Origin: a virus
Direction: 5' to 3' (one strand)
Length of the DNA stretch: 64,000 bases
Virus record (IMG/VR): IMGVR_UViG_3300008952_000019
Span: 1 to 64,000 of that record
In this document: positions 1-64,000 of the stretch, piece after piece
Position numbering within the stretch: position 1 is the stretch's first letter
Layout: each line of letters starts with the position of its first letter
The notes under the pieces: model-generated
Database searches by the model: none
Told to the model about the DNA's origin: nothing
Seen by the model: the letters and a program-made list of their open reading frames with translations, nothing else
Translations under genes and position numbers: made by a program

Positions 1-911
1 AGTTGCTAACTTTATATAATCCTTCTATTGATATTAATGCAACAGATAATCCTTTTGAATGGACTAGATTATCTATTGTAGAATTAACAGCAGTACAATG
101 GACAAATAGATCTATACCTACCGGTGCAGAAGATATGATCGATATTGCTACGTTAACATTTACAATGCCTATACATTTATCTGTACCATCTAGAGTAAGC
201 AGACAAACACTTATTCATACTATTATGTCTACTATTTTAACGGCAAAAAATAAAACTGAAATGGAGACATTTAGTTCTACAGGTACAATTAGTGGTGCAC
301 CAACAAATTATATGGTAACTACATTTAAAGATAGATCTGTTAGTTTATCGGGATCTACATTAACATTATTAAATGAAGACGGATCTGCAACAACAACTAC
401 TTGGACAAAGTTATTAGAAGAACGATCAGCAGAATTAAGAACAGGTATTAGCCAAGTAAAATTAATGGATGCAAATATAGAAAGTGAAGCAAATTTTCAA
501 GTATATGGTACATTATCATCCATTTCAAATCAAGAAATAACTGTAACTATAGATGCTAGTACTTTACCTACTAATTCTGCTAATACAGGAACAGTAAATA
601 ACATTGTAGATCCTACATATCAAGGACCGTTAAATTACGGATTACCCGAATCATCAACAGGGCAACGATACATTGTAACTAATGATGTACCTACAGGTGG
701 AAATTGGTGGGGCAATGTTATCGCACATAAAAATGACATAATAGAATTCGACGGAACCAATTGGGTCAGATCTTTTGATGCTAGTGAGACATCAACAACA
801 AAATTTACAACAAATTCAAATGATAGTACAAGATGGGTATGGAATGGTAATGAATGGAAAAATGCTACTGAAAGAATATATCCTGCCGGATATTGGAGAT
901 TATATCTATGA
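1..911 (+). CDS. Tail completion / sheath-stabilizer protein (T4 gp15-like), 5'-truncated by the window
   Basis: Frame open from the window edge. The segment LYNPSIDI..DNPFEWT.LS.V.L...W.NRSIP.G.E..IDIATLTF.MPI.LS.P matches the gp15-like family of large myophages as recalled. A C-terminal extension ends in YWRLYL. Confidence 0.6.
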   Translation, partial: LLTLYNPSIDINATDNPFEWTRLSIVELTAVQWTNRSIPTGAEDMIDIATLTFTMPIHLSVPSRVSRQTLIHTIMSTILTAKNKTEMETFSSTGTISGAPTNYMVTTFKDRSVSLSGSTLTLLNEDGSATTTTWTKLLEERSAELRTGISQVKLMDANIESEANFQVYGTLSSISNQEITVTIDASTLPTNSANTGTVNNIVDPTYQGPLNYGLPESSTGQRYIVTNDVPTGGNWWGNVIAHKNDIIEFDGTNWVRSFDASETSTTKFTTNSNDSTRWVWNGNEWKNATERIYPAGYWRLYL

Positions 912-1384
912 TTAATGGCGTAGGAGCCATTTTTCTTTCCCTACCTACCAGTAGAATATTACTCCAAATGCGATCAAAAAATGTTAGTCATTCAGGCACT
1001 TGGGCATTTTGGGGAGGTAAAGCAGAAAAAGGCGAACAACCTTTAGAAACATTACACCGAGAATTAGACGAAGAAATGGGGACAAATATTCCTAATTACT
1101 TTAATATAGTTCCATTACATGTATTCGAATCAAAAAACGGTTTTAATTACAAAACATTTATAGTAACAGTATTTAGAGAATTTGTACCTGAATTAAATGG
1201 CGAATCTAGTGGCTATTGTTGGGTAGATATAGGTTCGTGGCCTAAGCCATTACATAGTGGTGCTAAATTAGTCTTTTACGATAAATCGTCTATAGATAAA
1301 ATAAAGACAGTAGCAACTAATTTAAAAGATAAACGTCCCGATGCAAAGTGGATGGGTAAACAACAAAAACCTATAAAAGTTTAG
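908..1384 (+). CDS. NUDIX hydrolase
   Basis: Nudix box GGKAEKGEQPLETLHRELDEEMG (Gx5Ex7REUxEExG). Start set at ATG 908, which overlaps the upstream stop as ATGA and has GGAG 9 nt upstream. Confidence 0.9.
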   Translation: MINGVGAIFLSLPTSRILLQMRSKNVSHSGTWAFWGGKAEKGEQPLETLHRELDEEMGTNIPNYFNIVPLHVFESKNGFNYKTFIVTVFREFVPELNGESSGYCWVDIGSWPKPLHSGAKLVFYDKSSIDKIKTVATNLKDKRPDAKWMGKQQKPIKV

Positions 1385-2120
1385 GCCGTCGTATTTTAAG
1401 AAAAAGATCATACATTTTTTGTAAAGGTAATCCGGGTCGTAATGATTTTAAAGTTGTTGTTGCCTTGGCATAATCTTCTAATTGTGTAGTAAGAGGTATT
1501 TGTTTAATAGACACATTTTTATCTGTAACAAATCTTACGTAACACAACGGATCTCCCCTTTTAATATCGATAACTGCATTATCTGTAACAATTTCATAAG
1601 CAAAATCCAATGGACGAACCCAACTATAGATATTAAATGCTCCACATATACTTCTTAAATATTTAAAATAAGGTAGTTTATGCATGTGTAAAAAAGGAGA
1701 TACTTGTTCCATATGCAAATCTTTTTCGTCTGTTACAAATAATTGGGGGAAAGAAAAGCTAACCAATGGATTATTATTTTTATTTAATTTCAATCTACCA
1801 TTAAATTTTCCATCCGGTGTGTCATCTGCTTTATAATCTCCGCTCCATTCGTGTTTTCTTTCATCAAACACTATATATTGACTTGTAATATTTTCTTTGT
1901 TTACAGTTATTTTTGCATCTGTATTGCTTACTTTTTTATATGCAAATTTAACATGCAAGGGAGATCGTAAAACATACCAATTTTTTAAATAACTAGTAAA
2001 TGCAGGGCAAAATCTAAACGCAGCATCTATATCTTTATATACGTCTGTATATAATGATTCTGGTTCAGTATATGCAAGTGCAGTTTCAGCTCTTGCTGGT
2101 GTCCATCCTACTTCAATCAT
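1371..2120 (-). CDS. Conserved phage protein, DUF6065-like / dUTPase-like fold
   Basis: FRFCPAF...WYVLRSP near the N-terminus and IKRGDPLCYVRF near the C-terminus. Similar layout to 36145..36873. Confidence 0.5.
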   Translation of the reverse strand: MIEVGWTPARAETALAYTEPESLYTDVYKDIDAAFRFCPAFTSYLKNWYVLRSPLHVKFAYKKVSNTDAKITVNKENITSQYIVFDERKHEWSGDYKADDTPDGKFNGRLKLNKNNNPLVSFSFPQLFVTDEKDLHMEQVSPFLHMHKLPYFKYLRSICGAFNIYSWVRPLDFAYEIVTDNAVIDIKRGDPLCYVRFVTDKNVSIKQIPLTTQLEDYAKATTTLKSLRPGLPLQKMYDLFLKIRRPKLL

Positions 2121-2871
2121 CTTGTGGTTTTAATTCTACTTCAAATTCAGATTCTAAAAAACAAACTTGGGCTATTCTAGGATAATCTTTAAATGCATTA
2201 TCTGTGTGATATGCTGCGTGAAATAAATATCCAGGGTATAATATGCATCTATTATATGCCATTGGTATTACTTCTTCTAAAGCCCAATACCTATCCCAAT
2301 CATCATGATAATAAACAGATCCATCTTCTGCAGGCATAAATGCTTCGGTACCAATAACGTGATCTTCTAATTCATTATCTTCATCTACTAATCTAATATC
2401 ATTTGCATATTTTGATCTATATATACCAGTTCCGCCGTTGCATTCTTCATTTGTATTAAAAAATATAGACGCCGCTACGGTATTTAATCCGTCTGTATGT
2501 ACTCTATTTCCTACTGCATTTACTGGTTGATCTTCTATCCATTGAAAACAGTTTGATATAAAAGGATATGTTTTATCTACTAATGTAAAATCATAATAAT
2601 GTGATACGATGCTATTAATGACATAAACAAAAGGTGGTTCATCAAAAAATGACATCGAATGCCTACAGTCGTAATATTGCTTAAAATTTAATGTATCGGG
2701 AGTATGTTTCCATATGGGCACAGGAGAAGAAAGAATAAGATCTTTTATATTATCAGGTTTTTTATAAAAATTATCTATAATTAATATAAGAGAATCATCT
2801 GCTAGTTTAACTTTTTGAATATTTAATTCTTCGTTAATTGCAAATAATTCTAATGGTTTAAATCGTTTCAT
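2113..2871 (-). CDS. 2OG-Fe(II) oxygenase-like protein (DUF6445 family)
   Basis: IIDNFYKKPD, HTD (HxD), GGTGIYR, YNRCILYPGYLFH and R-x-x-Q-x-x-F motifs. Likely start is MKRFKP at 2871. Confidence 0.75.
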   Translation of the reverse strand: MKRFKPLELFAINEELNIQKVKLADDSLILIIDNFYKKPDNIKDLILSSPVPIWKHTPDTLNFKQYYDCRHSMSFFDEPPFVYVINSIVSHYYDFTLVDKTYPFISNCFQWIEDQPVNAVGNRVHTDGLNTVAASIFFNTNEECNGGTGIYRSKYANDIRLVDEDNELEDHVIGTEAFMPAEDGSVYYHDDWDRYWALEEVIPMAYNRCILYPGYLFHAAYHTDNAFKDYPRIAQVCFLESEFEVELKPQDD

Positions 2872-3535
2872 TTTTTTCTTTTTCTTCTTTAGTCGCGGAT
2901 CCCCATACATCACAACCAATGTTAAATGTTATACCATATTTTGTTTCTTTTTTTATAATTTGATTTGCTTGATGATATAACCAACCTGGCCACAGTAATA
3001 CAAGACCTTCTCTACTCTCATAAGTCATTACTTCTTGTTTATATTGATTTAAACTATATAAAGTTAATGAAGAAACATCATTTAGATAATATATACCTGA
3101 TATAAAACTATTTGCATGATTATGTATATCATGATAATTATATTGTTCTGTTATATTAACCCAACAACTCTGTATCCATACTTCTTTTCGATGATCTAGT
3201 CCTTGTGTTGCTCCTTCTTTATGCATCATTTGTTGATTAAGACCATTGTCTGCTAGTAACTCATCTGCATAAAATTGTGCTCGTTTTAAGATCTCTGATA
3301 TTAATAAAGAAAATTTAGAATATACTGGATTTTCTTCTTCATCTTTAAGACGAATATGAATATCATCTATTGTATAGTATGATGTATAACCAAATGGAAA
3401 TTTTCTAGGACAAGTTGCCCTTCCTTCTATATCTAATTCTTTTATTTCTTCACATGCTTTAATTAATTCAGAGTTGTCTATATCATCTATATAATCTTTA
3501 AAAATAGTTATAGGAAATATATCTTCAAGTGGCAT
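2858..3535 (-). CDS. Putative 2OG-Fe(II) oxygenase (TIGR02466-like)
   Basis: IFPITIF start, WVN....YHDIHNH.NS.ISGIYY, EGLVLLWPGWLYH, ITFNI. Confidence 0.8.
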   Translation of the reverse strand: MPLEDIFPITIFKDYIDDIDNSELIKACEEIKELDIEGRATCPRKFPFGYTSYYTIDDIHIRLKDEEENPVYSKFSLLISEILKRAQFYADELLADNGLNQQMMHKEGATQGLDHRKEVWIQSCWVNITEQYNYHDIHNHANSFISGIYYLNDVSSLTLYSLNQYKQEVMTYESREGLVLLWPGWLYHQANQIIKKETKYGITFNIGCDVWGSATKEEKEKNETI

Positions 3536-3935
3536 CGTAGTATGCTGACATTAATGTTATTTTATTATCATCGTCAAATTCTATTATTAATTGAGGATGT
3601 TTAAGATTACTACTAGTATCAAAATCTTTTTCGGCTATTAACTTATTACCTATTTCTGTTATTGTGGCACTCTCCGGAATCCCATTTTCGTCTTCTTCTG
3701 GTGGTTCGTCGGGACCATTTTCGGGTTTTGCTACATACTTTCCTCTGTTAGTTCGTAAAGCATTAGTAGAAAATTTTGTTACATCTTGTCCAGAAACATG
3801 AATCTGGCCTTCACTAAAATTAACTGTCCTATCTTTAAAATAATTTAAAAATTCTTCATTTTCGTCTTCAGTAAAATTACCCGCACCTTTATTTAGTAAT
3901 ATCCTGACTCTCTTGAAAATCTGTTTCTTGGTCAT
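3525..3935 (-). CDS. Hypothetical protein
   Basis: 136-aa ORF tiled between its neighbours, with an acidic PDEPPEEDE patch and no recognised motif. Confidence 0.55.
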   Translation of the reverse strand: MTKKQIFKRVRILLNKGAGNFTEDENEEFLNYFKDRTVNFSEGQIHVSGQDVTKFSTNALRTNRGKYVAKPENGPDEPPEEDENGIPESATITEIGNKLIAEKDFDTSSNLKHPQLIIEFDDDNKITLMSAYYDAT

Positions 3936-4668
3936 ATCCTATTAACTCCCATGCATCTCTATATTTTTCTGAAGGCAATTCGTCAACATTAAATACTTCT
4001 GAATATGCCCATTTATTTTTTTCTGGTATGTAAGATAATTTAGCAATTAATTCTTCTAATTCTATTCTTAAATTTACTGGTGTTATAATTATAACAGAAT
4101 TATCTTGTTTTTTCAATAAAATTCTTTTATTTGCATATTTTAATTTAAACATTTCTTCTTTTTTACTATAACTATTTTCTCCACTTATAGAATATATTAT
4201 TTTTTGAGATTGCTGATGCCAACCATAAAAATAATTATAATTTTCATTTTTATCTAATATATCAGGTTGTGGAATAAATTTATTATTCCACGCCGAAGTG
4301 TTTAGAATAAAAGAAACATTAAAACCACTCAATACTCTAGTAGATATAAAAGGCCCAGCTCCTAATTCACACCCTAAAACTTCGGTTTCAGGATCTATAT
4401 TATCTAAAGCATCGTATGTTTTTTGAAATATAGGGTCATGTGATTTATAAGGTAAAACATTTGGCCAATATCTATCTATATCGGCTATTGTTTCTACTTC
4501 AGTTAAATCTACTTTAAAATCTTTAAAATATTTTTGTAATTCAATTAATCTATCATTATCTTCTTCTTTTATTTCTATATCTAATTTTTCTATTTCTTTA
4601 TTTAAAGAAGACTGTAAATTTTTTTGAAATATATTTTTTGCTTTTTCTATATTAATTTGTATAGGCAT
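3889..4668 (-). CDS. Putative fibre-assembly/chaperone-like protein
   Basis: N-terminal IQINIEKAKNIF helix and C-terminal VIIITP...VDELPSEKYRDAW module, both recalled from small phage fibre-associated proteins. Confidence 0.4.
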   Translation of the reverse strand: MPIQINIEKAKNIFQKNLQSSLNKEIEKLDIEIKEEDNDRLIELQKYFKDFKVDLTEVETIADIDRYWPNVLPYKSHDPIFQKTYDALDNIDPETEVLGCELGAGPFISTRVLSGFNVSFILNTSAWNNKFIPQPDILDKNENYNYFYGWHQQSQKIIYSISGENSYSKKEEMFKLKYANKRILLKKQDNSVIIITPVNLRIELEELIAKLSYIPEKNKWAYSEVFNVDELPSEKYRDAWELIGYDQETDFQESQDITK

Positions 4669-4669
4669 T

Positions 4670-7225
4670 TTACCACCATTTAATAATAGTTACATGATTT
4701 GTGGTAACAGGCGAAGTTCCGCCCGGGGACGGAGCACTAGCATCTATAATACCTGTCATAGAAGCTCTAACAAGATCTCCTGCTTGATTTCTTTGTAATA
4801 TGTTTGCTCTTGTATAATATAATGTATGATTATCCCATGCATGAGGTAAAGGATAATTAGGAAATACAGTTGCCCAGGTACCTTCAAAATATTCGTTGTT
4901 CCAATATTTAGTTTGTAAAGTACTAGTTGCTGAAGTTTCTTTTGTTTGCGATACTGTCATTGGATCAAAATCTGCATCTGTACCGGTACCAAGATCTACA
5001 TTAGTGGCATCATTTTCTAATCGCCAAGTATCAACATCTCCTTGTTTATCAGTAAGGGCCCATGTCCAGTACGCTACTTCTTTTCTATGGGAATTATTGT
5101 CAAAAATTTCAGTTTCGGCTCTATCTTCGTATCTAGTACCATATCTATATTCGTATCTATATTCGTATCTATACTCTTGTCGTGCCGAAACTCTATATGT
5201 ATATTCTGATCGAGTAGTACCTCTTGCCACATATCTACCTTGAGCTCTTCGAGACAATTCGTGTCGAGATCTCCACCACATCCATCCGTCTCTCCATCTA
5301 AACCAACCATCGACATATCTGTATGCGTCTCGATAAGCATAACGAGTTTCAGCTCGAGCAGTTGCACTATATCTATACTCTAGTCTAGCGGTGGCTCTAG
5401 CAGTAGCCCTAGCGGCATTTCTTTGTATTAATCGTTGTGATTGCCTTTCTGTATGTCTAGATACACTTGTTTGATAACTAATGTCATTAACATCTACTGT
5501 TGTATCTAGCTGTGTATACGAAAACAAAGGAGTCGAAGTTAGTTCTGCATCTACTTTGTCAGATTCTGCTTTGAATTTGTCATATGTCATATCTTCAATA
5601 TAATCATTAACATCTATGGCATCTAATATTAACCAATCAGTAGTTATTCCGCGAGTAGTTCGCTGAGACATTAAATTTATGTATGCTTTGTATTCTTCTA
5701 TAAACGATTTTACACCATCGGATGTAATCCTAGTTTTATTATCTAAAGTAAATGTGTAATTAGAATATGTATAGGGCAATTTATTGAAACCGTATACTTC
5801 GCCTAACTCTATTTTGTCTAATGTAGTATCTAAAAAACTACCTAATTCTTCTGCTACTGTTTTAAAATCTACAGTGGTTCCGCCTGTTCGGTAATCAACT
5901 ACCTCTTCAACGTCAGCAACAAAATGTATACTAGGCGTAAGCGGTCCTATATCATATTTAATTTTACCTATATGTTGTACCGTTCCATCAGTGTACAAAT
6001 GATCTTCCCAATTACCATGCGGTGTTGCAGCATTTTCGGTTGAACCATTTGTTCTCCAACAATGCCCGTACTTACCATACGAATCATCCGAATATAAACC
6101 ATCATAATCGTTAAATTCAGAAGTGCTTGAACCTGAAGTACAAGGATTCATAGCACCTAAACCTGTAATCGGAGGTTCAGGCTGATTAGACGATTGGGTA
6201 TCTGCGTGAACTGTTAATCCTACACGAATATTTTGAGGAAGAGAATGAGGTATCTGAATTAACATATAACCATTTGCATTCTTAAATTTTATGCCTGTTT
6301 TCCAAAAATAATTTTTACCTGTAAAAGAACCTGACCCCGGATCGGAGTTATGAAAAGTAGCACCATTTAATCTACTTAATACTTCAGGATAGTTACCAGG
6401 GCTTGTATTTGCTACCGGATCCACAAAATGATTTTGGGATGCAGTAAATTCTGTTGAGTATGCTGGAGAATTGGTAGTTTTAACTCCAGCATTCCATTGT
6501 ATAATTTGTCTCCCCCCTATATTACCTTCTACTGTTCTAAACACCCAGCGATAATTATAACCAACATTAGGTGTATGATTATTGAACACATTATAAGGAT
6601 AAACGCTACGAGATTGTGCTTGTTGCGTTTCTGACGAAAATGCTGCATATCCTCCCAACCATCCTCCCCAATATCCAGATTTAGTATATTTTATATCTGT
6701 CATAGGATGTAAAGTACTACCTTGCCTAAAACCAGTATTAGAAAAAAATAATACAATTTTTTCTGGATTTAAGTTTTCGATTTCCCACGTATATTGTTGA
6801 CCTGAAGAATGTTTAATAAAAAAACCATCATTGAAATCAAAAGTACAATGTACCTCTCCTTGCCATGTTTTTTCGCTACCGGAACCTATATCGATAGTTT
6901 TTTCTACAATCGGTATTGGGTTTTCGTCATCTATGACATTTCCGTTATACAATCGAACTTTCATTCGAGATTGAGTCCAGCCACTATTTTGATCATATAA
7001 ACCAACTACTTCAATATGTTCGGATCTAACATACCATGTTAATTTTGATAACATACTATCGTTAGGAGTACCAAAAAATGCTTGCCTAAATTTATGATTA
7101 TCATAAAAATCTAATTGATAAAAAGATGCTGGATCCCATTGTTGACTGTTAGTTTGAGTGTTAGGATCAAAATAATCTTTGTAAGAAATATGAACTCTTT
7201 CTGCTTGTCGAATTTCTCTAGACAT
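4670..7225 (-). CDS. Virion-associated protein (851 aa) with an Arg/Tyr/Trp periodic insert
   Basis: Long ORF coupled to the upstream fibre gene by a TAATG overlap. The region at about 5111-5458 shows R-x-x-x periodicity. Confidence 0.6.
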   Translation of the reverse strand: MSREIRQAERVHISYKDYFDPNTQTNSQQWDPASFYQLDFYDNHKFRQAFFGTPNDSMLSKLTWYVRSEHIEVVGLYDQNSGWTQSRMKVRLYNGNVIDDENPIPIVEKTIDIGSGSEKTWQGEVHCTFDFNDGFFIKHSSGQQYTWEIENLNPEKIVLFFSNTGFRQGSTLHPMTDIKYTKSGYWGGWLGGYAAFSSETQQAQSRSVYPYNVFNNHTPNVGYNYRWVFRTVEGNIGGRQIIQWNAGVKTTNSPAYSTEFTASQNHFVDPVANTSPGNYPEVLSRLNGATFHNSDPGSGSFTGKNYFWKTGIKFKNANGYMLIQIPHSLPQNIRVGLTVHADTQSSNQPEPPITGLGAMNPCTSGSSTSEFNDYDGLYSDDSYGKYGHCWRTNGSTENAATPHGNWEDHLYTDGTVQHIGKIKYDIGPLTPSIHFVADVEEVVDYRTGGTTVDFKTVAEELGSFLDTTLDKIELGEVYGFNKLPYTYSNYTFTLDNKTRITSDGVKSFIEEYKAYINLMSQRTTRGITTDWLILDAIDVNDYIEDMTYDKFKAESDKVDAELTSTPLFSYTQLDTTVDVNDISYQTSVSRHTERQSQRLIQRNAARATARATARLEYRYSATARAETRYAYRDAYRYVDGWFRWRDGWMWWRSRHELSRRAQGRYVARGTTRSEYTYRVSARQEYRYEYRYEYRYGTRYEDRAETEIFDNNSHRKEVAYWTWALTDKQGDVDTWRLENDATNVDLGTGTDADFDPMTVSQTKETSATSTLQTKYWNNEYFEGTWATVFPNYPLPHAWDNHTLYYTRANILQRNQAGDLVRASMTGIIDASAPSPGGTSPVTTNHVTIIKWW
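5142..5176. repeat. 12-bp tandem repeat (tatctatattcg, about 2.9 copies) encoding EYRYEYRYEYRY
   Basis: Read directly: 5142-5153 and 5154-5165 are identical, followed by an imperfect partial third copy. Confidence 0.9.
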
Positions 7226-9111
7226 TAAATATACTCAAGTTGAAATGTTTGAAAATTAGTTGCCATTTCTGTGCATGTATTTGTCCAACTATTTATTGTA
7301 GGCTGCACCATTTTTATTCTAGCTAAAACTCTAATAGGTGCTCCAGATGATGCTACATCTGAATACAATATACCTTTTACAGAATTAACTCCAGAAGATG
7401 GAAATATAGAAATTGGTTGTAATCCACCTTCATCTTTAACATATTCTGCAGAAATTGCTAACTTAACTGTTTCATTTGCCAAATCTTGGAGCCATCCATA
7501 AACATAAAGTGTCATATCTTCAGCATTTGTATATCCTAATACTTGACCTGCAGGTATTGCTAATGAAAACGAAGATGTTATTTCTATGACGTGTATTTTA
7601 CCTTTGGTAGCATCGGGATCTCTAAATATTATTCTTGCAGGACTTAATACAGATAAAATTGCATCTTGATAATTTCTTAATTCAAGTGTGTATATTCCAG
7701 AAGATAATGTTTCTACAAATGAATAATTTTCTTTAGCATTAGGCCATAATCCGCCTAACCATTCTACGTCTTCTGTTGATGTAGGAGGTGGAGACCATAT
7801 AAAACCTGTGCCTGCCGGATTTTGTGTTAAATAATGTCCTGGACTTCCGGCATTATCTATTATTACTTCATTAATACCAACAGAATCATTCTGCATCATA
7901 GATAAAGAAACATAATCATTACCTAAAATAACTGTATTACTACTTAAATCTAATGTATTTGCTAATTTAGGTACAGTAATAGAACCATTTAATATTTGAG
8001 TACCTGTTATATTATTAGCCGGAAGAGTAAAATTAGTATTTGTAATTGTAAATGCTGTTGCTCCATTAATTGAAGTTAATATATCAGGTGCATTTAATAC
8101 AGTTGTTATACCAGTAAAAGAAAGTTGTCGTTCTAATTTATCTGCGGTTATTGAATAATCTTGTAATTTGTCTGTGCCAATACTATCATCTGCAAATGTT
8201 GTATTAGACATTGTACCAGTAATCAATCCACTTAAAACAAAATTAGAATAGTCTACTTGTGTAAGTTGAAAATTGCCCGAGCCGTCTGACTCTAAAAAGT
8301 AATTTTGACTATGACCAGGATCAGAACTATTTTGTATTTTTAATTCATTATATCCAACACTTGCGGCACCCGGTGCGTCATTTGCAAACTGTAAATTAAC
8401 AGGAGTCGAACCTTTAAGAAATTCAAATCTATCTAATACCTCATTCCATTGAATTTTTGCTACATCATTGGTCGGGCCCCTGTTAATATCTATTCCGGCA
8501 ACTCCTGCTGAAACTCCAGGACCAGTTTCGTCATCATTAATAACTATTACATTATCTTTAACAAGTAAATTTTGAGTATCAACTTCAGTGGTTGTTCCTT
8601 CTGTTTTTAAATTACCCGTTACAGTAATATTTGTAACTGTCAAATCTGTAGGAAATGTTATTGTTGCCGATCCTGATAAATCTAATGTTGTAGATAATTT
8701 AGGTCCTGTTATAGTACCATTTGCAATATCACTATCTGTTATTGTTAAATTTGTAATCATATCGCTTGTTATTGTATTTGAAGCAATATGATTTGCAGGT
8801 ATAGGACCTGTAATAGCACTATAATTTATGGGATACGCACCAGGAGCTTCCCAAGATAATGCTCCTGTACTAGAAACTTGCAAAAATTTATTTGCATCAC
8901 CTGATGTAAAAGTTAAATTTAATTCTCTACTAGTAATACTATTTTCAGGTAATGTAAGAGTATGAGATGATATATCAAGAGTTGTATGTATTTTATCTGA
9001 TGTAATAGAACCAGTTGCTAAATCTACCGATTGAATAGAAGCATCGTTTATTTTGGCACCTGTTACAGCACTATCTGCTAATAAATTTGTAGTTATTTTA
9101 GTTAATGGCAT
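7225..9111 (-). CDS. Tail fibre-like structural protein
   Basis: Repeats of the type I.D.SIT..KL, a VKDNVIVIN...AGIDINRG motif, and Thr/Ser/Asn-rich composition. Start MPLTK at 9111 (TAATG overlap, GGAGG upstream). Confidence 0.7.
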   Translation of the reverse strand: MPLTKITTNLLADSAVTGAKINDASIQSVDLATGSITSDKIHTTLDISSHTLTLPENSITSRELNLTFTSGDANKFLQVSSTGALSWEAPGAYPINYSAITGPIPANHIASNTITSDMITNLTITDSDIANGTITGPKLSTTLDLSGSATITFPTDLTVTNITVTGNLKTEGTTTEVDTQNLLVKDNVIVINDDETGPGVSAGVAGIDINRGPTNDVAKIQWNEVLDRFEFLKGSTPVNLQFANDAPGAASVGYNELKIQNSSDPGHSQNYFLESDGSGNFQLTQVDYSNFVLSGLITGTMSNTTFADDSIGTDKLQDYSITADKLERQLSFTGITTVLNAPDILTSINGATAFTITNTNFTLPANNITGTQILNGSITVPKLANTLDLSSNTVILGNDYVSLSMMQNDSVGINEVIIDNAGSPGHYLTQNPAGTGFIWSPPPTSTEDVEWLGGLWPNAKENYSFVETLSSGIYTLELRNYQDAILSVLSPARIIFRDPDATKGKIHVIEITSSFSLAIPAGQVLGYTNAEDMTLYVYGWLQDLANETVKLAISAEYVKDEGGLQPISIFPSSGVNSVKGILYSDVASSGAPIRVLARIKMVQPTINSWTNTCTEMATNFQTFQLEYI

Positions 9112-9782
9112 TATCCAAATACCCTCCAAGTACTTCCATTATATACTAGACCAAAATTTAAAACAGCGGTATTGACAACTAAGTCGTCAGCAACATCCAT
9201 AATTGTACTACCATTTCTACTTACAGTTAATGGATAATCTTGAAAATGTCCGCCTGCATCAACAACTCTGATAGTATCGTTTTGGTTAGGTGAAGCAGGT
9301 AATGTCATTGTAACTTGTCCATTTGTTGTATCCACTTGAACTGATTGCCCTGCATATGCCGTAAATGGGGAATCAGTATCGCTTTTATAATCAAATCCAC
9401 CGGGATCAAACGAAGTAAAACTTAAACCGCCTGCGCCATTTGTTGTTAATGCTTGACCTATTGTACCATCAGTGACATTTAATTCATCTATTCCTATTGT
9501 ATTTGCACTTACTGTTGTAATATTAATAGGCGATGCTTCAATATACTTTACTAGTACTCTAGATCCGGACGGCGGTGCTTCAGTAAATACAACTTTTGTT
9601 CCGGCAGTATTGATTCCATATGCCGCAGTAGGTTCTTGTGTTAGACCGTCTATAGAAACAAATAGTTGTTTTTGATCTACTACTGTAAATGTTAAAGTAA
9701 ATTCAGTATCACTGCCAGTACCTGTAAAAATATCTTGTTGTACTTCGGCAGTATCTATTTGCTTCTTCTTTAAAAATTTCAT
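9111..9782 (-). CDS. Virion structural/adaptor protein
   Basis: FTGTGSDTEFTL...VSIDGLTQEP...FTEAPP domain plus the C-terminal VDT...TLPASP...RNG.TI...LVYNGSTWRVF module. Confidence 0.7.
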   Translation of the reverse strand: MKFLKKKQIDTAEVQQDIFTGTGSDTEFTLTFTVVDQKQLFVSIDGLTQEPTAAYGINTAGTKVVFTEAPPSGSRVLVKYIEASPINITTVSANTIGIDELNVTDGTIGQALTTNGAGGLSFTSFDPGGFDYKSDTDSPFTAYAGQSVQVDTTNGQVTMTLPASPNQNDTIRVVDAGGHFQDYPLTVSRNGSTIMDVADDLVVNTAVLNFGLVYNGSTWRVFG

Positions 9783-9790
9783 AATTTATC

Positions 9791-11182
9791 TTACGCCGGT
9801 TGGTCCCTTACTGTTATAATTCCTGTCATAGAAGCATTAACATTATGTATATATGAATATGCACCTGGTACCAGTGGTACAGTCCATTTTAATTCGCCCG
9901 GATCAGCAATAGTTGGATTATTATTTCCTGCTGCTAAACCATGCGAGGTATCTAAAGGAACTAGGCCTGGATCTTTTAATGTAAACCCTATACTTTCAGG
10001 GCTCATTACATGAAAATATACTATATCACCTGCATCTATAGTAATAGAAGGATTTTCTCCATTAACAGGTCCTAATCTATCAATACCATCTATAACAAAT
10101 GCATCAGTGCCAATTCCAAAAACATGAAAATGAAATTCTCGTGCTTCCCATGTTGCACTCCCAGCAGAACCATGAAAAGATTTATTATGGTCCCAGCCTA
10201 CTTCTAATGGAGTTCGTCCCCATAAATTATTTGCTACACAAACATATAAGAACCATTTTCCTGCATGATTTCCTACTTTAATTTCCCCTATTTTACCTTT
10301 TTTATTATGTTCTGGTGCCTTATCACCTTCCACATATTTGCCCCCAGCAGGTTCTTCAATATTTTCTTGAGGTATTGTACCATCGCCTGTTTCGGCTGTA
10401 ATTACATTTTCTTGTAAAGTAAAAGAATATTTATCCCATTGAGTATGACCGCCAAATAATCTTTCAGCAGAATTTATAGGTGAAAGAAGAGCTCGTTGCC
10501 TATAATTACTTTGTTGGGTAGAGATATCACCTATAAAATCTCTATAATATTTAAAATCATACCAATATTCTATTCGAGGATTACTATTATCTTTTAAAGA
10601 TATTCTAGCACCATATGTTCGCGAACCAAAAAAATCTTTAAATTCCGAATATGCACCTGATGTTGCAGTACCGTATTCCCATGGATGAGCTCCCATAATT
10701 TCAATGTCACCCGGTGATACTGCTGACTCAGGAATAGCCTGTATATATCTAGGAACAACAACTGCCGAAAGGATTGAATAAACTTGTGTTCCTTGGGCAG
10801 GTTGCGTATGAGGTATTGTTATATTCTTATACCCTTTATACCAACCTCCTCCTGGTAAAGCATTACAAGCCTCTTTATCTAGAATTGATTCATCAGCAAG
10901 CCAATGGCCACCTGCATTTAGACAATTAGTTTTGGTCGTAATATAATTATCATTTGTATCTTTAAGTACACTTCCGCCGTCTAATGCATCCATACAAAAA
11001 TAACATCCACCTGCTTTCTTTCCTTCTTTGTTGTCTCCTATCCATATCGAACTGTCACTTAAAAATAAATGTCTAACTTTTTTTTCTGCCGAACCCAAAT
11101 CATATACTTCAGTTGTTTCAGGTAAAATGTGTCCTGTTTGTGTACCTGATGATTGTCTAAGATTTTTTAAATCTTGTGCCAT
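9791..11182 (-). CDS. Fibre-like structural protein with Cys mini-repeats and a degenerate cupredoxin-like C-terminus
   Basis: HILP....YDLGSAEKK.RHLFLS fibre motif; C...GG.W repeats; C-terminal NPSITI..GD.V.F...WTVP...YSY......MTGIITV. Confidence 0.6.
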   Translation of the reverse strand: MAQDLKNLRQSSGTQTGHILPETTEVYDLGSAEKKVRHLFLSDSSIWIGDNKEGKKAGGCYFCMDALDGGSVLKDTNDNYITTKTNCLNAGGHWLADESILDKEACNALPGGGWYKGYKNITIPHTQPAQGTQVYSILSAVVVPRYIQAIPESAVSPGDIEIMGAHPWEYGTATSGAYSEFKDFFGSRTYGARISLKDNSNPRIEYWYDFKYYRDFIGDISTQQSNYRQRALLSPINSAERLFGGHTQWDKYSFTLQENVITAETGDGTIPQENIEEPAGGKYVEGDKAPEHNKKGKIGEIKVGNHAGKWFLYVCVANNLWGRTPLEVGWDHNKSFHGSAGSATWEAREFHFHVFGIGTDAFVIDGIDRLGPVNGENPSITIDAGDIVYFHVMSPESIGFTLKDPGLVPLDTSHGLAAGNNNPTIADPGELKWTVPLVPGAYSYIHNVNASMTGIITVRDQPA

Positions 11183-11183
11183 A

Positions 11184-14100
11184 TTAATTCTCCGCTATTA
11201 CCCAACCATTAGTAGCATCATAATAAACTAATGTAAGACCTGCTCTTGATGAAGTAATTTCTAAATCTTGGGCAGTTCCTTGGATATTTTTACCATTTCT
11301 TGCTACTGTTATTTTATTTGTATTACTATTGCCTGCTGCATCTACTACCCTGATATAATTACCTGTTACAGGACTTGCCGGCAATGTAATAGTTACTGTA
11401 TTACTTGTAGTATCAACAAGATATTGGGCACCTACAGTTGCTGAAAGATTTGATGTTGCTGTTGTCCAGCCGGCTTTTGCAATTAAATTACCAGGAACAG
11501 TTAATGTGCTACCGTCATAATAATAACCTAATTCATCACCTTCACCTATTGTAAATGAATAATTATGTGTAGTAGAAGTATAACCATTACTAGCAGTAAC
11601 AGTAAAACTATATACATTCGATGTTTCATATGTACCTAATGTACCTGTTAATTTTCCTGTACGTTTACTAAAAGTTAATTCAGAAGGTAAATTACCAATT
11701 AATGTATAATCTGTCTCGCCTATATTTTCATTTGCCCAAGATGTTATTGTTGCTGATAAATCTTGATTTATAACAACACCTGAATAAAATGTAGCAAAAT
11801 TAGTCGCTGAAGTTGCCCAAGTTGTATTCCAATCTGCTATTTGGTAATTAGGACTAAAACCTATTCTATTAGGTGTTATAGTTGTCGGAGTATATTCTAT
11901 ATGAAATAAATTACCTTGTCCTATAGGCGCCGCTTGAACAGTAACACCATCAGGATTATTCCATTTTAATCGCCATTTTCTTGTGTTATCGTTAGCGCCT
12001 CCGTTTTGGTAATCTACATTCCAGGCACCTGTAACTCCTGCGTGTCCGCTGACAGTTACACCATCCATTTTTAATAAGCCATCTGTCGAATCATGAGTTG
12101 TTAAATTAGCTGGCGTCGATGTTGTTCCTGTTTTTAATACCGATGCATATACATTACTGCCACCTATTTGTCCGTTTGCATTTGCTTGTCGATTTAATAA
12201 AGTTATTTCTACTTGATCAGATGTAGTATTACTAGTAACAACATGCCAATCATTTAGTACCCAAGGATCTGTTCCTAAAATACTACCTGGATCCATACCT
12301 ACAGGATTCATAGAATAAATATCAGGATCTAATCCTGCCCCTCCTGTTGTTCCGTTTAATTGTATCCAATCGTCTGCCTTAAGACCATGATCGGGCCATG
12401 TTATCATTATAGAACCAGAACCTGATGTAGTCTTTAACGGATTATCAGGTAATTTTATTTTAGATGCTATTTTAGTAATTTTATCTATCGCAGTTGCTCC
12501 ATATGTATTCCATGTTGTTACAGACGAAGGCACAGATACTGCATTATTTGAAATATTTTGAGCATGGACATAACCATAAAATTCTTCAGCCAGTACATAC
12601 GGAAACATAGGTTCTCCGGAATATGCATTTCCTGATGTTTCAATTGTTGCAAAATATGCATAGGTTCCGTTAGGAAATTCAGGTGTTACGCAATCTCTAC
12701 CATTATATTGATCTAAGTGTCTATTAGATACTGTACTATCATATATATAATCTTCTATAAAAGTACCTAACGGATTAGATCCATCAACTGCTGGTCCCCA
12801 TGTTGTATTACTTTCAGGAGAATAAGAACCTGCGGTAACTCTAACAGAACAAGTTCTTGCACCGTCAGTAGAAGGATCATATTCACTTGCAGTTTTTAAC
12901 CTCCATCCTGGTATCATTTTTGTAATACCACTAGATGAATTATTTGCAGTAGTATGACCAAAAGGACCATATATGGGATAACCATCTAATGCCCAACCTA
13001 TAATTGGCGAATGATTAGGAGTACCAGATGTATATATATCATTTAATTCCGATCGTAATGTAGGAGAAGCTGTTTTATAATTGTATCTAAAATCTGAAGT
13101 ACAAAAACCATAATTTGTGTCCTTAGTACTACCATCTTTATCAAATGCATTTTTATGCCATACATTACCACCGGTATTAGTTTCCATTTGTGCATTAGCG
13201 GTATGCCAACTATCGTTATCTCTTTTATTAAAAATAGGCACACCATTTACACTTATTCCGACCATACCAACCGGAGTTACAGTTTTAGTACCTGTATTTT
13301 TAAGAGGAGTTCTTGCTATTGCTTTAATATAACTTTTATCAGCAGGAACATATCCTGCTCCTGATGATCCAGGAAACGGACCTGTGGCATGTTCTGCTAT
13401 ACCTGAAAAATATGTATAAATGTAATCATTATCATATTTTATTGTTTGTATTAATGCATTACCTGTGTCAGATACTCCTCCGACACTATCTGTATGTGAT
13501 CCTTTTTCTCCTCGTTGTCTGATCCAAGACGTAAAATGTAAACTAGAACTAGACGATGCGATTAACCAATTTTTAATTTCTTCCGGAGTTCCGCCTGTGT
13601 TTGCTGCTTCTATTCTATTTTGATGTATTTTATTGCATACAACACCTGCAATTAAAGGAGACGAATAAGATGTTCCTGCTTGACCCGTAGTTGTACCCCA
13701 ATTACCTCCTCCAGCATCATACCAACCCATAGTATTTAAATCTTGCCCAGGTGCCGAAATTGTTACTGATGACCCATAATTAGAAAAATAAGCCATTTCC
13801 CATTTTCCGCCCGAAGCCTGTACACCATTTTCATTATAACCACCTAACGAATCGAATTTTAATGCACCAACAGTAATTGTATTTGCTACGGTATTTTCCC
13901 AATGAGGACCTGACATTCTAGCAGGTTCTATTACTCTTGCATCTATAGGTCCTTGAAATTGTGCTTCTAAATTAACTATTTTATTGAATCCATTTGCGGC
14001 TGCTATACAAACATGAACACCAGCCTCTGTTAATTGACGCATTACATCATCTGTATCATCAGTGGCATCATTAGGATCATCAAAATCTACAAACAAATCA

Positions 14101-15044
14101 TTTGGAGCAACAGGCGAATTTGCAATAGAATAATTAACAACAGAAGGTACATCTGTTCCTTTACCGTTATGCCATGTAAGAACTGCATTTAATCCTAGTA
14201 AAATATCTGATGTCCAACCTGAATTTGCTCCAGTTCCTAACAAATCCATTACTTTACAAGCAAATATATTTGCTTGTTTTGCTATTCCAGCAAATCTTCC
14301 TGCAGCAAATTGGGCACAATGAGTACCATGACCTTGGGTATCTTCATTATTCCAATCCTTATTGTTAGCCATTGCAATAGTACCATAAATAGGATGATTA
14401 TATTGGCCTCCTTGAGTTAAATTAAAACCTGGTAATGGCTTAACTCTATTACTGTCAATATCATTTAACATATCAGGATGAGCAGACCCTATTGTAGGAT
14501 TTAAAACAGCCGGTGTCCATGTGCTATTACCTAATCCTACTGCCTCGCATCCATATTGATCTTTATATGCAGTATTACCACATGTACCAAACCCACATTG
14601 AGTAGTCCCTTGACTAGCTCCTGCTCTAGCACCAGCAACGCCAGAATCAACAATAACTAGATCAACATTATCCAATCCATCATATTTGTAACTATATTCA
14701 CCATTTGAATTGGCGGAAAAATCCTCTTTAGACATAGCATCTAAATGCCAATAATAATAAGAACCACTTAATGCTAATGCGGTTTGTTTGCCGCTGGTAA
14801 AATTTTCTATAATAGGAGCATCTGTTGTAGTAGTACCCATATCAGCACATGCTATTTGTTGTTCGCTATCTTTTCTAATTCTTATTATATCTGTATGATC
14901 TATCCAAGTTTGTAATTCGACATCATCGTCTGTATCTGCAATTATTCTATTTAAGTTATCTAATTTTACAGGATTAGAAATGTTAAGATCACTAATAACT
15001 TCATCTAATGTCGGCCCTTCTTTTATTTTTAAAATATATCTCAT
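11184..15044 (-). CDS. S8 (subtilisin-like) peptidase + YHYH-like domain + Ig-like repeat + C-terminal fibre-type module
   Basis: Catalytic triad VIVDSG / GHGTHCA / GTSYSSP and the AYFSNYG..VTISAPG motif. YHYH-family motifs HSPIIGWALDGYPIYGP and LDQYNGR..VTPEFPNGTYAYF. Ig-like GNLPSELTFS..TG.LTGT. Confidence 0.85.
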   Translation of the reverse strand: MRYILKIKEGPTLDEVISDLNISNPVKLDNLNRIIADTDDDVELQTWIDHTDIIRIRKDSEQQIACADMGTTTTDAPIIENFTSGKQTALALSGSYYYWHLDAMSKEDFSANSNGEYSYKYDGLDNVDLVIVDSGVAGARAGASQGTTQCGFGTCGNTAYKDQYGCEAVGLGNSTWTPAVLNPTIGSAHPDMLNDIDSNRVKPLPGFNLTQGGQYNHPIYGTIAMANNKDWNNEDTQGHGTHCAQFAAGRFAGIAKQANIFACKVMDLLGTGANSGWTSDILLGLNAVLTWHNGKGTDVPSVVNYSIANSPVAPNDLFVDFDDPNDATDDTDDVMRQLTEAGVHVCIAAANGFNKIVNLEAQFQGPIDARVIEPARMSGPHWENTVANTITVGALKFDSLGGYNENGVQASGGKWEMAYFSNYGSSVTISAPGQDLNTMGWYDAGGGNWGTTTGQAGTSYSSPLIAGVVCNKIHQNRIEAANTGGTPEEIKNWLIASSSSSLHFTSWIRQRGEKGSHTDSVGGVSDTGNALIQTIKYDNDYIYTYFSGIAEHATGPFPGSSGAGYVPADKSYIKAIARTPLKNTGTKTVTPVGMVGISVNGVPIFNKRDNDSWHTANAQMETNTGGNVWHKNAFDKDGSTKDTNYGFCTSDFRYNYKTASPTLRSELNDIYTSGTPNHSPIIGWALDGYPIYGPFGHTTANNSSSGITKMIPGWRLKTASEYDPSTDGARTCSVRVTAGSYSPESNTTWGPAVDGSNPLGTFIEDYIYDSTVSNRHLDQYNGRDCVTPEFPNGTYAYFATIETSGNAYSGEPMFPYVLAEEFYGYVHAQNISNNAVSVPSSVTTWNTYGATAIDKITKIASKIKLPDNPLKTTSGSGSIMITWPDHGLKADDWIQLNGTTGGAGLDPDIYSMNPVGMDPGSILGTDPWVLNDWHVVTSNTTSDQVEITLLNRQANANGQIGGSNVYASVLKTGTTSTPANLTTHDSTDGLLKMDGVTVSGHAGVTGAWNVDYQNGGANDNTRKWRLKWNNPDGVTVQAAPIGQGNLFHIEYTPTTITPNRIGFSPNYQIADWNTTWATSATNFATFYSGVVINQDLSATITSWANENIGETDYTLIGNLPSELTFSKRTGKLTGTLGTYETSNVYSFTVTASNGYTSTTHNYSFTIGEGDELGYYYDGSTLTVPGNLIAKAGWTTATSNLSATVGAQYLVDTTSNTVTITLPASPVTGNYIRVVDAAGNSNTNKITVARNGKNIQGTAQDLEITSSRAGLTLVYYDATNGWVIAEN

Positions 15045-17176
15045 GCTAATACCTCTGTTGTGTTAACCGCAGCAAACCATTTTATATTTTCTCCGCCTTT
15101 TCCTTGGACTCTAATACGTAATGCATTATTAGCATTTAATGCATCTACTGTGCAATCATATGTAGAATCTGTTCTACCTAATATTGTTTTCATAATTGTT
15201 CCAAGAATAGATGTTGTACCGGTTGTGTTTATAATACATCCTTTAAAATTCCATGATGCAGTTTTTTCATTGCCTGCCGACATACCATATCGCTGTGCTA
15301 CTATCATAATATCAAATGCTATTGCAGTACCATTTGCTAATACTAATCTAGAATCAGTAACATTTTTAATAAATATTTCTGTTAAATCGGCATTATCTAC
15401 CGCTGTAATTCCTTTATATAAATAAATTCCTTGTTTAGTATCGCCAGTTGAAGAAAGATTTGCACCAACAGTTTGAATGATGTCTGTGTCAGTTGTTATT
15501 GATTGACCATCTATTTTTAAATTATCTACAGTCAACGATCCGTTTATACTGTGATCTCCTGCTTCGTCTAATAATTTTATCCATGCAGTATTATGTGAAT
15601 AATACGGAGTAGCAGAATCGTCGGCAATAGCAAACATACCGTCATATGTAGTTGCATTAGGAAGACCTGCAAAATTTGTAAAAGTATTACTAAAAAAACT
15701 TTTACCTGTAGTTACAATATTAGCAGCACCAAATTCAGCATGACCAGTTCCTGCTGGTCTAATAACAATATTGCCATTAGTTGTTGATGTTGTAATTTCT
15801 CTTGCTAATACATCTAAATCGCCGCCTAACTGAGGTGTAAGATCGTCTTTAATATCCGATAAACCTGAACCGCCACCGCCACCGCCTCCCGTCGGAGCAT
15901 CTACCCATTGGACACCTGAACCTGTAGATTCTAACATTTGTCCTGAGGTACCATAGTTTGATGGCGTGTCTGTTAATCCTGTTAATGTTGTTGTAACTGT
16001 TGCTTCGTTCGAATTAATCCATTTACTACCATCCCACCTTAAAATTTGGTCACCTTGTGCTGATGATATTGTTACATCAGATAATGCATTTATACTTAAC
16101 CCAGAAATACTAGTTAAATAGCCTACTGCCCCATGGTCTCCCCATCCGTGGGCAGTATCCCAATTGGTTGCATTGTCGGTTACTATACTATAACTTCCGG
16201 CAACAGATCCTCGTTTCATTAATCCAACTGAGGTAAAATCACTATCATCTAAATATGTTTTTGTTCCTAAAACAGTATTAACTCTATCATCTGTATAATA
16301 TAAATTACTTGAGCCTTCGTCAATATTATCTGTTGTTGCAACTAATGATATAGTACTTGTAACTTTATTCCAACTTAAAGGAGCAGTTGCAACAATATCT
16401 CTAAAATCTATACCTGTTGCATTACTATTAACTCTTGCAAAAAAGTTGGCTTTGTTTGTATAATTAGTCGGAGTATCAGATAAACCAGTTAAAGTGGTTA
16501 CTCCTCCTGAGCCACCACTTTTATCACCTATAATCCAATTACCATTACTATATTCTAATATTTTACCATTTGATGCTCCGGTAGTCACAACATCTGTCAA
16601 TCCTGATAATGTTGTACCCGAAGTAGATGTAGTAGGAATCCAATTTGTTCCATTCCATGCAAGAACTTGACTAACTGTGGGTGCAAGAGATGTTGTATCT
16701 ACATCACCCAAAGAATCAATACTACTAGACGAATTTAAATATAATCCTGCATGATTGCCCCAACTAAATGCGGTATCCCAACTTGTTATTTTTGTAGCAT
16801 TTATACCTGCTGCTACGTGAGCAGAAAATACAGGATCTGTTTCAGCAGGAGCAGAATATGTATTATTAATAGTTATTGAATCATTTGAATTATCAGTTGT
16901 TATAGTAACATTAGAACCAGCAACAAATGTTAATGTATCAGTTGCAGTATCTGCCACTAAATTTGATTGGCCTGACACAGAAACTGTTTCAAATAAATTT
17001 TGGATTGTACCTCCACCACTACTAGATGCAGATACTAACTTTCCACCAGCAGTAGAACCGTCTCCTACATATAATTTAGGATTAGATTCGCTAACGTCAA
17101 TTACTATTAATTCACCTATCGAAGGAGTGTAATTTGTTCTATTACTAGCTGTACCTCTTTTAAACTGAATTGCCAT
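15041..17176 (-). CDS. Tail fibre protein with Mtd N-terminal-like domain
   Basis: MAIQFKRGTA...P..GEL...KLYVGDG start; L..L.DV, WGNH/WGDH and TPQLGGDLDV fibre repeats. Confidence 0.75.
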   Translation of the reverse strand: MAIQFKRGTASNRTNYTPSIGELIVIDVSESNPKLYVGDGSTAGGKLVSASSSGGGTIQNLFETVSVSGQSNLVADTATDTLTFVAGSNVTITTDNSNDSITINNTYSAPAETDPVFSAHVAAGINATKITSWDTAFSWGNHAGLYLNSSSSIDSLGDVDTTSLAPTVSQVLAWNGTNWIPTTSTSGTTLSGLTDVVTTGASNGKILEYSNGNWIIGDKSGGSGGVTTLTGLSDTPTNYTNKANFFARVNSNATGIDFRDIVATAPLSWNKVTSTISLVATTDNIDEGSSNLYYTDDRVNTVLGTKTYLDDSDFTSVGLMKRGSVAGSYSIVTDNATNWDTAHGWGDHGAVGYLTSISGLSINALSDVTISSAQGDQILRWDGSKWINSNEATVTTTLTGLTDTPSNYGTSGQMLESTGSGVQWVDAPTGGGGGGGSGLSDIKDDLTPQLGGDLDVLAREITTSTTNGNIVIRPAGTGHAEFGAANIVTTGKSFFSNTFTNFAGLPNATTYDGMFAIADDSATPYYSHNTAWIKLLDEAGDHSINGSLTVDNLKIDGQSITTDTDIIQTVGANLSSTGDTKQGIYLYKGITAVDNADLTEIFIKNVTDSRLVLANGTAIAFDIMIVAQRYGMSAGNEKTASWNFKGCIINTTGTTSILGTIMKTILGRTDSTYDCTVDALNANNALRIRVQGKGGENIKWFAAVNTTEVLA

Positions 17177-17195
17177 TAATTATTCCTTCATCAAA

Positions 17196-17203
17196 TATTT
17201 ATT
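17196..17203 (-). promoter_or_regulatory. T4-type late promoter variant AATAAATA
   Basis: tatttatt on the + strand, in the gap 20 nt upstream of the 17176 start. Confidence 0.55.
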
Positions 17204-18076
17204 TTAATCAGGTATTATACCAAAATCTATATTTAGATCATTTAAATTTGCACTAGTTAAATTTAATGATGTTATTATATCATCTAATTTTTTAGGTGCC
17301 CATTCTGCTCCTGTCCAAGTTAAAACTCTATTAAGACTAGGAGCAACTGATTGAGTATCTACATCATTTAGATCATTAATCGTTTGAACTGCATTACTTT
17401 TATCTGTATCAGGTATCCATTTTGCACCGTTCCATTTTAGTACGTTACCTATCCCTACACCATAATTTTCAGTATCTATATCATTTAAGTCATTAATTCC
17501 AAAAGAACCTATAGATAATGTTACTGGACTATATTCAGTGCCCGACCATGCAAGATACTGGCCAGACGTAGGAGACACTTCTCCTACGTCTGTTAAAGAT
17601 GATGTAGCAAATAAAGGAACTGCGGTTAAGTAACCTACTGTTCTATGATCTCCCCAACTATTCGCTGCTTCTGCTTTTGTAGCAACATTTGTAACACCAT
17701 CTATTGTTCCTGTTAATTGTATATTTGCATTTATATCTAAGACGGATGTAGACGCATCCCATGAAAATTTTTCAGTACCATCTAATGTCATTTTAATTGA
17801 TGTTGTGTCTATAGTTATATTATTAGAACCATTAACAATAACATTTGCATTACCTAATGTTGCAGTAGAAACTTTTGTATCTATTTCTGCTTTACTATAT
17901 AAACTTAAATTTGTCCTTGCCGCCGAAGCAGTTGATCCACCAGTACCGCCGGCATTAATAGTTAATCCGTTGGTTCCTGTAAAATTAGAAGCATCCAAAT
18001 AAAATGAAGGTACTTGACCTCCAAATCTAGTAGCATCTCCTGCTACCCTAACTGCTCCTTTTAATCTACTTGCCAT
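17204..18076 (-). CDS. Fibre-like structural protein
   Basis: GGTGGSTASAARTNL, WGDH..GYL, and three L.DV...L.W.G..W.P-type repeats. Confidence 0.7.
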   Translation of the reverse strand: MASRLKGAVRVAGDATRFGGQVPSFYLDASNFTGTNGLTINAGGTGGSTASAARTNLSLYSKAEIDTKVSTATLGNANVIVNGSNNITIDTTSIKMTLDGTEKFSWDASTSVLDINANIQLTGTIDGVTNVATKAEAANSWGDHRTVGYLTAVPLFATSSLTDVGEVSPTSGQYLAWSGTEYSPVTLSIGSFGINDLNDIDTENYGVGIGNVLKWNGAKWIPDTDKSNAVQTINDLNDVDTQSVAPSLNRVLTWTGAEWAPKKLDDIITSLNLTSANLNDLNIDFGIIPD

Positions 18077-18086
18077 TCATAATTCC

Positions 18087-18401
18087 TTATACATCTGTAT
18101 ATGATGCGGTTGCACTAATTGTACCTGTACCTGCTATACCTATTAACGAATCTGTGGGATCTAATAATAATTTTTCTGTATCAAATGTTAATGTATCTGT
18201 TGCGTTTATCTCTGCAGATTTTATAATAGTATTATCATCACCAGCAGATCCGCCCCCGGGTACTGCATAAACTGTAATTGTATCTGTATTTGATATATTT
18301 GTATTACAAAAAAATAAACAAGTAACCGCCCTCACTTTTCCGGAGGTACCGGTAATTATTGTTGTATTAGAATTTGCTACTACTGTCGATGCTAAAGCCA
18401 T
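18087..18401 (-). CDS. Small virion structural protein
   Basis: VTCLFFCNT...ITVYAVP......N.II....I.A.DT..F..EKL.L...DSL family of large phages, as recalled. Confidence 0.6.
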   Translation of the reverse strand: MALASTVVANSNTTIITGTSGKVRAVTCLFFCNTNISNTDTITVYAVPGGGSAGDDNTIIKSAEINATDTLTFDTEKLLLDPTDSLIGIAGTGTISATASYTDV

Positions 18402-18418
18402 AGATGTCTCTTTTACTA

Positions 18419-18426
18419 TATTTATT
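18419..18426 (-). promoter_or_regulatory. Late promoter variant AATAAATA
   Basis: tatttatt on the + strand, 18 nt upstream of the 18401 start. Confidence 0.55.
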
Positions 18427-19169
18427 TAAAATAAGAGAGCGTTAACTAATGCTTTTCTATCAACATATGCTTTATTTGCAGCATGATCGTCTTGGGTAGG
18501 ATCTCCTGAAAGTGTTAATGCTCCTGTCATTGTATCTCCGACTTTTAATACATTAGAAGAGGCTGCACCAGTTACGGCGCCTTCTATATTTGTTAATATT
18601 GTTTCCCCTCCTGTTGTCCATTTATCTGTCGAATCATCCCATAAAAATGATTTATCTGTTTCTGTTCCTCGTTCTACAGTAAATCCTGCTGAACCCGAGC
18701 CTCCGTCTACTCCTGCTCCTTGTTCATTAGAATTTACAGTAAGAGTGTTTGATTGTACAGATAAAGAAGAAAATACATTACTTACTGTTTGGTCTTGTCC
18801 GCCTAATATTTGTAATGTACCTGAAACAACAAGATTACCTGGTGTTTGTAAATCGCCTGTTAATTTGCTGGTACTAATAGATTTGTCAGGTATAGTATGA
18901 AGTTGGACAGGTCTAGTTAAATGTAAAATTTGTATTTGTGTAGTACTTGCAGGAACATTTAATATTTTTAAATTTGAATCTTCGTTTAACGTATAATCTA
19001 ATTCAGGTTGTTGCGTAAGTCCGTTAAAATTTACAAGAATTGCTCTTGAAGTTAAGGGTTTCGGTACACTTAACGCATAAATAGAAGTAACACCATCCGA
19101 GGTGTAACTATCAAATGTAAAAGCAGTATTGTGTAATCTATTTTCAACATCAAAACCAATATAAGCCAT
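18426..19169 (-). CDS. Virion structural protein
   Basis: MAYIG start, SDGVTSIYAL...VNFNGLTQQP..DY domain, and a KVGDTMTGALTLSGDPT...AANKAYVD fibre motif. Confidence 0.7.
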   Translation of the reverse strand: MAYIGFDVENRLHNTAFTFDSYTSDGVTSIYALSVPKPLTSRAILVNFNGLTQQPELDYTLNEDSNLKILNVPASTTQIQILHLTRPVQLHTIPDKSISTSKLTGDLQTPGNLVVSGTLQILGGQDQTVSNVFSSLSVQSNTLTVNSNEQGAGVDGGSGSAGFTVERGTETDKSFLWDDSTDKWTTGGETILTNIEGAVTGAASSNVLKVGDTMTGALTLSGDPTQDDHAANKAYVDRKALVNALLF

Positions 19170-19191
19170 TTTACTCTCGTTTAATTATTAA

Positions 19192-19199
19192 TATTTATA
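19192..19199 (-). promoter_or_regulatory. T4-type late promoter TATAAATA (perfect)
   Basis: tatttata on the + strand, within the 37-bp divergent gap, 23 nt upstream of the 19169 start. Confidence 0.7.
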
Positions 19200-19206
19200 A
19201 GGAATT

Positions 19207-20925
19207 ATGGAAAAGAAAAAAATCATCATCATCGGCGGGGGTACCGCTGGTGCTAGTGCAGCGGTATTTCTTCAGGCTAAATTAGGAAAAGCATGTGACA
19301 TAGAAGTATTAACATCAAAAAACATACCTATTGTCGGAGTCGGTGAAGCAACCGTAGGTAACATTAATCAATTTTTAGAAGCATGTGATTTAGAACCTGA
19401 AAAAATTTGTTTAGATGATGCAAGGGGCTCTATTAAATATTCTGTTCATTGTAAAAATTGGTACAAAGACAATCATTCTTATTTTACTCCAATCGGTTTA
19501 TTTGCTATGGAATATCATGATTTTTATACATTTGCTCGGCCTATAAAAGAATATTGGGAAAGTTGGTGCGGTTTAAATTTAGGACTTAACAGTAAAGCTC
19601 CATTTTTAAAACATGAATATTGGCATACAAATATACCTAAGGTATGGCGAGAATATGCATATAATATTGATGCAAGTTTATTAGGAAAAAAATTATTAGA
19701 TGTAGCAATTGAAAGAGGGGCAATAATAAATGATGTTAAAATTAGCGAAGTCAAAATTATAGATACTGATAAAATAGATTACTTGATCACAGATGATGGT
19801 AAAAAAATAGAAGGTGATTTTTTTGTTGATTGTAGTGGGTTTAAACGACTAATCCCTAATGCATGTGGTTATACTCCTAAAAAATTTAATGAGGATAATA
19901 AAAATAATAGAGCATGGGCAACAAGAATAGATTATGTAGATAGAACCGACGAATTATCCTATTTAAGTTGTGTTGAATGTCAAGCAATGGATGCAGGCTG
20001 GCGTTGGCAAATAGGTTTACGTGATAGAATAGGAACTGGTTATGTGTTTTGTACTGATTATATTTCAGAAGAAGATGCACTACAAGAATTTAAAGATAGT
20101 TTTGAAGGCGATAGAATTAAAGATGATCAGTGCCAATTAATTAAGTTTAACACAGAATGCTATGAAAAGCAAGCAGGTACTAACTGGATTACATGTGGTT
20201 TATCTGCAGGATTTGTAGAACCATTAGAAAGTACAAGTATATTTTTTATGCATAACAATTTAATGGCATTCTTGTCATTAATAAAACAAAATAGATTACC
20301 TAAAGATATTCAAATGTTAGGTATGGAAACATGGGATGTTAGTGACGAACCTGTTCATTATTTCTTTGATTGGAATAACGAAAAAATAGATTTATATAAT
20401 ACATATGCAACAGACACATTTAAATCTACAGTAAATTATGTAGGAGCTCATTACGCATTTAATAAAAATAATAAATCCAAATACTGGGACGATTGGGCAG
20501 AAAAAAGAGAAAAATATGTTAGTATCGGAAGTGAAGTAATGAATTACAAACAACAACATTTATTCTTTTCTAGGCCTGCATATAGCATATTAGCTGCAGG
20601 TAATAATATGGGGACGGAAATAGAAGGATGGGATTTATCAAAAGTATTTGTAAGTAAACGACAAGAAAGTGCTTGGGAATCCGGGCAACTTAAAACCGAA
20701 AGGGAAATTCTAGAAGACAGAACACCTAAGGAATATTTATATGTACTTAGAAATTATTTAGGTAGAATGACTCATCGAACATGGTTAAACGATATATTTA
20801 GTGACCACGCATATGATATTATAGATCAATACAAATGGTTAGATCATTATGAAGAATTAAATAAAGAAGAGTTATTATCATCTAAAAATTATATTCATAA
20901 TATGACGACAGATAATTTATCTTAA
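19207..20925 (+). CDS. Flavin-dependent tryptophan halogenase family protein (PrnA/RebH-like)
   Basis: IIIGGGTAG (FAD binding), VGVGEAT, Lys in GSIKYS at the position of the catalytic Lys, FFVDCSGF, GWRWQIG (WxWxIP variant), GLSAGFVEPLESTS. RBS AAGGA precedes the ATG. Confidence 0.9.
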   Translation: MEKKKIIIIGGGTAGASAAVFLQAKLGKACDIEVLTSKNIPIVGVGEATVGNINQFLEACDLEPEKICLDDARGSIKYSVHCKNWYKDNHSYFTPIGLFAMEYHDFYTFARPIKEYWESWCGLNLGLNSKAPFLKHEYWHTNIPKVWREYAYNIDASLLGKKLLDVAIERGAIINDVKISEVKIIDTDKIDYLITDDGKKIEGDFFVDCSGFKRLIPNACGYTPKKFNEDNKNNRAWATRIDYVDRTDELSYLSCVECQAMDAGWRWQIGLRDRIGTGYVFCTDYISEEDALQEFKDSFEGDRIKDDQCQLIKFNTECYEKQAGTNWITCGLSAGFVEPLESTSIFFMHNNLMAFLSLIKQNRLPKDIQMLGMETWDVSDEPVHYFFDWNNEKIDLYNTYATDTFKSTVNYVGAHYAFNKNNKSKYWDDWAEKREKYVSIGSEVMNYKQQHLFFSRPAYSILAAGNNMGTEIEGWDLSKVFVSKRQESAWESGQLKTEREILEDRTPKEYLYVLRNYLGRMTHRTWLNDIFSDHAYDIIDQYKWLDHYEELNKEELLSSKNYIHNMTTDNLS

Positions 20926-21542
20926 GGTAAGCCTGAACCAGGATCTTCTATGCTATAATCATCTTTAGCAGTTTTAGCAACAATTTCTTTTGATTGTCCC
21001 CAACCATGGAGTGCTTTAACTTCTGGTATAGATGAATCTAATCCTAATGCACAATCCCATTTAACCGGATCTGGCCAATCATCAGGATGTTTTCTAGCAA
21101 GCAGAGCAGCTTTCATTTCGTCTTCTCTAGCATTAGATTTTGCACGAGTATCAGCTCTTTTGTCTAATTGTGCAACAACATCTGCATGTGTATAATCATT
21201 ACCATTAATAGTAAGAGCTTTTTCTAATCGCCAAGCGGCATTTTGCATTCGTTGATTTGCTTCACTTTTTACCATGTGAGCTAATTGTAAAAATTCTGAC
21301 ACTCGACTTGGCCATTCATCCTCTGACCAAATTCGTTCTAGTTCTGTCTTTGCATCATCATCAGACCAACCTGGAAATCTATCAAATATAATAGGTGGAT
21401 TTTCTGATTTATTAATACCATACCTTTGTGGTAAACTTAATGTTTGGTCAACATTTTGATGCAGGTTTGCTGGAATATCATATTCACCTCCATCGTGAAT
21501 TTGTTTTCCTATTTGTCTAGAGTCAAAATCAATCTTTGCCAT
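20922..21542 (-). CDS. Putative fibre-assembly/chaperone-like protein
   Basis: Helical VKSEANQRM...WRLEKA...R...RAKSNARE motif; lies directly downstream of the paralog array. Confidence 0.45.
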   Translation of the reverse strand: MAKIDFDSRQIGKQIHDGGEYDIPANLHQNVDQTLSLPQRYGINKSENPPIIFDRFPGWSDDDAKTELERIWSEDEWPSRVSEFLQLAHMVKSEANQRMQNAAWRLEKALTINGNDYTHADVVAQLDKRADTRAKSNAREDEMKAALLARKHPDDWPDPVKWDCALGLDSSIPEVKALHGWGQSKEIVAKTAKDDYSIEDPGSGLP

Positions 21543-21563
21543 TTCTAATCCTTTTGCTACAAG

Positions 21564-21625
21564 TATTTATCAATTGCTTTTATTTATATCATTAAAAATT
21601 TGCAATCATCTTTATTATATTTATA
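21564..21625 (-). promoter_or_regulatory. Three tandem late-promoter boxes (TATAAATA x2, GATAAATA x1)
   Basis: tatttatc at 21564-21571, tatttata at 21581-21588, tatttata at 21618-21625. Confidence 0.6.
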
Positions 21626-21629
21626 CCTT

Positions 21630-23600
21630 TTAGAAGATTGGCACAAGACACGGATATGTCGTTGTATGTGCCATAAGGTTTAAGCTTCTTCCAACTTGGT
21701 TTTCTTTCCATGATGCAGTAGTACCGTCATGCGGTGATACTTGATACCAAATAGTTGCCGAATGAGCATTTGTACTAGATCGGGGATCATTATCACAATC
21801 ATCCCAATTACAACCATCTAATATTATAAAATCTTTCTCACCAAATGCACTCACAGTATAACCATGAGTTGTATCATTTTCACTCATACCAGGTGCGTAT
21901 GCATTTTTAGTTTTGTCTATAATAAAACTTCGAATTCCGCAGCCTAAACCAGTATATTGGCAAAAATGCATTACACGTCGTCTATCTCTACTCATTACAA
22001 TACGTTGTCCATATGGTCCTGAATCTCTTCCATATGTTGGATTATTTAATGTTTGAGAATCTAAATTACTGAAAGATCCTTTTAAAGATAATACCGCGAC
22101 AAATTCTGCTCCGGTTCCGCCTGCACTAGAATTATCAACAGTAACAGTTGGATGAGGTTCGACACTAAAATCATAATAACTGCCGCCGCTGGTAATTGTT
22201 GTTCCTGTTACTCGACCACCTGATACTGTACATGTTGCAGTTGCTTGGGTACCGTTTACTGTATCTCCTGGTGCTGCAATAGTTAATATTGGAGCTGAAG
22301 TATAACCTGTTCCTGGTTTAGTACAAATAATATCATATACAACATTACTTGATCTATCACCTTGTACCTGATTTGCCATTACCCGCCATTTATTATCTAT
22401 TTTACCTAAATAATAACCACTATTTAAATTCATCATAGTACCATAAACTTCACCATCATCTGTCATAGTAATTTTAGCACATCGCTGGGCTTCAACAGAA
22501 CCTGAACTCCACCCCGAGCCCCATGCAAAATTTACATATACTGCATTTTCTTCTTTTAATACATCTTCCAAAACAGTTAATCTATCAATTTTAGGAACAT
22601 TTTTCCAAATTTTCATTAAATAATCATTTGCGCCATCTGCCTTTTGATGAATTACTGTGAGTTCCTGTCTTGGTTTATTGTATGTCATAGTACCATATGC
22701 TTCGGCTGGTCCTGATGCCTCATTCATATTAATTTGATACATAGTAGGTGAACCTTTAAATTCTGAAATTGCCCAAGAATCTAGGCTTGCCCATGTTACA
22801 TGAGTACCTGGCATCCATTTTTCTCTTAAATGAATCCATTTACCTTGTAATTTCATATACGATTGCCTATGTTCTATTTCACATGATCCTGCTTCTATAT
22901 TTTCATACCTAAATTTATCCCCATAATCTCGACCTCTAACCATAGGATGTCCACCTTGGCCAAGTCTAATTCTATAATGGCCGCATTCGCCTACTGCATC
23001 TGTTCTACTAGGATGTTGGGTGCTGGTCGTAGTGTTACCTGACGAAGCATAACATTGTGTTTTTAAATAACAATGATTATTGTTCCAACCTTGATTATGT
23101 AATGTATTCCATGAATATACACCAGCACTTGCTCCGCCATCTCCACCTGTATGCCAGTGTCCGCCTTGGTCTTTATATCCTCTACGTTCATATGGTCTTA
23201 AATATTGATCATATGATATACTACCCATTGTATAATTTGAATGGCCGCTCCATACTGCGAATTGAGGGCTAGCATCTTCTCTTATTTGTTTATTATTTTC
23301 ATAATTAGTATATGTTCCCATTTGACCATCTGATCGTACCTGTTGCTGAACATGAATACCTCCTCCTAATGGGGATATCTCAGTCGTCGATGTAGATTGC
23401 GTTGCTCGTTCTCTATCAAGACCACCTTCATTTAATTCAGTACTATCTAGATTAACACGATTTTTAGCCATATGCCTAGGGTTACTTTCTACCTGATCTA
23501 ATGTTTTTGATAACATGTTAACATCAGGCGAAGACGCTGTATTTGCTAAAGTATTAACTCTATCTATTAATTTTTGTTTTATCTCATTAAAAGTTGCCAT
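21630..23600 (-). CDS. Cys/His/Trp-rich virion protein, paralog 4 of 4 (with an inserted GxGYxxAP repeat)
   Basis: Shares P.FAVWS.H, DAVGE.GHYR, YN..R.E, K....D.G, SR....V and T.YPCLVP motifs with the three upstream genes. Confidence 0.7.
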   Translation of the reverse strand: MATFNEIKQKLIDRVNTLANTASSPDVNMLSKTLDQVESNPRHMAKNRVNLDSTELNEGGLDRERATQSTSTTEISPLGGGIHVQQQVRSDGQMGTYTNYENNKQIREDASPQFAVWSGHSNYTMGSISYDQYLRPYERRGYKDQGGHWHTGGDGGASAGVYSWNTLHNQGWNNNHCYLKTQCYASSGNTTTSTQHPSRTDAVGECGHYRIRLGQGGHPMVRGRDYGDKFRYENIEAGSCEIEHRQSYMKLQGKWIHLREKWMPGTHVTWASLDSWAISEFKGSPTMYQINMNEASGPAEAYGTMTYNKPRQELTVIHQKADGANDYLMKIWKNVPKIDRLTVLEDVLKEENAVYVNFAWGSGWSSGSVEAQRCAKITMTDDGEVYGTMMNLNSGYYLGKIDNKWRVMANQVQGDRSSNVVYDIICTKPGTGYTSAPILTIAAPGDTVNGTQATATCTVSGGRVTGTTITSGGSYYDFSVEPHPTVTVDNSSAGGTGAEFVAVLSLKGSFSNLDSQTLNNPTYGRDSGPYGQRIVMSRDRRRVMHFCQYTGLGCGIRSFIIDKTKNAYAPGMSENDTTHGYTVSAFGEKDFIILDGCNWDDCDNDPRSSTNAHSATIWYQVSPHDGTTASWKENQVGRSLNLMAHTTTYPCLVPIF

Positions 23601-23612
23601 TCTAATTCCTTT

Positions 23613-25433
23613 TTAATATAGTGGTACTAATGCCGGATAATGTGTGTTCTGCGGTACACGTTCCGACATTGTCCTTGACATTTCACTACGAAACCAAATA
23701 CCAGTATTATGATCTTGTCTATGGATATATAACCTATAAGAACAATCAATACCATTACCGTCCCTTGAGTAACTAGCAACAAACCCTTCTTCACCAAATG
23801 GTCCCCATTGACATCCGTCACTTGAATCTCTAACATACCAAGCTATTTGCCATCTGCTAAATCGCTTATCTATAATCCATGATGCCATTCCGGCGCCTCT
23901 ATAATAATATGGTGTTTGTAATATAACATTTTTATGGTTTCTACTCATAATGTTAACATGACCGCAACCTGCAGATGTTCCGTTAGGATGTTCGCCACCT
24001 TCTTCTCGGCCTCTAATGTTAGCACAATATAGATGGTCCACTACTTCTGGTCTATTATCATAGCCTATTATATTTTCATTACGCCATTCGTCTTGACCTT
24101 TAAAACCCCTTGAAGCAGCCGTTTTACTAAAAGTAGGTACAAAACCCCAATTATAATGATCATCGTCTGTTACACCATCTATAGTATATCGTGTACATTT
24201 ATGCAACGAATGACAATAATTGTGAAGTACACTCCAATAAATATCTCCATTATCAACCATACATATTTTAATACCTTGATAACTTTCTGCTCTATCAGGT
24301 TGAAATAATGTTCGAGAAAAAGTAGAACGATCATTTACAAGGTATTCTAAACCAATACTTGAAATATTGTGACCACCTCTATGACCTCCATCTTCTATTC
24401 TTGATCTAATAGTTTTTGCAGTCGAATCATTAAGTGCTGTCGCTAAATTTGTTTGTAAGTTAATATCAGGTATATTTTTATAAATTTTAGTATCAAAATG
24501 ATATCCTGTTTGTGAATCCTGATCTTGTATAGCTGTATTTTGATTAACAACCGCCAATTCTTTTCGTGTAAAATTATGTGTAAGAGTGCCATACGAAGCA
24601 ATATTACCATTTGTGGTCGGTTTTTGAGAATAATCTGCGTTAGCACCAGGTAATATTCGTCTATTTCTCATTCTTATAGTTTGATTTTGATAAATCAAAT
24701 ATGTATATTTGTCTGTCGGTTCATAGTTACCTGTTTCTACTTGTTCATTTCTATATTCGTGGACAGGACCAATACTACTTGCTTGGTTACTAGAATTACA
24801 CCAAAATCTAACTGCTAAAGGTGCCGCACTACCAGTAACTAAATTACTATTGCCTAACGGTCCGCACGAATCTGCACCATTATTAAAACAATGACTGGAT
24901 GTTGTTCTAGAAGCAGTATTAAAATAACAATTATTACTGTTCCATCCAGTACATGTGTTTCTTTGTCCTGTTGACCAAGGTCCCCATTGCCCGCCAGCTC
25001 CGTGACCATAATGATGACACCATGCCCATCTACTATGTGCATGAGGTTCACATGTTTCATCATATATTGTAATACCACAGGACCATCCATTATGAGAAGT
25101 ATATATACCAAATTGAGCAGGTGGACTATTTCTACCCATACCGCCTCTACCTAAATTCCAACTAGGCATTGCTTGATGAGGTACCTGTTGTTGATCATAC
25201 CTAACAGGTTCATTTGTGGTAGCATCAACTCTTTTCGGGCCTCCAGTGTACGAAGTATCATCCCTAATTTGTTTATTTAGAACTTCTAAAGATTTAGAAA
25301 GATATGTTAATTCTTTTGGAGTTGTTGTAGATTCTGCACCTAAGGCATTAATTTTATCTATTAATTTACCTTTTACTGTAGTTTCTTTTCTTCCTACTAA
25401 TTCATCTAGCCGTTCACTTTGTGATCTTGCCAT
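23613..25433 (-). CDS. Cys/His/Trp-rich virion protein, paralog 3 of 4
   Basis: QFGIYTSH, GPLGN, YGTLTHN..RKE, IY.NIP.I...T.L, KI.MVD.G, SRN.KNV, PYYY.G.G and T.YPALVP motifs. Confidence 0.7.
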   Translation of the reverse strand: MARSQSERLDELVGRKETTVKGKLIDKINALGAESTTTPKELTYLSKSLEVLNKQIRDDTSYTGGPKRVDATTNEPVRYDQQQVPHQAMPSWNLGRGGMGRNSPPAQFGIYTSHNGWSCGITIYDETCEPHAHSRWAWCHHYGHGAGGQWGPWSTGQRNTCTGWNSNNCYFNTASRTTSSHCFNNGADSCGPLGNSNLVTGSAAPLAVRFWCNSSNQASSIGPVHEYRNEQVETGNYEPTDKYTYLIYQNQTIRMRNRRILPGANADYSQKPTTNGNIASYGTLTHNFTRKELAVVNQNTAIQDQDSQTGYHFDTKIYKNIPDINLQTNLATALNDSTAKTIRSRIEDGGHRGGHNISSIGLEYLVNDRSTFSRTLFQPDRAESYQGIKICMVDNGDIYWSVLHNYCHSLHKCTRYTIDGVTDDDHYNWGFVPTFSKTAASRGFKGQDEWRNENIIGYDNRPEVVDHLYCANIRGREEGGEHPNGTSAGCGHVNIMSRNHKNVILQTPYYYRGAGMASWIIDKRFSRWQIAWYVRDSSDGCQWGPFGEEGFVASYSRDGNGIDCSYRLYIHRQDHNTGIWFRSEMSRTMSERVPQNTHYPALVPLY

Positions 25434-25445
25434 GTTAAAATTCCT

Positions 25446-26870
25446 TTAAATATTTAATGGTACTAAACAAGGGTAATTTGTAGTGTACCATCCTGAATTA
25501 TCTAATTGATTTCCGGTATCTGTCTCTGCCCATGTCCCATCAGGTTTTTGTATGTAACAAATTATAGATTGCTCACCAGGAAAATCCCAGTTATGATTCC
25601 GTGAAATTACAAAATCCGAATCTCCATACGGACCTACTTGAGCACCATGAGTTTGACTTTCCCAGTTATATCCTTGTTGATATTCACTTCGCGATTTAGA
25701 TACAATAAAACTTATAATTCCTCTTTGATATTGATAAAAAGGAATAAAAAGAAAAATATTCTTTTTATCTCTACTTTGTACTAACATATGTCCATGAGCA
25801 GAATCAGAATCATAACCATATGTTGTACTACCAATTTGACGTGATGCATGAGTACCGTATGTTAATTGTGTGTCTCCTGTATCTCTAGTCAATTTAGCAA
25901 TATGTAAAAATGCATTAGGTTCATGGGTAGTTATCATAATAGCACCGTCATCGACTAATACAATTTTATTATTACCAAATGTTTCTGCTGAACCTGAATT
26001 ATATCCGTCATTTAATGTAAAATCTAATGATTTAGCCGGAGTTGATCCTGCTTCTGCAGCAGTTAATATTCCACTAAGATCTGTGTTTCTATCAATACTT
26101 GCAATATTGTAATAGAGTTTTATTGTAAATGTTTGTGTAGATCCTTTTCTATTACAAAATGCTATTTCTTGTCGTGTTTTATTAAATGAAACTGCACCTT
26201 TAGCACTTTGAGAATTGTTATTTGTATTATATTCTGATAGTGGAGTTTGATCATAAGATAACCATCTTAGTCTTAGTTCTACTGTAGTATCTAGATATCG
26301 TAAATAGCATTCTTTACTATCTAGCTCGGCATTACCTACATTTAAATTTTCTACTTTAATCTGAATACCATCATTATTTTGTCTTGCCGATTCTAGAGCT
26401 CTATAACCAGTTACTAATCTATAATGGCCTAGTTCTCCTACTGCTGTAGTTCCACATATATAACATTCTGCTCCCGACGGAGCATGATCATTACATCGAT
26501 ACCAACAATGATTGCCTGCATATTGTTCTCTTTGACCACCTGAATAAATACCATTCCAACAACCGTCTGCCGAATCTGAATAACTACTATGCCAATATGC
26601 TCGCGAGCGGATTGGTACTGCCATTTCGTCGACAATAGTCATTCCGCCGCCATGGCTATGATGGGAAGACCAAATACCGTACTCAGGTCTATTTGCTCTA
26701 TAATGATAATCAGGTGCAGGTTCTACTTTCGTTTCTTCATCTACGCCCTTATCTAATGTTTTTAAGGCATCAGATAATAATATAGTATCACTAGCATCAG
26801 TTGCTGCTGTGTCTGCTAATGTACTAATTCTATCTAATAATGCGTCTTTTGCCGCTTTAATAGTTGCCAT
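25446..26870 (-). CDS. Cys/His/Trp-rich virion protein, paralog 2 of 4 (shortest form)
   Basis: PEYGIWSSH, GNHCW, AVGELGHYRL, FNKTRQE, KIVLVDDG, VQSRDKKN, HGAQVGPY, TNYPCLVP. Confidence 0.7.
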   Translation of the reverse strand: MATIKAAKDALLDRISTLADTAATDASDTILLSDALKTLDKGVDEETKVEPAPDYHYRANRPEYGIWSSHHSHGGGMTIVDEMAVPIRSRAYWHSSYSDSADGCWNGIYSGGQREQYAGNHCWYRCNDHAPSGAECYICGTTAVGELGHYRLVTGYRALESARQNNDGIQIKVENLNVGNAELDSKECYLRYLDTTVELRLRWLSYDQTPLSEYNTNNNSQSAKGAVSFNKTRQEIAFCNRKGSTQTFTIKLYYNIASIDRNTDLSGILTAAEAGSTPAKSLDFTLNDGYNSGSAETFGNNKIVLVDDGAIMITTHEPNAFLHIAKLTRDTGDTQLTYGTHASRQIGSTTYGYDSDSAHGHMLVQSRDKKNIFLFIPFYQYQRGIISFIVSKSRSEYQQGYNWESQTHGAQVGPYGDSDFVISRNHNWDFPGEQSIICYIQKPDGTWAETDTGNQLDNSGWYTTNYPCLVPLNI

Positions 26871-26883
26871 ATTTAATCACCTT

Positions 26884-28437
26884 CTAATAAGTTAACCCGT
26901 CTCTATGTATCGGAGCACATGCCGGATATTGGGTTGAGTGTCCTGCTGCATCCATTTCATATCCTACCCAATAAGATTCAAAATGTCCCTTACCATTTTG
27001 GAATGCAATTCTTGATGTTTTATTATATCCGCCCCAGTCATTCCAGTCATTAGATACATGGAGATAAAAATCTGCATCTCTAAATGGAGCTACCTGTACA
27101 CCAAAACTTGTATGATAATTCCATAATTCTGGATATTCTCTAGACATATCTCTTGAAATAATCCAACCGCATGATCCGCCTCCATAATAATAATAAGGAC
27201 CATACATTGCTACATTACGTTTATTTCTACTTTGAACAATCCTAGGACCGCATCCTTCGTTATTATGATCGCTATAACATCCATCATTTTGTTGACAATA
27301 TTGAGTTTGTCTGGTTTCTGCACGGATTGCTCTATCATCTCTTTGTCTTACTAATCTATATAAAGTATAAGAAGTATATGCATTTTGTGTCATTGCAAAA
27401 ATGCAACCATTATCTACTAATGTACATTTCATTGTCCAATGTGAACCTCTGTATGCACCATTCATTCCATAAATCCAATTAAAATATAAATTTTTAGCAG
27501 ATTTATCGTCTAATACTTTTTCTAAATTTGTTGAACCATCTATCTGTTGAATACCATAATATATTCTGCAACGAATTCTATTTACACCGTTACCTTCCAT
27601 CGTTTCGTAAAAACCACCATTTGTAATACCTAAATAATGATGACTGTTTACGGCGGCTTGATGAGAACTTGCAAGATCAATTACAGGAGTAGCAGGATTC
27701 AAAAATACTGCTTCTTTACGTTTTCTATTATATGATGTAGATCCTTTAGTCATGCCTGTATTACCAGGTATGTCTTTTGTAGATGTTGCAGTTGCTTTAC
27801 CATGAAGTGTCATAAATCTATTTTGAAGAGCTAATTTCTCTCTAACATATGATACATAATATCTATTATCTCGTACTTCCCAAGAACCTATCTGCCCCAT
27901 TTCTCGTCGCCTAAAATCACCTATGTGATGATTATAATACCCTATAGTACCTGCGGCGCCCATTTTAAGCCTATAATGTCCTAGCTCACCTACTGCATCT
28001 GTTCCGTTAATATAACAATGACTTGTGGAAGCATAACATGCAGTATCTAACCAACAATGATTTCCGCCATGATGAAATGATTGAATATCGGCCCAACCAT
28101 GATGACCATAATTTCCATCACATCCTGATGTACAATGATACCCCATATATTTTCTTGAATCATATATTTCTAAATTACTATCATATACGGCCGAGCCACC
28201 GCCAGTATGAGAGTGATTAGAATTTCTACCACTCCAAATAACAAACTCAGGATCTCGTTCAAAGTATAATTCTTGAGGACCTGTAGGTCGTTTACTAAAA
28301 ATTTTATCTTCAGGTACGATTTCCTGAACATTATTTAATGATTTAGCCAATTGAGATAGCTCTGTTGCATTTGCTGTTGCAACTTTATTGTCAATTTGGT
28401 CTAAAAGTGTTTGTTTTGTTGTCGATCCTGTTGCCAT
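26884..28437 (-). CDS. Cys/His/Trp-rich virion protein, paralog 1 of 4
   Basis: PEFVIWS, GNHCW, DAVGELGHYRL, YNRKRKE, KCTLVDNG, VQSRNKRN, PYYYYGGG, TQYPACAP. Confidence 0.7.
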   Translation of the reverse strand: MATGSTTKQTLLDQIDNKVATANATELSQLAKSLNNVQEIVPEDKIFSKRPTGPQELYFERDPEFVIWSGRNSNHSHTGGGSAVYDSNLEIYDSRKYMGYHCTSGCDGNYGHHGWADIQSFHHGGNHCWLDTACYASTSHCYINGTDAVGELGHYRLKMGAAGTIGYYNHHIGDFRRREMGQIGSWEVRDNRYYVSYVREKLALQNRFMTLHGKATATSTKDIPGNTGMTKGSTSYNRKRKEAVFLNPATPVIDLASSHQAAVNSHHYLGITNGGFYETMEGNGVNRIRCRIYYGIQQIDGSTNLEKVLDDKSAKNLYFNWIYGMNGAYRGSHWTMKCTLVDNGCIFAMTQNAYTSYTLYRLVRQRDDRAIRAETRQTQYCQQNDGCYSDHNNEGCGPRIVQSRNKRNVAMYGPYYYYGGGSCGWIISRDMSREYPELWNYHTSFGVQVAPFRDADFYLHVSNDWNDWGGYNKTSRIAFQNGKGHFESYWVGYEMDAAGHSTQYPACAPIHRDGLTY

Positions 28438-28448
28438 ATTTTATCCTT

Positions 28449-31400
28449 CTATGGTGTGTTCGGGTCCCCAGTGCCTGCTACCCTGTCGTTATCTAATGTA
28501 GACATTATACCGGCTATTAATTGTTGTGTTACAAAATTATCTTCAAAATAACCTCTAGATATTAAAGTATTTTCAGTTGTAACTGTACCAGCATATTGCG
28601 GTTCGCCTTCTGTTGTGTCAAATGTAACCTTACCACTGGCTGCCTTTAAATTTAAGTTGTTAGTTGATTCAGTTGTTGTACTTATGGTATTGCCGGAAAT
28701 GTCAACGGTACCTATTGTTGCTGTATTTACCTCTAGAGCGTTCTCACCACCACCTAACTGATTAGTTATATATGTTTTTATTGCTTTTTCAGTAACCAAT
28801 GCATTATCCGAATTACCACTTAATGTTCCATCTGTGGAAAATTCATCAATGGTTGCACCATACCCTGCAAATTGTAATGCTCCTAATTTTAATTGTTGTA
28901 ATCCATTTAATGAAAATTGTTCAGCATTTAATGTTGCAGTACCTGTTGCCTGTTGTACTGAAAATAATCCGCCAACACTAAAGTTACCATCTTGGTCAGT
29001 TGATGTAAAGAATACTCTACCTCCGCAATGACCTTGAGTTTCGTTGGTCGGATTTGATGGCTGAGTTGGTGTACCAGGATAATTTGATGTTACAAATGTT
29101 CCTGTACCTACATCTAAAAAGTCATGACCTGTTAATCTACAACTAGAATATTCTTCTCTAAATTGTATTGATGAATTATGAACAGGTGCTTTTGATGCCA
29201 CCATTGATGGCGATATTTGTACTCTACCAGTACCGTTTGAGCCCCCTGAATTAACGTATCCGATAGTATTAACAACTTGATAGTATGTTGGGTCGCCTGC
29301 TATTTCTAAATTAGAACCATCCTTTGGTTCGCGTTGTAATCCTGTTACTTCTAGATATGATCCAGTTTGAGGTACTTCGGCAAAGCCATCTCCACTTACG
29401 ATTGCAACGGTAGTACCCGGAGTTGTTGCACCACTTGTCATACCTGTCGGATAACCGCCGCCACCTGAAGTTCGTGTCCATACTGGTACACCATTTTTAA
29501 TTCTTATTGTACTATTAACTGCTTGAGATCCTAAAGTAATTAAAGGATCAGTAATAGTTACAGTAGTAGGTGGATTACTAGCATCATAACCCGATCCTGG
29601 ATTTACTATTAAAAGTTGTTCTATATCACTTAACGATGAAACCTGACACCGTATGAATGCTGCATCAGTTGGTGCAGATCCGCCTGATAATGTGACTGCT
29701 GGTTCAATTTCATAAACAGAAGTTGTATCAGGAACTGCCGTTGCACTTCCGGTCATAGAAATCCATTGGCCATCTAATGTTGCGACTTTAGAAGCATTAT
29801 CATAATCTTTAACAATAGCATATTGTCCGCCACCTGTTCCGCTTAAAAGGTTACATACCATACCATTAATTGCATCATCTGCTATTGTATTAGCAGTTGC
29901 AGTTAATGTAAGGGTAGCATCGCCCGAAGTTGGATTAGTACCACCTTGAGCATTACCTGTGTATCTATTAAGATTAGATACATTGTTTATCATATCAATT
30001 CTATTTATACCCCCATTAACATGTGCTGCCGTAAATGTAGCCGCTCCGCCTGCAGCAGTGGTTCCTGCATCATTATCACCTGCAGCAGTAAATGATACAG
30101 TAGCATTAGAATAATTTTCTCCTGCGTAACTCCATTCTATTCGTTGGACTTGGCCAGTAGATTCATTTACAACAACCCTATAAGGTACAGACTCGCCTGT
30201 TCTATTATCTATTTGTCCTGTTTTTTGTGTTAAAATTGCTTCTGAGGCATAATGTCCTTCAGATATTGAACCATAATTACCATACGAATTATTACCATTT
30301 GCAGAACGTATAATACCACCATGGGTAGTTGCATAACCTACATGGCAATAATATGTAAACACCGAGACTGCCTCGATTCTTCCTTTATTTGTTGCAAATA
30401 AACCAAAGCCGTTTGAATTAATCTGTGTAAAATCATTTGTACAAAAACTTGCATATCTTCCATTAGGTGCATGTGTACCATCACAATAAATACCACCTCC
30501 TCCGTCATTAATTGAACAGCAATTCTGAATAAATGGAGATTTAAGATTAACCTCACCATTAGGATCTAACTGAAAACATACTCCTTTGATTGTAGGTTCT
30601 GTATGAGGATTACCTACACCTATAACAGTACCGCCTAGACCTCTGAATGTGAACCCTCTAACAGTTATAGCATCGTTGCAATAAAACATAGCACATTCAT
30701 TATTTGCTATACCGCTCCCTAACATTGATATACCTACGCCGTTGCCACCATCATCTTCCATGTTAGGCTCAATAAATGTTGTACGCATTTCAGTGCCGAA
30801 AATACCGACTCCTGCTGGAATTGTAATAGGTAAAAATTCTTTAAATACACCTGGTGCACACTTAATTTGATCACCTGTTCTAGCTCTTGCACATGCATAT
30901 CTTATTGTTTTAAATGCTGCACTTGGATTTTTACCCCATGTAATAACACCTGTTACTTGATTATCAGAATCAACTTTTACACCATTTAATACTTCTCGCC
31001 AACCTTCATTAATAGCACCTGATTCTGCATTCGCAGGTTCTACACCTACACGTTCTTTTATAGCCATATAAACTTTATATTTTACAGCAGAACTATTATA
31101 ATTAGCAGAAGTTGTACTATCATCTTTTCCGTACAATCTATCTTTTCCATAATATATATGAACTGTATTGGATGGGTTCTGAGCTGTTGTTTGTGCTATT
31201 GGAGCCGAAGGTGATATTTTAACCCATGGTGCTCCTGCTACTGCATTTGTCATTGGTGCTACTGTATCTGCATTAGTTGTATCTTTACATTTATACCAAT
31301 CCATTGTTGCAGGAGTCGGCGCTGTATCTACATGTGATACTATTTCACCTATAGTATAAGTTCCGCCTGACTGCCATGCAGGAGGAGCCCATCGAGTAAC

Positions 31401-34361
31401 CTGACCTGGAAGATAAGTTGCAGTAGAACTATAATCCTGAACAGCTACGCCAGAACTAGAACTACCGGACGCTTGTGACGCGACTGCATTGGATATAATA
31501 GTTGCCTGACTAGATGTTATATCGTTAAATGCTGTAGTTGCATTAGCTGAAGCATTTGTTATTGCAGGATACGTTATTGCGGTACCTACAGAAGTATTAT
31601 TTTTAACTGCATCTTCTATAACTTGTAAATTTGTATCTACTATTGTAGTTTCTGCACTTGTTCCTGCGGTTCCTGAAGTATCTTGGGTTACTGCAGATTG
31701 TTCTGGATTCCAAGAAGTATTTTCTTCAATACAATACTTAAATACATCTGCCATATAATTATATGCTAATCCGGTAACTACTCTATGATTTGCAGGTATC
31801 TGAGATGCTCCGCCATCAAAAAATGAGTTAGCAGATATTATAGTACCAAAATCACCACCATACATTAAATCATAACACATAGCATCAACAAAATATTTTG
31901 TGTCTCGTGTACATTTTGTTGCATCATGAACATAACTAGCACTACCTGCAACAGATGCTACCGCCGCCGATATAATTGTAGTTTGATCCGTTGTAACTTC
32001 TGTATGTGCAGTTATATAAGTTGAAGTAGCAACATCTACCGCTGTAGGGGCCGGAATTCCTGCGGCACTATTAGCAGTAATTGCATCTTCTATAATTTGT
32101 ACTAAACTTGAACATATTGTGCCTTCTGCGGCTGTTGCGGGTGTACCAAGTATATCTTGTGTTTCGGTATTTCCTGTTTGAGGAGTTACTGTTGTTTCTT
32201 GAACAATATCACTTGCAATTGATGCTAAATGATCGTATGCTAATACAGTTACATTTCTTTCTGTTGGAGTTGTTAATTGAGAAACACCTCCATCAAAAAA
32301 TGATTTAGCCATTATTGTCATTGCAGTATCGCCACCGTACATTAAATCATAAGTTAAAGCATCAACAATATAACCCGAATCTCTTGTACATTTTGCTTCA
32401 TCGTATGTTGAAAAGTGAGAGGCATAATTTTGTGTTACCCACGCATTTACATCTGCGGCTATAAAATCTTTGTTTGCTTGTAATTGGTCACCACCATTTT
32501 TTCTATCTGTCCAATCTGATCTACCTGTATTAAAATCTGGAAAAGTCAAAGCATTAGCACTACTAAGACCATTATCCATAATATCTTTAATTTCTGCATA
32601 GGCGGCAACTACTGCGGTTTCTGCCGCACCAGTTACATTAGCTAATGCTTTAACAGCAGTTTCGGAATGGTCAATTGCATCTTGAACTCGTACTATATCT
32701 GAAGAAGTTGCATACAGGCTATAATTCATTCTAATACCAGTAATAACTGCCATATAATTTGAGCCAATTGCCATATCATTTTTTGCGGCATCAACAACAT
32801 AACCTAAATCTCTTGTACATAAATCTTGTTCTGCTTGTGTCATTGCACTAATATAATCTTCTACCCAAGCATTTACTTCTGCGGCTATAAAGTTTTTATT
32901 TGCCTGCATTTGTGCTACTGCATTTTGTTTATTTTGGGTAGCACCAAAGGCTGGCAATGTTACAGGATTTGCTGCGGCATGACCGTTGTTTATAATATCT
33001 GTTACTTCATTAAACCCGTTTGTTACGTCTGTTAGTATTGAATTTACTGTTTTAACACTATTAATATCTACAGTTGCTAACTTTGCATGATTAATGGCTC
33101 CTAACACTCTTATTCTATCAGCGGTTGTTACAGATACACCATATTGCATTCTATGACCAACTATGGTTTGCATATAATTTGTGCCTATTGCCATATCATA
33201 TTTTGAAGCATTTAACACATATCCTAAGTCTCTTGTACATAATGTTTGTTCATTACTTGTCATAGCTCCTGTTGACGTTACACCTGGGCTATAAGTAAGA
33301 TTTTCTTCGTCTTCACCTTTATGAGCGTCTACATACCAAGTGTATGATTCGTCATCTGGATCCCAATGTACAGGATGACCTTGACCTTCGTCTGCTCTTA
33401 GTTTCCACCCTTTTTGACCAACATTTAATGCTACATTAGTACTTGTACGTATCATTATATCACCAGGAGAATTCATTACAATTTGTGTATCTCCAGCTGA
33501 TAATGTTTCCCAAAATGTTGTGTTTGGCGGTTTTGTTGTAGCAGATCCGTCACCTAAATGTTCGTCTTTACAAACATATGAACTATTTGTTTCTTTAACA
33601 ACATCACCTAAATAATACGTTACACTATCGGCCCAATCACCTATAAATTTAAAACCTGAATTTAACTGGTCCCAATAGGTTGAATTAACTATTGTTTGAT
33701 TATAAGTTGGAGAACTGCTATCTCCATCTTGTACTGTAGGAGAATTACCTGTAGTATCTGCGTTTGCAACATATGTATATCCGTTTCGTCTAATTACACT
33801 ACCTGGTTTATATGCAGTACCTGAGTTATAATCTCCCATTACTGTAAATCCAGTAGTTACAATCTCCCAATTAGCAGTATCGGTAGGTAGATTTTCTTTT
33901 GTATCTTGTTTTGCAGTATATGTGTAACCACCATAAGTTACAACATCACCTGTTTGGTATTGTTTACTATTAATATAGGAATCTTCGAATTCTAGACCTG
34001 GTACAAACAGTACCCATTTTGCATTGTCAGTAACAAAACCTGAATTTGCATCAGCATCTGATGTATGATGTGTTTTACAAATATATAAATTAGAACCCCA
34101 CCTAACTACATCATTTAATTTATATGCCGTACCTGCTTGCCATGCTGGTGTGGTTGTATTATATGAAAAACTTTCTGTATGTAACGACCAATAAGAATTA
34201 CTATCTAAATCTGTATAAAATGCTGCATCAGCAGTATGGTTAACTACACATACATAAGTGTTAGCCCCATACTTAATAATGTCATCTATAATATATGCGG
34301 TGCCTGTAACCCAGTCACCTTTCCATTTGAACTTCAGTCGTCCTAAAATAAAATCAGCCAT
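28449..34361 (-). CDS. Giant virion structural protein (1970 aa): CBM5/12-like repeats, helical CxRD repeats, pectin-lyase-like beta-helix
   Basis: MADFILGRLKFKWKGDW start; W...TAY...D.V.YG...Y.C repeats; four CTRD repeats; FKTI..A...I...PG.F.E.LPI and SPFIQNC beta-helix motifs; conserved C-terminal GRVFFTSTDQDGNF.VG and EFSTD.TL..NSD....TEKAI. Confidence 0.8.
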   Translation of the reverse strand: MADFILGRLKFKWKGDWVTGTAYIIDDIIKYGANTYVCVVNHTADAAFYTDLDSNSYWSLHTESFSYNTTTPAWQAGTAYKLNDVVRWGSNLYICKTHHTSDADANSGFVTDNAKWVLFVPGLEFEDSYINSKQYQTGDVVTYGGYTYTAKQDTKENLPTDTANWEIVTTGFTVMGDYNSGTAYKPGSVIRRNGYTYVANADTTGNSPTVQDGDSSSPTYNQTIVNSTYWDQLNSGFKFIGDWADSVTYYLGDVVKETNSSYVCKDEHLGDGSATTKPPNTTFWETLSAGDTQIVMNSPGDIMIRTSTNVALNVGQKGWKLRADEGQGHPVHWDPDDESYTWYVDAHKGEDEENLTYSPGVTSTGAMTSNEQTLCTRDLGYVLNASKYDMAIGTNYMQTIVGHRMQYGVSVTTADRIRVLGAINHAKLATVDINSVKTVNSILTDVTNGFNEVTDIINNGHAAANPVTLPAFGATQNKQNAVAQMQANKNFIAAEVNAWVEDYISAMTQAEQDLCTRDLGYVVDAAKNDMAIGSNYMAVITGIRMNYSLYATSSDIVRVQDAIDHSETAVKALANVTGAAETAVVAAYAEIKDIMDNGLSSANALTFPDFNTGRSDWTDRKNGGDQLQANKDFIAADVNAWVTQNYASHFSTYDEAKCTRDSGYIVDALTYDLMYGGDTAMTIMAKSFFDGGVSQLTTPTERNVTVLAYDHLASIASDIVQETTVTPQTGNTETQDILGTPATAAEGTICSSLVQIIEDAITANSAAGIPAPTAVDVATSTYITAHTEVTTDQTTIISAAVASVAGSASYVHDATKCTRDTKYFVDAMCYDLMYGGDFGTIISANSFFDGGASQIPANHRVVTGLAYNYMADVFKYCIEENTSWNPEQSAVTQDTSGTAGTSAETTIVDTNLQVIEDAVKNNTSVGTAITYPAITNASANATTAFNDITSSQATIISNAVASQASGSSSSGVAVQDYSSTATYLPGQVTRWAPPAWQSGGTYTIGEIVSHVDTAPTPATMDWYKCKDTTNADTVAPMTNAVAGAPWVKISPSAPIAQTTAQNPSNTVHIYYGKDRLYGKDDSTTSANYNSSAVKYKVYMAIKERVGVEPANAESGAINEGWREVLNGVKVDSDNQVTGVITWGKNPSAAFKTIRYACARARTGDQIKCAPGVFKEFLPITIPAGVGIFGTEMRTTFIEPNMEDDGGNGVGISMLGSGIANNECAMFYCNDAITVRGFTFRGLGGTVIGVGNPHTEPTIKGVCFQLDPNGEVNLKSPFIQNCCSINDGGGGIYCDGTHAPNGRYASFCTNDFTQINSNGFGLFATNKGRIEAVSVFTYYCHVGYATTHGGIIRSANGNNSYGNYGSISEGHYASEAILTQKTGQIDNRTGESVPYRVVVNESTGQVQRIEWSYAGENYSNATVSFTAAGDNDAGTTAAGGAATFTAAHVNGGINRIDMINNVSNLNRYTGNAQGGTNPTSGDATLTLTATANTIADDAINGMVCNLLSGTGGGQYAIVKDYDNASKVATLDGQWISMTGSATAVPDTTSVYEIEPAVTLSGGSAPTDAAFIRCQVSSLSDIEQLLIVNPGSGYDASNPPTTVTITDPLITLGSQAVNSTIRIKNGVPVWTRTSGGGGYPTGMTSGATTPGTTVAIVSGDGFAEVPQTGSYLEVTGLQREPKDGSNLEIAGDPTYYQVVNTIGYVNSGGSNGTGRVQISPSMVASKAPVHNSSIQFREEYSSCRLTGHDFLDVGTGTFVTSNYPGTPTQPSNPTNETQGHCGGRVFFTSTDQDGNFSVGGLFSVQQATGTATLNAEQFSLNGLQQLKLGALQFAGYGATIDEFSTDGTLSGNSDNALVTEKAIKTYITNQLGGGENALEVNTATIGTVDISGNTISTTTESTNNLNLKAASGKVTFDTTEGEPQYAGTVTTENTLISRGYFEDNFVTQQLIAGIMSTLDNDRVAGTGDPNTP

Positions 34362-34387
34362 TCGACCATTCCTTATGTAATTTAATA

Positions 34388-34395
34388 TATTTATT
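34388..34395 (-). promoter_or_regulatory. Late promoter variant AATAAATA
   Basis: tatttatt on the + strand, upstream of the 34361 start; RBS AAGGA lies between them. Confidence 0.55.
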
Positions 34396-34408
34396 TAAAA
34401 TATACTTT

Positions 34409-34846
34409 TTAAACCGCAGTGGATCCACCTGTTGAGGCGTACACAAAATCTTGTTTATATCTTGCTACTAATTTACCTGCAGAATTCAAATAATAAAATA
34501 ATTTTAAGTTATCAAATCTAAACTGTTCATGATTTCTATTACCTATATTTGTTTCATGGGCTGCTCTACCTGTTTCTGATGTACCAGTTTGCCACATGTT
34601 GTAATCAGTACCATCATCTGTTTTACCTTCTAACATATCTTCTATGCCGTTAAAAGAAAAACCATCATCATTTGTAAGCTCAATAGATTCTGTACCATTC
34701 ATTAATACTCTTGTGTATGTTAATAATCCGTCTGAGTCTCTTTTTAGTGCATGATAAGCATATTGATCTGATATTTGATTAACTTGACCTGATCCGGTAA
34801 CAGAACTACTCGATGGACTTAAAAAATCTGAAAGATAAATTGCCAT
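34409..34846 (-). CDS. Conserved phage structural-region protein
   Basis: YHALKRDSDGLLTYT...EQFRFD..KLFYYLN..G.LVARY...FVY. Start MAIYL at 34846 by TAATG overlap. Confidence 0.6.
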   Translation of the reverse strand: MAIYLSDFLSPSSSSVTGSGQVNQISDQYAYHALKRDSDGLLTYTRVLMNGTESIELTNDDGFSFNGIEDMLEGKTDDGTDYNMWQTGTSETGRAAHETNIGNRNHEQFRFDNLKLFYYLNSAGKLVARYKQDFVYASTGGSTAV

Positions 34847-35268
34847 TAAAATACTCTCCATGTCGAACCATTATACGATAAACCAAATGATGCATTATTA
34901 TAATCTACAATCATATCATCTGCTAAATCCATAATAGTATTTCCATTTCTTAAAACTGTAACATTTAAACTTGCAAAATTGCCGCCGCCATCAGATATGT
35001 GAACTGCATCACCGGTGTTAGGCGAAGCAGGTAATGTTACATTAATAGGATTAGATCTAGTATCAACTTGAACATTATCACCTGCAGCGATAGTAAAATC
35101 CGAATTTTTATATGTTACAGTCGGTTGAGCACCGTGCAATGTTTTAAAAACTAAATTACCTGAACCGTCGGTCGCAACGGCATCTCCGGCTGTGGCCGAA
35201 TTTGTTGTGCTAAGTGTCGATGCTGTTACTGAATTATCTGAAATTAACCCTGTAGTTTTTAAAGCCAT
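34846..35268 (-). CDS. Small structural/adaptor protein
   Basis: C-terminal VDT...TLPASP.TGD...DGGG.F...RNG.TIMD.ADD...YNGSTWRVF module, closely matching that of 9111..9782. Confidence 0.7.
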   Translation of the reverse strand: MALKTTGLISDNSVTASTLSTTNSATAGDAVATDGSGNLVFKTLHGAQPTVTYKNSDFTIAAGDNVQVDTRSNPINVTLPASPNTGDAVHISDGGGNFASLNVTVLRNGNTIMDLADDMIVDYNNASFGLSYNGSTWRVF

Positions 35269-35291
35269 TATTCATCCTGTACTCCGTATAA

Positions 35292-35299
35292 TATTTATC
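35292..35299 (-). promoter_or_regulatory. Late promoter variant GATAAATA, overlapping the upstream stop codon
   Basis: tatttatc on the + strand, 24 nt upstream of the 35268 start. Confidence 0.5.
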
Positions 35300-36164
35300 G
35301 TACAAGCAAGAATGAGACGGTTATAATAACTGAACAAAGGAACACAACAAAGGTATAATACGTAATTAGGGGAGTTTTAAAATACATTTTACCTATTATA
35401 AAACATTTATGGGTGGGACTTAGCATATAACCTGCATAATCTATAGCAAAAAACATAGGAAGATATTGAACGCCAAAGATACTTGTAAGAATAGCAGTAA
35501 ATGCAGCAAAGCGAGATGAAGATCCTAATAAAAAACTACCGGCAAATCCTAACCAAGCACCTGTAATAAGAGACCATTCGTTGTTTTCGATATATCCTTT
35601 AATTTCATTTGTATAAGATTTGATGTAATTTCCTAAAATAATAACTAAAGCAACCGCAATTAATAATTTCCAATTAACCCAATTTACTTTATTAAATTTT
35701 TGTATAGGATTAGCCCATACAACATCTTCATCTTTTAAAAAATAAAATACTAATATTAACGGAAGAACTATACCAATAGTAGCAAGTGGCCCCATTATAT
35801 ACATAAACTCTGTATATGTCAATCCTAAAACTGCCATCGGTATAATAACAGATTTCTCTAAAGGCGACCACAAATAGTAATGATGTGTACTGAGATAATC
35901 TATAATACCATACCATTTACGTTTATCATCCTTGGGTGCCATAGTATCCAAAATACCTGCAGATACTGATACTCGACCAGGTATAGGTAATACACCACAT
36001 ACAGAACTAATTATAATAATAAATAACCTATTGGATTTTATATATTTGTTTAAAAAATTTAATGTTGGATACACCCAACCTTTACGTTGAATATATGCTG
36101 AGATAATCATGATAGCTGCCAAATATATAATATACCATTGATTATTAAATATTATTTCTAACAT
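35295..36164 (-). CDS. Polytopic membrane protein, DUF401-like / IT-superfamily transporter-like
   Basis: Many hydrophobic segments; GVLPIPGRV.VSA, THHYYLWSPLE and GYMLSPTHKC motifs. Confidence 0.65.
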   Translation of the reverse strand: MLEIIFNNQWYIIYLAAIMIISAYIQRKGWVYPTLNFLNKYIKSNRLFIIIISSVCGVLPIPGRVSVSAGILDTMAPKDDKRKWYGIIDYLSTHHYYLWSPLEKSVIIPMAVLGLTYTEFMYIMGPLATIGIVLPLILVFYFLKDEDVVWANPIQKFNKVNWVNWKLLIAVALVIILGNYIKSYTNEIKGYIENNEWSLITGAWLGFAGSFLLGSSSRFAAFTAILTSIFGVQYLPMFFAIDYAGYMLSPTHKCFIIGKMYFKTPLITYYTFVVFLCSVIITVSFLLVR

Positions 36165-36873
36165 GATTTTCGTATAGTCTTTTAATTATATGTCTAGGAT
36201 ATTGGAAAGAAAAGTAATTTAAATATTTTCTTTTCTTTAGCCAGAGCTTATCGTTCTTAGTTTGATCTCGTACTATAACATCATAACTTTTCTCTGTCAA
36301 TGGAATTAAATGTGCAATAGGGGTTCCTGCTTTTATAAAAGTAGTTCCATTAGGGTAATTCCAGTATCCTTGAATATTTACTTCTGTACTATAACCAGGA
36401 TCTAAAATACCTATGCAACATTCAAAATCTATAAATTCTGTGTATGATATAGGTACCATTAAAAACTTAACACCTTTAGGTGCCATGACATGCCATGGGG
36501 TATTAACTTTAACAATATCAGGCCAACTCCATGGTCGCTTAGGTAAATGTTTTCCTATTTTATCACCTAGCTGTAAACTAACTGTATCTTTACCTAAAAA
36601 CTCATTTATAGACCTATCAGGTACTGACCACTTTTCCCTTGATATTTCAAGATCATGCCACATAGGAACAATATAACCAGTCGTAAACAGATGGAAAATT
36701 CCAGGACATCTAGTTATATGCTGAAAACTAGTTTTTTCATTTTTTTGTGATATTAAGAAGTCTTTTCTTGCTTCATTAACCCATGAGGGGGTAAATTCTT
36801 TTGCAGGTTGTATAGGAAATGATTCTGCTAATCCTTCTACAGATGAAAAAAATTCAATAGCATTTTTACCCAT
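36145..36873 (-). CDS. Conserved phage protein, DUF6065-like / dUTPase-like fold
   Basis: P.W...CPG...F..GYIVP.W.D...K..TPW...P.G...GILD...IKAGTPIAHLIP. Confidence 0.55.
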   Translation of the reverse strand: MGKNAIEFFSSVEGLAESFPIQPAKEFTPSWVNEARKDFLISQKNEKTSFQHITRCPGIFHLFTTGYIVPMWHDLEISREKWSVPDRSINEFLGKDTVSLQLGDKIGKHLPKRPWSWPDIVKVNTPWHVMAPKGVKFLMVPISYTEFIDFECCIGILDPGYSTEVNIQGYWNYPNGTTFIKAGTPIAHLIPLTEKSYDVIVRDQTKNDKLWLKKRKYLNYFSFQYPRHIIKRLYENHVRNNI

Positions 36874-38503
36874 GATTAATTACCATTATATATATTCCGT
36901 TCCACCAACCGGTAAGATCTTCTAAATCATTTAATAATACTTTATTATATATATTTTTTAATCCTGCGGTTTCTATTGCTCTATCTGCACTTTGTACAAC
37001 ACCGTCTATGTTTGCATCATCAAAAATACATATAACACTTTCAGCAAAAGAATTTTTATAATATTGGATTGCATTTTCTAACAATTCTAACGGTGCATCA
37101 TATAAAAATAAATCAACATTTTGTATTTCTGTTACATTTACATCAAACATATCGCTGTCAAAAATAGTTACTTGATTGCTTCCTTTTATTAATTTAATAT
37201 TTTTAATAAATTCTTCTTTTGAATTTTTAGGTAAAGTTAATTCTTTTCGTTGAGGTTGTATTTGTTCTTTCCAATTATCAACACATGTGACTTTTATTTT
37301 ATTATTAAAAAGAGCAGAACTTGCGGTTGCTCCTAAGAATGATCCTATTTCTAAATAATGTTTAGAATGTTTTGCAAGAGCATTAATTAAATCCAAGACT
37401 CGAGGTGATGTAAACCCTTCAACATTTATTATAACATCTTTATCTACAGAGTCAACCAATTCTTTTGTAACTAATCTAACCTTAGGATGTGATTGTTTTC
37501 CGGATTTTATATCATATACTCTATCACAATAATGACAATCCCAACATTCAAATTTACACGTTTTTATTTTTTTACGCCATACATTTATCGGAGCGTCAAC
37601 TAAATTAGTATCTTCTATATATTCATTAAATGTATCAAATAATATTTCTTTATTTTCAACATAATTTTTTACTATGTGCATAGTTTCATTTAATCTTGCA
37701 GCAGATTCTCTACCATGCATTTTAATAACATCTACATATTCTAATAATTCGTCCCAATCTTCTCGCCAAGGAGGAAAATTTGCAGTTTTTAATGGAACAG
37801 AAGGATCCTCATAATCCCATTTATCACAAGATACTCTAGATATAGGATCAGAAAAATATTGCGGACCTGACATTCTTGCATTATTAAATTCATAATGTTC
37901 ATCCATCATAGGGCAATTACCTAAACATCCTTCATTTGCTAATAAAGATAACTTAACACCAACGTATTCTTTAGCACGTTTCATTTCTTTTAACTTATCA
38001 TGATCTCGCATTAAATCACGATCTAAATTAACATAGTTAAATCCTGCTTCACCCAATTTAACAACCTCGCGTGGTTCTGTTACGTTCCGTAATATTGTAT
38101 TTTTAATTTCTAATTTTGGAAAATCTTTTTGAATTAATCCTGTAGCAAGCCAATGTGTATGTGGTATAGTGACACTTTGGACTAATCCTGTATTATATAT
38201 TTCAGTAAAATTATCTATCCATATATCTAAATTTTGTTGGGTAGGTCGTATTAATGTATTATTAAATGTTGCAGATAAAGGTATACCTGTTTCTTTAGAT
38301 ACATGAAGAGCAGAGGATATAATTTGTCTACTATCATCTTTTGATTTAAAAACATCGCCCATTGCATCTTGTATAAAGGGAGGCACACGGCAAGTAAAAT
38401 ATATATCATATATATATTTTTTATATGTTTTTAAAAATAAAATGTATTCATTAAATTGATTCTCCGCTAATTTTGGATTTAACGGAAGGCTGAAAATTTT
38501 CAT
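36866..38503 (-). CDS. U32-family (Fe-S) protein fused to a class I SAM-dependent methyltransferase
   Basis: LLANEGCLGNCP, SC, VDVIKMHGRE and CKFECWDCHYC in the N-terminal part; YLEIGSFLGAT, VDNW, LFLYDA and IFDD in the C-terminal about 190 aa. Confidence 0.75.
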   Translation of the reverse strand: MKIFSLPLNPKLAENQFNEYILFLKTYKKYIYDIYFTCRVPPFIQDAMGDVFKSKDDSRQIISSALHVSKETGIPLSATFNNTLIRPTQQNLDIWIDNFTEIYNTGLVQSVTIPHTHWLATGLIQKDFPKLEIKNTILRNVTEPREVVKLGEAGFNYVNLDRDLMRDHDKLKEMKRAKEYVGVKLSLLANEGCLGNCPMMDEHYEFNNARMSGPQYFSDPISRVSCDKWDYEDPSVPLKTANFPPWREDWDELLEYVDVIKMHGRESAARLNETMHIVKNYVENKEILFDTFNEYIEDTNLVDAPINVWRKKIKTCKFECWDCHYCDRVYDIKSGKQSHPKVRLVTKELVDSVDKDVIINVEGFTSPRVLDLINALAKHSKHYLEIGSFLGATASSALFNNKIKVTCVDNWKEQIQPQRKELTLPKNSKEEFIKNIKLIKGSNQVTIFDSDMFDVNVTEIQNVDLFLYDAPLELLENAIQYYKNSFAESVICIFDDANIDGVVQSADRAIETAGLKNIYNKVLLNDLEDLTGWWNGIYIMVINHG

Positions 38504-39230
38504 CTAATTTTAATAATTGTTTTTCTATTTCTAACTTAGGCATTTGAACATTGCTTAAATCTAAATGCTTTTGTACATCAGATTCTATTTGTTTATTAAT
38601 ATTACCTATAGTAGAATTAAGTAATCCTGCAAACTTAATTGCACCTTGTAAAGTTTCTAATTGATCATTTTCATTCATTAATAAAATAGATTCCATTTGC
38701 CCTGAACCTATTCTACCATACGAAATAATATCCATGGCTGCTTGCTTTGCCATACGAGCCTTCCAATATGTTGTCTCTTCTTCTGAATTATGTTCAATAG
38801 ATTTTTTTAGTATGTCAAGATTATTTGCTAGTTCTTTTACATGGTTTAAGTAATCTTGAATTTCTCGTTTACCTTGTTCTAATTTACATAACATAAATTC
38901 AATATCTTGAGTAACATCTTCATGTTCAATTGTTAACAATTCTTTTTTTAGCTCATCATTTGAATTTTCAATATCTCTTAAAAGAATTTTACTTTGTACT
39001 TTTGCTTTTCTAATTTTAAAATAAGTTCCTCTATAATTATTGTATCTAGTTTCTAATTCCATCATACATTGTTGTAATTTTTTATAAGGTGTTAATCCTG
39101 TATTAACAACAAAATTTCTAGAAGAATACGATGTTTGACCATTATCAAAATTTCTAGCAGATTTAAGAATTTCCTGGTCAAACGAATCTAGACTTAAATC
39201 TTTTTTTATAAAATTATCTATATCTAACAT
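38451..39230 (-). CDS. Conserved phage coiled-coil protein
   Basis: FVV....TPYKKLQQC.MELETR and EE..YW..RM.KQAA.D.I..GRI.SG motifs; heptad-rich. Confidence 0.6.
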   Translation of the reverse strand: MLDIDNFIKKDLSLDSFDQEILKSARNFDNGQTSYSSRNFVVNTGLTPYKKLQQCMMELETRYNNYRGTYFKIRKAKVQSKILLRDIENSNDELKKELLTIEHEDVTQDIEFMLCKLEQGKREIQDYLNHVKELANNLDILKKSIEHNSEEETTYWKARMAKQAAMDIISYGRIGSGQMESILLMNENDQLETLQGAIKFAGLLNSTIGNINKQIESDVQKHLDLSNVQMPKLEIEKQLLKLDENFQPSVKSKISGESI

Positions 39231-39232
39231 GA

Positions 39233-40168
39233 TTAAAAATTGAGTTTGTTTCCAAAATAAGGATTGATAATATCAGGCAAATATTTAGCATCACCTGTGC
39301 CAGGATCTGAATATGTCATTGTTTTTCCATCGGAGCCCGAAAACCATGCCATTCTTGTACCTTTCCAGTATTCACTAAATTCGCCATCAGGTCTAATACC
39401 ATCGTGGGCTCTACCTAATTCTATTGCTTGCTCTGTTGGCATCATAATACCAAAGTAATCTTCATATAAAACATTTAATTCTTTAATAGTAGTGCATGAT
39501 TCAAACTTTTTTAACAATAATTGTGATTCAACTAATGTTGTAGAAAGTTTATCTTGAAATGCTTCTGCTTTTTCTAATATTTTATTTGATAAGGCAGTCT
39601 TATCAAATTCTCGTTCTTTCGCAATATAATCTAAAAATGGTGTTTTATGAGATTCATCATCACCATACGTTAACCATTCTCTTGCTTCATGTTTTTGTAT
39701 TTCCCAAGTTGATGCTTCTAGTTCAGATACATTTCTAATATATTTTAATCGTTTACTATATTCTGCTTCAATAATTTCTTTAGCAAATTTATACATGAAA
39801 CTAATAACATATCCTTTTAATTCATCTGTAAATTCTACTTTAGTTTTTAATGCATCAGGATCAGCATCTGTGTATGCAACAAGTTTATCACCTGTTGTCG
39901 AATCTTTCCATACTTTTATTTCATCTCGTATATCTCCAAAAAACGGAGGACCATATAATGCTTCTTCATAACTTATTTCTTCATATGATCGAGGTAAAAA
40001 CGGTTTTATTGTTTGAAGAAGTGTGTCTCCTATTTCAACACATTCTACTCCCATTAATTTATATAAAGAATCGCATAATAAATTATCATCATGAACTATA
40101 GAATTTGTTAAATATTCTTTTATAGATAATTCATCTATAATAATATATCGTAGTTTGATATCACTCAT
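39233..40168 (-). CDS. Conserved phage protein, fibre-assembly/chaperone-like
   Basis: ELE.STW..Q..EA..W......TPFLD.IA..R......L..KILEKA..F motif. Confidence 0.55.
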   Translation of the reverse strand: MSDIKLRYIIIDELSIKEYLTNSIVHDDNLLCDSLYKLMGVECVEIGDTLLQTIKPFLPRSYEEISYEEALYGPPFFGDIRDEIKVWKDSTTGDKLVAYTDADPDALKTKVEFTDELKGYVISFMYKFAKEIIEAEYSKRLKYIRNVSELEASTWEIQKHEAREWLTYGDDESHKTPFLDYIAKEREFDKTALSNKILEKAEAFQDKLSTTLVESQLLLKKFESCTTIKELNVLYEDYFGIMMPTEQAIELGRAHDGIRPDGEFSEYWKGTRMAWFSGSDGKTMTYSDPGTGDAKYLPDIINPYFGNKLNF

Positions 40169-40169
40169 A

Positions 40170-41324
40170 TTAAGTACCTGCGTCTACACCTGCTTCAGAA
40201 TAAACAATAGATGCTGCAGCAGTTGAACATGTTCCAGATGATTGTCCAAAATGACTTTTAGGTTGAGATTTGGCACCTAATGTTACTTCAGTATCTGTTG
40301 AATATGTTAATTTAAGAGTATGATTGTTTTGGTTACCATCATAATGCCCCATTACGTATCCTTGGTCTTGCCCCATTTGACAATTTTCTTCGCCGTACGA
40401 TCTAACTTTAGCAAAAGTTAAAATACTTGCACCATTAACATCAGATATTTTATGCCAATTAGCAGTTACATTTGCTCCGTCTCCATGATAATGATGGTCG
40501 TGTTTTGAACTTAACGACTTTGTTGTAGCTCCTGTAAATGCATAATCCATTCCACCACTTGTCCATGTGTCTGTTGCGTATGTAAAATACCGTCTATTAT
40601 CTGTTGCAACATTATTCCAAGATATAAGTTGGCCATAACATGATCCTGTGCCGACACCTGATACTCCTAAGTTTGAAGATATTGTAAACATTGATTCAGT
40701 AGCAAAATGCATTTTATTTGTTTCATTACTATTGTGAGCAAAATAACCATCTTGCCCAATAATATTAGCAAATCCTACGCCATCGCCGATGCTAAAACTA
40801 AAATTCCATCCTCCATGCCCGCCAAAATCCGAAGCAGAACCATATTCGATACCCTCACCACCTGGGTCATTTCCTACATATCCATATGGTGCAGTATTTG
40901 AAGAATGTGTTCCACTACCACTATTTCTACCTTGACCTGTTGCTAAACTATATGTACTTAAATTTGTTCCAGAACCGCTGTGACCGTTTGCTGAAAGATA
41001 GGCATTCCAATGACTCATTGATCCTACATTATATGATGCTTCATTATCTAATTGTTCACCACAATAAATTGTTACATCTGTCGAATGCCATGTTTTATTA
41101 AGACTTCGCCAAGCAATACTACCTTTGTAACCACCTGCTAGAAAGCCATGAGTATATATTGTTCTATATCTCCATCCCGATAAAGTTGTTAATGATTCGG
41201 GATTACCTGGATATGCCCAATAAGTAGATGTACCTGTACTTCGTAATTCAGATCCTACTGAAGAAATATTAGGTGGAGGAACTCCGTCCTCATATTGTGC
41301 TCTTGTTCTTGAGTAAATTCCCAT
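40170..41324 (-). CDS. Kelch-like beta-propeller virion protein
   Basis: GFLAGGYK, GYF, GYVMGHY blade starts; K..FATE / FTYATDTW / KLTYSTD blade ends; short fibre-type N-terminus. Confidence 0.6.
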   Translation of the reverse strand: MGIYSRTRAQYEDGVPPPNISSVGSELRSTGTSTYWAYPGNPESLTTLSGWRYRTIYTHGFLAGGYKGSIAWRSLNKTWHSTDVTIYCGEQLDNEASYNVGSMSHWNAYLSANGHSGSGTNLSTYSLATGQGRNSGSGTHSSNTAPYGYVGNDPGGEGIEYGSASDFGGHGGWNFSFSIGDGVGFANIIGQDGYFAHNSNETNKMHFATESMFTISSNLGVSGVGTGSCYGQLISWNNVATDNRRYFTYATDTWTSGGMDYAFTGATTKSLSSKHDHHYHGDGANVTANWHKISDVNGASILTFAKVRSYGEENCQMGQDQGYVMGHYDGNQNNHTLKLTYSTDTEVTLGAKSQPKSHFGQSSGTCSTAAASIVYSEAGVDAGT

Positions 41325-41707
41325 TATACTTCTTCTAACATAAATTTGTATTTTTTACCAGTTTTTTTATTAATTAAAAATAAATCATTAGCACCTTCTT
41401 GGAATACCCAAGAACCTTTAGTGCCATCTATTTCATTGCCTGCTTTGTTAGGTCGATCATTACTCATAATTAAATCAGCTACACTTATATCATTACAATA
41501 TATATCTGTTGCATGTATATTACCATTTACTGTTAGTTCATATCCTGCTTGTTGTGTGGCTGTGTTAACAGTTAAACTATCTAACATCATAGTCGTATCT
41601 GTTACCCATGTTCCGGTATAAACTTGACCGCCGCCGCCAGTCAGATCTATTTTATTATTATTACTAGGATCTCTAGGTCTTATTTCATCTACGTATAATG
41701 TACTCAT
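41324..41707 (-). CDS. Small fibre-associated protein
   Basis: MSTLYVDEI start plus the DL.MSN......N.IDGT.G.W..QEG..DLFLIN.K.GKKYKF.L.EV domain usually seen at fibre C-termini. Confidence 0.7.
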   Translation of the reverse strand: MSTLYVDEIRPRDPSNNNKIDLTGGGGQVYTGTWVTDTTMMLDSLTVNTATQQAGYELTVNGNIHATDIYCNDISVADLIMSNDRPNKAGNEIDGTKGSWVFQEGANDLFLINKKTGKKYKFMLEEV

Positions 41708-41712
41708 ATTAA

Positions 41713-41720
41713 TATTTATT
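41713..41720 (-). promoter_or_regulatory. Late promoter variant AATAAATA (would give a nearly leaderless transcript)
   Basis: tatttatt on the + strand, overlapping the upstream stop, 5 nt before the ATG at 41707. Confidence 0.4.
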
Positions 41721-42210
41721 GCCTATATAAAATGTATTTTAAAGATGCTCCTAAGTTTTCACCATCAAAATTAGTATATGATCCTTGATCTCCCCAATGA
41801 AAACTTCCTGAATCTATACCACCATTAAGGACTAATATACAATTTGTAGCATACGTTGATGTTATAACAAAATAACCTGTTGCAGACATATATGCAGTCA
41901 TATTTTGATCATTAGTAATACCACTAGAATATGCTCCAAGACCTTGTCTAGAACCACAAATAACAGTTTGATCGGTTGTACCTGAGTTTTTAAGAAAAAT
42001 CCTGAGCCTAGATGTATTTGAAGTATTTCCATCCTCTGATATTGCAGTATGCCCGTTTACCCATAACAAATAATCATTGTATCCGGTTAAATCTATAGAA
42101 GTTTGTAATAAATCAACATTAGACCCTGAACCTGTTCCACCATCTGATACTATATTATTTTTTAAAATAATATTTCCAAAATTAATTGCTATAGACCTAT
42201 TTTTACTCAT
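41716..42210 (-). CDS. Hypothetical beta-rich structural protein
   Basis: Start MSKNR at 42210 (TAATG overlap, AGGAG upstream). Confidence 0.55.
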   Translation of the reverse strand: MSKNRSIAINFGNIILKNNIVSDGGTGSGSNVDLLQTSIDLTGYNDYLLWVNGHTAISEDGNTSNTSRLRIFLKNSGTTDQTVICGSRQGLGAYSSGITNDQNMTAYMSATGYFVITSTYATNCILVLNGGIDSGSFHWGDQGSYTNFDGENLGASLKYILYRQ

Positions 42211-42542
42211 TAATAACTCCTGATTGAAATCCAATCATCTATTGATAATGTAAAAGATAATTTAATATGAGAACTTTTTGTTCCGGCGGTACTCGCAGCT
42301 ATCCAACTAGTACCTGCATCATCAACCGCGTTTCCGCTCTGAAAATCATAATATATACCTGTTGTATTTGAATACGTTCCTCGACTATCAATAATTTCGG
42401 GTATCATTAAGACACCATTATAAAACATATCGATATTTCCTGCTAAATGATTTATAGGAAAATATTGTTTTGTTATATCTGTTATTCTAAAATGTACAAC
42501 CCTTGGGTCATACGCTGATTGTGCAATGGTTATTACTGGCAT
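42210..42542 (-). CDS. Small structural protein
   Basis: GNIDMFYNGVLM...DF......I.L......DD.I.I, a single copy of the DVFLNG.KL repeat found in 55567..59352. Confidence 0.55.
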   Translation of the reverse strand: MPVITIAQSAYDPRVVHFRITDITKQYFPINHLAGNIDMFYNGVLMIPEIIDSRGTYSNTTGIYYDFQSGNAVDDAGTSWIAASTAGTKSSHIKLSFTLSIDDWISIRSY

Positions 42543-45500
42543 TACGTTATATCACCTGTTATTGTTCCATAATTATTTATAGTAGAATTTGTTCCCGGAT
42601 CTATTGCTTTACCATCAGGCCCTGCTTCTCCGCCGGCCGCTCCTGCTTGTGTTACACCTGTAGATCCTGTTGCTCCAGATTGACTGTCTGTAACGATTGT
42701 AACTGTATTTTCAGTATTATTATAAGTTAATTGAGCTCCATTACCACCTGTACCACCTAATGCTCCGTCTCCTGCAGGTACACTATTGGAATTAGCATTA
42801 GTATTAAGAACACTCACATCTCCTTGTTCTGTTGCAGTAAAAGGAAATGAAGTACCGTCAAATATAGGAGATTGCCCACCATTACCTCCAGGGCTTCCAT
42901 CTATAACTGCAATACCCGGATCCCATATTCGTCTTTTAAGATAATAAGTAACTTTGTTTTGATAATATCCTGAACCAGGCGGATTACCTGTAGTCGTACC
43001 TACAGCATATCCTTCGCCAAAAGTAGTATTTAAAGACCCATCTTGATTGCGATATATTTCATATTGGTATTGATCAGGATTAATAGTACTATATTCTGTT
43101 CCTTCAATTGTTACTGTTTTTCCGGGCCTATTGTCCCATGGAAAAAATTGTGCCATTTGTTGTTGGGCAGTTAATGTGTTACTTGTACTATAATCTTCCC
43201 ATAATAATCCGGATGAAGGTGAGGCCGCGGTTCTTCGTCTTACTTGTCGTCTGACCATATAATATAATCCTCCTCCAAAGAATTCTGTAGAAGCACTCCA
43301 CGCTGCAGATACATCATATTCCCATTCACCTGATATCCAATATGCTCCCCAATCACCGAATTGACCACCTTGCGTAGCAGCAGGATAGGTAGAACTATTC
43401 CAAACCACATTACCTACTCCAAAATATATTTTAAAATAGCCTGTAGTAAAACTTGCAAAATCTACTCGATTTTCAGCGCCAGGAGCTGTTTGATATCTTA
43501 AGTAATTAGATGAATTCCATGCTGACCAAGAACCTGCAGAAACTGCATCGCCCCAACTAGCTTGATGACGATGATAAGACATAGGTCCGTAATGAGCTGT
43601 ATAATGATATCCACTAATATCATGCAACCCTGTACCTAAAGAATACGCATCAGTCGACATATCGGCCTGATAAGAACCCCATGTAGTACTCCAGCCAGGG
43701 CCTGCACCACCGGCGCCCCCGCCACCTCCTCCACCGAATCCTTTTATAATAGTACCATAATTTTCAACAACAGAAGTTGGTGTTGCATAATTTAATTTAA
43801 TAGCCGGACCTCCAATTAATCCTATAGAACCAACATTTGGTGAGCCTTCGGTGTATGTTGGTGCTGACCAAGAACCAGCAGTATATGTACCTAAAGCCCC
43901 GCCGGCCCCGCCGGCCCCTGCAATTACACCTTGATTATGAATTGTAATATAATTATTACCTATATCTGTTATGTCTATTGCAGGATTAGATGTAGATGTA
44001 GAATACACAATTACTCCTGATGGTATTCCAATAAATGCGTGATACGGTGTGAAACCGTTCCAATTATATGTAGTATTCATTAATGTAGGATTAAAAACAT
44101 AATTAGCAGTATTAGAAGTAATAAGTTCAAAATAAATGTATCGATTAGAACTTAGATCATTTTTAATATCGTGAAGGGCTGTATTAAATTTAACATTAGT
44201 AATAGATGCAGAATTGTTTATTCGATTGGAAGCAATTCCAGAAAAAGACGAAGTTAATCCTATGTTATTAACATTTGATATATCTAATAATGTATTAACA
44301 GGTGTTAAAGAATTCCAACCATCTGCTGAATAGACAGACGAAACATTATAAGTAGTTGTTCCTTGGGCAACTTTATCTCTATGTATAAACAATCTATCTG
44401 TCATAGTAAAAGTTCCATCTGATAAAATTATATCTAAATACGATCCTGATGCTAATAATGTTGTTTGTAAAATACCGTATCTATCTAAAGATGATTCTAT
44501 TGTTACATAACCATTAACTGGTGCTTGACTATCCCAATTAAATGTGGTCATTTGGGTAGTTAAATTTGTTATCTGTTGTGTTACCTTATATCTGAATATA
44601 AAAACAGGATCTGTTATAGTATTAACAGTTTCATCTGTAATAATAAAAACTTCAGAATTAGCAGGTAAATTTGTAGAATTTTGTATACCAACATCTGTGA
44701 CGGTAGCACCTTCAGCTCTTCGACAATTAATAATTCCATCTATTTTAGCAGTACCATTCCACCCATTCGTTGAAAAATGTGTTTGTAAATTATAAGAAGG
44801 TGTTTTTAACATTTCTCTAGTTAAATATATTGCTCCATCGACATCTTCATGAGGATCATAACCATAATATGTTTTATTATCCAATTGAATTTCTAAAGAA
44901 TTACCTAACGCAGGTAATGCATCAATCATTACTGCATAATTACCAACTTTTATTGTTAATTGTGCAATTACTTTTTGATTTATTTGCCAACCGGCTAATA
45001 CTAGTTTAGCCTTTAAATTATAATTAAAATCACCGTCAACTATAGTATCTGTAAACAAAAAATAACCTGGATCATCTTGCAATGGCGGACTTCGTCTAGG
45101 AATATAGCTACTAGGTTTTTGGATTTCCATTAAAAGTATTCTGATACCGTTTCTTATAGATATTTGACCATTACTCCCATTTGTACCATTTTTAATAGCA
45201 AACGAATAACTAAATTTTTCATGGTGGCCATTAGGATAAATTGTTGTAGTACTTGGTGTTGTATCTATAGTTTGTATAGATGTTGTTGTCCATTTTTCAC
45301 CATCATTATATTGTCCGTTATATTCTATTTCTTGCCCTTCAATACTACTATCTGCAAATAAATTAGTCCATAAAATATCTGTTTGGGTAGAAATAAAAGC
45401 TGACTGATTAGATGGAGATGCATAATAATTTGCGCCTTCGGCTATTTGTTGCATAACAACAGATGTGGTTTGTGGTGTTGCCCTCCATATTGAAACATAA

Positions 45501-45796
45501 GAATGACTATCATCCGGAGTACCCGAAACTGTTCTATGTGTAAAAAATACTTGTATATAAATGTAACTATCTTTTTTCTGTAATCTAAAATCCATTGGAG
45601 GAGTTGAATATACATTAGTCCATTTAGAATTTTGTACTCCCCTATCTGTATTTGTTTGGTCAGAATAAGATTTTACTTGAAGTATCTGACTAGCATGATG
45701 ATCATCTTGAGAAGTTGCAGGTAATGAAAAAACACCATTAGATATTGTTATAAGTGTATTATCTTTTAAGTTTTTAATTATATCTGCTTTAATCAT
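42542..45796 (-). CDS. Gly-rich fibre/receptor-binding-type protein (1084 aa)
   Basis: YNL......GW repeats, NQGVIAGAGGAGG and GGGGGGG loops (reminiscent of gp38-type adhesins), ending INNYGTITG. Confidence 0.65.
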   Translation of the reverse strand: MIKADIIKNLKDNTLITISNGVFSLPATSQDDHHASQILQVKSYSDQTNTDRGVQNSKWTNVYSTPPMDFRLQKKDSYIYIQVFFTHRTVSGTPDDSHSYVSIWRATPQTTSVVMQQIAEGANYYASPSNQSAFISTQTDILWTNLFADSSIEGQEIEYNGQYNDGEKWTTTSIQTIDTTPSTTTIYPNGHHEKFSYSFAIKNGTNGSNGQISIRNGIRILLMEIQKPSSYIPRRSPPLQDDPGYFLFTDTIVDGDFNYNLKAKLVLAGWQINQKVIAQLTIKVGNYAVMIDALPALGNSLEIQLDNKTYYGYDPHEDVDGAIYLTREMLKTPSYNLQTHFSTNGWNGTAKIDGIINCRRAEGATVTDVGIQNSTNLPANSEVFIITDETVNTITDPVFIFRYKVTQQITNLTTQMTTFNWDSQAPVNGYVTIESSLDRYGILQTTLLASGSYLDIILSDGTFTMTDRLFIHRDKVAQGTTTYNVSSVYSADGWNSLTPVNTLLDISNVNNIGLTSSFSGIASNRINNSASITNVKFNTALHDIKNDLSSNRYIYFELITSNTANYVFNPTLMNTTYNWNGFTPYHAFIGIPSGVIVYSTSTSNPAIDITDIGNNYITIHNQGVIAGAGGAGGALGTYTAGSWSAPTYTEGSPNVGSIGLIGGPAIKLNYATPTSVVENYGTIIKGFGGGGGGGAGGAGPGWSTTWGSYQADMSTDAYSLGTGLHDISGYHYTAHYGPMSYHRHQASWGDAVSAGSWSAWNSSNYLRYQTAPGAENRVDFASFTTGYFKIYFGVGNVVWNSSTYPAATQGGQFGDWGAYWISGEWEYDVSAAWSASTEFFGGGLYYMVRRQVRRRTAASPSSGLLWEDYSTSNTLTAQQQMAQFFPWDNRPGKTVTIEGTEYSTINPDQYQYEIYRNQDGSLNTTFGEGYAVGTTTGNPPGSGYYQNKVTYYLKRRIWDPGIAVIDGSPGGNGGQSPIFDGTSFPFTATEQGDVSVLNTNANSNSVPAGDGALGGTGGNGAQLTYNNTENTVTIVTDSQSGATGSTGVTQAGAAGGEAGPDGKAIDPGTNSTINNYGTITGDIT

Positions 45797-46788
45797 TGCT
45801 GAATTTCCTGAAAAACAAAAGTAACTCCTTGGGATGATTTTACCTCTGCAAATGCTTCAATGGTTTCTATAGAAGAATATGTTCTACGTCTAACCCTAAA
45901 ATTATACCAGTCAACAGAATCAATGGCTGTAACAACAGGAGCACCAACACTTTCAATTTGATAATCATATCCATTAAAAAGCAAAGGTACTATTTGTAAA
46001 ACAGACCACAACGAATTACCAGTATCGTATGTTGATGTGATACCATCAGGGTTTGTCCATATTGTTGTACCACTTGCCCCTGTTCCACCTTCTTGTATAA
46101 TTCCTTGATTTGCAATAGGATTTTGTGCTGATAACATAGTTTCACTTACTCTAAAATTGCCCCATGTATAATCGGACCATGCACTTGTAGTAGGTGTACC
46201 TGCTTGAGGGTCAGATCTTTGTATATCTGTAACAGTATAATCTAAATTATTAGCTACATATAAACCATACATCGGATAACTTGTAGGTGATGTATCTACA
46301 TATTGCATAGTAATAGGTTGAGTTCTGTATGCATTTGCATTAGTATCGGCGGCATCGTATGTAATTTTTGTTAGTACATTTTTAGGATTAAACTCCTCCA
46401 TTTTAGAAGATGCTCCTGTTACTCTATTAAGATATACAGTACCAAATGATCTGCCTGTAGATGAAGATGCTTTAATTGTTAAAACAAAACTTATTGTTAG
46501 ATGTAAATAATTTGTTGGTAATACATTAATTTCTCTAAAAGGTGTAAATGTAACTGGTACCGGTAAGCCTACATCTGATGTTGATTTAGCATCTATTAAT
46601 ACGCCTTCGTCATTTTTTGTAAAAATTTGATAATGATGAAACTGGACTACATGGCCTTTATGATGCGAATCAGTAACTGGCATAGGGTTAGGAAATTCAA
46701 ATACCCCTGTTTCTGAATTAGTTGAACCTAATGTAGGATTATTTGATTGTAGTTCACTTTCTATTTTGTTTACTTTTAAAGTTGACAT
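45793..46788 (-). CDS. Fibre tip-like protein
   Basis: MSTLKVNKIE start; GHVVQ...D.SP....Y...FQEI domain interrupted by a W...RRR module. Confidence 0.6.
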   Translation of the reverse strand: MSTLKVNKIESELQSNNPTLGSTNSETGVFEFPNPMPVTDSHHKGHVVQFHHYQIFTKNDEGVLIDAKSTSDVGLPVPVTFTPFREINVLPTNYLHLTISFVLTIKASSSTGRSFGTVYLNRVTGASSKMEEFNPKNVLTKITYDAADTNANAYRTQPITMQYVDTSPTSYPMYGLYVANNLDYTVTDIQRSDPQAGTPTTSAWSDYTWGNFRVSETMLSAQNPIANQGIIQEGGTGASGTTIWTNPDGITSTYDTGNSLWSVLQIVPLLFNGYDYQIESVGAPVVTAIDSVDWYNFRVRRRTYSSIETIEAFAEVKSSQGVTFVFQEIQQ

Positions 46789-46796
46789 AATATTAT

Positions 46797-49700
46797 TTAC
46801 GTATAAGATGTGTTAGATCTTCTCCTTGCTTTAAAATAATGATATGTTCTTGTACCGTTTCCATGTGGTACAGTATGAAATGTTGAACTTGTACCAGGTA
46901 TAACTCCATTTTCTGCTTCGAATTCGTATTCTACATTATTAATTAAAAAAGGAGATGTGTACGTAAGTGTCATTAATGGGTATATGGTTTGCATATTTAT
47001 AGTAACTATTGTTCCTGTAGGATTCAAATGGACTATACTTGCAGGCAGACTTGTGTCTCCATAAACATTTTGAGTTAAAATTTCTCCTATATTTGTTACA
47101 GATGAGTTATGGATTATGTTACCGTTGCCGTCTACTGGAAATGCTCCTCGATGTATTGCAAACCACCATACACTACTATCACCGGCAATCCCATCAGAGC
47201 CCCAACCCGACCATGCTCCCCAGGCAGTATTTACATATGTGTCATCATATTGTGTACCTATAACTTTTGATCCTGTGTCGTTAAAAGTTATTTGGTTTAT
47301 ATTTGTATTTGCTCCACTATTACCTTTTATAATATATCCTGCTATACCGGCGGCTCCTCCTAAGGCTCCGCCCGAACCGGCAGTTCCGGCATTACCTGGA
47401 AATCCAATATATCCTCCGTCGCCGCCGTTTCCTGCCTGATCATTACCGTTACTTGTATTATCATTTCCATCTGTTCCAATGGTACCGTTTGTTAATGCAA
47501 CATTATGGCCCATACCTGTTCCACCATTACCACCTGTACCTGCATTAACTGTTGTTGCTGGTCTTCTTCTTATGGCATATCTAGTAATAGATCTATATGG
47601 ATCCCATACATCCCATCCACTACCTGCACTATAACTATTACTATTGCTAGTATCGACATCATATTGATATTGCGATTCAGTAAAACCATAAAATTCTCCT
47701 GTTCCATTACCTGAAGTTCCATAGGCAGAATTATCTGTAGTACCTGCATAATAATTACTTCTGCCATCCCAACCTTTACTACCATCTTGTGATATAGACT
47801 GATCACATATAGCATTCCAAAATGCAGCATTATCAGATTGAAATTGTGAATTCATATATTGTGTAAGATAACCATATGTACTACCATTCCATCTAATAAA
47901 CCCATCTATTGTTTGCAAATTTCCATAATGTCCTGTGGTAAAATTATTAATACTATAAGTAAATCCATAGTTGGTTGAAGTATCAGATGCATTTGATTCT
48001 GATGAGATATTCCATCCAGACCATGTTCCCCAGCCTGCTGTATCATTGCCGGCGCCGCCGCCTCCGCCGCCTCCGCCGCCGCCTTTAATTACGCCATTTG
48101 AAAGGTTATTAACAGTTAATGTAGAACCTTCTAATATAGAATAATTAAAATATATTCCAGTTCCTCCTGCTCCTCCTTGGTCACCTGGTTGTCCCTGATA
48201 TGTTGATCCTGCTCCGTTTGCTCCTGCGGCACCATAAATATTTCCACTATTGTTTATTGTTATAGTAGTTCCTTTTTCCCAATTATAAACTGCAAGATCT
48301 TGTCCTGTTATTATTGCAGGATTAGCCGGGTCATTTGAATAAACATTAACACCTTGATCTATATCTACTGTAAGATATCCTTGTTTAGAAAGATCCCATC
48401 CTGCAGATATCGCTTCTGTTTGTAAATTATAATTTTGAACATCAGTTGAAATAGTTAAGGTTAATTGTTGTTCTGGTCCGGTTGTAATATTCACTGTTTT
48501 GTATAAACTAAAAGATGAATTAACATTATCTACTGATCGTATTTTATAAGTGAATGTATCACCATACCATGCAGTAAAATCTTGATATAACAATACTTCT
48601 GAAGTTGTAGTCGATCCATTTAACATATGAGTAGTTCCATCATGTGTTGTGATTTCATAATTAGTTACAAATGGTACTGATGACCAATCTAATCGTACAC
48701 CTAAAATAGTATTGCCTACTCCGTCGGTTGTAGTAAATTCAGTTGCTGTAAAAGTTGCTGGTTGTTGTAAACTAAAATTAGTCGAAAATTGATGTTCAAA
48801 ATATGTTATCATTCCTTCTGCACCTTGATCATTAGTTGCAGAAATACCAAAATATACATAATCGCCAGGATTACCTGAAATTTCAACTGACATTGGAGTA
48901 TCTTCGCCTCCAGGATCTGTAATAGTTTGATTGACAGTTGTTGGATTTATTGTAACATCTTTATATAAAGTATAATAGTCAACAGCTTCGCCTATATATG
49001 CTTGTGTCCAAGAAATAATTATATAGTGACCTCTATCAGATACTGAATGTGCTAAAGCTGATGGTGTAAACGGATCTGGTTCGGGCGGAATTTCATATCT
49101 AATAATTACTGTACCAGAACCTCCGGCGCCACCATGTTGTGTATTATCACCTGAGTAATTTGTATATCCAGTAACTAATTGTCGACCTGGTTCAGAAGAT
49201 GCTCCTCCGCCTCCACTACCACTTCCGTCTCTTCCTGCTCCTGGTGTTTGACGATAGGCAGCTCCCCATATAGTTATTGCATTACCTACAGAGCCTCCAT
49301 GACCGCCTCCATATGTTACAGTTTCGGTTCCTTCAGAACCATCACCTCCCCAAGCATGTACTGTTCCTGGCCATGCAATATGTGGATAACTATTATGACC
49401 CCATCTCCAAGGAGCCAAAGCTCCACTAGAACCACCGCCGCCTCCGCCATAATATCTAGTAACCCCATCTCTGTATGTGTTAGTAAGACCAGGTCCTCCA
49501 CTACCTCCGTGACCTGCATGTCCGTTATACGGAGCTCCGACAACAGATGGAAGTGACCAATATCCTTGTGTTCCTGCACCACCGATGCCTCCACCTCCTC
49601 CGGCTGCTTCTGCTTCATGTCTTATTTTTAAATATGTAGTATAAACATTAGATGTATACCATTTTACTGGAATTCCTTGGGCTCCATCAAAACCTGTTCC

Positions 49701-52700
49701 GTAACCCATAGTACTATTTTGAATAGAGTTACCTGGTTCTCCGCGCCACGGAGGCCAAAGCCACCAATTATTTAATATATAACTCTGTAAATTTGCAGCT
49801 CCGTACGCATCAGTTTCGTTCCAACTACCTCCAGCAGTATATGTTTTTCTACCTCCGCCGGCCCCTCCGCCGCCGCAACCGCCATGTTGGCCATCTGCCA
49901 TTACATAAGTAAAACCATCTCCTGCGGTTTTATTTCCTTGATTAGATTTATATTGTATATATGGCTGAGCATGTTCATGTTGAGATCCTGTACCAGCAGG
50001 AGTGCTAATATGATCGTAAAACATATTACCACCGCCTCCACCGCCCATAGCAGTAAGCAATGTGCCTAATTTAGTATCTCCACCTCTTTGAGGATCTTGC
50101 GGAAATCTATTATGTTCTCGAAAACTAGAATATAGTGTATCATTTTCATCTAAATTTGGATTTGCTCCTGCACCACCTGTACCAACTGTTACAGGAATAT
50201 TAGCAGCAGACATTGAATAACTAGTTTCATGAACTAGTCCTCCGGCGCCTCCGCCGCCCCCACGAGCAATACCACCTCCACCTCCACCTCCGACCATAAA
50301 AACGTCAGCCGTTATATTAAAAGGTAATACAAATGTACCGTCAGATGTAAATGTGTGACCATAATACGACTGTCCATTTACAACATATAATATTTCATGA
50401 TTACCTCCTCTAGGTCTAACTAAAGCAGGTTCCGATAACCCTGACCAATTCGATGTTCCTATTATATTTCTTGATCTAATTTTAAAAAAATACCATGCCA
50501 TGTCATCGAATAAATTTGCAGGAATAGTATCTGTATATTGTCCTGTTATTCTAATAATTTTAGATCCAACCATATAAGCAGATTTTGAAAATTCTATTTC
50601 ATATTCTTCTGCACCACTAACAGGAGTCCATGTAGCAACCATGGCTCCTGCATATATATCACTTGCAACTAAAGTCAATCCAGTAGGAGTTGCAGGTGTT
50701 CTTCCTGTAGGTTTAGCATATCGAATTACAAGAGTACCGGATGCTCCACTTGCAGCCGAGCAAGGAAAATATCCACCGCCACCGCCGTCGCCTGGGCCTG
50801 CTCCAGCAGTTGCATTAGAACAATAAGGTGAGGAATGCCACCTTTCGGGTAAATCTCTTCCACCTCGACCATGTCCTGCTTGGCCATCTCCTAATCCTGC
50901 CCATGTCGAATCATGAAAATATGTGTAACCTCCAACTGTTACGTCATCATATATCAATAATCCTCCCGTTCCGCCACCTCCATGAGCATAATTTTTATCA
51001 AGCCCAGTAGCATAATCATTTATTCCGGGAGGTCCTCCGTCACCACCATGATATTCGTCATAATATGTAGGTGATCCATTAATGTAAGGATCTCCATTTA
51101 CTGCATTATCTGTAATGTACGCATCTTCACCTGCTCCCCCTGCTCCACCACCACCGCCTCCAGAATTTGGGAAATATCCTTTTCCTCCTGAATAGCCTGG
51201 TCCGTAGTTATAAGTAGAAAATTGTGTTGAAATTCCACCGCTCCCCATTGTTACATTAGTCGGATATGTATCTGTCTGAGGAGTATTTCCATAATAAGGG
51301 GCTCCTGCCCCACCTCCTCCTTGACCTCCTGGCCTACCATCCCATTCTGCTGAATGGCTTCCTTGAGCATTGTCGGTTGTTCCACCTCCGCCTCCACCTA
51401 ATACTTCATATGATATTTGCATAGAAGTTGTTCCACCGGAAGTATATGCAGTAAAAGACGTACCATCTACAGGAAAATAAAAATTATCATCTGTATATAA
51501 TTCTAATCGATTAGGAATTGTTTTTGTTAACGTGCCGCCGGAAGTATATGCAGTAAAAGACGTACCATCTAATGCAGTTGTCAATCCTACATCTGTATAT
51601 AAATCTATTGTATTTGCATCTATTTTTTTGACATAATATGTGTTATCATTTAATTCTGTAGTGCCAACAACACCTGTTATAACTATAGGATCTGCATCAA
51701 CAAAAGGATGAGCATTAACGGTTAATTGAACGCTTGGTGTTAATTGAACTACTGCATCTATAGTATCTGTTGTAACAACTTGTGCTACATTTTTTACATA
51801 ATAAGAATTATTGTTTAATTCTGTTGTTCCAACTACGTTAGTAATTGTTAAATGATTTCCATCATAATAATTTTTAGTACTAACATTATCATGATTTTGC
51901 ATTTTTAATTGGATAACAGGAGTTAATTGATGAATACCAGTAATAGTATCTGTTACTAAAGGTCCTTCTATTTTTGTTATTCCTCCATCATTTCCTTGCG
52001 TTGTGTTACCTGTATTAGTATCAGAAGTTCCACTTGTTCCGCCTTGACCAATTGTAATAGAATAAGTTCCTGGGTTTAATCTAACGCCTGTTATTTCGGC
52101 ATAACCTCCGCCTCCACCGCCGCCGCCAAATCCAGCTCCTCCTCCGCCTCCACCAACAAGAAGCATATCAACATTCCATGAATTATCTAGTGTAAACGTA
52201 TTAGTAATATTTGGATCATATACAAATGTGTGTCCGTGCCATACTATATCATTTTTAGTATATTCAACCTCTTGACCACCTGTAAAGTTAAATCCATGAC
52301 TACTAACGACACTTGACTCTATAGAATCTCCTATAGAATTTACCGCAGTAACTTTATACCAATAAGGTATCCAATTAGTTACTACATGATCATAAAACAC
52401 ATCTGTTATACCTGCTACTATTATAGGATTATTAGCAAATAACGAATCAGTACCTATAGTTACTTTATATGTTACAGCTCCGTCTGATTCATTCCAAAAT
52501 AATCTAATATTACCGTTTGTATTTGTAGTTTGTAAATTAGTAGGCTGAAACGGAACTCCCGAAACAGAGGTTATTAGCGTATTTTCATCTGTGTTTATAG
52601 TATAATCTATTCCTGATTGTTTAGTATACGCAATACCTGCAGGACCAGGTTCTGACCAGCCACTATAATTATAACCTGTCCCACCTTGTTGTCCTATTGC

Positions 52701-54314
52701 TCCGCCTGCACCAGCAGAAATACCTCCAAATCCAGACCAATAACCTGCAGCTCCTGGTGCATCTCTTGTTGCAGTTCCTCCCCACCAAGGTCCTAATCCG
52801 CCTATTTGTCCATATGCACCTGCACTACCCCAGGATCCATCTGATTCTGGATACCATGTACCTGATGTAAATAACGGAGGATGCCATCCTGAGGACAGCT
52901 CACCTGTCCAATAAAAATTAGGATTAGGAGTTGAAGTTGAATGAGGCATAACACCATCGCCATTAGCAGATAATCCAAAAGGTTGTCCACCTCCACCAAA
53001 TATACCATTATTATTCCATAGAGCTCCTGAAGTTGCAGCACCACCGCCACCGCCACCTTTTACTTTATGTTGCCCTTCTACTGTTATGTTAGAAGATCCT
53101 AAGAATATTGCACTTCCGCCACTCTGACCTATATGTCCTGGACCAAAATATCCATTAGAACTTTTATTTGCACCTCTATCAAACCTAGATAATTCTTTTT
53201 TCCAACCAACATAATTTCCAAAATAAGCATACAACCCGCCAGTTACAGGTTCATTGGGATTATTTAAAAAATCCCATTCTCTTGTATCATAAGGACTTGT
53301 ATTCCAATTAGGACCATATCCTTGAGGTGGACCAGAATCATGTATAGGTACTGCTCCCGCACCTCCATGGCCCCATACGTGTCCTCTAATTGTAATTTTA
53401 GTAGATGATCCTCCGGGCAACGAACCTACAGTTATAGCGTATTTGTCAACACTAGGTGCAATAATATATGTATCTTCCGCAACAACAACTTTAGCATTAA
53501 CCTTTGTTAGTCCGTCCCAGCCATACGTTGTCATTTTTGCATTTAAATCATAACCTGTTAATAAATCTTGAGTAATAATATCTGTAAAATTAAATACACC
53601 ATCAATAACTGTACCAGTAGTAGATGGTGACCTATCAATTTCCATTGCAGTTATAATAATTTGAGAATTTTCTGCAATGCCTATTTCATTTGAATCTCCT
53701 GCCGAAGTTGTTCCACATATACCATGTAAATGATATTTAGGTGTAAGAGAAAGAGATTGCTTATCTAATAAAGATATTGTTAAAGGAGGATATCTATGTG
53801 TGGTTTCTTTATTTGCAGGAACATCAACAAAACCTATCGGAATACCTGGCGAATGTTGGGTGCTTGAATTACTTCCTGCATCAGTATATACTGTATTAGA
53901 CATCATGTCTTGTTCTAATCTATATATTTCTTGGACTTGGGCTCCTTCAGTCACAAAAAAACGACCACTAGCTCCGCCGGTAGATCCTGATACATTTAAA
54001 GCATTAATAACAGGAACAAAAGTGATATGAACTAAAACATAATTATTAATATTTGATAAGGTTATTAATCCAGTAGATGTACGAAATAATTCGTCTGGAA
54101 TACCCGGAACAGGAGTACCTGCCGATTGGTCTCTTTTAGTAGTAATTTTAACATCAACGTCTATTACTTCTATTTTTGTTTGGATTATTTGATTAAGATG
54201 AGAATGATCTGTCCATGAAAAGTTTTCTCCTAACGCCCAGCCAATATAATTTGCGTCAGCAACAACATTTCCTTGAGAATCAAGAATTTTATCTGTTTTA
54301 AGAATACTAGACAT
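46797..54314 (-). CDS. Giant Gly-rich virion protein (2505 aa) with FN3-like, Gly-rich and FCCH-like domains
   Basis: HTF...(L/M)VGGGGGG...GGGGG Gly-rich domains x2 ending G(A)SGT(L/V).IRY; FN3-like P..L......W.....A..Y...Y.V.A.N repeats; gp38-like N.G.I.G..G loops. Confidence 0.75.
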   Translation of the reverse strand: MSSILKTDKILDSQGNVVADANYIGWALGENFSWTDHSHLNQIIQTKIEVIDVDVKITTKRDQSAGTPVPGIPDELFRTSTGLITLSNINNYVLVHITFVPVINALNVSGSTGGASGRFFVTEGAQVQEIYRLEQDMMSNTVYTDAGSNSSTQHSPGIPIGFVDVPANKETTHRYPPLTISLLDKQSLSLTPKYHLHGICGTTSAGDSNEIGIAENSQIIITAMEIDRSPSTTGTVIDGVFNFTDIITQDLLTGYDLNAKMTTYGWDGLTKVNAKVVVAEDTYIIAPSVDKYAITVGSLPGGSSTKITIRGHVWGHGGAGAVPIHDSGPPQGYGPNWNTSPYDTREWDFLNNPNEPVTGGLYAYFGNYVGWKKELSRFDRGANKSSNGYFGPGHIGQSGGSAIFLGSSNITVEGQHKVKGGGGGGAATSGALWNNNGIFGGGGQPFGLSANGDGVMPHSTSTPNPNFYWTGELSSGWHPPLFTSGTWYPESDGSWGSAGAYGQIGGLGPWWGGTATRDAPGAAGYWSGFGGISAGAGGAIGQQGGTGYNYSGWSEPGPAGIAYTKQSGIDYTINTDENTLITSVSGVPFQPTNLQTTNTNGNIRLFWNESDGAVTYKVTIGTDSLFANNPIIVAGITDVFYDHVVTNWIPYWYKVTAVNSIGDSIESSVVSSHGFNFTGGQEVEYTKNDIVWHGHTFVYDPNITNTFTLDNSWNVDMLLVGGGGGGAGFGGGGGGGGYAEITGVRLNPGTYSITIGQGGTSGTSDTNTGNTTQGNDGGITKIEGPLVTDTITGIHQLTPVIQLKMQNHDNVSTKNYYDGNHLTITNVVGTTELNNNSYYVKNVAQVVTTDTIDAVVQLTPSVQLTVNAHPFVDADPIVITGVVGTTELNDNTYYVKKIDANTIDLYTDVGLTTALDGTSFTAYTSGGTLTKTIPNRLELYTDDNFYFPVDGTSFTAYTSGGTTSMQISYEVLGGGGGGTTDNAQGSHSAEWDGRPGGQGGGGAGAPYYGNTPQTDTYPTNVTMGSGGISTQFSTYNYGPGYSGGKGYFPNSGGGGGGAGGAGEDAYITDNAVNGDPYINGSPTYYDEYHGGDGGPPGINDYATGLDKNYAHGGGGTGGLLIYDDVTVGGYTYFHDSTWAGLGDGQAGHGRGGRDLPERWHSSPYCSNATAGAGPGDGGGGGYFPCSAASGASGTLVIRYAKPTGRTPATPTGLTLVASDIYAGAMVATWTPVSGAEEYEIEFSKSAYMVGSKIIRITGQYTDTIPANLFDDMAWYFFKIRSRNIIGTSNWSGLSEPALVRPRGGNHEILYVVNGQSYYGHTFTSDGTFVLPFNITADVFMVGGGGGGGIARGGGGGAGGLVHETSYSMSAANIPVTVGTGGAGANPNLDENDTLYSSFREHNRFPQDPQRGGDTKLGTLLTAMGGGGGGNMFYDHISTPAGTGSQHEHAQPYIQYKSNQGNKTAGDGFTYVMADGQHGGCGGGGAGGGRKTYTAGGSWNETDAYGAANLQSYILNNWWLWPPWRGEPGNSIQNSTMGYGTGFDGAQGIPVKWYTSNVYTTYLKIRHEAEAAGGGGGIGGAGTQGYWSLPSVVGAPYNGHAGHGGSGGPGLTNTYRDGVTRYYGGGGGGSSGALAPWRWGHNSYPHIAWPGTVHAWGGDGSEGTETVTYGGGHGGSVGNAITIWGAAYRQTPGAGRDGSGSGGGGASSEPGRQLVTGYTNYSGDNTQHGGAGGSGTVIIRYEIPPEPDPFTPSALAHSVSDRGHYIIISWTQAYIGEAVDYYTLYKDVTINPTTVNQTITDPGGEDTPMSVEISGNPGDYVYFGISATNDQGAEGMITYFEHQFSTNFSLQQPATFTATEFTTTDGVGNTILGVRLDWSSVPFVTNYEITTHDGTTHMLNGSTTTSEVLLYQDFTAWYGDTFTYKIRSVDNVNSSFSLYKTVNITTGPEQQLTLTISTDVQNYNLQTEAISAGWDLSKQGYLTVDIDQGVNVYSNDPANPAIITGQDLAVYNWEKGTTITINNSGNIYGAAGANGAGSTYQGQPGDQGGAGGTGIYFNYSILEGSTLTVNNLSNGVIKGGGGGGGGGGAGNDTAGWGTWSGWNISSESNASDTSTNYGFTYSINNFTTGHYGNLQTIDGFIRWNGSTYGYLTQYMNSQFQSDNAAFWNAICDQSISQDGSKGWDGRSNYYAGTTDNSAYGTSGNGTGEFYGFTESQYQYDVDTSNSNSYSAGSGWDVWDPYRSITRYAIRRRPATTVNAGTGGNGGTGMGHNVALTNGTIGTDGNDNTSNGNDQAGNGGDGGYIGFPGNAGTAGSGGALGGAAGIAGYIIKGNSGANTNINQITFNDTGSKVIGTQYDDTYVNTAWGAWSGWGSDGIAGDSSVWWFAIHRGAFPVDGNGNIIHNSSVTNIGEILTQNVYGDTSLPASIVHLNPTGTIVTINMQTIYPLMTLTYTSPFLINNVEYEFEAENGVIPGTSSTFHTVPHGNGTRTYHYFKARRRSNTSYT
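51436..51571. repeat. Perfect 34-bp direct repeat ccggaagtatatgcagtaaaagacgtaccatcta (51436-51469 and 51538-51571)
   Basis: Read directly; both copies encode DGTSFTAYTSG. Confidence 0.9.
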
Positions 54315-54324
54315 ATTATATCCA

Positions 54325-55098
54325 TCACTGTTGTTCTACTGCTATTTCTTCTGCAGACATTAATGATATCCATGTACCACTCCAATTAGCAGAACTACTG
54401 CTAGAATGATTAACATATGTTGTATTTCCTGCTTCTGCCCAACCATGCAAGGCATATGTTCTTGTAGTTAGATTATTAGCATCTGTATAAAGAGAAAATC
54501 TCATCTGACCCATATCATTACTATCATATGCAGCTTGGGCTCTATATGCAAAATGAACTGGTCGTCTACCTGAACTTCCTGATCCTAACGGAGCAACATA
54601 TGTAGTATTTGTTATATCATAAAATGCAAAATGAAATAACACATTTGTATTAGTCCAATTTGCATTCAATTCTATTGTTAAATGAATTTTAGATGTTGCA
54701 ACTAATGGTGTTATTGTTACTCTATGATGGTTACCTCCATCAGAATATGTTCCTTCTGATAAATCGGCAGTTGTTTCTGTATCTACTGTAGGATATATTA
54801 TTGTATAAAGATTTGTCCATTGTGCTACCTTTTTTTGCAATAACATACCTGGAGCAATAATAGATCCTAAATCATAACCTTTGAATTTGTTTCCTGTAGG
54901 CATATTAATTATGCCTGTAGATGTATCTGCTTCTAAAGTTGCTAAAGATGTTATTTTAGGGGTTGATACATCTGTAGATGCAGTTATAGAATCTGTATTT
55001 AAACCGAATCCTTGATGCAAATTCCATTTTGTTCCTGTTGAAGATAAAACAGTATTACCTGTTAAATCTTCTATTTTATTAACTTTTAATGTACTCAT
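54325..55098 (-). CDS. Fibre tip-like protein
   Basis: MSTLKVNKIE start; PGMLLQ...VTITP...SKI...TRTY...SLMSAEEIA domain. Confidence 0.65.
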   Translation of the reverse strand: MSTLKVNKIEDLTGNTVLSSTGTKWNLHQGFGLNTDSITASTDVSTPKITSLATLEADTSTGIINMPTGNKFKGYDLGSIIAPGMLLQKKVAQWTNLYTIIYPTVDTETTADLSEGTYSDGGNHHRVTITPLVATSKIHLTIELNANWTNTNVLFHFAFYDITNTTYVAPLGSGSSGRRPVHFAYRAQAAYDSNDMGQMRFSLYTDANNLTTRTYALHGWAEAGNTTYVNHSSSSSANWSGTWISLMSAEEIAVEQQ

Positions 55099-55322
55099 AC
55101 GATTGTCAATGTTCCGCCATTACCTACCGTTATAGTTTTATTGCTAGGTATAGTTAAAGGTCCTATCATCAACGAATTTGAATTACCAGGGGTAGATATA
55201 TCTTCTGTTGCAGTTGCTATTCCTGAAACTAAAAATGGTGACATAGTTGTCATATCTGTTGTTTCGGTTTCAGAAGATACAATATTTCTATTAGTTGTTG
55301 CTAAATCTAATCCTCTACTCAT
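55095..55322 (-). CDS. Small fibre adaptor-like protein
   Basis: NSLMIGPLTI....TITVG.GGTLTIV C-terminus. Start MSRGL at 55322 (ATGA overlap, AGGAG upstream). Confidence 0.6.
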   Translation of the reverse strand: MSRGLDLATTNRNIVSSETETTDMTTMSPFLVSGIATATEDISTPGNSNSLMIGPLTIPSNKTITVGNGGTLTIV

Positions 55323-55567
55323 GATGTTACAGCTCCTGTTGTTACTTTTACCCAACTACCATTAACATAAATTTGTATTTCGTTAGAAGTAGAATTATAA
55401 ATCATCATTCCGTTTGTTGCAGTTAATGCATCTCTAGTAGAATTAGGTATTTCTGCTAATTTAATTGTGTTTGTAATTACAGTATCTGCACTAGAAATTT
55501 TAGATATAACTACATTACTTGTGCTATCTGTATGTGTAATTTCGTTTACTAATATTTTGCTTGCCAT
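55319..55567 (-). CDS. Small fibre-associated protein
   Basis: MASKILVNEI start; TRDAL....GMMIYNST....Q.Y.NGSW motif. Confidence 0.65.
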   Translation of the reverse strand: MASKILVNEITHTDSTSNVVISKISSADTVITNTIKLAEIPNSTRDALTATNGMMIYNSTSNEIQIYVNGSWVKVTTGAVTS

Positions 55568-58500
55568 TATATCACCGTTACTGTTCCTTCAATTGTTACT
55601 TGTTCTGACATTGTTAAAGGTCCGACTAATGCAGTATTTTTATTAGAGGCACCATACGTACTTACTGTACTTATCGTGTCATCATTTTGGTATTGATATG
55701 GAATTATTGTAAAATCACCATCAAGACTTGCGTTCATCATACCACCTGTTACGGAATTGGCACTAGGAACTAAGGCTTGTGAAACAGAGGTTTGAAGATG
55801 TTTTACTAATATTTTTTGACCATTAACTAATGCATCCGTAAAATTTAATGTATTATTGCCTACTGTATAATCACTTACAGGAAGTATTACGTTATTTTTT
55901 ATAACTAATACACTTTCTTTAGTCGGTGGTGTAGCAGACAGAGCCATGCTTGTTTCTCCACCTGCAGCAGTCATAGAATCTTCAATAAAATTTTGTACAA
56001 TATTAGCAGATCTAGGTTTAAATGCCATTATTTCAACTTCATCTCCTACATTTAAAATAAAACCCAAATCTATTTTAAAAGTATTAGCATTTAATGTGTA
56101 ATCAGATCCTGATAATTTAACACCATTTAAAAATACCTCAAAATGTCCGTTTGTTAATGCCGAAGAACTATTTACTGTTGTTTCTCCTCCAGCAGCAGTA
56201 TAAGTAGATTTACTATAAATCGCTAATGTCGAATCAGTCGATGTAACAGTTCTTGTTGCAATAATTTCAAAAGAATCACCATTAGTTAAAGTAACATTAT
56301 TTAAAAATACACGATATGGTGCTTGTGTAGCGGTTGCAGTATAATCCGAACCTTTTAATTTGGCACCTTTGTGATAACATTCTACATAACCTGTAGCATA
56401 AGGTTCTGCAAGATCAAAATATGTTTCACTGCCTGTTGCAGTCCATTCTTGTTTGAAGTATATAACATTAGCACTTACTAATTTACCACCTTGGTTAACC
56501 ATATCAATTGTATCACCTAGTCTTGCGGCAGTTGCTAATCTAATAGTTGAACCATCTAAAGAATCAAAATCGTCTTGGAGTAATTTAATACCGTTTAAAA
56601 ATACATCTACGTTACCAGGAGCATATGAAAAATTAAATACATCTTTAGTAGTTTCGTTTATTACTTCTGAATACCGTGTAATAGTAGTACCAGATGCTGT
56701 ATTAACCCATTTATCAGCTGAACTATTATAAATTAATGTATCTCCATCTCCTAAAGCACTTATTTCAGAATCTGACAGTTGGGCGACTGTAGTAACTGCA
56801 TCTCCTAATTCAAATTGGCCTGTGTTTGCATTATATGATAAAATTTTTCCATCTGCTAAACCTGTTACTGCATCAACATTACCTAATGTGTTTAAATTTA
56901 TTGGTTCTGCTTTCCATGTTGTATCACTGGCATCATATACTAATCCGTAACCCGAAAGTAATGTTCCGGTTGTGCTTACATTACCTAAATCTCCTAATGC
57001 TCCGCCTAGCGGAGTTTCTGTGTTTACTGAAGATACATAATAAGGTTTTCCTGATTTAAAATAAACTGTTCCTCCTGTTGTAGGTTGGGTCGGAGGCGTT
57101 TGTAAATCTGTTTCTAAATGTATACCTAATTGGGCAGTTAATGGAGCTCCGTGAGGAACATATAATGGTTTATTAAGTCCGTCTTGGACAATTATTGGAT
57201 CAGACGATTCTGATTCTTGTTGATTAATAACAAATTTACCACTTGGGGCACTTGTACCTATACCTACTCTACCTTCGCTATAATAGATGCTACCTAAAAT
57301 TGTGCCTGCCAACCATTGTGATGCAATATCTTTTAATACAAATGTTTTATTTAAATCATCCCATACTATTGTCCATCCTTCTCTAGTACTATCTAATACA
57401 CCAGTTTGAATATCAGATAATTGGTTAAAAGTTTGTGATGTTATATCTGTTAAATAACCTGCACTTGCGTGATTACCCCAACCATGGGCAGTAACTCCTA
57501 ATTGTGAATTAGATAGTACCCCAGGATCGATTTCTAAAGTATCACTAGTTGTTATTATAGCATTACCAGAACTAGTTGTTATACCTGTTCCGGCAGTAAT
57601 AGATGTTAACCCTGTAACCCATTGTAATGCAGATCCGTTTGTACTTAAATATTGCCCATTAGTTCCTGTTCCTACATCTAATTCAGAAATAGTTATAGAA
57701 TTTGCAGGTAGATCTAATCTACCACCATTATTAACTAATGTTACACCATTTCCTGCACCAATTTGAGTATCTGTTCCTAAAACAATTTTTTCTACTTGTA
57801 AACCATCAGCACTAGATTTTATAGTTACAGGATTTGCGCCTCCTAATATCATTGCAGGAGGCATAGATAATATACCATTTGATTCTGTTATTAAGTTAGA
57901 ACCTAGATCTAAAGTATTAGCAAAAACAGTTCTCCATGGTAATGTTTCTGCTCCTATATTATAAGTTCCTGATACACCAGGTATAATATTTTCTCCAACA
58001 GATGTTAATGATACAGATATTGTTATTTCTTTATCGCCTGATGCATTATCTGTTGTAATACCTATACCTGCACCTTCAATAAATTCTAATGATCTAGAAC
58101 TATCCATAGATATTACAGGTTGTCCACTAACTATTATTGTTTTTAGATAATCTGTAAAACCTACTTTTAATACACCTGTACTAGTTTCTGTTAATGTATA
58201 ACCTTCTGTAACATCAAATTCTAAACTTTTAGCATTAACAAATGTTTGATTGTTATATATAAAATCTGCAGATGCTGGTGATATCCATGTTAATCCCCCT
58301 GATGATCCTAAACCTAGTACTTGACCAGCAGTACCTGATCCTCCTCCTATATCCATTTGAGGAATTCCTACACCGTTTGGAGCAATAGCACTTGTTGTAG
58401 AAAATGTTACTCCCATAAATCTAACTTTTACGATTGCATTGTATACAGGAGCATTTACAAATGTTAATGTTGTTCCATCAACCGAATATGCATTATCAGC

Positions 58501-59352
58501 ACCCGGGTTTTGTACTATTCCATTTACTGTTATTAAAAGTTGATTGGCCGAAGCTGCAGACTGAGAAAGTGTATATACTTTAGTAGTTGCGTCACCATAA
58601 AATGTATCTACATAATATGTACTTTGAGACAATTTTATAGGAGTTATACTTCCATCTGCAACGGTTGCTTGAACTGTATCCATATTAAGATAAGTTACAG
58701 TAACATCCATTCCATTAGGTATATTGCCACTAAATACTAATTTTGACGGAGCAGTACCGACAATAGTATATGATGCCGGTGGTTGATATAAATTATCTAC
58801 AAATACTAAAATATCTGTAGGTGACGGGGGGACTCTAGTTAATGTAAATTCTGAAGTTGAACCATCAGCAGAAAAAGTATCTACAGATAAATTTGCTTGA
58901 GTCGTAGTTGCTAATGTAAGTTTACCCGTTGAGGCATCAGTTGTAAGTTGTATACCCGAACCAGCAATAAATTCAACTTCTCCTGAGGGAGGAACATTTA
59001 AATTAGACTGTCCTGAAACTGTTATAGTTTCAAATCCGCCTTTAGCAGGGATGAACGTGCCAGTAGAATGTTCATACTTAAGAACATCACCGTCTACTAA
59101 ACCTGTTTCGTTAACATCTCCTAAATCGAGAATATTACCGCCACCAATAGATGTCCAAATAGAATTAGTTAAATCATTGGGGTTTTTAGAATATCCTTCA
59201 AATTTACCAGTATTAGTATTATATCGTATAATACCTTCTGCTGGACTAGAAGGTCGTTGGGCAGTTGTACCAGTAGGAACTGTCAATCCTTCTGTTCCAC
59301 GAATAACTGGATCTATTTTTATTGTTTTTCCTGAAACATATGTTCTGCTCAT
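55567..59352 (-). CDS. Large modular virion structural protein (1261 aa)
   Basis: VPTGTTAQRP....G.IRYNT..GKFEGY; DG.T..FTL domains; VFLNG.KL...DY repeats; C-terminal VGPLT....TIEGTVTVI. Confidence 0.75.
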   Translation of the reverse strand: MSRTYVSGKTIKIDPVIRGTEGLTVPTGTTAQRPSSPAEGIIRYNTNTGKFEGYSKNPNDLTNSIWTSIGGGNILDLGDVNETGLVDGDVLKYEHSTGTFIPAKGGFETITVSGQSNLNVPPSGEVEFIAGSGIQLTTDASTGKLTLATTTQANLSVDTFSADGSTSEFTLTRVPPSPTDILVFVDNLYQPPASYTIVGTAPSKLVFSGNIPNGMDVTVTYLNMDTVQATVADGSITPIKLSQSTYYVDTFYGDATTKVYTLSQSAASANQLLITVNGIVQNPGADNAYSVDGTTLTFVNAPVYNAIVKVRFMGVTFSTTSAIAPNGVGIPQMDIGGGSGTAGQVLGLGSSGGLTWISPASADFIYNNQTFVNAKSLEFDVTEGYTLTETSTGVLKVGFTDYLKTIIVSGQPVISMDSSRSLEFIEGAGIGITTDNASGDKEITISVSLTSVGENIIPGVSGTYNIGAETLPWRTVFANTLDLGSNLITESNGILSMPPAMILGGANPVTIKSSADGLQVEKIVLGTDTQIGAGNGVTLVNNGGRLDLPANSITISELDVGTGTNGQYLSTNGSALQWVTGLTSITAGTGITTSSGNAIITTSDTLEIDPGVLSNSQLGVTAHGWGNHASAGYLTDITSQTFNQLSDIQTGVLDSTREGWTIVWDDLNKTFVLKDIASQWLAGTILGSIYYSEGRVGIGTSAPSGKFVINQQESESSDPIIVQDGLNKPLYVPHGAPLTAQLGIHLETDLQTPPTQPTTGGTVYFKSGKPYYVSSVNTETPLGGALGDLGNVSTTGTLLSGYGLVYDASDTTWKAEPINLNTLGNVDAVTGLADGKILSYNANTGQFELGDAVTTVAQLSDSEISALGDGDTLIYNSSADKWVNTASGTTITRYSEVINETTKDVFNFSYAPGNVDVFLNGIKLLQDDFDSLDGSTIRLATAARLGDTIDMVNQGGKLVSANVIYFKQEWTATGSETYFDLAEPYATGYVECYHKGAKLKGSDYTATATQAPYRVFLNNVTLTNGDSFEIIATRTVTSTDSTLAIYSKSTYTAAGGETTVNSSSALTNGHFEVFLNGVKLSGSDYTLNANTFKIDLGFILNVGDEVEIMAFKPRSANIVQNFIEDSMTAAGGETSMALSATPPTKESVLVIKNNVILPVSDYTVGNNTLNFTDALVNGQKILVKHLQTSVSQALVPSANSVTGGMMNASLDGDFTIIPYQYQNDDTISTVSTYGASNKNTALVGPLTMSEQVTIEGTVTVI

Positions 59353-59366
59353 TCATAAATTCCTTA

Positions 59367-62327
59367 TTAATTTGTTCCCCATTGGGCATCACCTTGAAGC
59401 ACTTTCAGTTCGTCTCCTGCTGCAGGTGCAGGAACTAATCCAGCAGTACCAGCCGCACTAGCCGAAGCAGCACCAAACGGAAATAATGCAGTAATATCTA
59501 CTATTTTTATAACACCATTCATATTAGAATGGGCACCACATTGGTAAACGTAATCACCCGAAATAGTTTGTGGTACTGTCCAAAATACTAAATTATCTAC
59601 TTGCCCTTGGGCATTCGCTTCCGTAAACCATTGTTGAGACGTTGAATTCCAAAATCGCAATCCTGTATTATAATCATTTGTTGCACCAGTTACTCCTTCT
59701 CCGGTTGATGTTTTAATTCTAAATGGATGGCCACTACAATCTAAATCAAAACAATATGTATGTCCAGACATTAAATAAATTGTTGGACTTACCGCTGCGG
59801 TTACTCCATCTATTTTTTTCATAGTAGTTGTATCTAATGTTATATCTTCTATCACATAATCATATGTAGGAGTTGTTACTTTAAATGTTCTTGCCGCAAA
59901 TGACTTAGAATTGTATTGTATATCACTAGTATCGGGTAAAGAATTAGTAATTGTTATACTGTCATTGATAGTACTAGTAACTAGAGTTATACCAGTACCA
60001 GCAACCATAGTTAATGTATCTGCAGGATCACTTGCAGATATAGTACCTTGTCCTGCTACTGCAATATTTTTATATGTATCTTGGCTTGTTGCTGACGCAG
60101 AAATTATTACTTTATCGTTTGTAGCATCTGTTGTTAATGTTACATTTGACCCTGCTTCAAAAGTTAATGTATCTGTAGGTGTATCTGCTACAACATTAGT
60201 TTCGCCTGAAACTGCTATTGTTGTAAATGCAGTACTAGCATTTGCAGAGTTTGTAATAGTTATTTCGTCTGCTGAAGAATCTGAAGATATATTAATACCA
60301 GTTCCTGCAACAAAAGTTAAAACATCAGGTGCTTGATCTGCTACAACATCAGCAAAACCAGATACACTAATAGTACCAAATGCATTTGTAGACGACCCTC
60401 CACCCCCGGATGCAGTAGAATTAATTGTAACAGTTTTTGCAGACGAATCTGTTGCTATTATAACATTATCTCCAGCAACAAATGTTACTGTATCTTCTAC
60501 ACCACTTGCTATTATACTAGGTTGACCTGACACTGAAATTGTTTTAAACAAATTTGAAGCATCTTGAGAAATAGTTAACACATCTGCAGATATCGAAGTT
60601 GTAATACCTGTTCCGCCTAATATTGATAATGCATCTTCGGAACTGTTAGCAATAGCTGATCCTGCATCCGAAGTTATAGTTTTCCATAAATCTTGGGTAG
60701 TTCCGCTGCCTGATCCGCTACCGGTAGAATTAATTGTAATTGTATTTGTGCTTGCATCTAAAATAGTATCAACATTTGTGCCTCCGGCAAATATAAGTTC
60801 TTCTGTTACATCTGTAGCAGTTTTAGATCCACCTGTATCAGCAGTAACTTTATAAAATACACCTGTAGGCACTTCTGTTGATTTTGCTACCCGTAACCAT
60901 TCTCCACTATTACTTGTTGCAGAAAAATATAATTCGTTGTTTGCTACACCAACACAACCCGGATATGTACCAGCAGGTATAGCACTTTCTAAACCACTTT
61001 TTAAACTAAAACTATTTTTAAATAAAACATTATGAGGTACTATTAAATTACCACCAACAGTTAGATCCCCTAGAAATTCTGATTCTGTAGCTGTAATTTT
61101 AAATCTTGTATTACCTTGATTAGTAAAAGTAAATAAGGGTCTATTTATTACTGCTGCAGGTGTCCCATATGCATAATCTGTAACATCACTACCTCGTCTG
61201 ACAGTAAATTCCATCATAGAAGTAGTACCTGTATCTTTAGCAACAGCTACTTCTGATATAATATTAATAGGAGATATTGCTGAATTAGATTCTACTCCTC
61301 CCCGTAGTGCAGGAGCTAAAGATGATGTAGATGTCGAAGCATTAGATAATTCTAAAAAATCATCTGTTGCATCTGCTAATTTGCCCCTTAAAAATATTTC
61401 TTTATCTGTAGTACCAGGTTGATTAATAGTAATAGTATTACCAAATTGTAATGTATTTTGAAATATCAAACTTCCGGCAAATGTTAAATCTCCTGCTAAT
61501 GTAAAATCACCTGTATTTTTTACATAACCAGATTCTAAAGAAAATACATTATTTGATAAATCTAATCCTGTACCTGCGGTATAAGCAATAGCCGCAGCAT
61601 CTATAGTTATTTCATCATTTGTTTGAGAAACGGTTATGTTAGTGCCTCCTAAAATACTTCTAAATTGTAAAGCATTAGTAGTACTGTCTTTAGCATAAAA
61701 AACTTGGCCTTCGCCTGCGCCTCTATTTGATCCTAAATTTTCTTCACCTGTGTTTTCAACAAATTCTAATGCTCCTTCGGCAGTATTAACTCTTAAAAAT
61801 TTATGTTGTTGACCGGTAAATGTACTAGGAGTATCAGTTAATAATGTAAATTCTGAAACACCTGATCCGCCGCTGCTTCCAGCAGGCTTATCTACTGGTT
61901 GCCATTGGCTTGCACTTGAAACCCAATGAAGTATTTGACCATCAGTGGCACCTATAGTAACATCATTTAAATTAGTTAATGTTTGGGCTGTTATACTTGT
62001 TAAATAATTAAATGATGCATGATTACCCCAACTGTATGCAGTTTGAGCATTTGTTAATGTGTTTTGGGTATCAATAGTTAATGCTATTGATCCTGAAGCA
62101 GTAATAGGTCCACCTGTTAATCCAGTTCCTGTATCTATTTGTGTAACAGTACCTGTTCCTGTACCAACAAATTCACTATGTAATAACACTCTATGACCAC
62201 CTACAGTAGCACCATCATGTATTCGTATTGTATTAAGATCAGTATCTACAGTTACTTCACCTTGAGCTCCGGTAAATGTTGCGTGTTGGACTGTACTGCC
62301 TCTTCTAAATTTAACTTCTGTACTCAT
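59367..62327 (-). CDS. Fibre protein with Mtd N-terminal-like domain and C-terminal cupredoxin-like domain
   Basis: VKFRRGST.QH.TFTGA.GEVTVDT...HDG.T.GG start; about six F.TI.V.G....AD...D.LT..AG repeats; GHPF...YQCGAHSNM.G. Confidence 0.75.
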   Translation of the reverse strand: MSTEVKFRRGSTVQHATFTGAQGEVTVDTDLNTIRIHDGATVGGHRVLLHSEFVGTGTGTVTQIDTGTGLTGGPITASGSIALTIDTQNTLTNAQTAYSWGNHASFNYLTSITAQTLTNLNDVTIGATDGQILHWVSSASQWQPVDKPAGSSGGSGVSEFTLLTDTPSTFTGQQHKFLRVNTAEGALEFVENTGEENLGSNRGAGEGQVFYAKDSTTNALQFRSILGGTNITVSQTNDEITIDAAAIAYTAGTGLDLSNNVFSLESGYVKNTGDFTLAGDLTFAGSLIFQNTLQFGNTITINQPGTTDKEIFLRGKLADATDDFLELSNASTSTSSLAPALRGGVESNSAISPINIISEVAVAKDTGTTSMMEFTVRRGSDVTDYAYGTPAAVINRPLFTFTNQGNTRFKITATESEFLGDLTVGGNLIVPHNVLFKNSFSLKSGLESAIPAGTYPGCVGVANNELYFSATSNSGEWLRVAKSTEVPTGVFYKVTADTGGSKTATDVTEELIFAGGTNVDTILDASTNTITINSTGSGSGSGTTQDLWKTITSDAGSAIANSSEDALSILGGTGITTSISADVLTISQDASNLFKTISVSGQPSIIASGVEDTVTFVAGDNVIIATDSSAKTVTINSTASGGGGSSTNAFGTISVSGFADVVADQAPDVLTFVAGTGINISSDSSADEITITNSANASTAFTTIAVSGETNVVADTPTDTLTFEAGSNVTLTTDATNDKVIISASATSQDTYKNIAVAGQGTISASDPADTLTMVAGTGITLVTSTINDSITITNSLPDTSDIQYNSKSFAARTFKVTTPTYDYVIEDITLDTTTMKKIDGVTAAVSPTIYLMSGHTYCFDLDCSGHPFRIKTSTGEGVTGATNDYNTGLRFWNSTSQQWFTEANAQGQVDNLVFWTVPQTISGDYVYQCGAHSNMNGVIKIVDITALFPFGAASASAAGTAGLVPAPAAGDELKVLQGDAQWGTN

Positions 62328-62336
62328 TTTATTTCC

Positions 62337-64000
62337 TCAAACTACTGTTTGTCCTAAAAATTTATAAACTTTGCCTGTGTCATTTGAACCATAACCAGTT
62401 CTTGTTATGACATATAATTCTTTATTAATATCTTCTCCAAATCCTATAATAAATTCAGATAAACTAATTGCAATAGGATTTAATTGAGCTATCGAGTATA
62501 CTCCTGTTAGCGGTTCTTTTAAATAATATATAACACCCGATGCATCACTCCAATCCTTACTCCAATCTGCAAAAACATATTTTCCGATTAATTCTGTACA
62601 AGTAGATCCCCTATAAATATTTCCGCCTATAATAGATAATCCTTGGGTATGATCATATTCTGCCGCAGGAGATATCATTCCATTCATAAATGTCTGCACA
62701 TCAGTTCCTTCAGCAGTAGCAACAGAAATACCATGATTTAAATCATATACATTTGTACCTTCTTTAACACTCCACCCATGGTTTTCTCCTTTACCTACAA
62801 TTTTAATACTTTCTTTATTACTTTGCCCTACATCTCCTACCCATACTTTATTTGTTGTTTGGTCTATACTTATTTTATAAGGATTTCTAAATCCTCTAGC
62901 AAAAATTTCTTCTTTATTTGTTGAATGATCTTTATATGGATTATCAGTAGGTATTGAATACAATCCATATTCTGAAGAACCTTGATCAATGTTTATTCTT
63001 AAAATTTTTCCTAATAAACTAGTTTTACTTTGTCCATTTGCTTGTGCAGTTGCCTGACCATTGCCTCCATCACCTGTACCTATATACAAATAACCATCTG
63101 TTCCAAACGCTAGAGCTCCGCCATTATGTGTCGAAAATGGTTGATCGAATCGCATTATAATATCTTCTGTAGTACCCGATACATCGTCATTTGCTGGATC
63201 TGCTACTGTATATTTTGCTATAATACTTTCATGATCTATTCCTGCTCCTGATTTAGGTGCAGAATAATAAACAAAAACCCAACCATTAGAATTAAAGTTA
63301 GGATGAAATGCTAACCCTAGTAAACCTCGTTCATCATATGAACTTGTTAATGTTTGTATTTTAGACGATAAATCTAAAAATGGGGTTGACAAAAGTACCG
63401 CACCCTTGTATACTTTAATTTTGCCTCCTTGTTCAGCAATAAACAATCTAGTATCATGTCCTGTATTAGTTAATACTGTCGGTGCATTTAATCCTGAAGT
63501 TATTACAGGATCTATATTAACACCGACATCATCAGATATAAATCCAAAATCAGAACTAGATGTTGATAGTTGTAAATTACCATTATCTGTTGGCAATAAT
63601 CCTCTATCTTCTTTATTAAGTGTATAATCAGGTGTTTTTATTCTTATTAAATTTTCTTCACTTGTAATAACAATACCATCGCCTGCTATTAATCTTTTAA
63701 ATTCTAAATTAACATTACTTTTTGCTTTAAACACACCTATACCATCTGTATTGGTACCAGCATTACTTGCAGTATTTGCTTCTCCTCCGACAGCTCCTGG
63801 AGGTGTTTGCCATGTTAATGTACCGCTTCCGTCAGTCATTAAAAATTGGCCTGATGTACCGTCAGCACTAGGATATGAAATATCACTAATTTGTACTTTA
63901 CCGCCTGAGCCGGGTGTTAATTTTAAATTAGACGAAGGAGCCGATTTAATACCATGAGTATTAACATTTAAGTCTCCTCCTAAAACAGGGGTAGAATCAT
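62337..64000 (-). CDS. Fibre-type N-terminus fused to a PQQ-dependent glucose/sorbosone dehydrogenase-family beta-propeller; 5' end lies beyond the window
   Basis: The frame stays open from 63998 (DSTPVLGGDLNV...YPSADGTSGQFLMTDGSG). GSDH motifs ERGLLGLAFHPNF, HNGGALAFGTDGYLYIGTGDGG, LLGKILRI, GFRNP, GDVGQ, NHGW. Confidence 0.85.
   Translation of the reverse strand, partial: DSTPVLGGDLNVNTHGIKSAPSSNLKLTPGSGGKVQISDISYPSADGTSGQFLMTDGSGTLTWQTPPGAVGGEANTASNAGTNTDGIGVFKAKSNVNLEFKRLIAGDGIVITSEENLIRIKTPDYTLNKEDRGLLPTDNGNLQLSTSSSDFGFISDDVGVNIDPVITSGLNAPTVLTNTGHDTRLFIAEQGGKIKVYKGAVLLSTPFLDLSSKIQTLTSSYDERGLLGLAFHPNFNSNGWVFVYYSAPKSGAGIDHESIIAKYTVADPANDDVSGTTEDIIMRFDQPFSTHNGGALAFGTDGYLYIGTGDGGNGQATAQANGQSKTSLLGKILRINIDQGSSEYGLYSIPTDNPYKDHSTNKEEIFARGFRNPYKISIDQTTNKVWVGDVGQSNKESIKIVGKGENHGWSVKEGTNVYDLNHGISVATAEGTDVQTFMNGMISPAAEYDHTQGLSIIGGNIYRGSTCTELIGKYVFADWSKDWSDASGVIYYLKEPLTGVYSIAQLNPIAISLSEFIIGFGEDINKELYVITRTGYGSNDTGKVYKFLGQTVV

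Follow-up and report, generated by a model that had tools for sequence, protein, structure and literature searches.

Introduction

Arg-rich two-stranded ribbons that bind polyanions are known from the arms of HU/IHF and the hairpin extensions of ribosomal proteins, where they span 10–20 residues and belong to DNA- or RNA-binding folds. Cross-strand aromatic ladders occur in the single-layer beta-sheet of Borrelia OspA and in engineered 'peptide self-assembly mimics'; the OspA sheet is short and three-stranded, and globular domains act as its caps. The tip of the T4 long tail fibre is formed by domain D11 of gp37, the 'needle' (stem plus tip; PDB entry 2XGF). D11 is an insertion into D10, with its stem arms at residues 882–931 and 960–1009 and its tip at residues 932–959 (PMC6957217).

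How marine cyanophage-like myoviruses recognise their hosts is poorly understood, and the genes of their fibre regions are mostly orphans. Here, we analyse a repetitive, Arg-rich segment encoded by one such gene, which an earlier note, made from the letters of the DNA alone, had read as a putative long beta-hairpin needle.

Results

The ladder gene lies in a tail-fibre module

The source record (IMG/VR IMGVR_UViG_3300008952_000019) is 91 kb long, an estimated ~42% of the complete genome, and its first 64,000 nucleotides form the window analysed here. The record is related to T4-like cyanophages, and its gene neighbourhood is akin to those of Synechococcus and Prochlorococcus myophages. The ladder gene, named P0001, is an 851-aa ORF on the minus strand (window positions 4670–7225) within the tail-fibre module, with PHROG matches for tail-fibre and baseplate proteins on both sides. 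P0001 itself had no sequence match in Pfam, PHROG or the PDB, the latter queried with a profile of 11 sequences; it is an orphan protein of a structural module. The ladder coordinates given earlier, 5111–5458, correspond exactly to residues 590–705, and none of the other ORFs of the 91-kb record carries a comparable Arg ladder. The features of the locus are as follows:

5459..7225, minus strand: N-terminal body, residues 1–589; acidic, net charge -25; 95% identity to the P0002 allele
5111..5458, minus strand: Arg ladder, residues 590–705; hypervariable insert, net charge +14, no Lys
5309..5458, minus strand: ascending (N) arm, residues 590–639; every fourth residue Arg; Arg face also with Thr/Glu/Ser, other face Ala/Leu/Tyr
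5354..5374, minus strand: 6-residue phase slip in the Arg spacing of the N arm, R618 to R624
5252..5308, minus strand: tip, residues 640–658; five Trp in this allele; conserved G647-W648; probable turn centre at residue 649
5111..5251, minus strand: descending (C) arm, residues 659–705; every fourth residue Arg; Glu on the Arg face, Tyr/Phe on the other
5192..5212, minus strand: 6-residue phase slip of the C arm, R672 to R678; mirror of the N-arm slip
5120..5173, no strand: 12-bp DNA tandem repeat (TRF), coding for the RYEY run
4673..5110, minus strand: C-terminal domain, residues 706–851; 75–86% identity among lineages; last 40 residues almost invariant
7225..9129, minus strand: upstream 634-aa fibre-like protein; phrog_892 tail fiber, E = 3e-6; its stop overlaps the ladder-gene start
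3889..4668, minus strand: downstream 259-aa protein, function unassigned; translationally coupled; synteny in both related loci

The downstream protein shares only 53–58% identity with its counterparts in both related loci. Two 2OG-Fe(II) oxygenase-like genes also adjoin the locus.

Relatives are few and come from marine metagenomes

Searches of 5.8 and 1.8 billion proteins returned only two related protein clusters, both from marine metagenomes. A tblastn search of 50,697 phage records gave no match, and scans of viral, metagenome and genome contigs found only two further loci, identical to known clusters. Scans for flank and C-terminal motifs retrieved the known contig or chance matches only. 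A degenerate DNA pattern for the RYEY run matched three contigs, of which one was an already known relative; in the other two, a giant-virus MAG and a 37-kb contig, unrelated genes gave a chance match in another frame. The ESM Atlas held no usable match for the ladder, and the whole protein led only to weak, unnamed viral clusters. A literature search on the motif and on Arg-ladder hairpins found nothing relevant. The allele set comprises five distinct ladders of 116–121 aa from three lineages; the distinct alleles have also been counted as five or six, in three lineages.

The Arg pattern is mirrored about the tip

The ladder contains 28 Arg (as counted before), 16 Tyr and 5 Trp in 116 residues. 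A 4-residue Arg spacing had been described, and indeed 19 of the 27 Arg–Arg gaps are exactly 4. From N to C, the gaps are seven of 4, one of 6 and three of 4 in the first arm; 7, 2, 7, 2, 5 and 1 across the tip; and three of 4, one of 6 and six of 4 in the second arm. The Arg autocorrelation at lag 4 was 19, compared to 6.4 ± 2.0 in shuffled sequences, and none of 20000 shuffles scored as high. The single, symmetric 6-residue slip in each arm was likewise recovered: R618→R624 and R672→R678 are each centred 27 residues from the mirror centre.

This symmetry recurs among the relatives. The Arg pattern forms a mirror image about the conserved Gly-Trp in five of five distinct alleles, and the mirror sum follows the segment length in every allele (116, 119, 120 and 121). 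Within the arms, the Arg gaps are without exception even (2, 4, 6 or 8), and the P0002 lineage has a different slip pattern (6, 2, 6), again mirrored in both arms. With gaps permuted arm by arm, the mirror test was modest for this allele taken alone (783/20000) and strong among the relatives, at 9–16/20000 (p ~5e-4) for three alleles and 1129/20000 for P0011.

The 12-bp tandem repeat reported earlier exists (TRF, 5120–5173, period 12, 4.5 copies, 79% matches), and a second one lies at 5384–5415. The reading of the first as a recent length change by whole tetrads was not borne out. The RYEY run is conserved in all alleles, and the repeat that codes for it is therefore not a recent expansion; the homologues differ in length by 3–5 residues and not in multiples of 4. 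Nor is there support for a Trp-rich tip as a feature of the element, since other alleles have 1–3 Trp and only the Gly-Trp of the turn is conserved.

A single register best fits the predicted pairing of the arms

The hydrophobic moment of the arms peaks at 180 degrees, not 100, and at 180 degrees is significant in all 10 arms (z 3.3–6.5). The register i+j = L, which places Arg opposite Arg, was at first best by Arg coincidence and was dropped after size and charge complementarity and covariation favoured i+j = L+2. At L+2, the standard deviation of pair volume is 33–45, compared to a mean of ~57–62 for 48 other registers (z -4.5 to -5.0 in four alleles, -2.2 in the fifth), with 7–9 Arg:acid and 11–15 aromatic:small pairs. 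Within-face shuffles reached this complementarity in 0–2 of 5000 cases (47 of 5000 for P0012). The cross-strand partners of Arg at this register are Glu, Asp, Thr or Ser, and those of Tyr/Phe are Ala, Gly or Ser. The Arg/Tyr cation-pi ladder that had been envisaged gains no support, with Arg and Tyr on opposite faces.

Across alleles, partner volumes at L+2 covary with r = -0.60, a value as low as which appeared in none of 2000 permutations, whereas other registers gave r between -0.24 and +0.20; the alleles behind these counts come from three lineages and are not phylogenetically independent. Compensatory swaps between alleles occur repeatedly (Y:A↔A:Y, Y:G↔G:Y), and the covarying pairs fall at every second residue.

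A hairpin with antiparallel, cross-arm pairing was at the centre of the earlier proposal. The mirrored Arg phase, the even-only gaps, the 180-degree moment, the one standout register and the compensatory covariation bear it out: a predicted long beta-hairpin, with arms of ~50–57 residues, is strongly supported. AlphaFold2 also predicts long strands in the segment, though at low confidence (pLDDT 47), and gave no confident 3D model. The C-arm pairing runs on to F708, past the end of the ladder at residue 705, and the C-terminal domain and the N-terminal body must together sit at the hairpin's base. The tip may form a loop and not pair strictly as a hairpin, because two Cys that flank it in the P0002 lineage occupy positions that do not fit L+2.

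The ladder keeps its charge and diverges rapidly

The ladder is the fastest-evolving part of the protein and outpaces its flanks at every divergence depth; the tip is the least conserved stretch, with 20–25% identity among the three main lineages. Compared to locus L003, the flanks have a dS of 0.11 and the ladder a dS of 1.37 and a dN of 0.55, in a dN/dS analysis that covers three loci and in which the high ladder dS is possibly due in part to misalignment of repetitive sequence. The net charge is +14 or +15 in every allele, with 0–1 Lys, and 9 of the 16 all-Arg columns use differing codons, which speaks for selection on Arg and charge. Relative to L003, the genes upstream share 93–96% identity and the genes downstream 52–59%.

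Discussion

A long beta-ribbon as the favoured reading

We consider it reasonably probable that residues 590–708 form one very long two-stranded antiparallel beta-hairpin, or beta-ribbon, in a protein of the phage tail-fibre module, with a putative role in host contact. The hairpin would separate the N-terminal body from the C-terminal domain as an insert and comprise ~58 residue pairs, roughly 15–20 nm if extended. Its register would be set from the base, and in this allele residue a would pair with residue 1298-a, for example 610 with 688 and 614 with 684. A polar checkerboard would make up one face, with Arg at every fourth residue of each strand and an offset of two; because of this two-residue stagger between the strands, each Arg would stand opposite Glu, Asp, Thr or Ser. 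The opposite face would be matched in size, Tyr/Phe of one strand lying over Ala, Gly or Ser of the other. The Arg positions and the net charge of +14 would be kept, with everything else, the tip loop foremost, evolving fast and being swapped by recombination. The ribbon may project distally from the fibre and touch anionic host-envelope polymers with its cationic surface and variable tip, in which case it would be a host-range determinant. It is probably a thin projection of positive charge that makes contact with the surface of the host.

Alternative architectures

A two-stranded ribbon of this length with both faces exposed would be unusual and may need oligomerisation or a partner. It is possible, if doubtful, that three chains each contribute a hairpin to a six-stranded trimeric needle like the stem of gp37 D11, with the Tyr/Ala face on the axis and Arg/Glu outside, which would refine the favoured reading. 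D11 likewise runs up and down with arms of this length, the ladder gene sits among fibre genes, and the aromatic/small face would be better off buried. However, neither sequence nor Pfam nor PDB comparisons link the ladder to gp37. Residues 882–1009 of gp37 contain seven HxH motifs, whereas the ladder contains two His and no HxH metal site; in gp37, used as a control in the same mirror test, the two arms have their HxH motifs interleaved and not mirrored. Furthermore, a single hairpin already complements itself through its Tyr:Ala and Tyr:Gly matching, as single-layer sheets do. Rather more tentatively, we propose a free-standing, core-less two-stranded ribbon of nearly 20 nm, a natural single-layer sheet in which an invariant Arg skeleton and a fixed charge of +14 carry a freely diversifying surface and tip. 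If true, this would give phages a receptor-binding scaffold of a new kind, able to diversify without a diversity-generating retroelement (DGR), and would offer a ready template for the design of long, rigid beta-ribbons.

It is improbable that the segment is a low-complexity, mostly disordered cationic linker with no defined pairing, its 4-residue period a by-product of 12-bp repeat expansion. Both 12-bp tandem repeats and the rapid divergence would suit such a linker, as would the low AlphaFold confidence: AlphaFold2 monomer models reached a pLDDT of 29.8 for the whole protein and 47.5 for residues 570–730, the latter with long strands in the segment, and both are too poor to be read beyond 'strands predicted'. 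A mirror-image protein pattern, however, is beyond the reach of direct DNA repeats, and the region contains no inverted DNA repeat. The mirrored slips are kept across alleles of unequal length, the complementarity is register-specific and accompanied by compensatory swaps, and Arg is retained through synonymous changes.

We think it very improbable that the ladder serves as the hairpin stem in an oligomeric beta-barrel pore or acts on membranes as an R/W peptide, comparable to aerolysin-type or binary-toxin stems. Foldseek, run with the low-confidence segment model (pLDDT 47), placed pore stems (aerolysin, lysenin and CDTb) and phage tail knobs at the top, but all matches were insignificant (E at least 0.005, the best at 5e-3 with TM ~0.1; TM 0.1–0.2 overall). 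The alternating amphipathic hairpin and the R/W-rich tip of this allele would agree with a pore stem; against it, the arms are four to five times the thickness of a membrane, the net charge is +14 with Arg over the whole length, the other alleles lack a Trp-rich tip, and P0001 has no Pfam match and no pore-toxin domain.

More improbable still is a pair of antiparallel alpha-helices that form a coiled-coil hairpin and carry an Arg stripe. Ala, Arg, Leu and Gln abound in the initial half of the N arm of this allele, and a helix would carry the Arg residues i and i+4 on one side; yet slips of 2 and 6 residues would turn the stripe by ~200 degrees, the 100-degree moment is not significant (z -1.0 to 2.1), Gly, Thr, Tyr and Pro are abundant in the arms of other alleles, and covarying partners do not follow heptad positions. 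Least credible is a variable region written by a DGR, as the hypervariability of this patch of a phage fibre-region protein might suggest, since neither a reverse transcriptase (PF00078) nor a second copy of the ladder DNA occurs in the 91-kb record (whose incompleteness leaves room for a distant element), the invariant positions are adenine-rich AGA codons, the expected targets of DGR mutagenesis, and dS is raised too.

Significance and comparison with known systems

For the favoured beta-ribbon, a residue-level pairing map of a 116-residue element could be drawn from sequence alone, which is rare for proteins and analogous to the covariation of RNA stems. The map points to a hypervariable cationic projection at a recombination boundary, and host range is decided at sites of this kind.

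T4 gp37 D11 resembles the ladder in being an out-and-back insertion with ~50-residue arms and a distal tip, an arrangement that the ladder pattern appears to share. Both belong to a fibre gene cluster and have a small, variable tip at the far end, and the variable distal part of gp37 sets host range. In contrast to this likeness, the ladder has no detectable sequence relationship to gp37, including the gp37/gp12 collar and the gp37 C-terminal region. The gp37 stem is held by seven Fe ions on HxH motifs interleaved between the arms, whereas the ladder would rely on an Arg/Glu checkerboard and Tyr-over-Ala packing in strictly mirrored phase. Furthermore, gp37 is a homotrimer with intertwined strands, and a trimeric state of the ladder protein is only putative.

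The stems of beta-pore-forming toxins (aerolysin, lysenin, CDTb/iota Ib) are likewise two-stranded hairpins, long and amphipathic, and come closest in shape to the low-confidence model, through insignificant matches; unlike them, the ladder arms are highly charged from end to end and no toxin domains accompany them. With HU/IHF and the ribosomal extensions, the ladder would share an Arg-rich two-stranded ribbon, but its setting is a fibre module, and the search of P0001 found no DNA- or RNA-binding domain.

Like OspA and the peptide self-assembly mimics, the ladder would lack a conventional hydrophobic core and form an extended antiparallel sheet whose stability comes from side-chain ladders across the strands, from charge pairs and from the packing of aromatic over small residues. 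It would differ from OspA in its two strands of ~58 pairs, its Arg period of four residues and its hypervariability in nature. Should its proposed length and thinness be right, the ribbon would represent a natural solution to the stabilisation of an extended two-stranded sheet, by Arg/Glu checkerboards and Tyr-over-Ala/Gly packing, and be of interest to protein designers.

A mirror-symmetric arginine ladder

The Arg ladder is part of P0001, an 851-residue protein without a match among Pfam, PHROG or PDB sequences. It maps exactly onto the open reading frame (ORF):

4670–7225, minus strand: 851-aa ladder ORF
5111–5458, minus strand: Arg ladder, residues 590–705

The 116 residues comprise 28 Arg, 16 Tyr, 15 Ala, 10 Glu, 10 Thr and 5 Trp. 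In the window allele, the Arg-to-Arg gaps run as seven 4s, a 6 and three 4s, then 7, 2, 7, 2, 5 and 1, then three 4s, a 6 and six 4s. The 6-residue slips (R618–R624 and R672–R678) are equidistant from the centre. Arg autocorrelation at lag 4 was 19, compared with 6.4 ± 2.0 in composition-preserving shuffles, none of which (n = 20000) attained this value. No comparable ladder was found in the other ORFs of the 91-kb record.

The Arg pattern is palindromic in all alleles. Its mirror sum i+j matches the length of the segment (116, 119, 120 or 121), taken as the distance between the conserved flanks, and a conserved Gly-Trp occupies the mirror centre. The lineage of P0002, a related protein cluster, has a distinct slip pattern (…4, 6, 2, 6, 4…), which is mirrored in both arms. 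When the gap order of one arm was permuted, symmetry as strong as that observed arose in 783 of 20000 trials with the window allele and in 9–16 of 20000 with P0002 and the related P0003 and P0012.

The 12-bp DNA repeat was confirmed at 5120–5173 (4.5 copies) and a further repeat lies at 5384–5415, while no inverted repeat was found in the ladder region; direct repeats are unable to generate a mirror-image protein pattern. The recent length change by whole tetrads that had been proposed is not supported: RYEY is old and common to the alleles, whose lengths differ by 3–5 residues. Paired change between the arms, likewise expected, holds for the slip pattern and fails for tetrad indels. A 115-aa ORF with an SYLY repeat on the opposite strand (4896–5243, plus strand) arises as a mirror artefact from the RYEY codons and is no gene candidate.

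Evidence for beta character and pairing register of the arms

Arg gaps within the arms are exclusively even (2, 4, 6, 8), and odd gaps are confined to the tip. Even gaps place Arg on a single strand face, whereas on a helix Arg would be scattered. The hydrophobic moment at 180° was significant in all ten arms (z 3.3–6.5); at 100° it was not significant in the arms (z −1.0 to 2.1). The residue at Arg+2 is Thr, Glu, Ile or Ser in the N arm and Glu or Thr in the C arm; the residues between are Ala, Leu or Tyr and Tyr, Phe or Ala, respectively. AlphaFold2 placed long strands over the segment at low confidence (pLDDT 47.5; 29.8 for the whole protein), in weak agreement with a beta-hairpin.

We scored 49 antiparallel registers, in which residue i lies opposite residue j at a constant i+j. 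With L the segment length, i+j = L+2 was exceptional in all alleles: the standard deviation of summed partner volumes was 33–45 against a mean of 57–62 (z −4.5 to −5.0 in four alleles and −2.2 in P0012). This register yields 7–9 Arg:Asp/Glu pairs, 11–15 aromatic:small pairs and nearly no aromatic:aromatic pairs. When C-arm residues other than Arg were shuffled within their own face, the score of L+2 was attained in 0–2 of 5000 trials (47 of 5000 for P0012). Registers L−2 and L+6 scored far worse despite sharing its repeat phase, which indicates that the signal is pair-specific and goes beyond mere periodicity.

Across the few alleles, from three lineages, partner volumes at L+2 were anticorrelated (r = −0.60); permuted values averaged 0 (SD 0.095), with none of 2000 as low as that observed, and other registers ranged from −0.24 to +0.20. 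Swaps such as Y:A to A:Y, Y:G to G:Y and D:Y to Y:A recur at positions 27, 29, 33, 39, 41, 43, 45 and 47 from the base. These covarying pairs occupy alternate residues, which is the spacing of cross-strand neighbours in a sheet and would be unexpected in a helical hairpin. The antiparallel hairpin suggested by the earlier note is therefore well supported by the mirrored Arg pattern, the 180° moment, the L+2 register and covariation. A helical hairpin was rejected on the even slips, the moment analysis and covariation at every second residue, and a disordered low-complexity linker on the mirrored slips and covariation.

Proposed model of the hairpin and its tip

In the proposed hairpin, residue a of the window allele would lie opposite residue 1298−a, with pairing from R590:F708 at the base up to a turn near residues 648–650. 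The polar face would form a checkerboard, with N-arm Arg opposite C-arm Glu and C-arm Arg opposite N-arm Thr, Ser or Ala, and the opposite face would set Tyr or Phe over Ala, Gly or Ser. The Arg/Tyr cation-pi ladder envisaged earlier is not supported, as Arg and Tyr occupy opposite faces and have other partners. With about 58 pairs and a rise of roughly 3.3 Å per residue, the hairpin would be 15–20 nm long. Because the chain runs outward and then returns, the N-terminal body and C-terminal domain would adjoin at the base, leaving the variable tip at the far end. Such a ribbon could be a lone single-layer sheet, or a trimer bundle with its aromatic face buried.

The Trp-rich tip proved specific to the window allele; other alleles have a Gly-Gly-Trp-Gly-Pro-Phe type tip with 1–3 Trp. 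The tip DNA at 5260–5308 (residues 639–652) resembles an old 7-residue duplication (DGWFRWR / DGWMWWR; by eye, 14 of 21 bases agree), which may explain the five Trp here against 1–3 in relatives. In the P0002 lineage (L003:4001–6568), two Cys with 12 residues between them flank the Gly-Trp tip of each of the six full-length proteins, at ladder positions 57 and 70 counted from the first Arg. These Cys misfit the L+2 register, are absent from the ladders of all other lineages and could form a lineage-specific, disulfide-closed tip loop.

Relatives and divergence of the ladder

Protein searches covering 5.8 billion and 1.8 billion sequences returned only two related clusters, both marine metagenomic and including Tara sequences (P0002 and P0003, 86% and 64% identical to the window protein), besides a single N-terminal fragment and a single sequence that matched the C-terminal domain weakly. 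Contig scans yielded three loci (L002, L003 and L004) corresponding to the same clusters, and a scan of prokaryote genomes for ladder relatives returned nothing. Five ladder alleles are clearly distinct (116, 119, 119, 120 and 121 residues), with close variants. P0018, a 129-aa metagenomic fragment, is distantly related to the C-terminal domain alone (residues 741–824, E 1.4e-5) and likewise has Trp-Trp at its end.

The ladder is the fastest-evolving region of the protein.

Protein identity by region; ladder values are ranges over three parts (N arm, tip, C arm)
Comparison; N-terminal 589 aa; ladder; C-terminal domain
Window versus P0002; 95%; 20–47%; 85%
Within the P0003 cluster; 95–97%; 57–80%; 84–86%
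P0002 versus the related P0008; 99.5%; 85–94%; 99.3%

Between the window and L003, dS was 0.11 in the flanks, and in the ladder dS was 1.37 and dN 0.55. As both rates are elevated in the ladder, the alignments point to recombinational exchange, or slippage that scrambles the alignment, over point-wise positive selection alone. Protein identity to L003 is 93–96% for upstream genes (7225–11182) and 52–59% for five or six downstream genes (1371–4668), a contrast that puts the ladder at a mosaic boundary. In the comparison of 1371–11182 with L003 and L004, this boundary falls within the ladder gene, the final 40 codons of which return to about 98% DNA identity.

The Arg positions are conserved, with differing codons in 9 of 16 all-Arg columns, and Lys is virtually missing from the ladder despite the AT-rich genome. 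The ladder carries a net charge of +14 or +15 in all alleles; outside the ladder the protein is acidic, with net charges near −25 and from −5 to −8. A diversity-generating retroelement (DGR) target was rejected, as the 91-kb record (~42% complete) holds no reverse transcriptase or template copy and the invariant codons are adenine-rich.

Genomic neighbourhood and comparison with known fibres

The window belongs to a 91-kb IMG/VR virus record with an estimated completeness of 42% and a GC content of 29–41%, with nearly all genes on the minus strand. Neighbours of the ladder gene match PHROGs for tail-fibre, baseplate-wedge and virion-structural proteins. One conserved neighbour is ~43% identical to Synechococcus and Prochlorococcus myophages, and the host is thus probably a marine picocyanobacterium. 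A 634-aa fibre-like gene lies upstream and is translationally coupled to the ladder gene; the genes downstream encode a 259-aa protein without assigned function, a 136-aa protein and two 2OG-Fe(II)-oxygenase-like proteins. Both related loci have the same gene order, apart from L003, which gave no match to the 136-aa gene.

The oxygenase-like pair (2113–3535; PF13759, E 3e-15; DUF6445, E 1e-8) lies a short way downstream of the ladder gene, also in both related loci. A 572-aa protein (19207–20925, plus strand) matches a tryptophan halogenase PHROG (E 5e-82) and is encoded by one of the few plus-strand genes within the structural block. Modification of the ladder by the adjacent oxygenases or the halogenase is speculation.

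We infer that the ladder may be the distal, host-contacting portion of a fibre, given its location in a fibre module, the conserved N-terminus combined with a variable distal portion and mosaic boundary, the strictly conserved positive charge made of Arg alone, and the hypervariable tip. A pore-forming stem was rejected: Foldseek rows were insignificant and based on a poor model, charge is high over the full length, and there are no toxin domains.

In architecture, the closest known analogue of the ladder is domain D11 of T4 gp37. This domain is inserted into D10; its stem arms are 882–931 and 960–1009, and its tip, 932–959, binds LPS and OmpC (PMC6957217). Membership of the gp37 family was rejected, as the ladder lacks both sequence similarity to gp37 and HxH iron sites. 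The two also differ in symmetry: the HxH motifs of gp37 fail the same mirror test, whereas the Arg residues of the ladder are mirrored.
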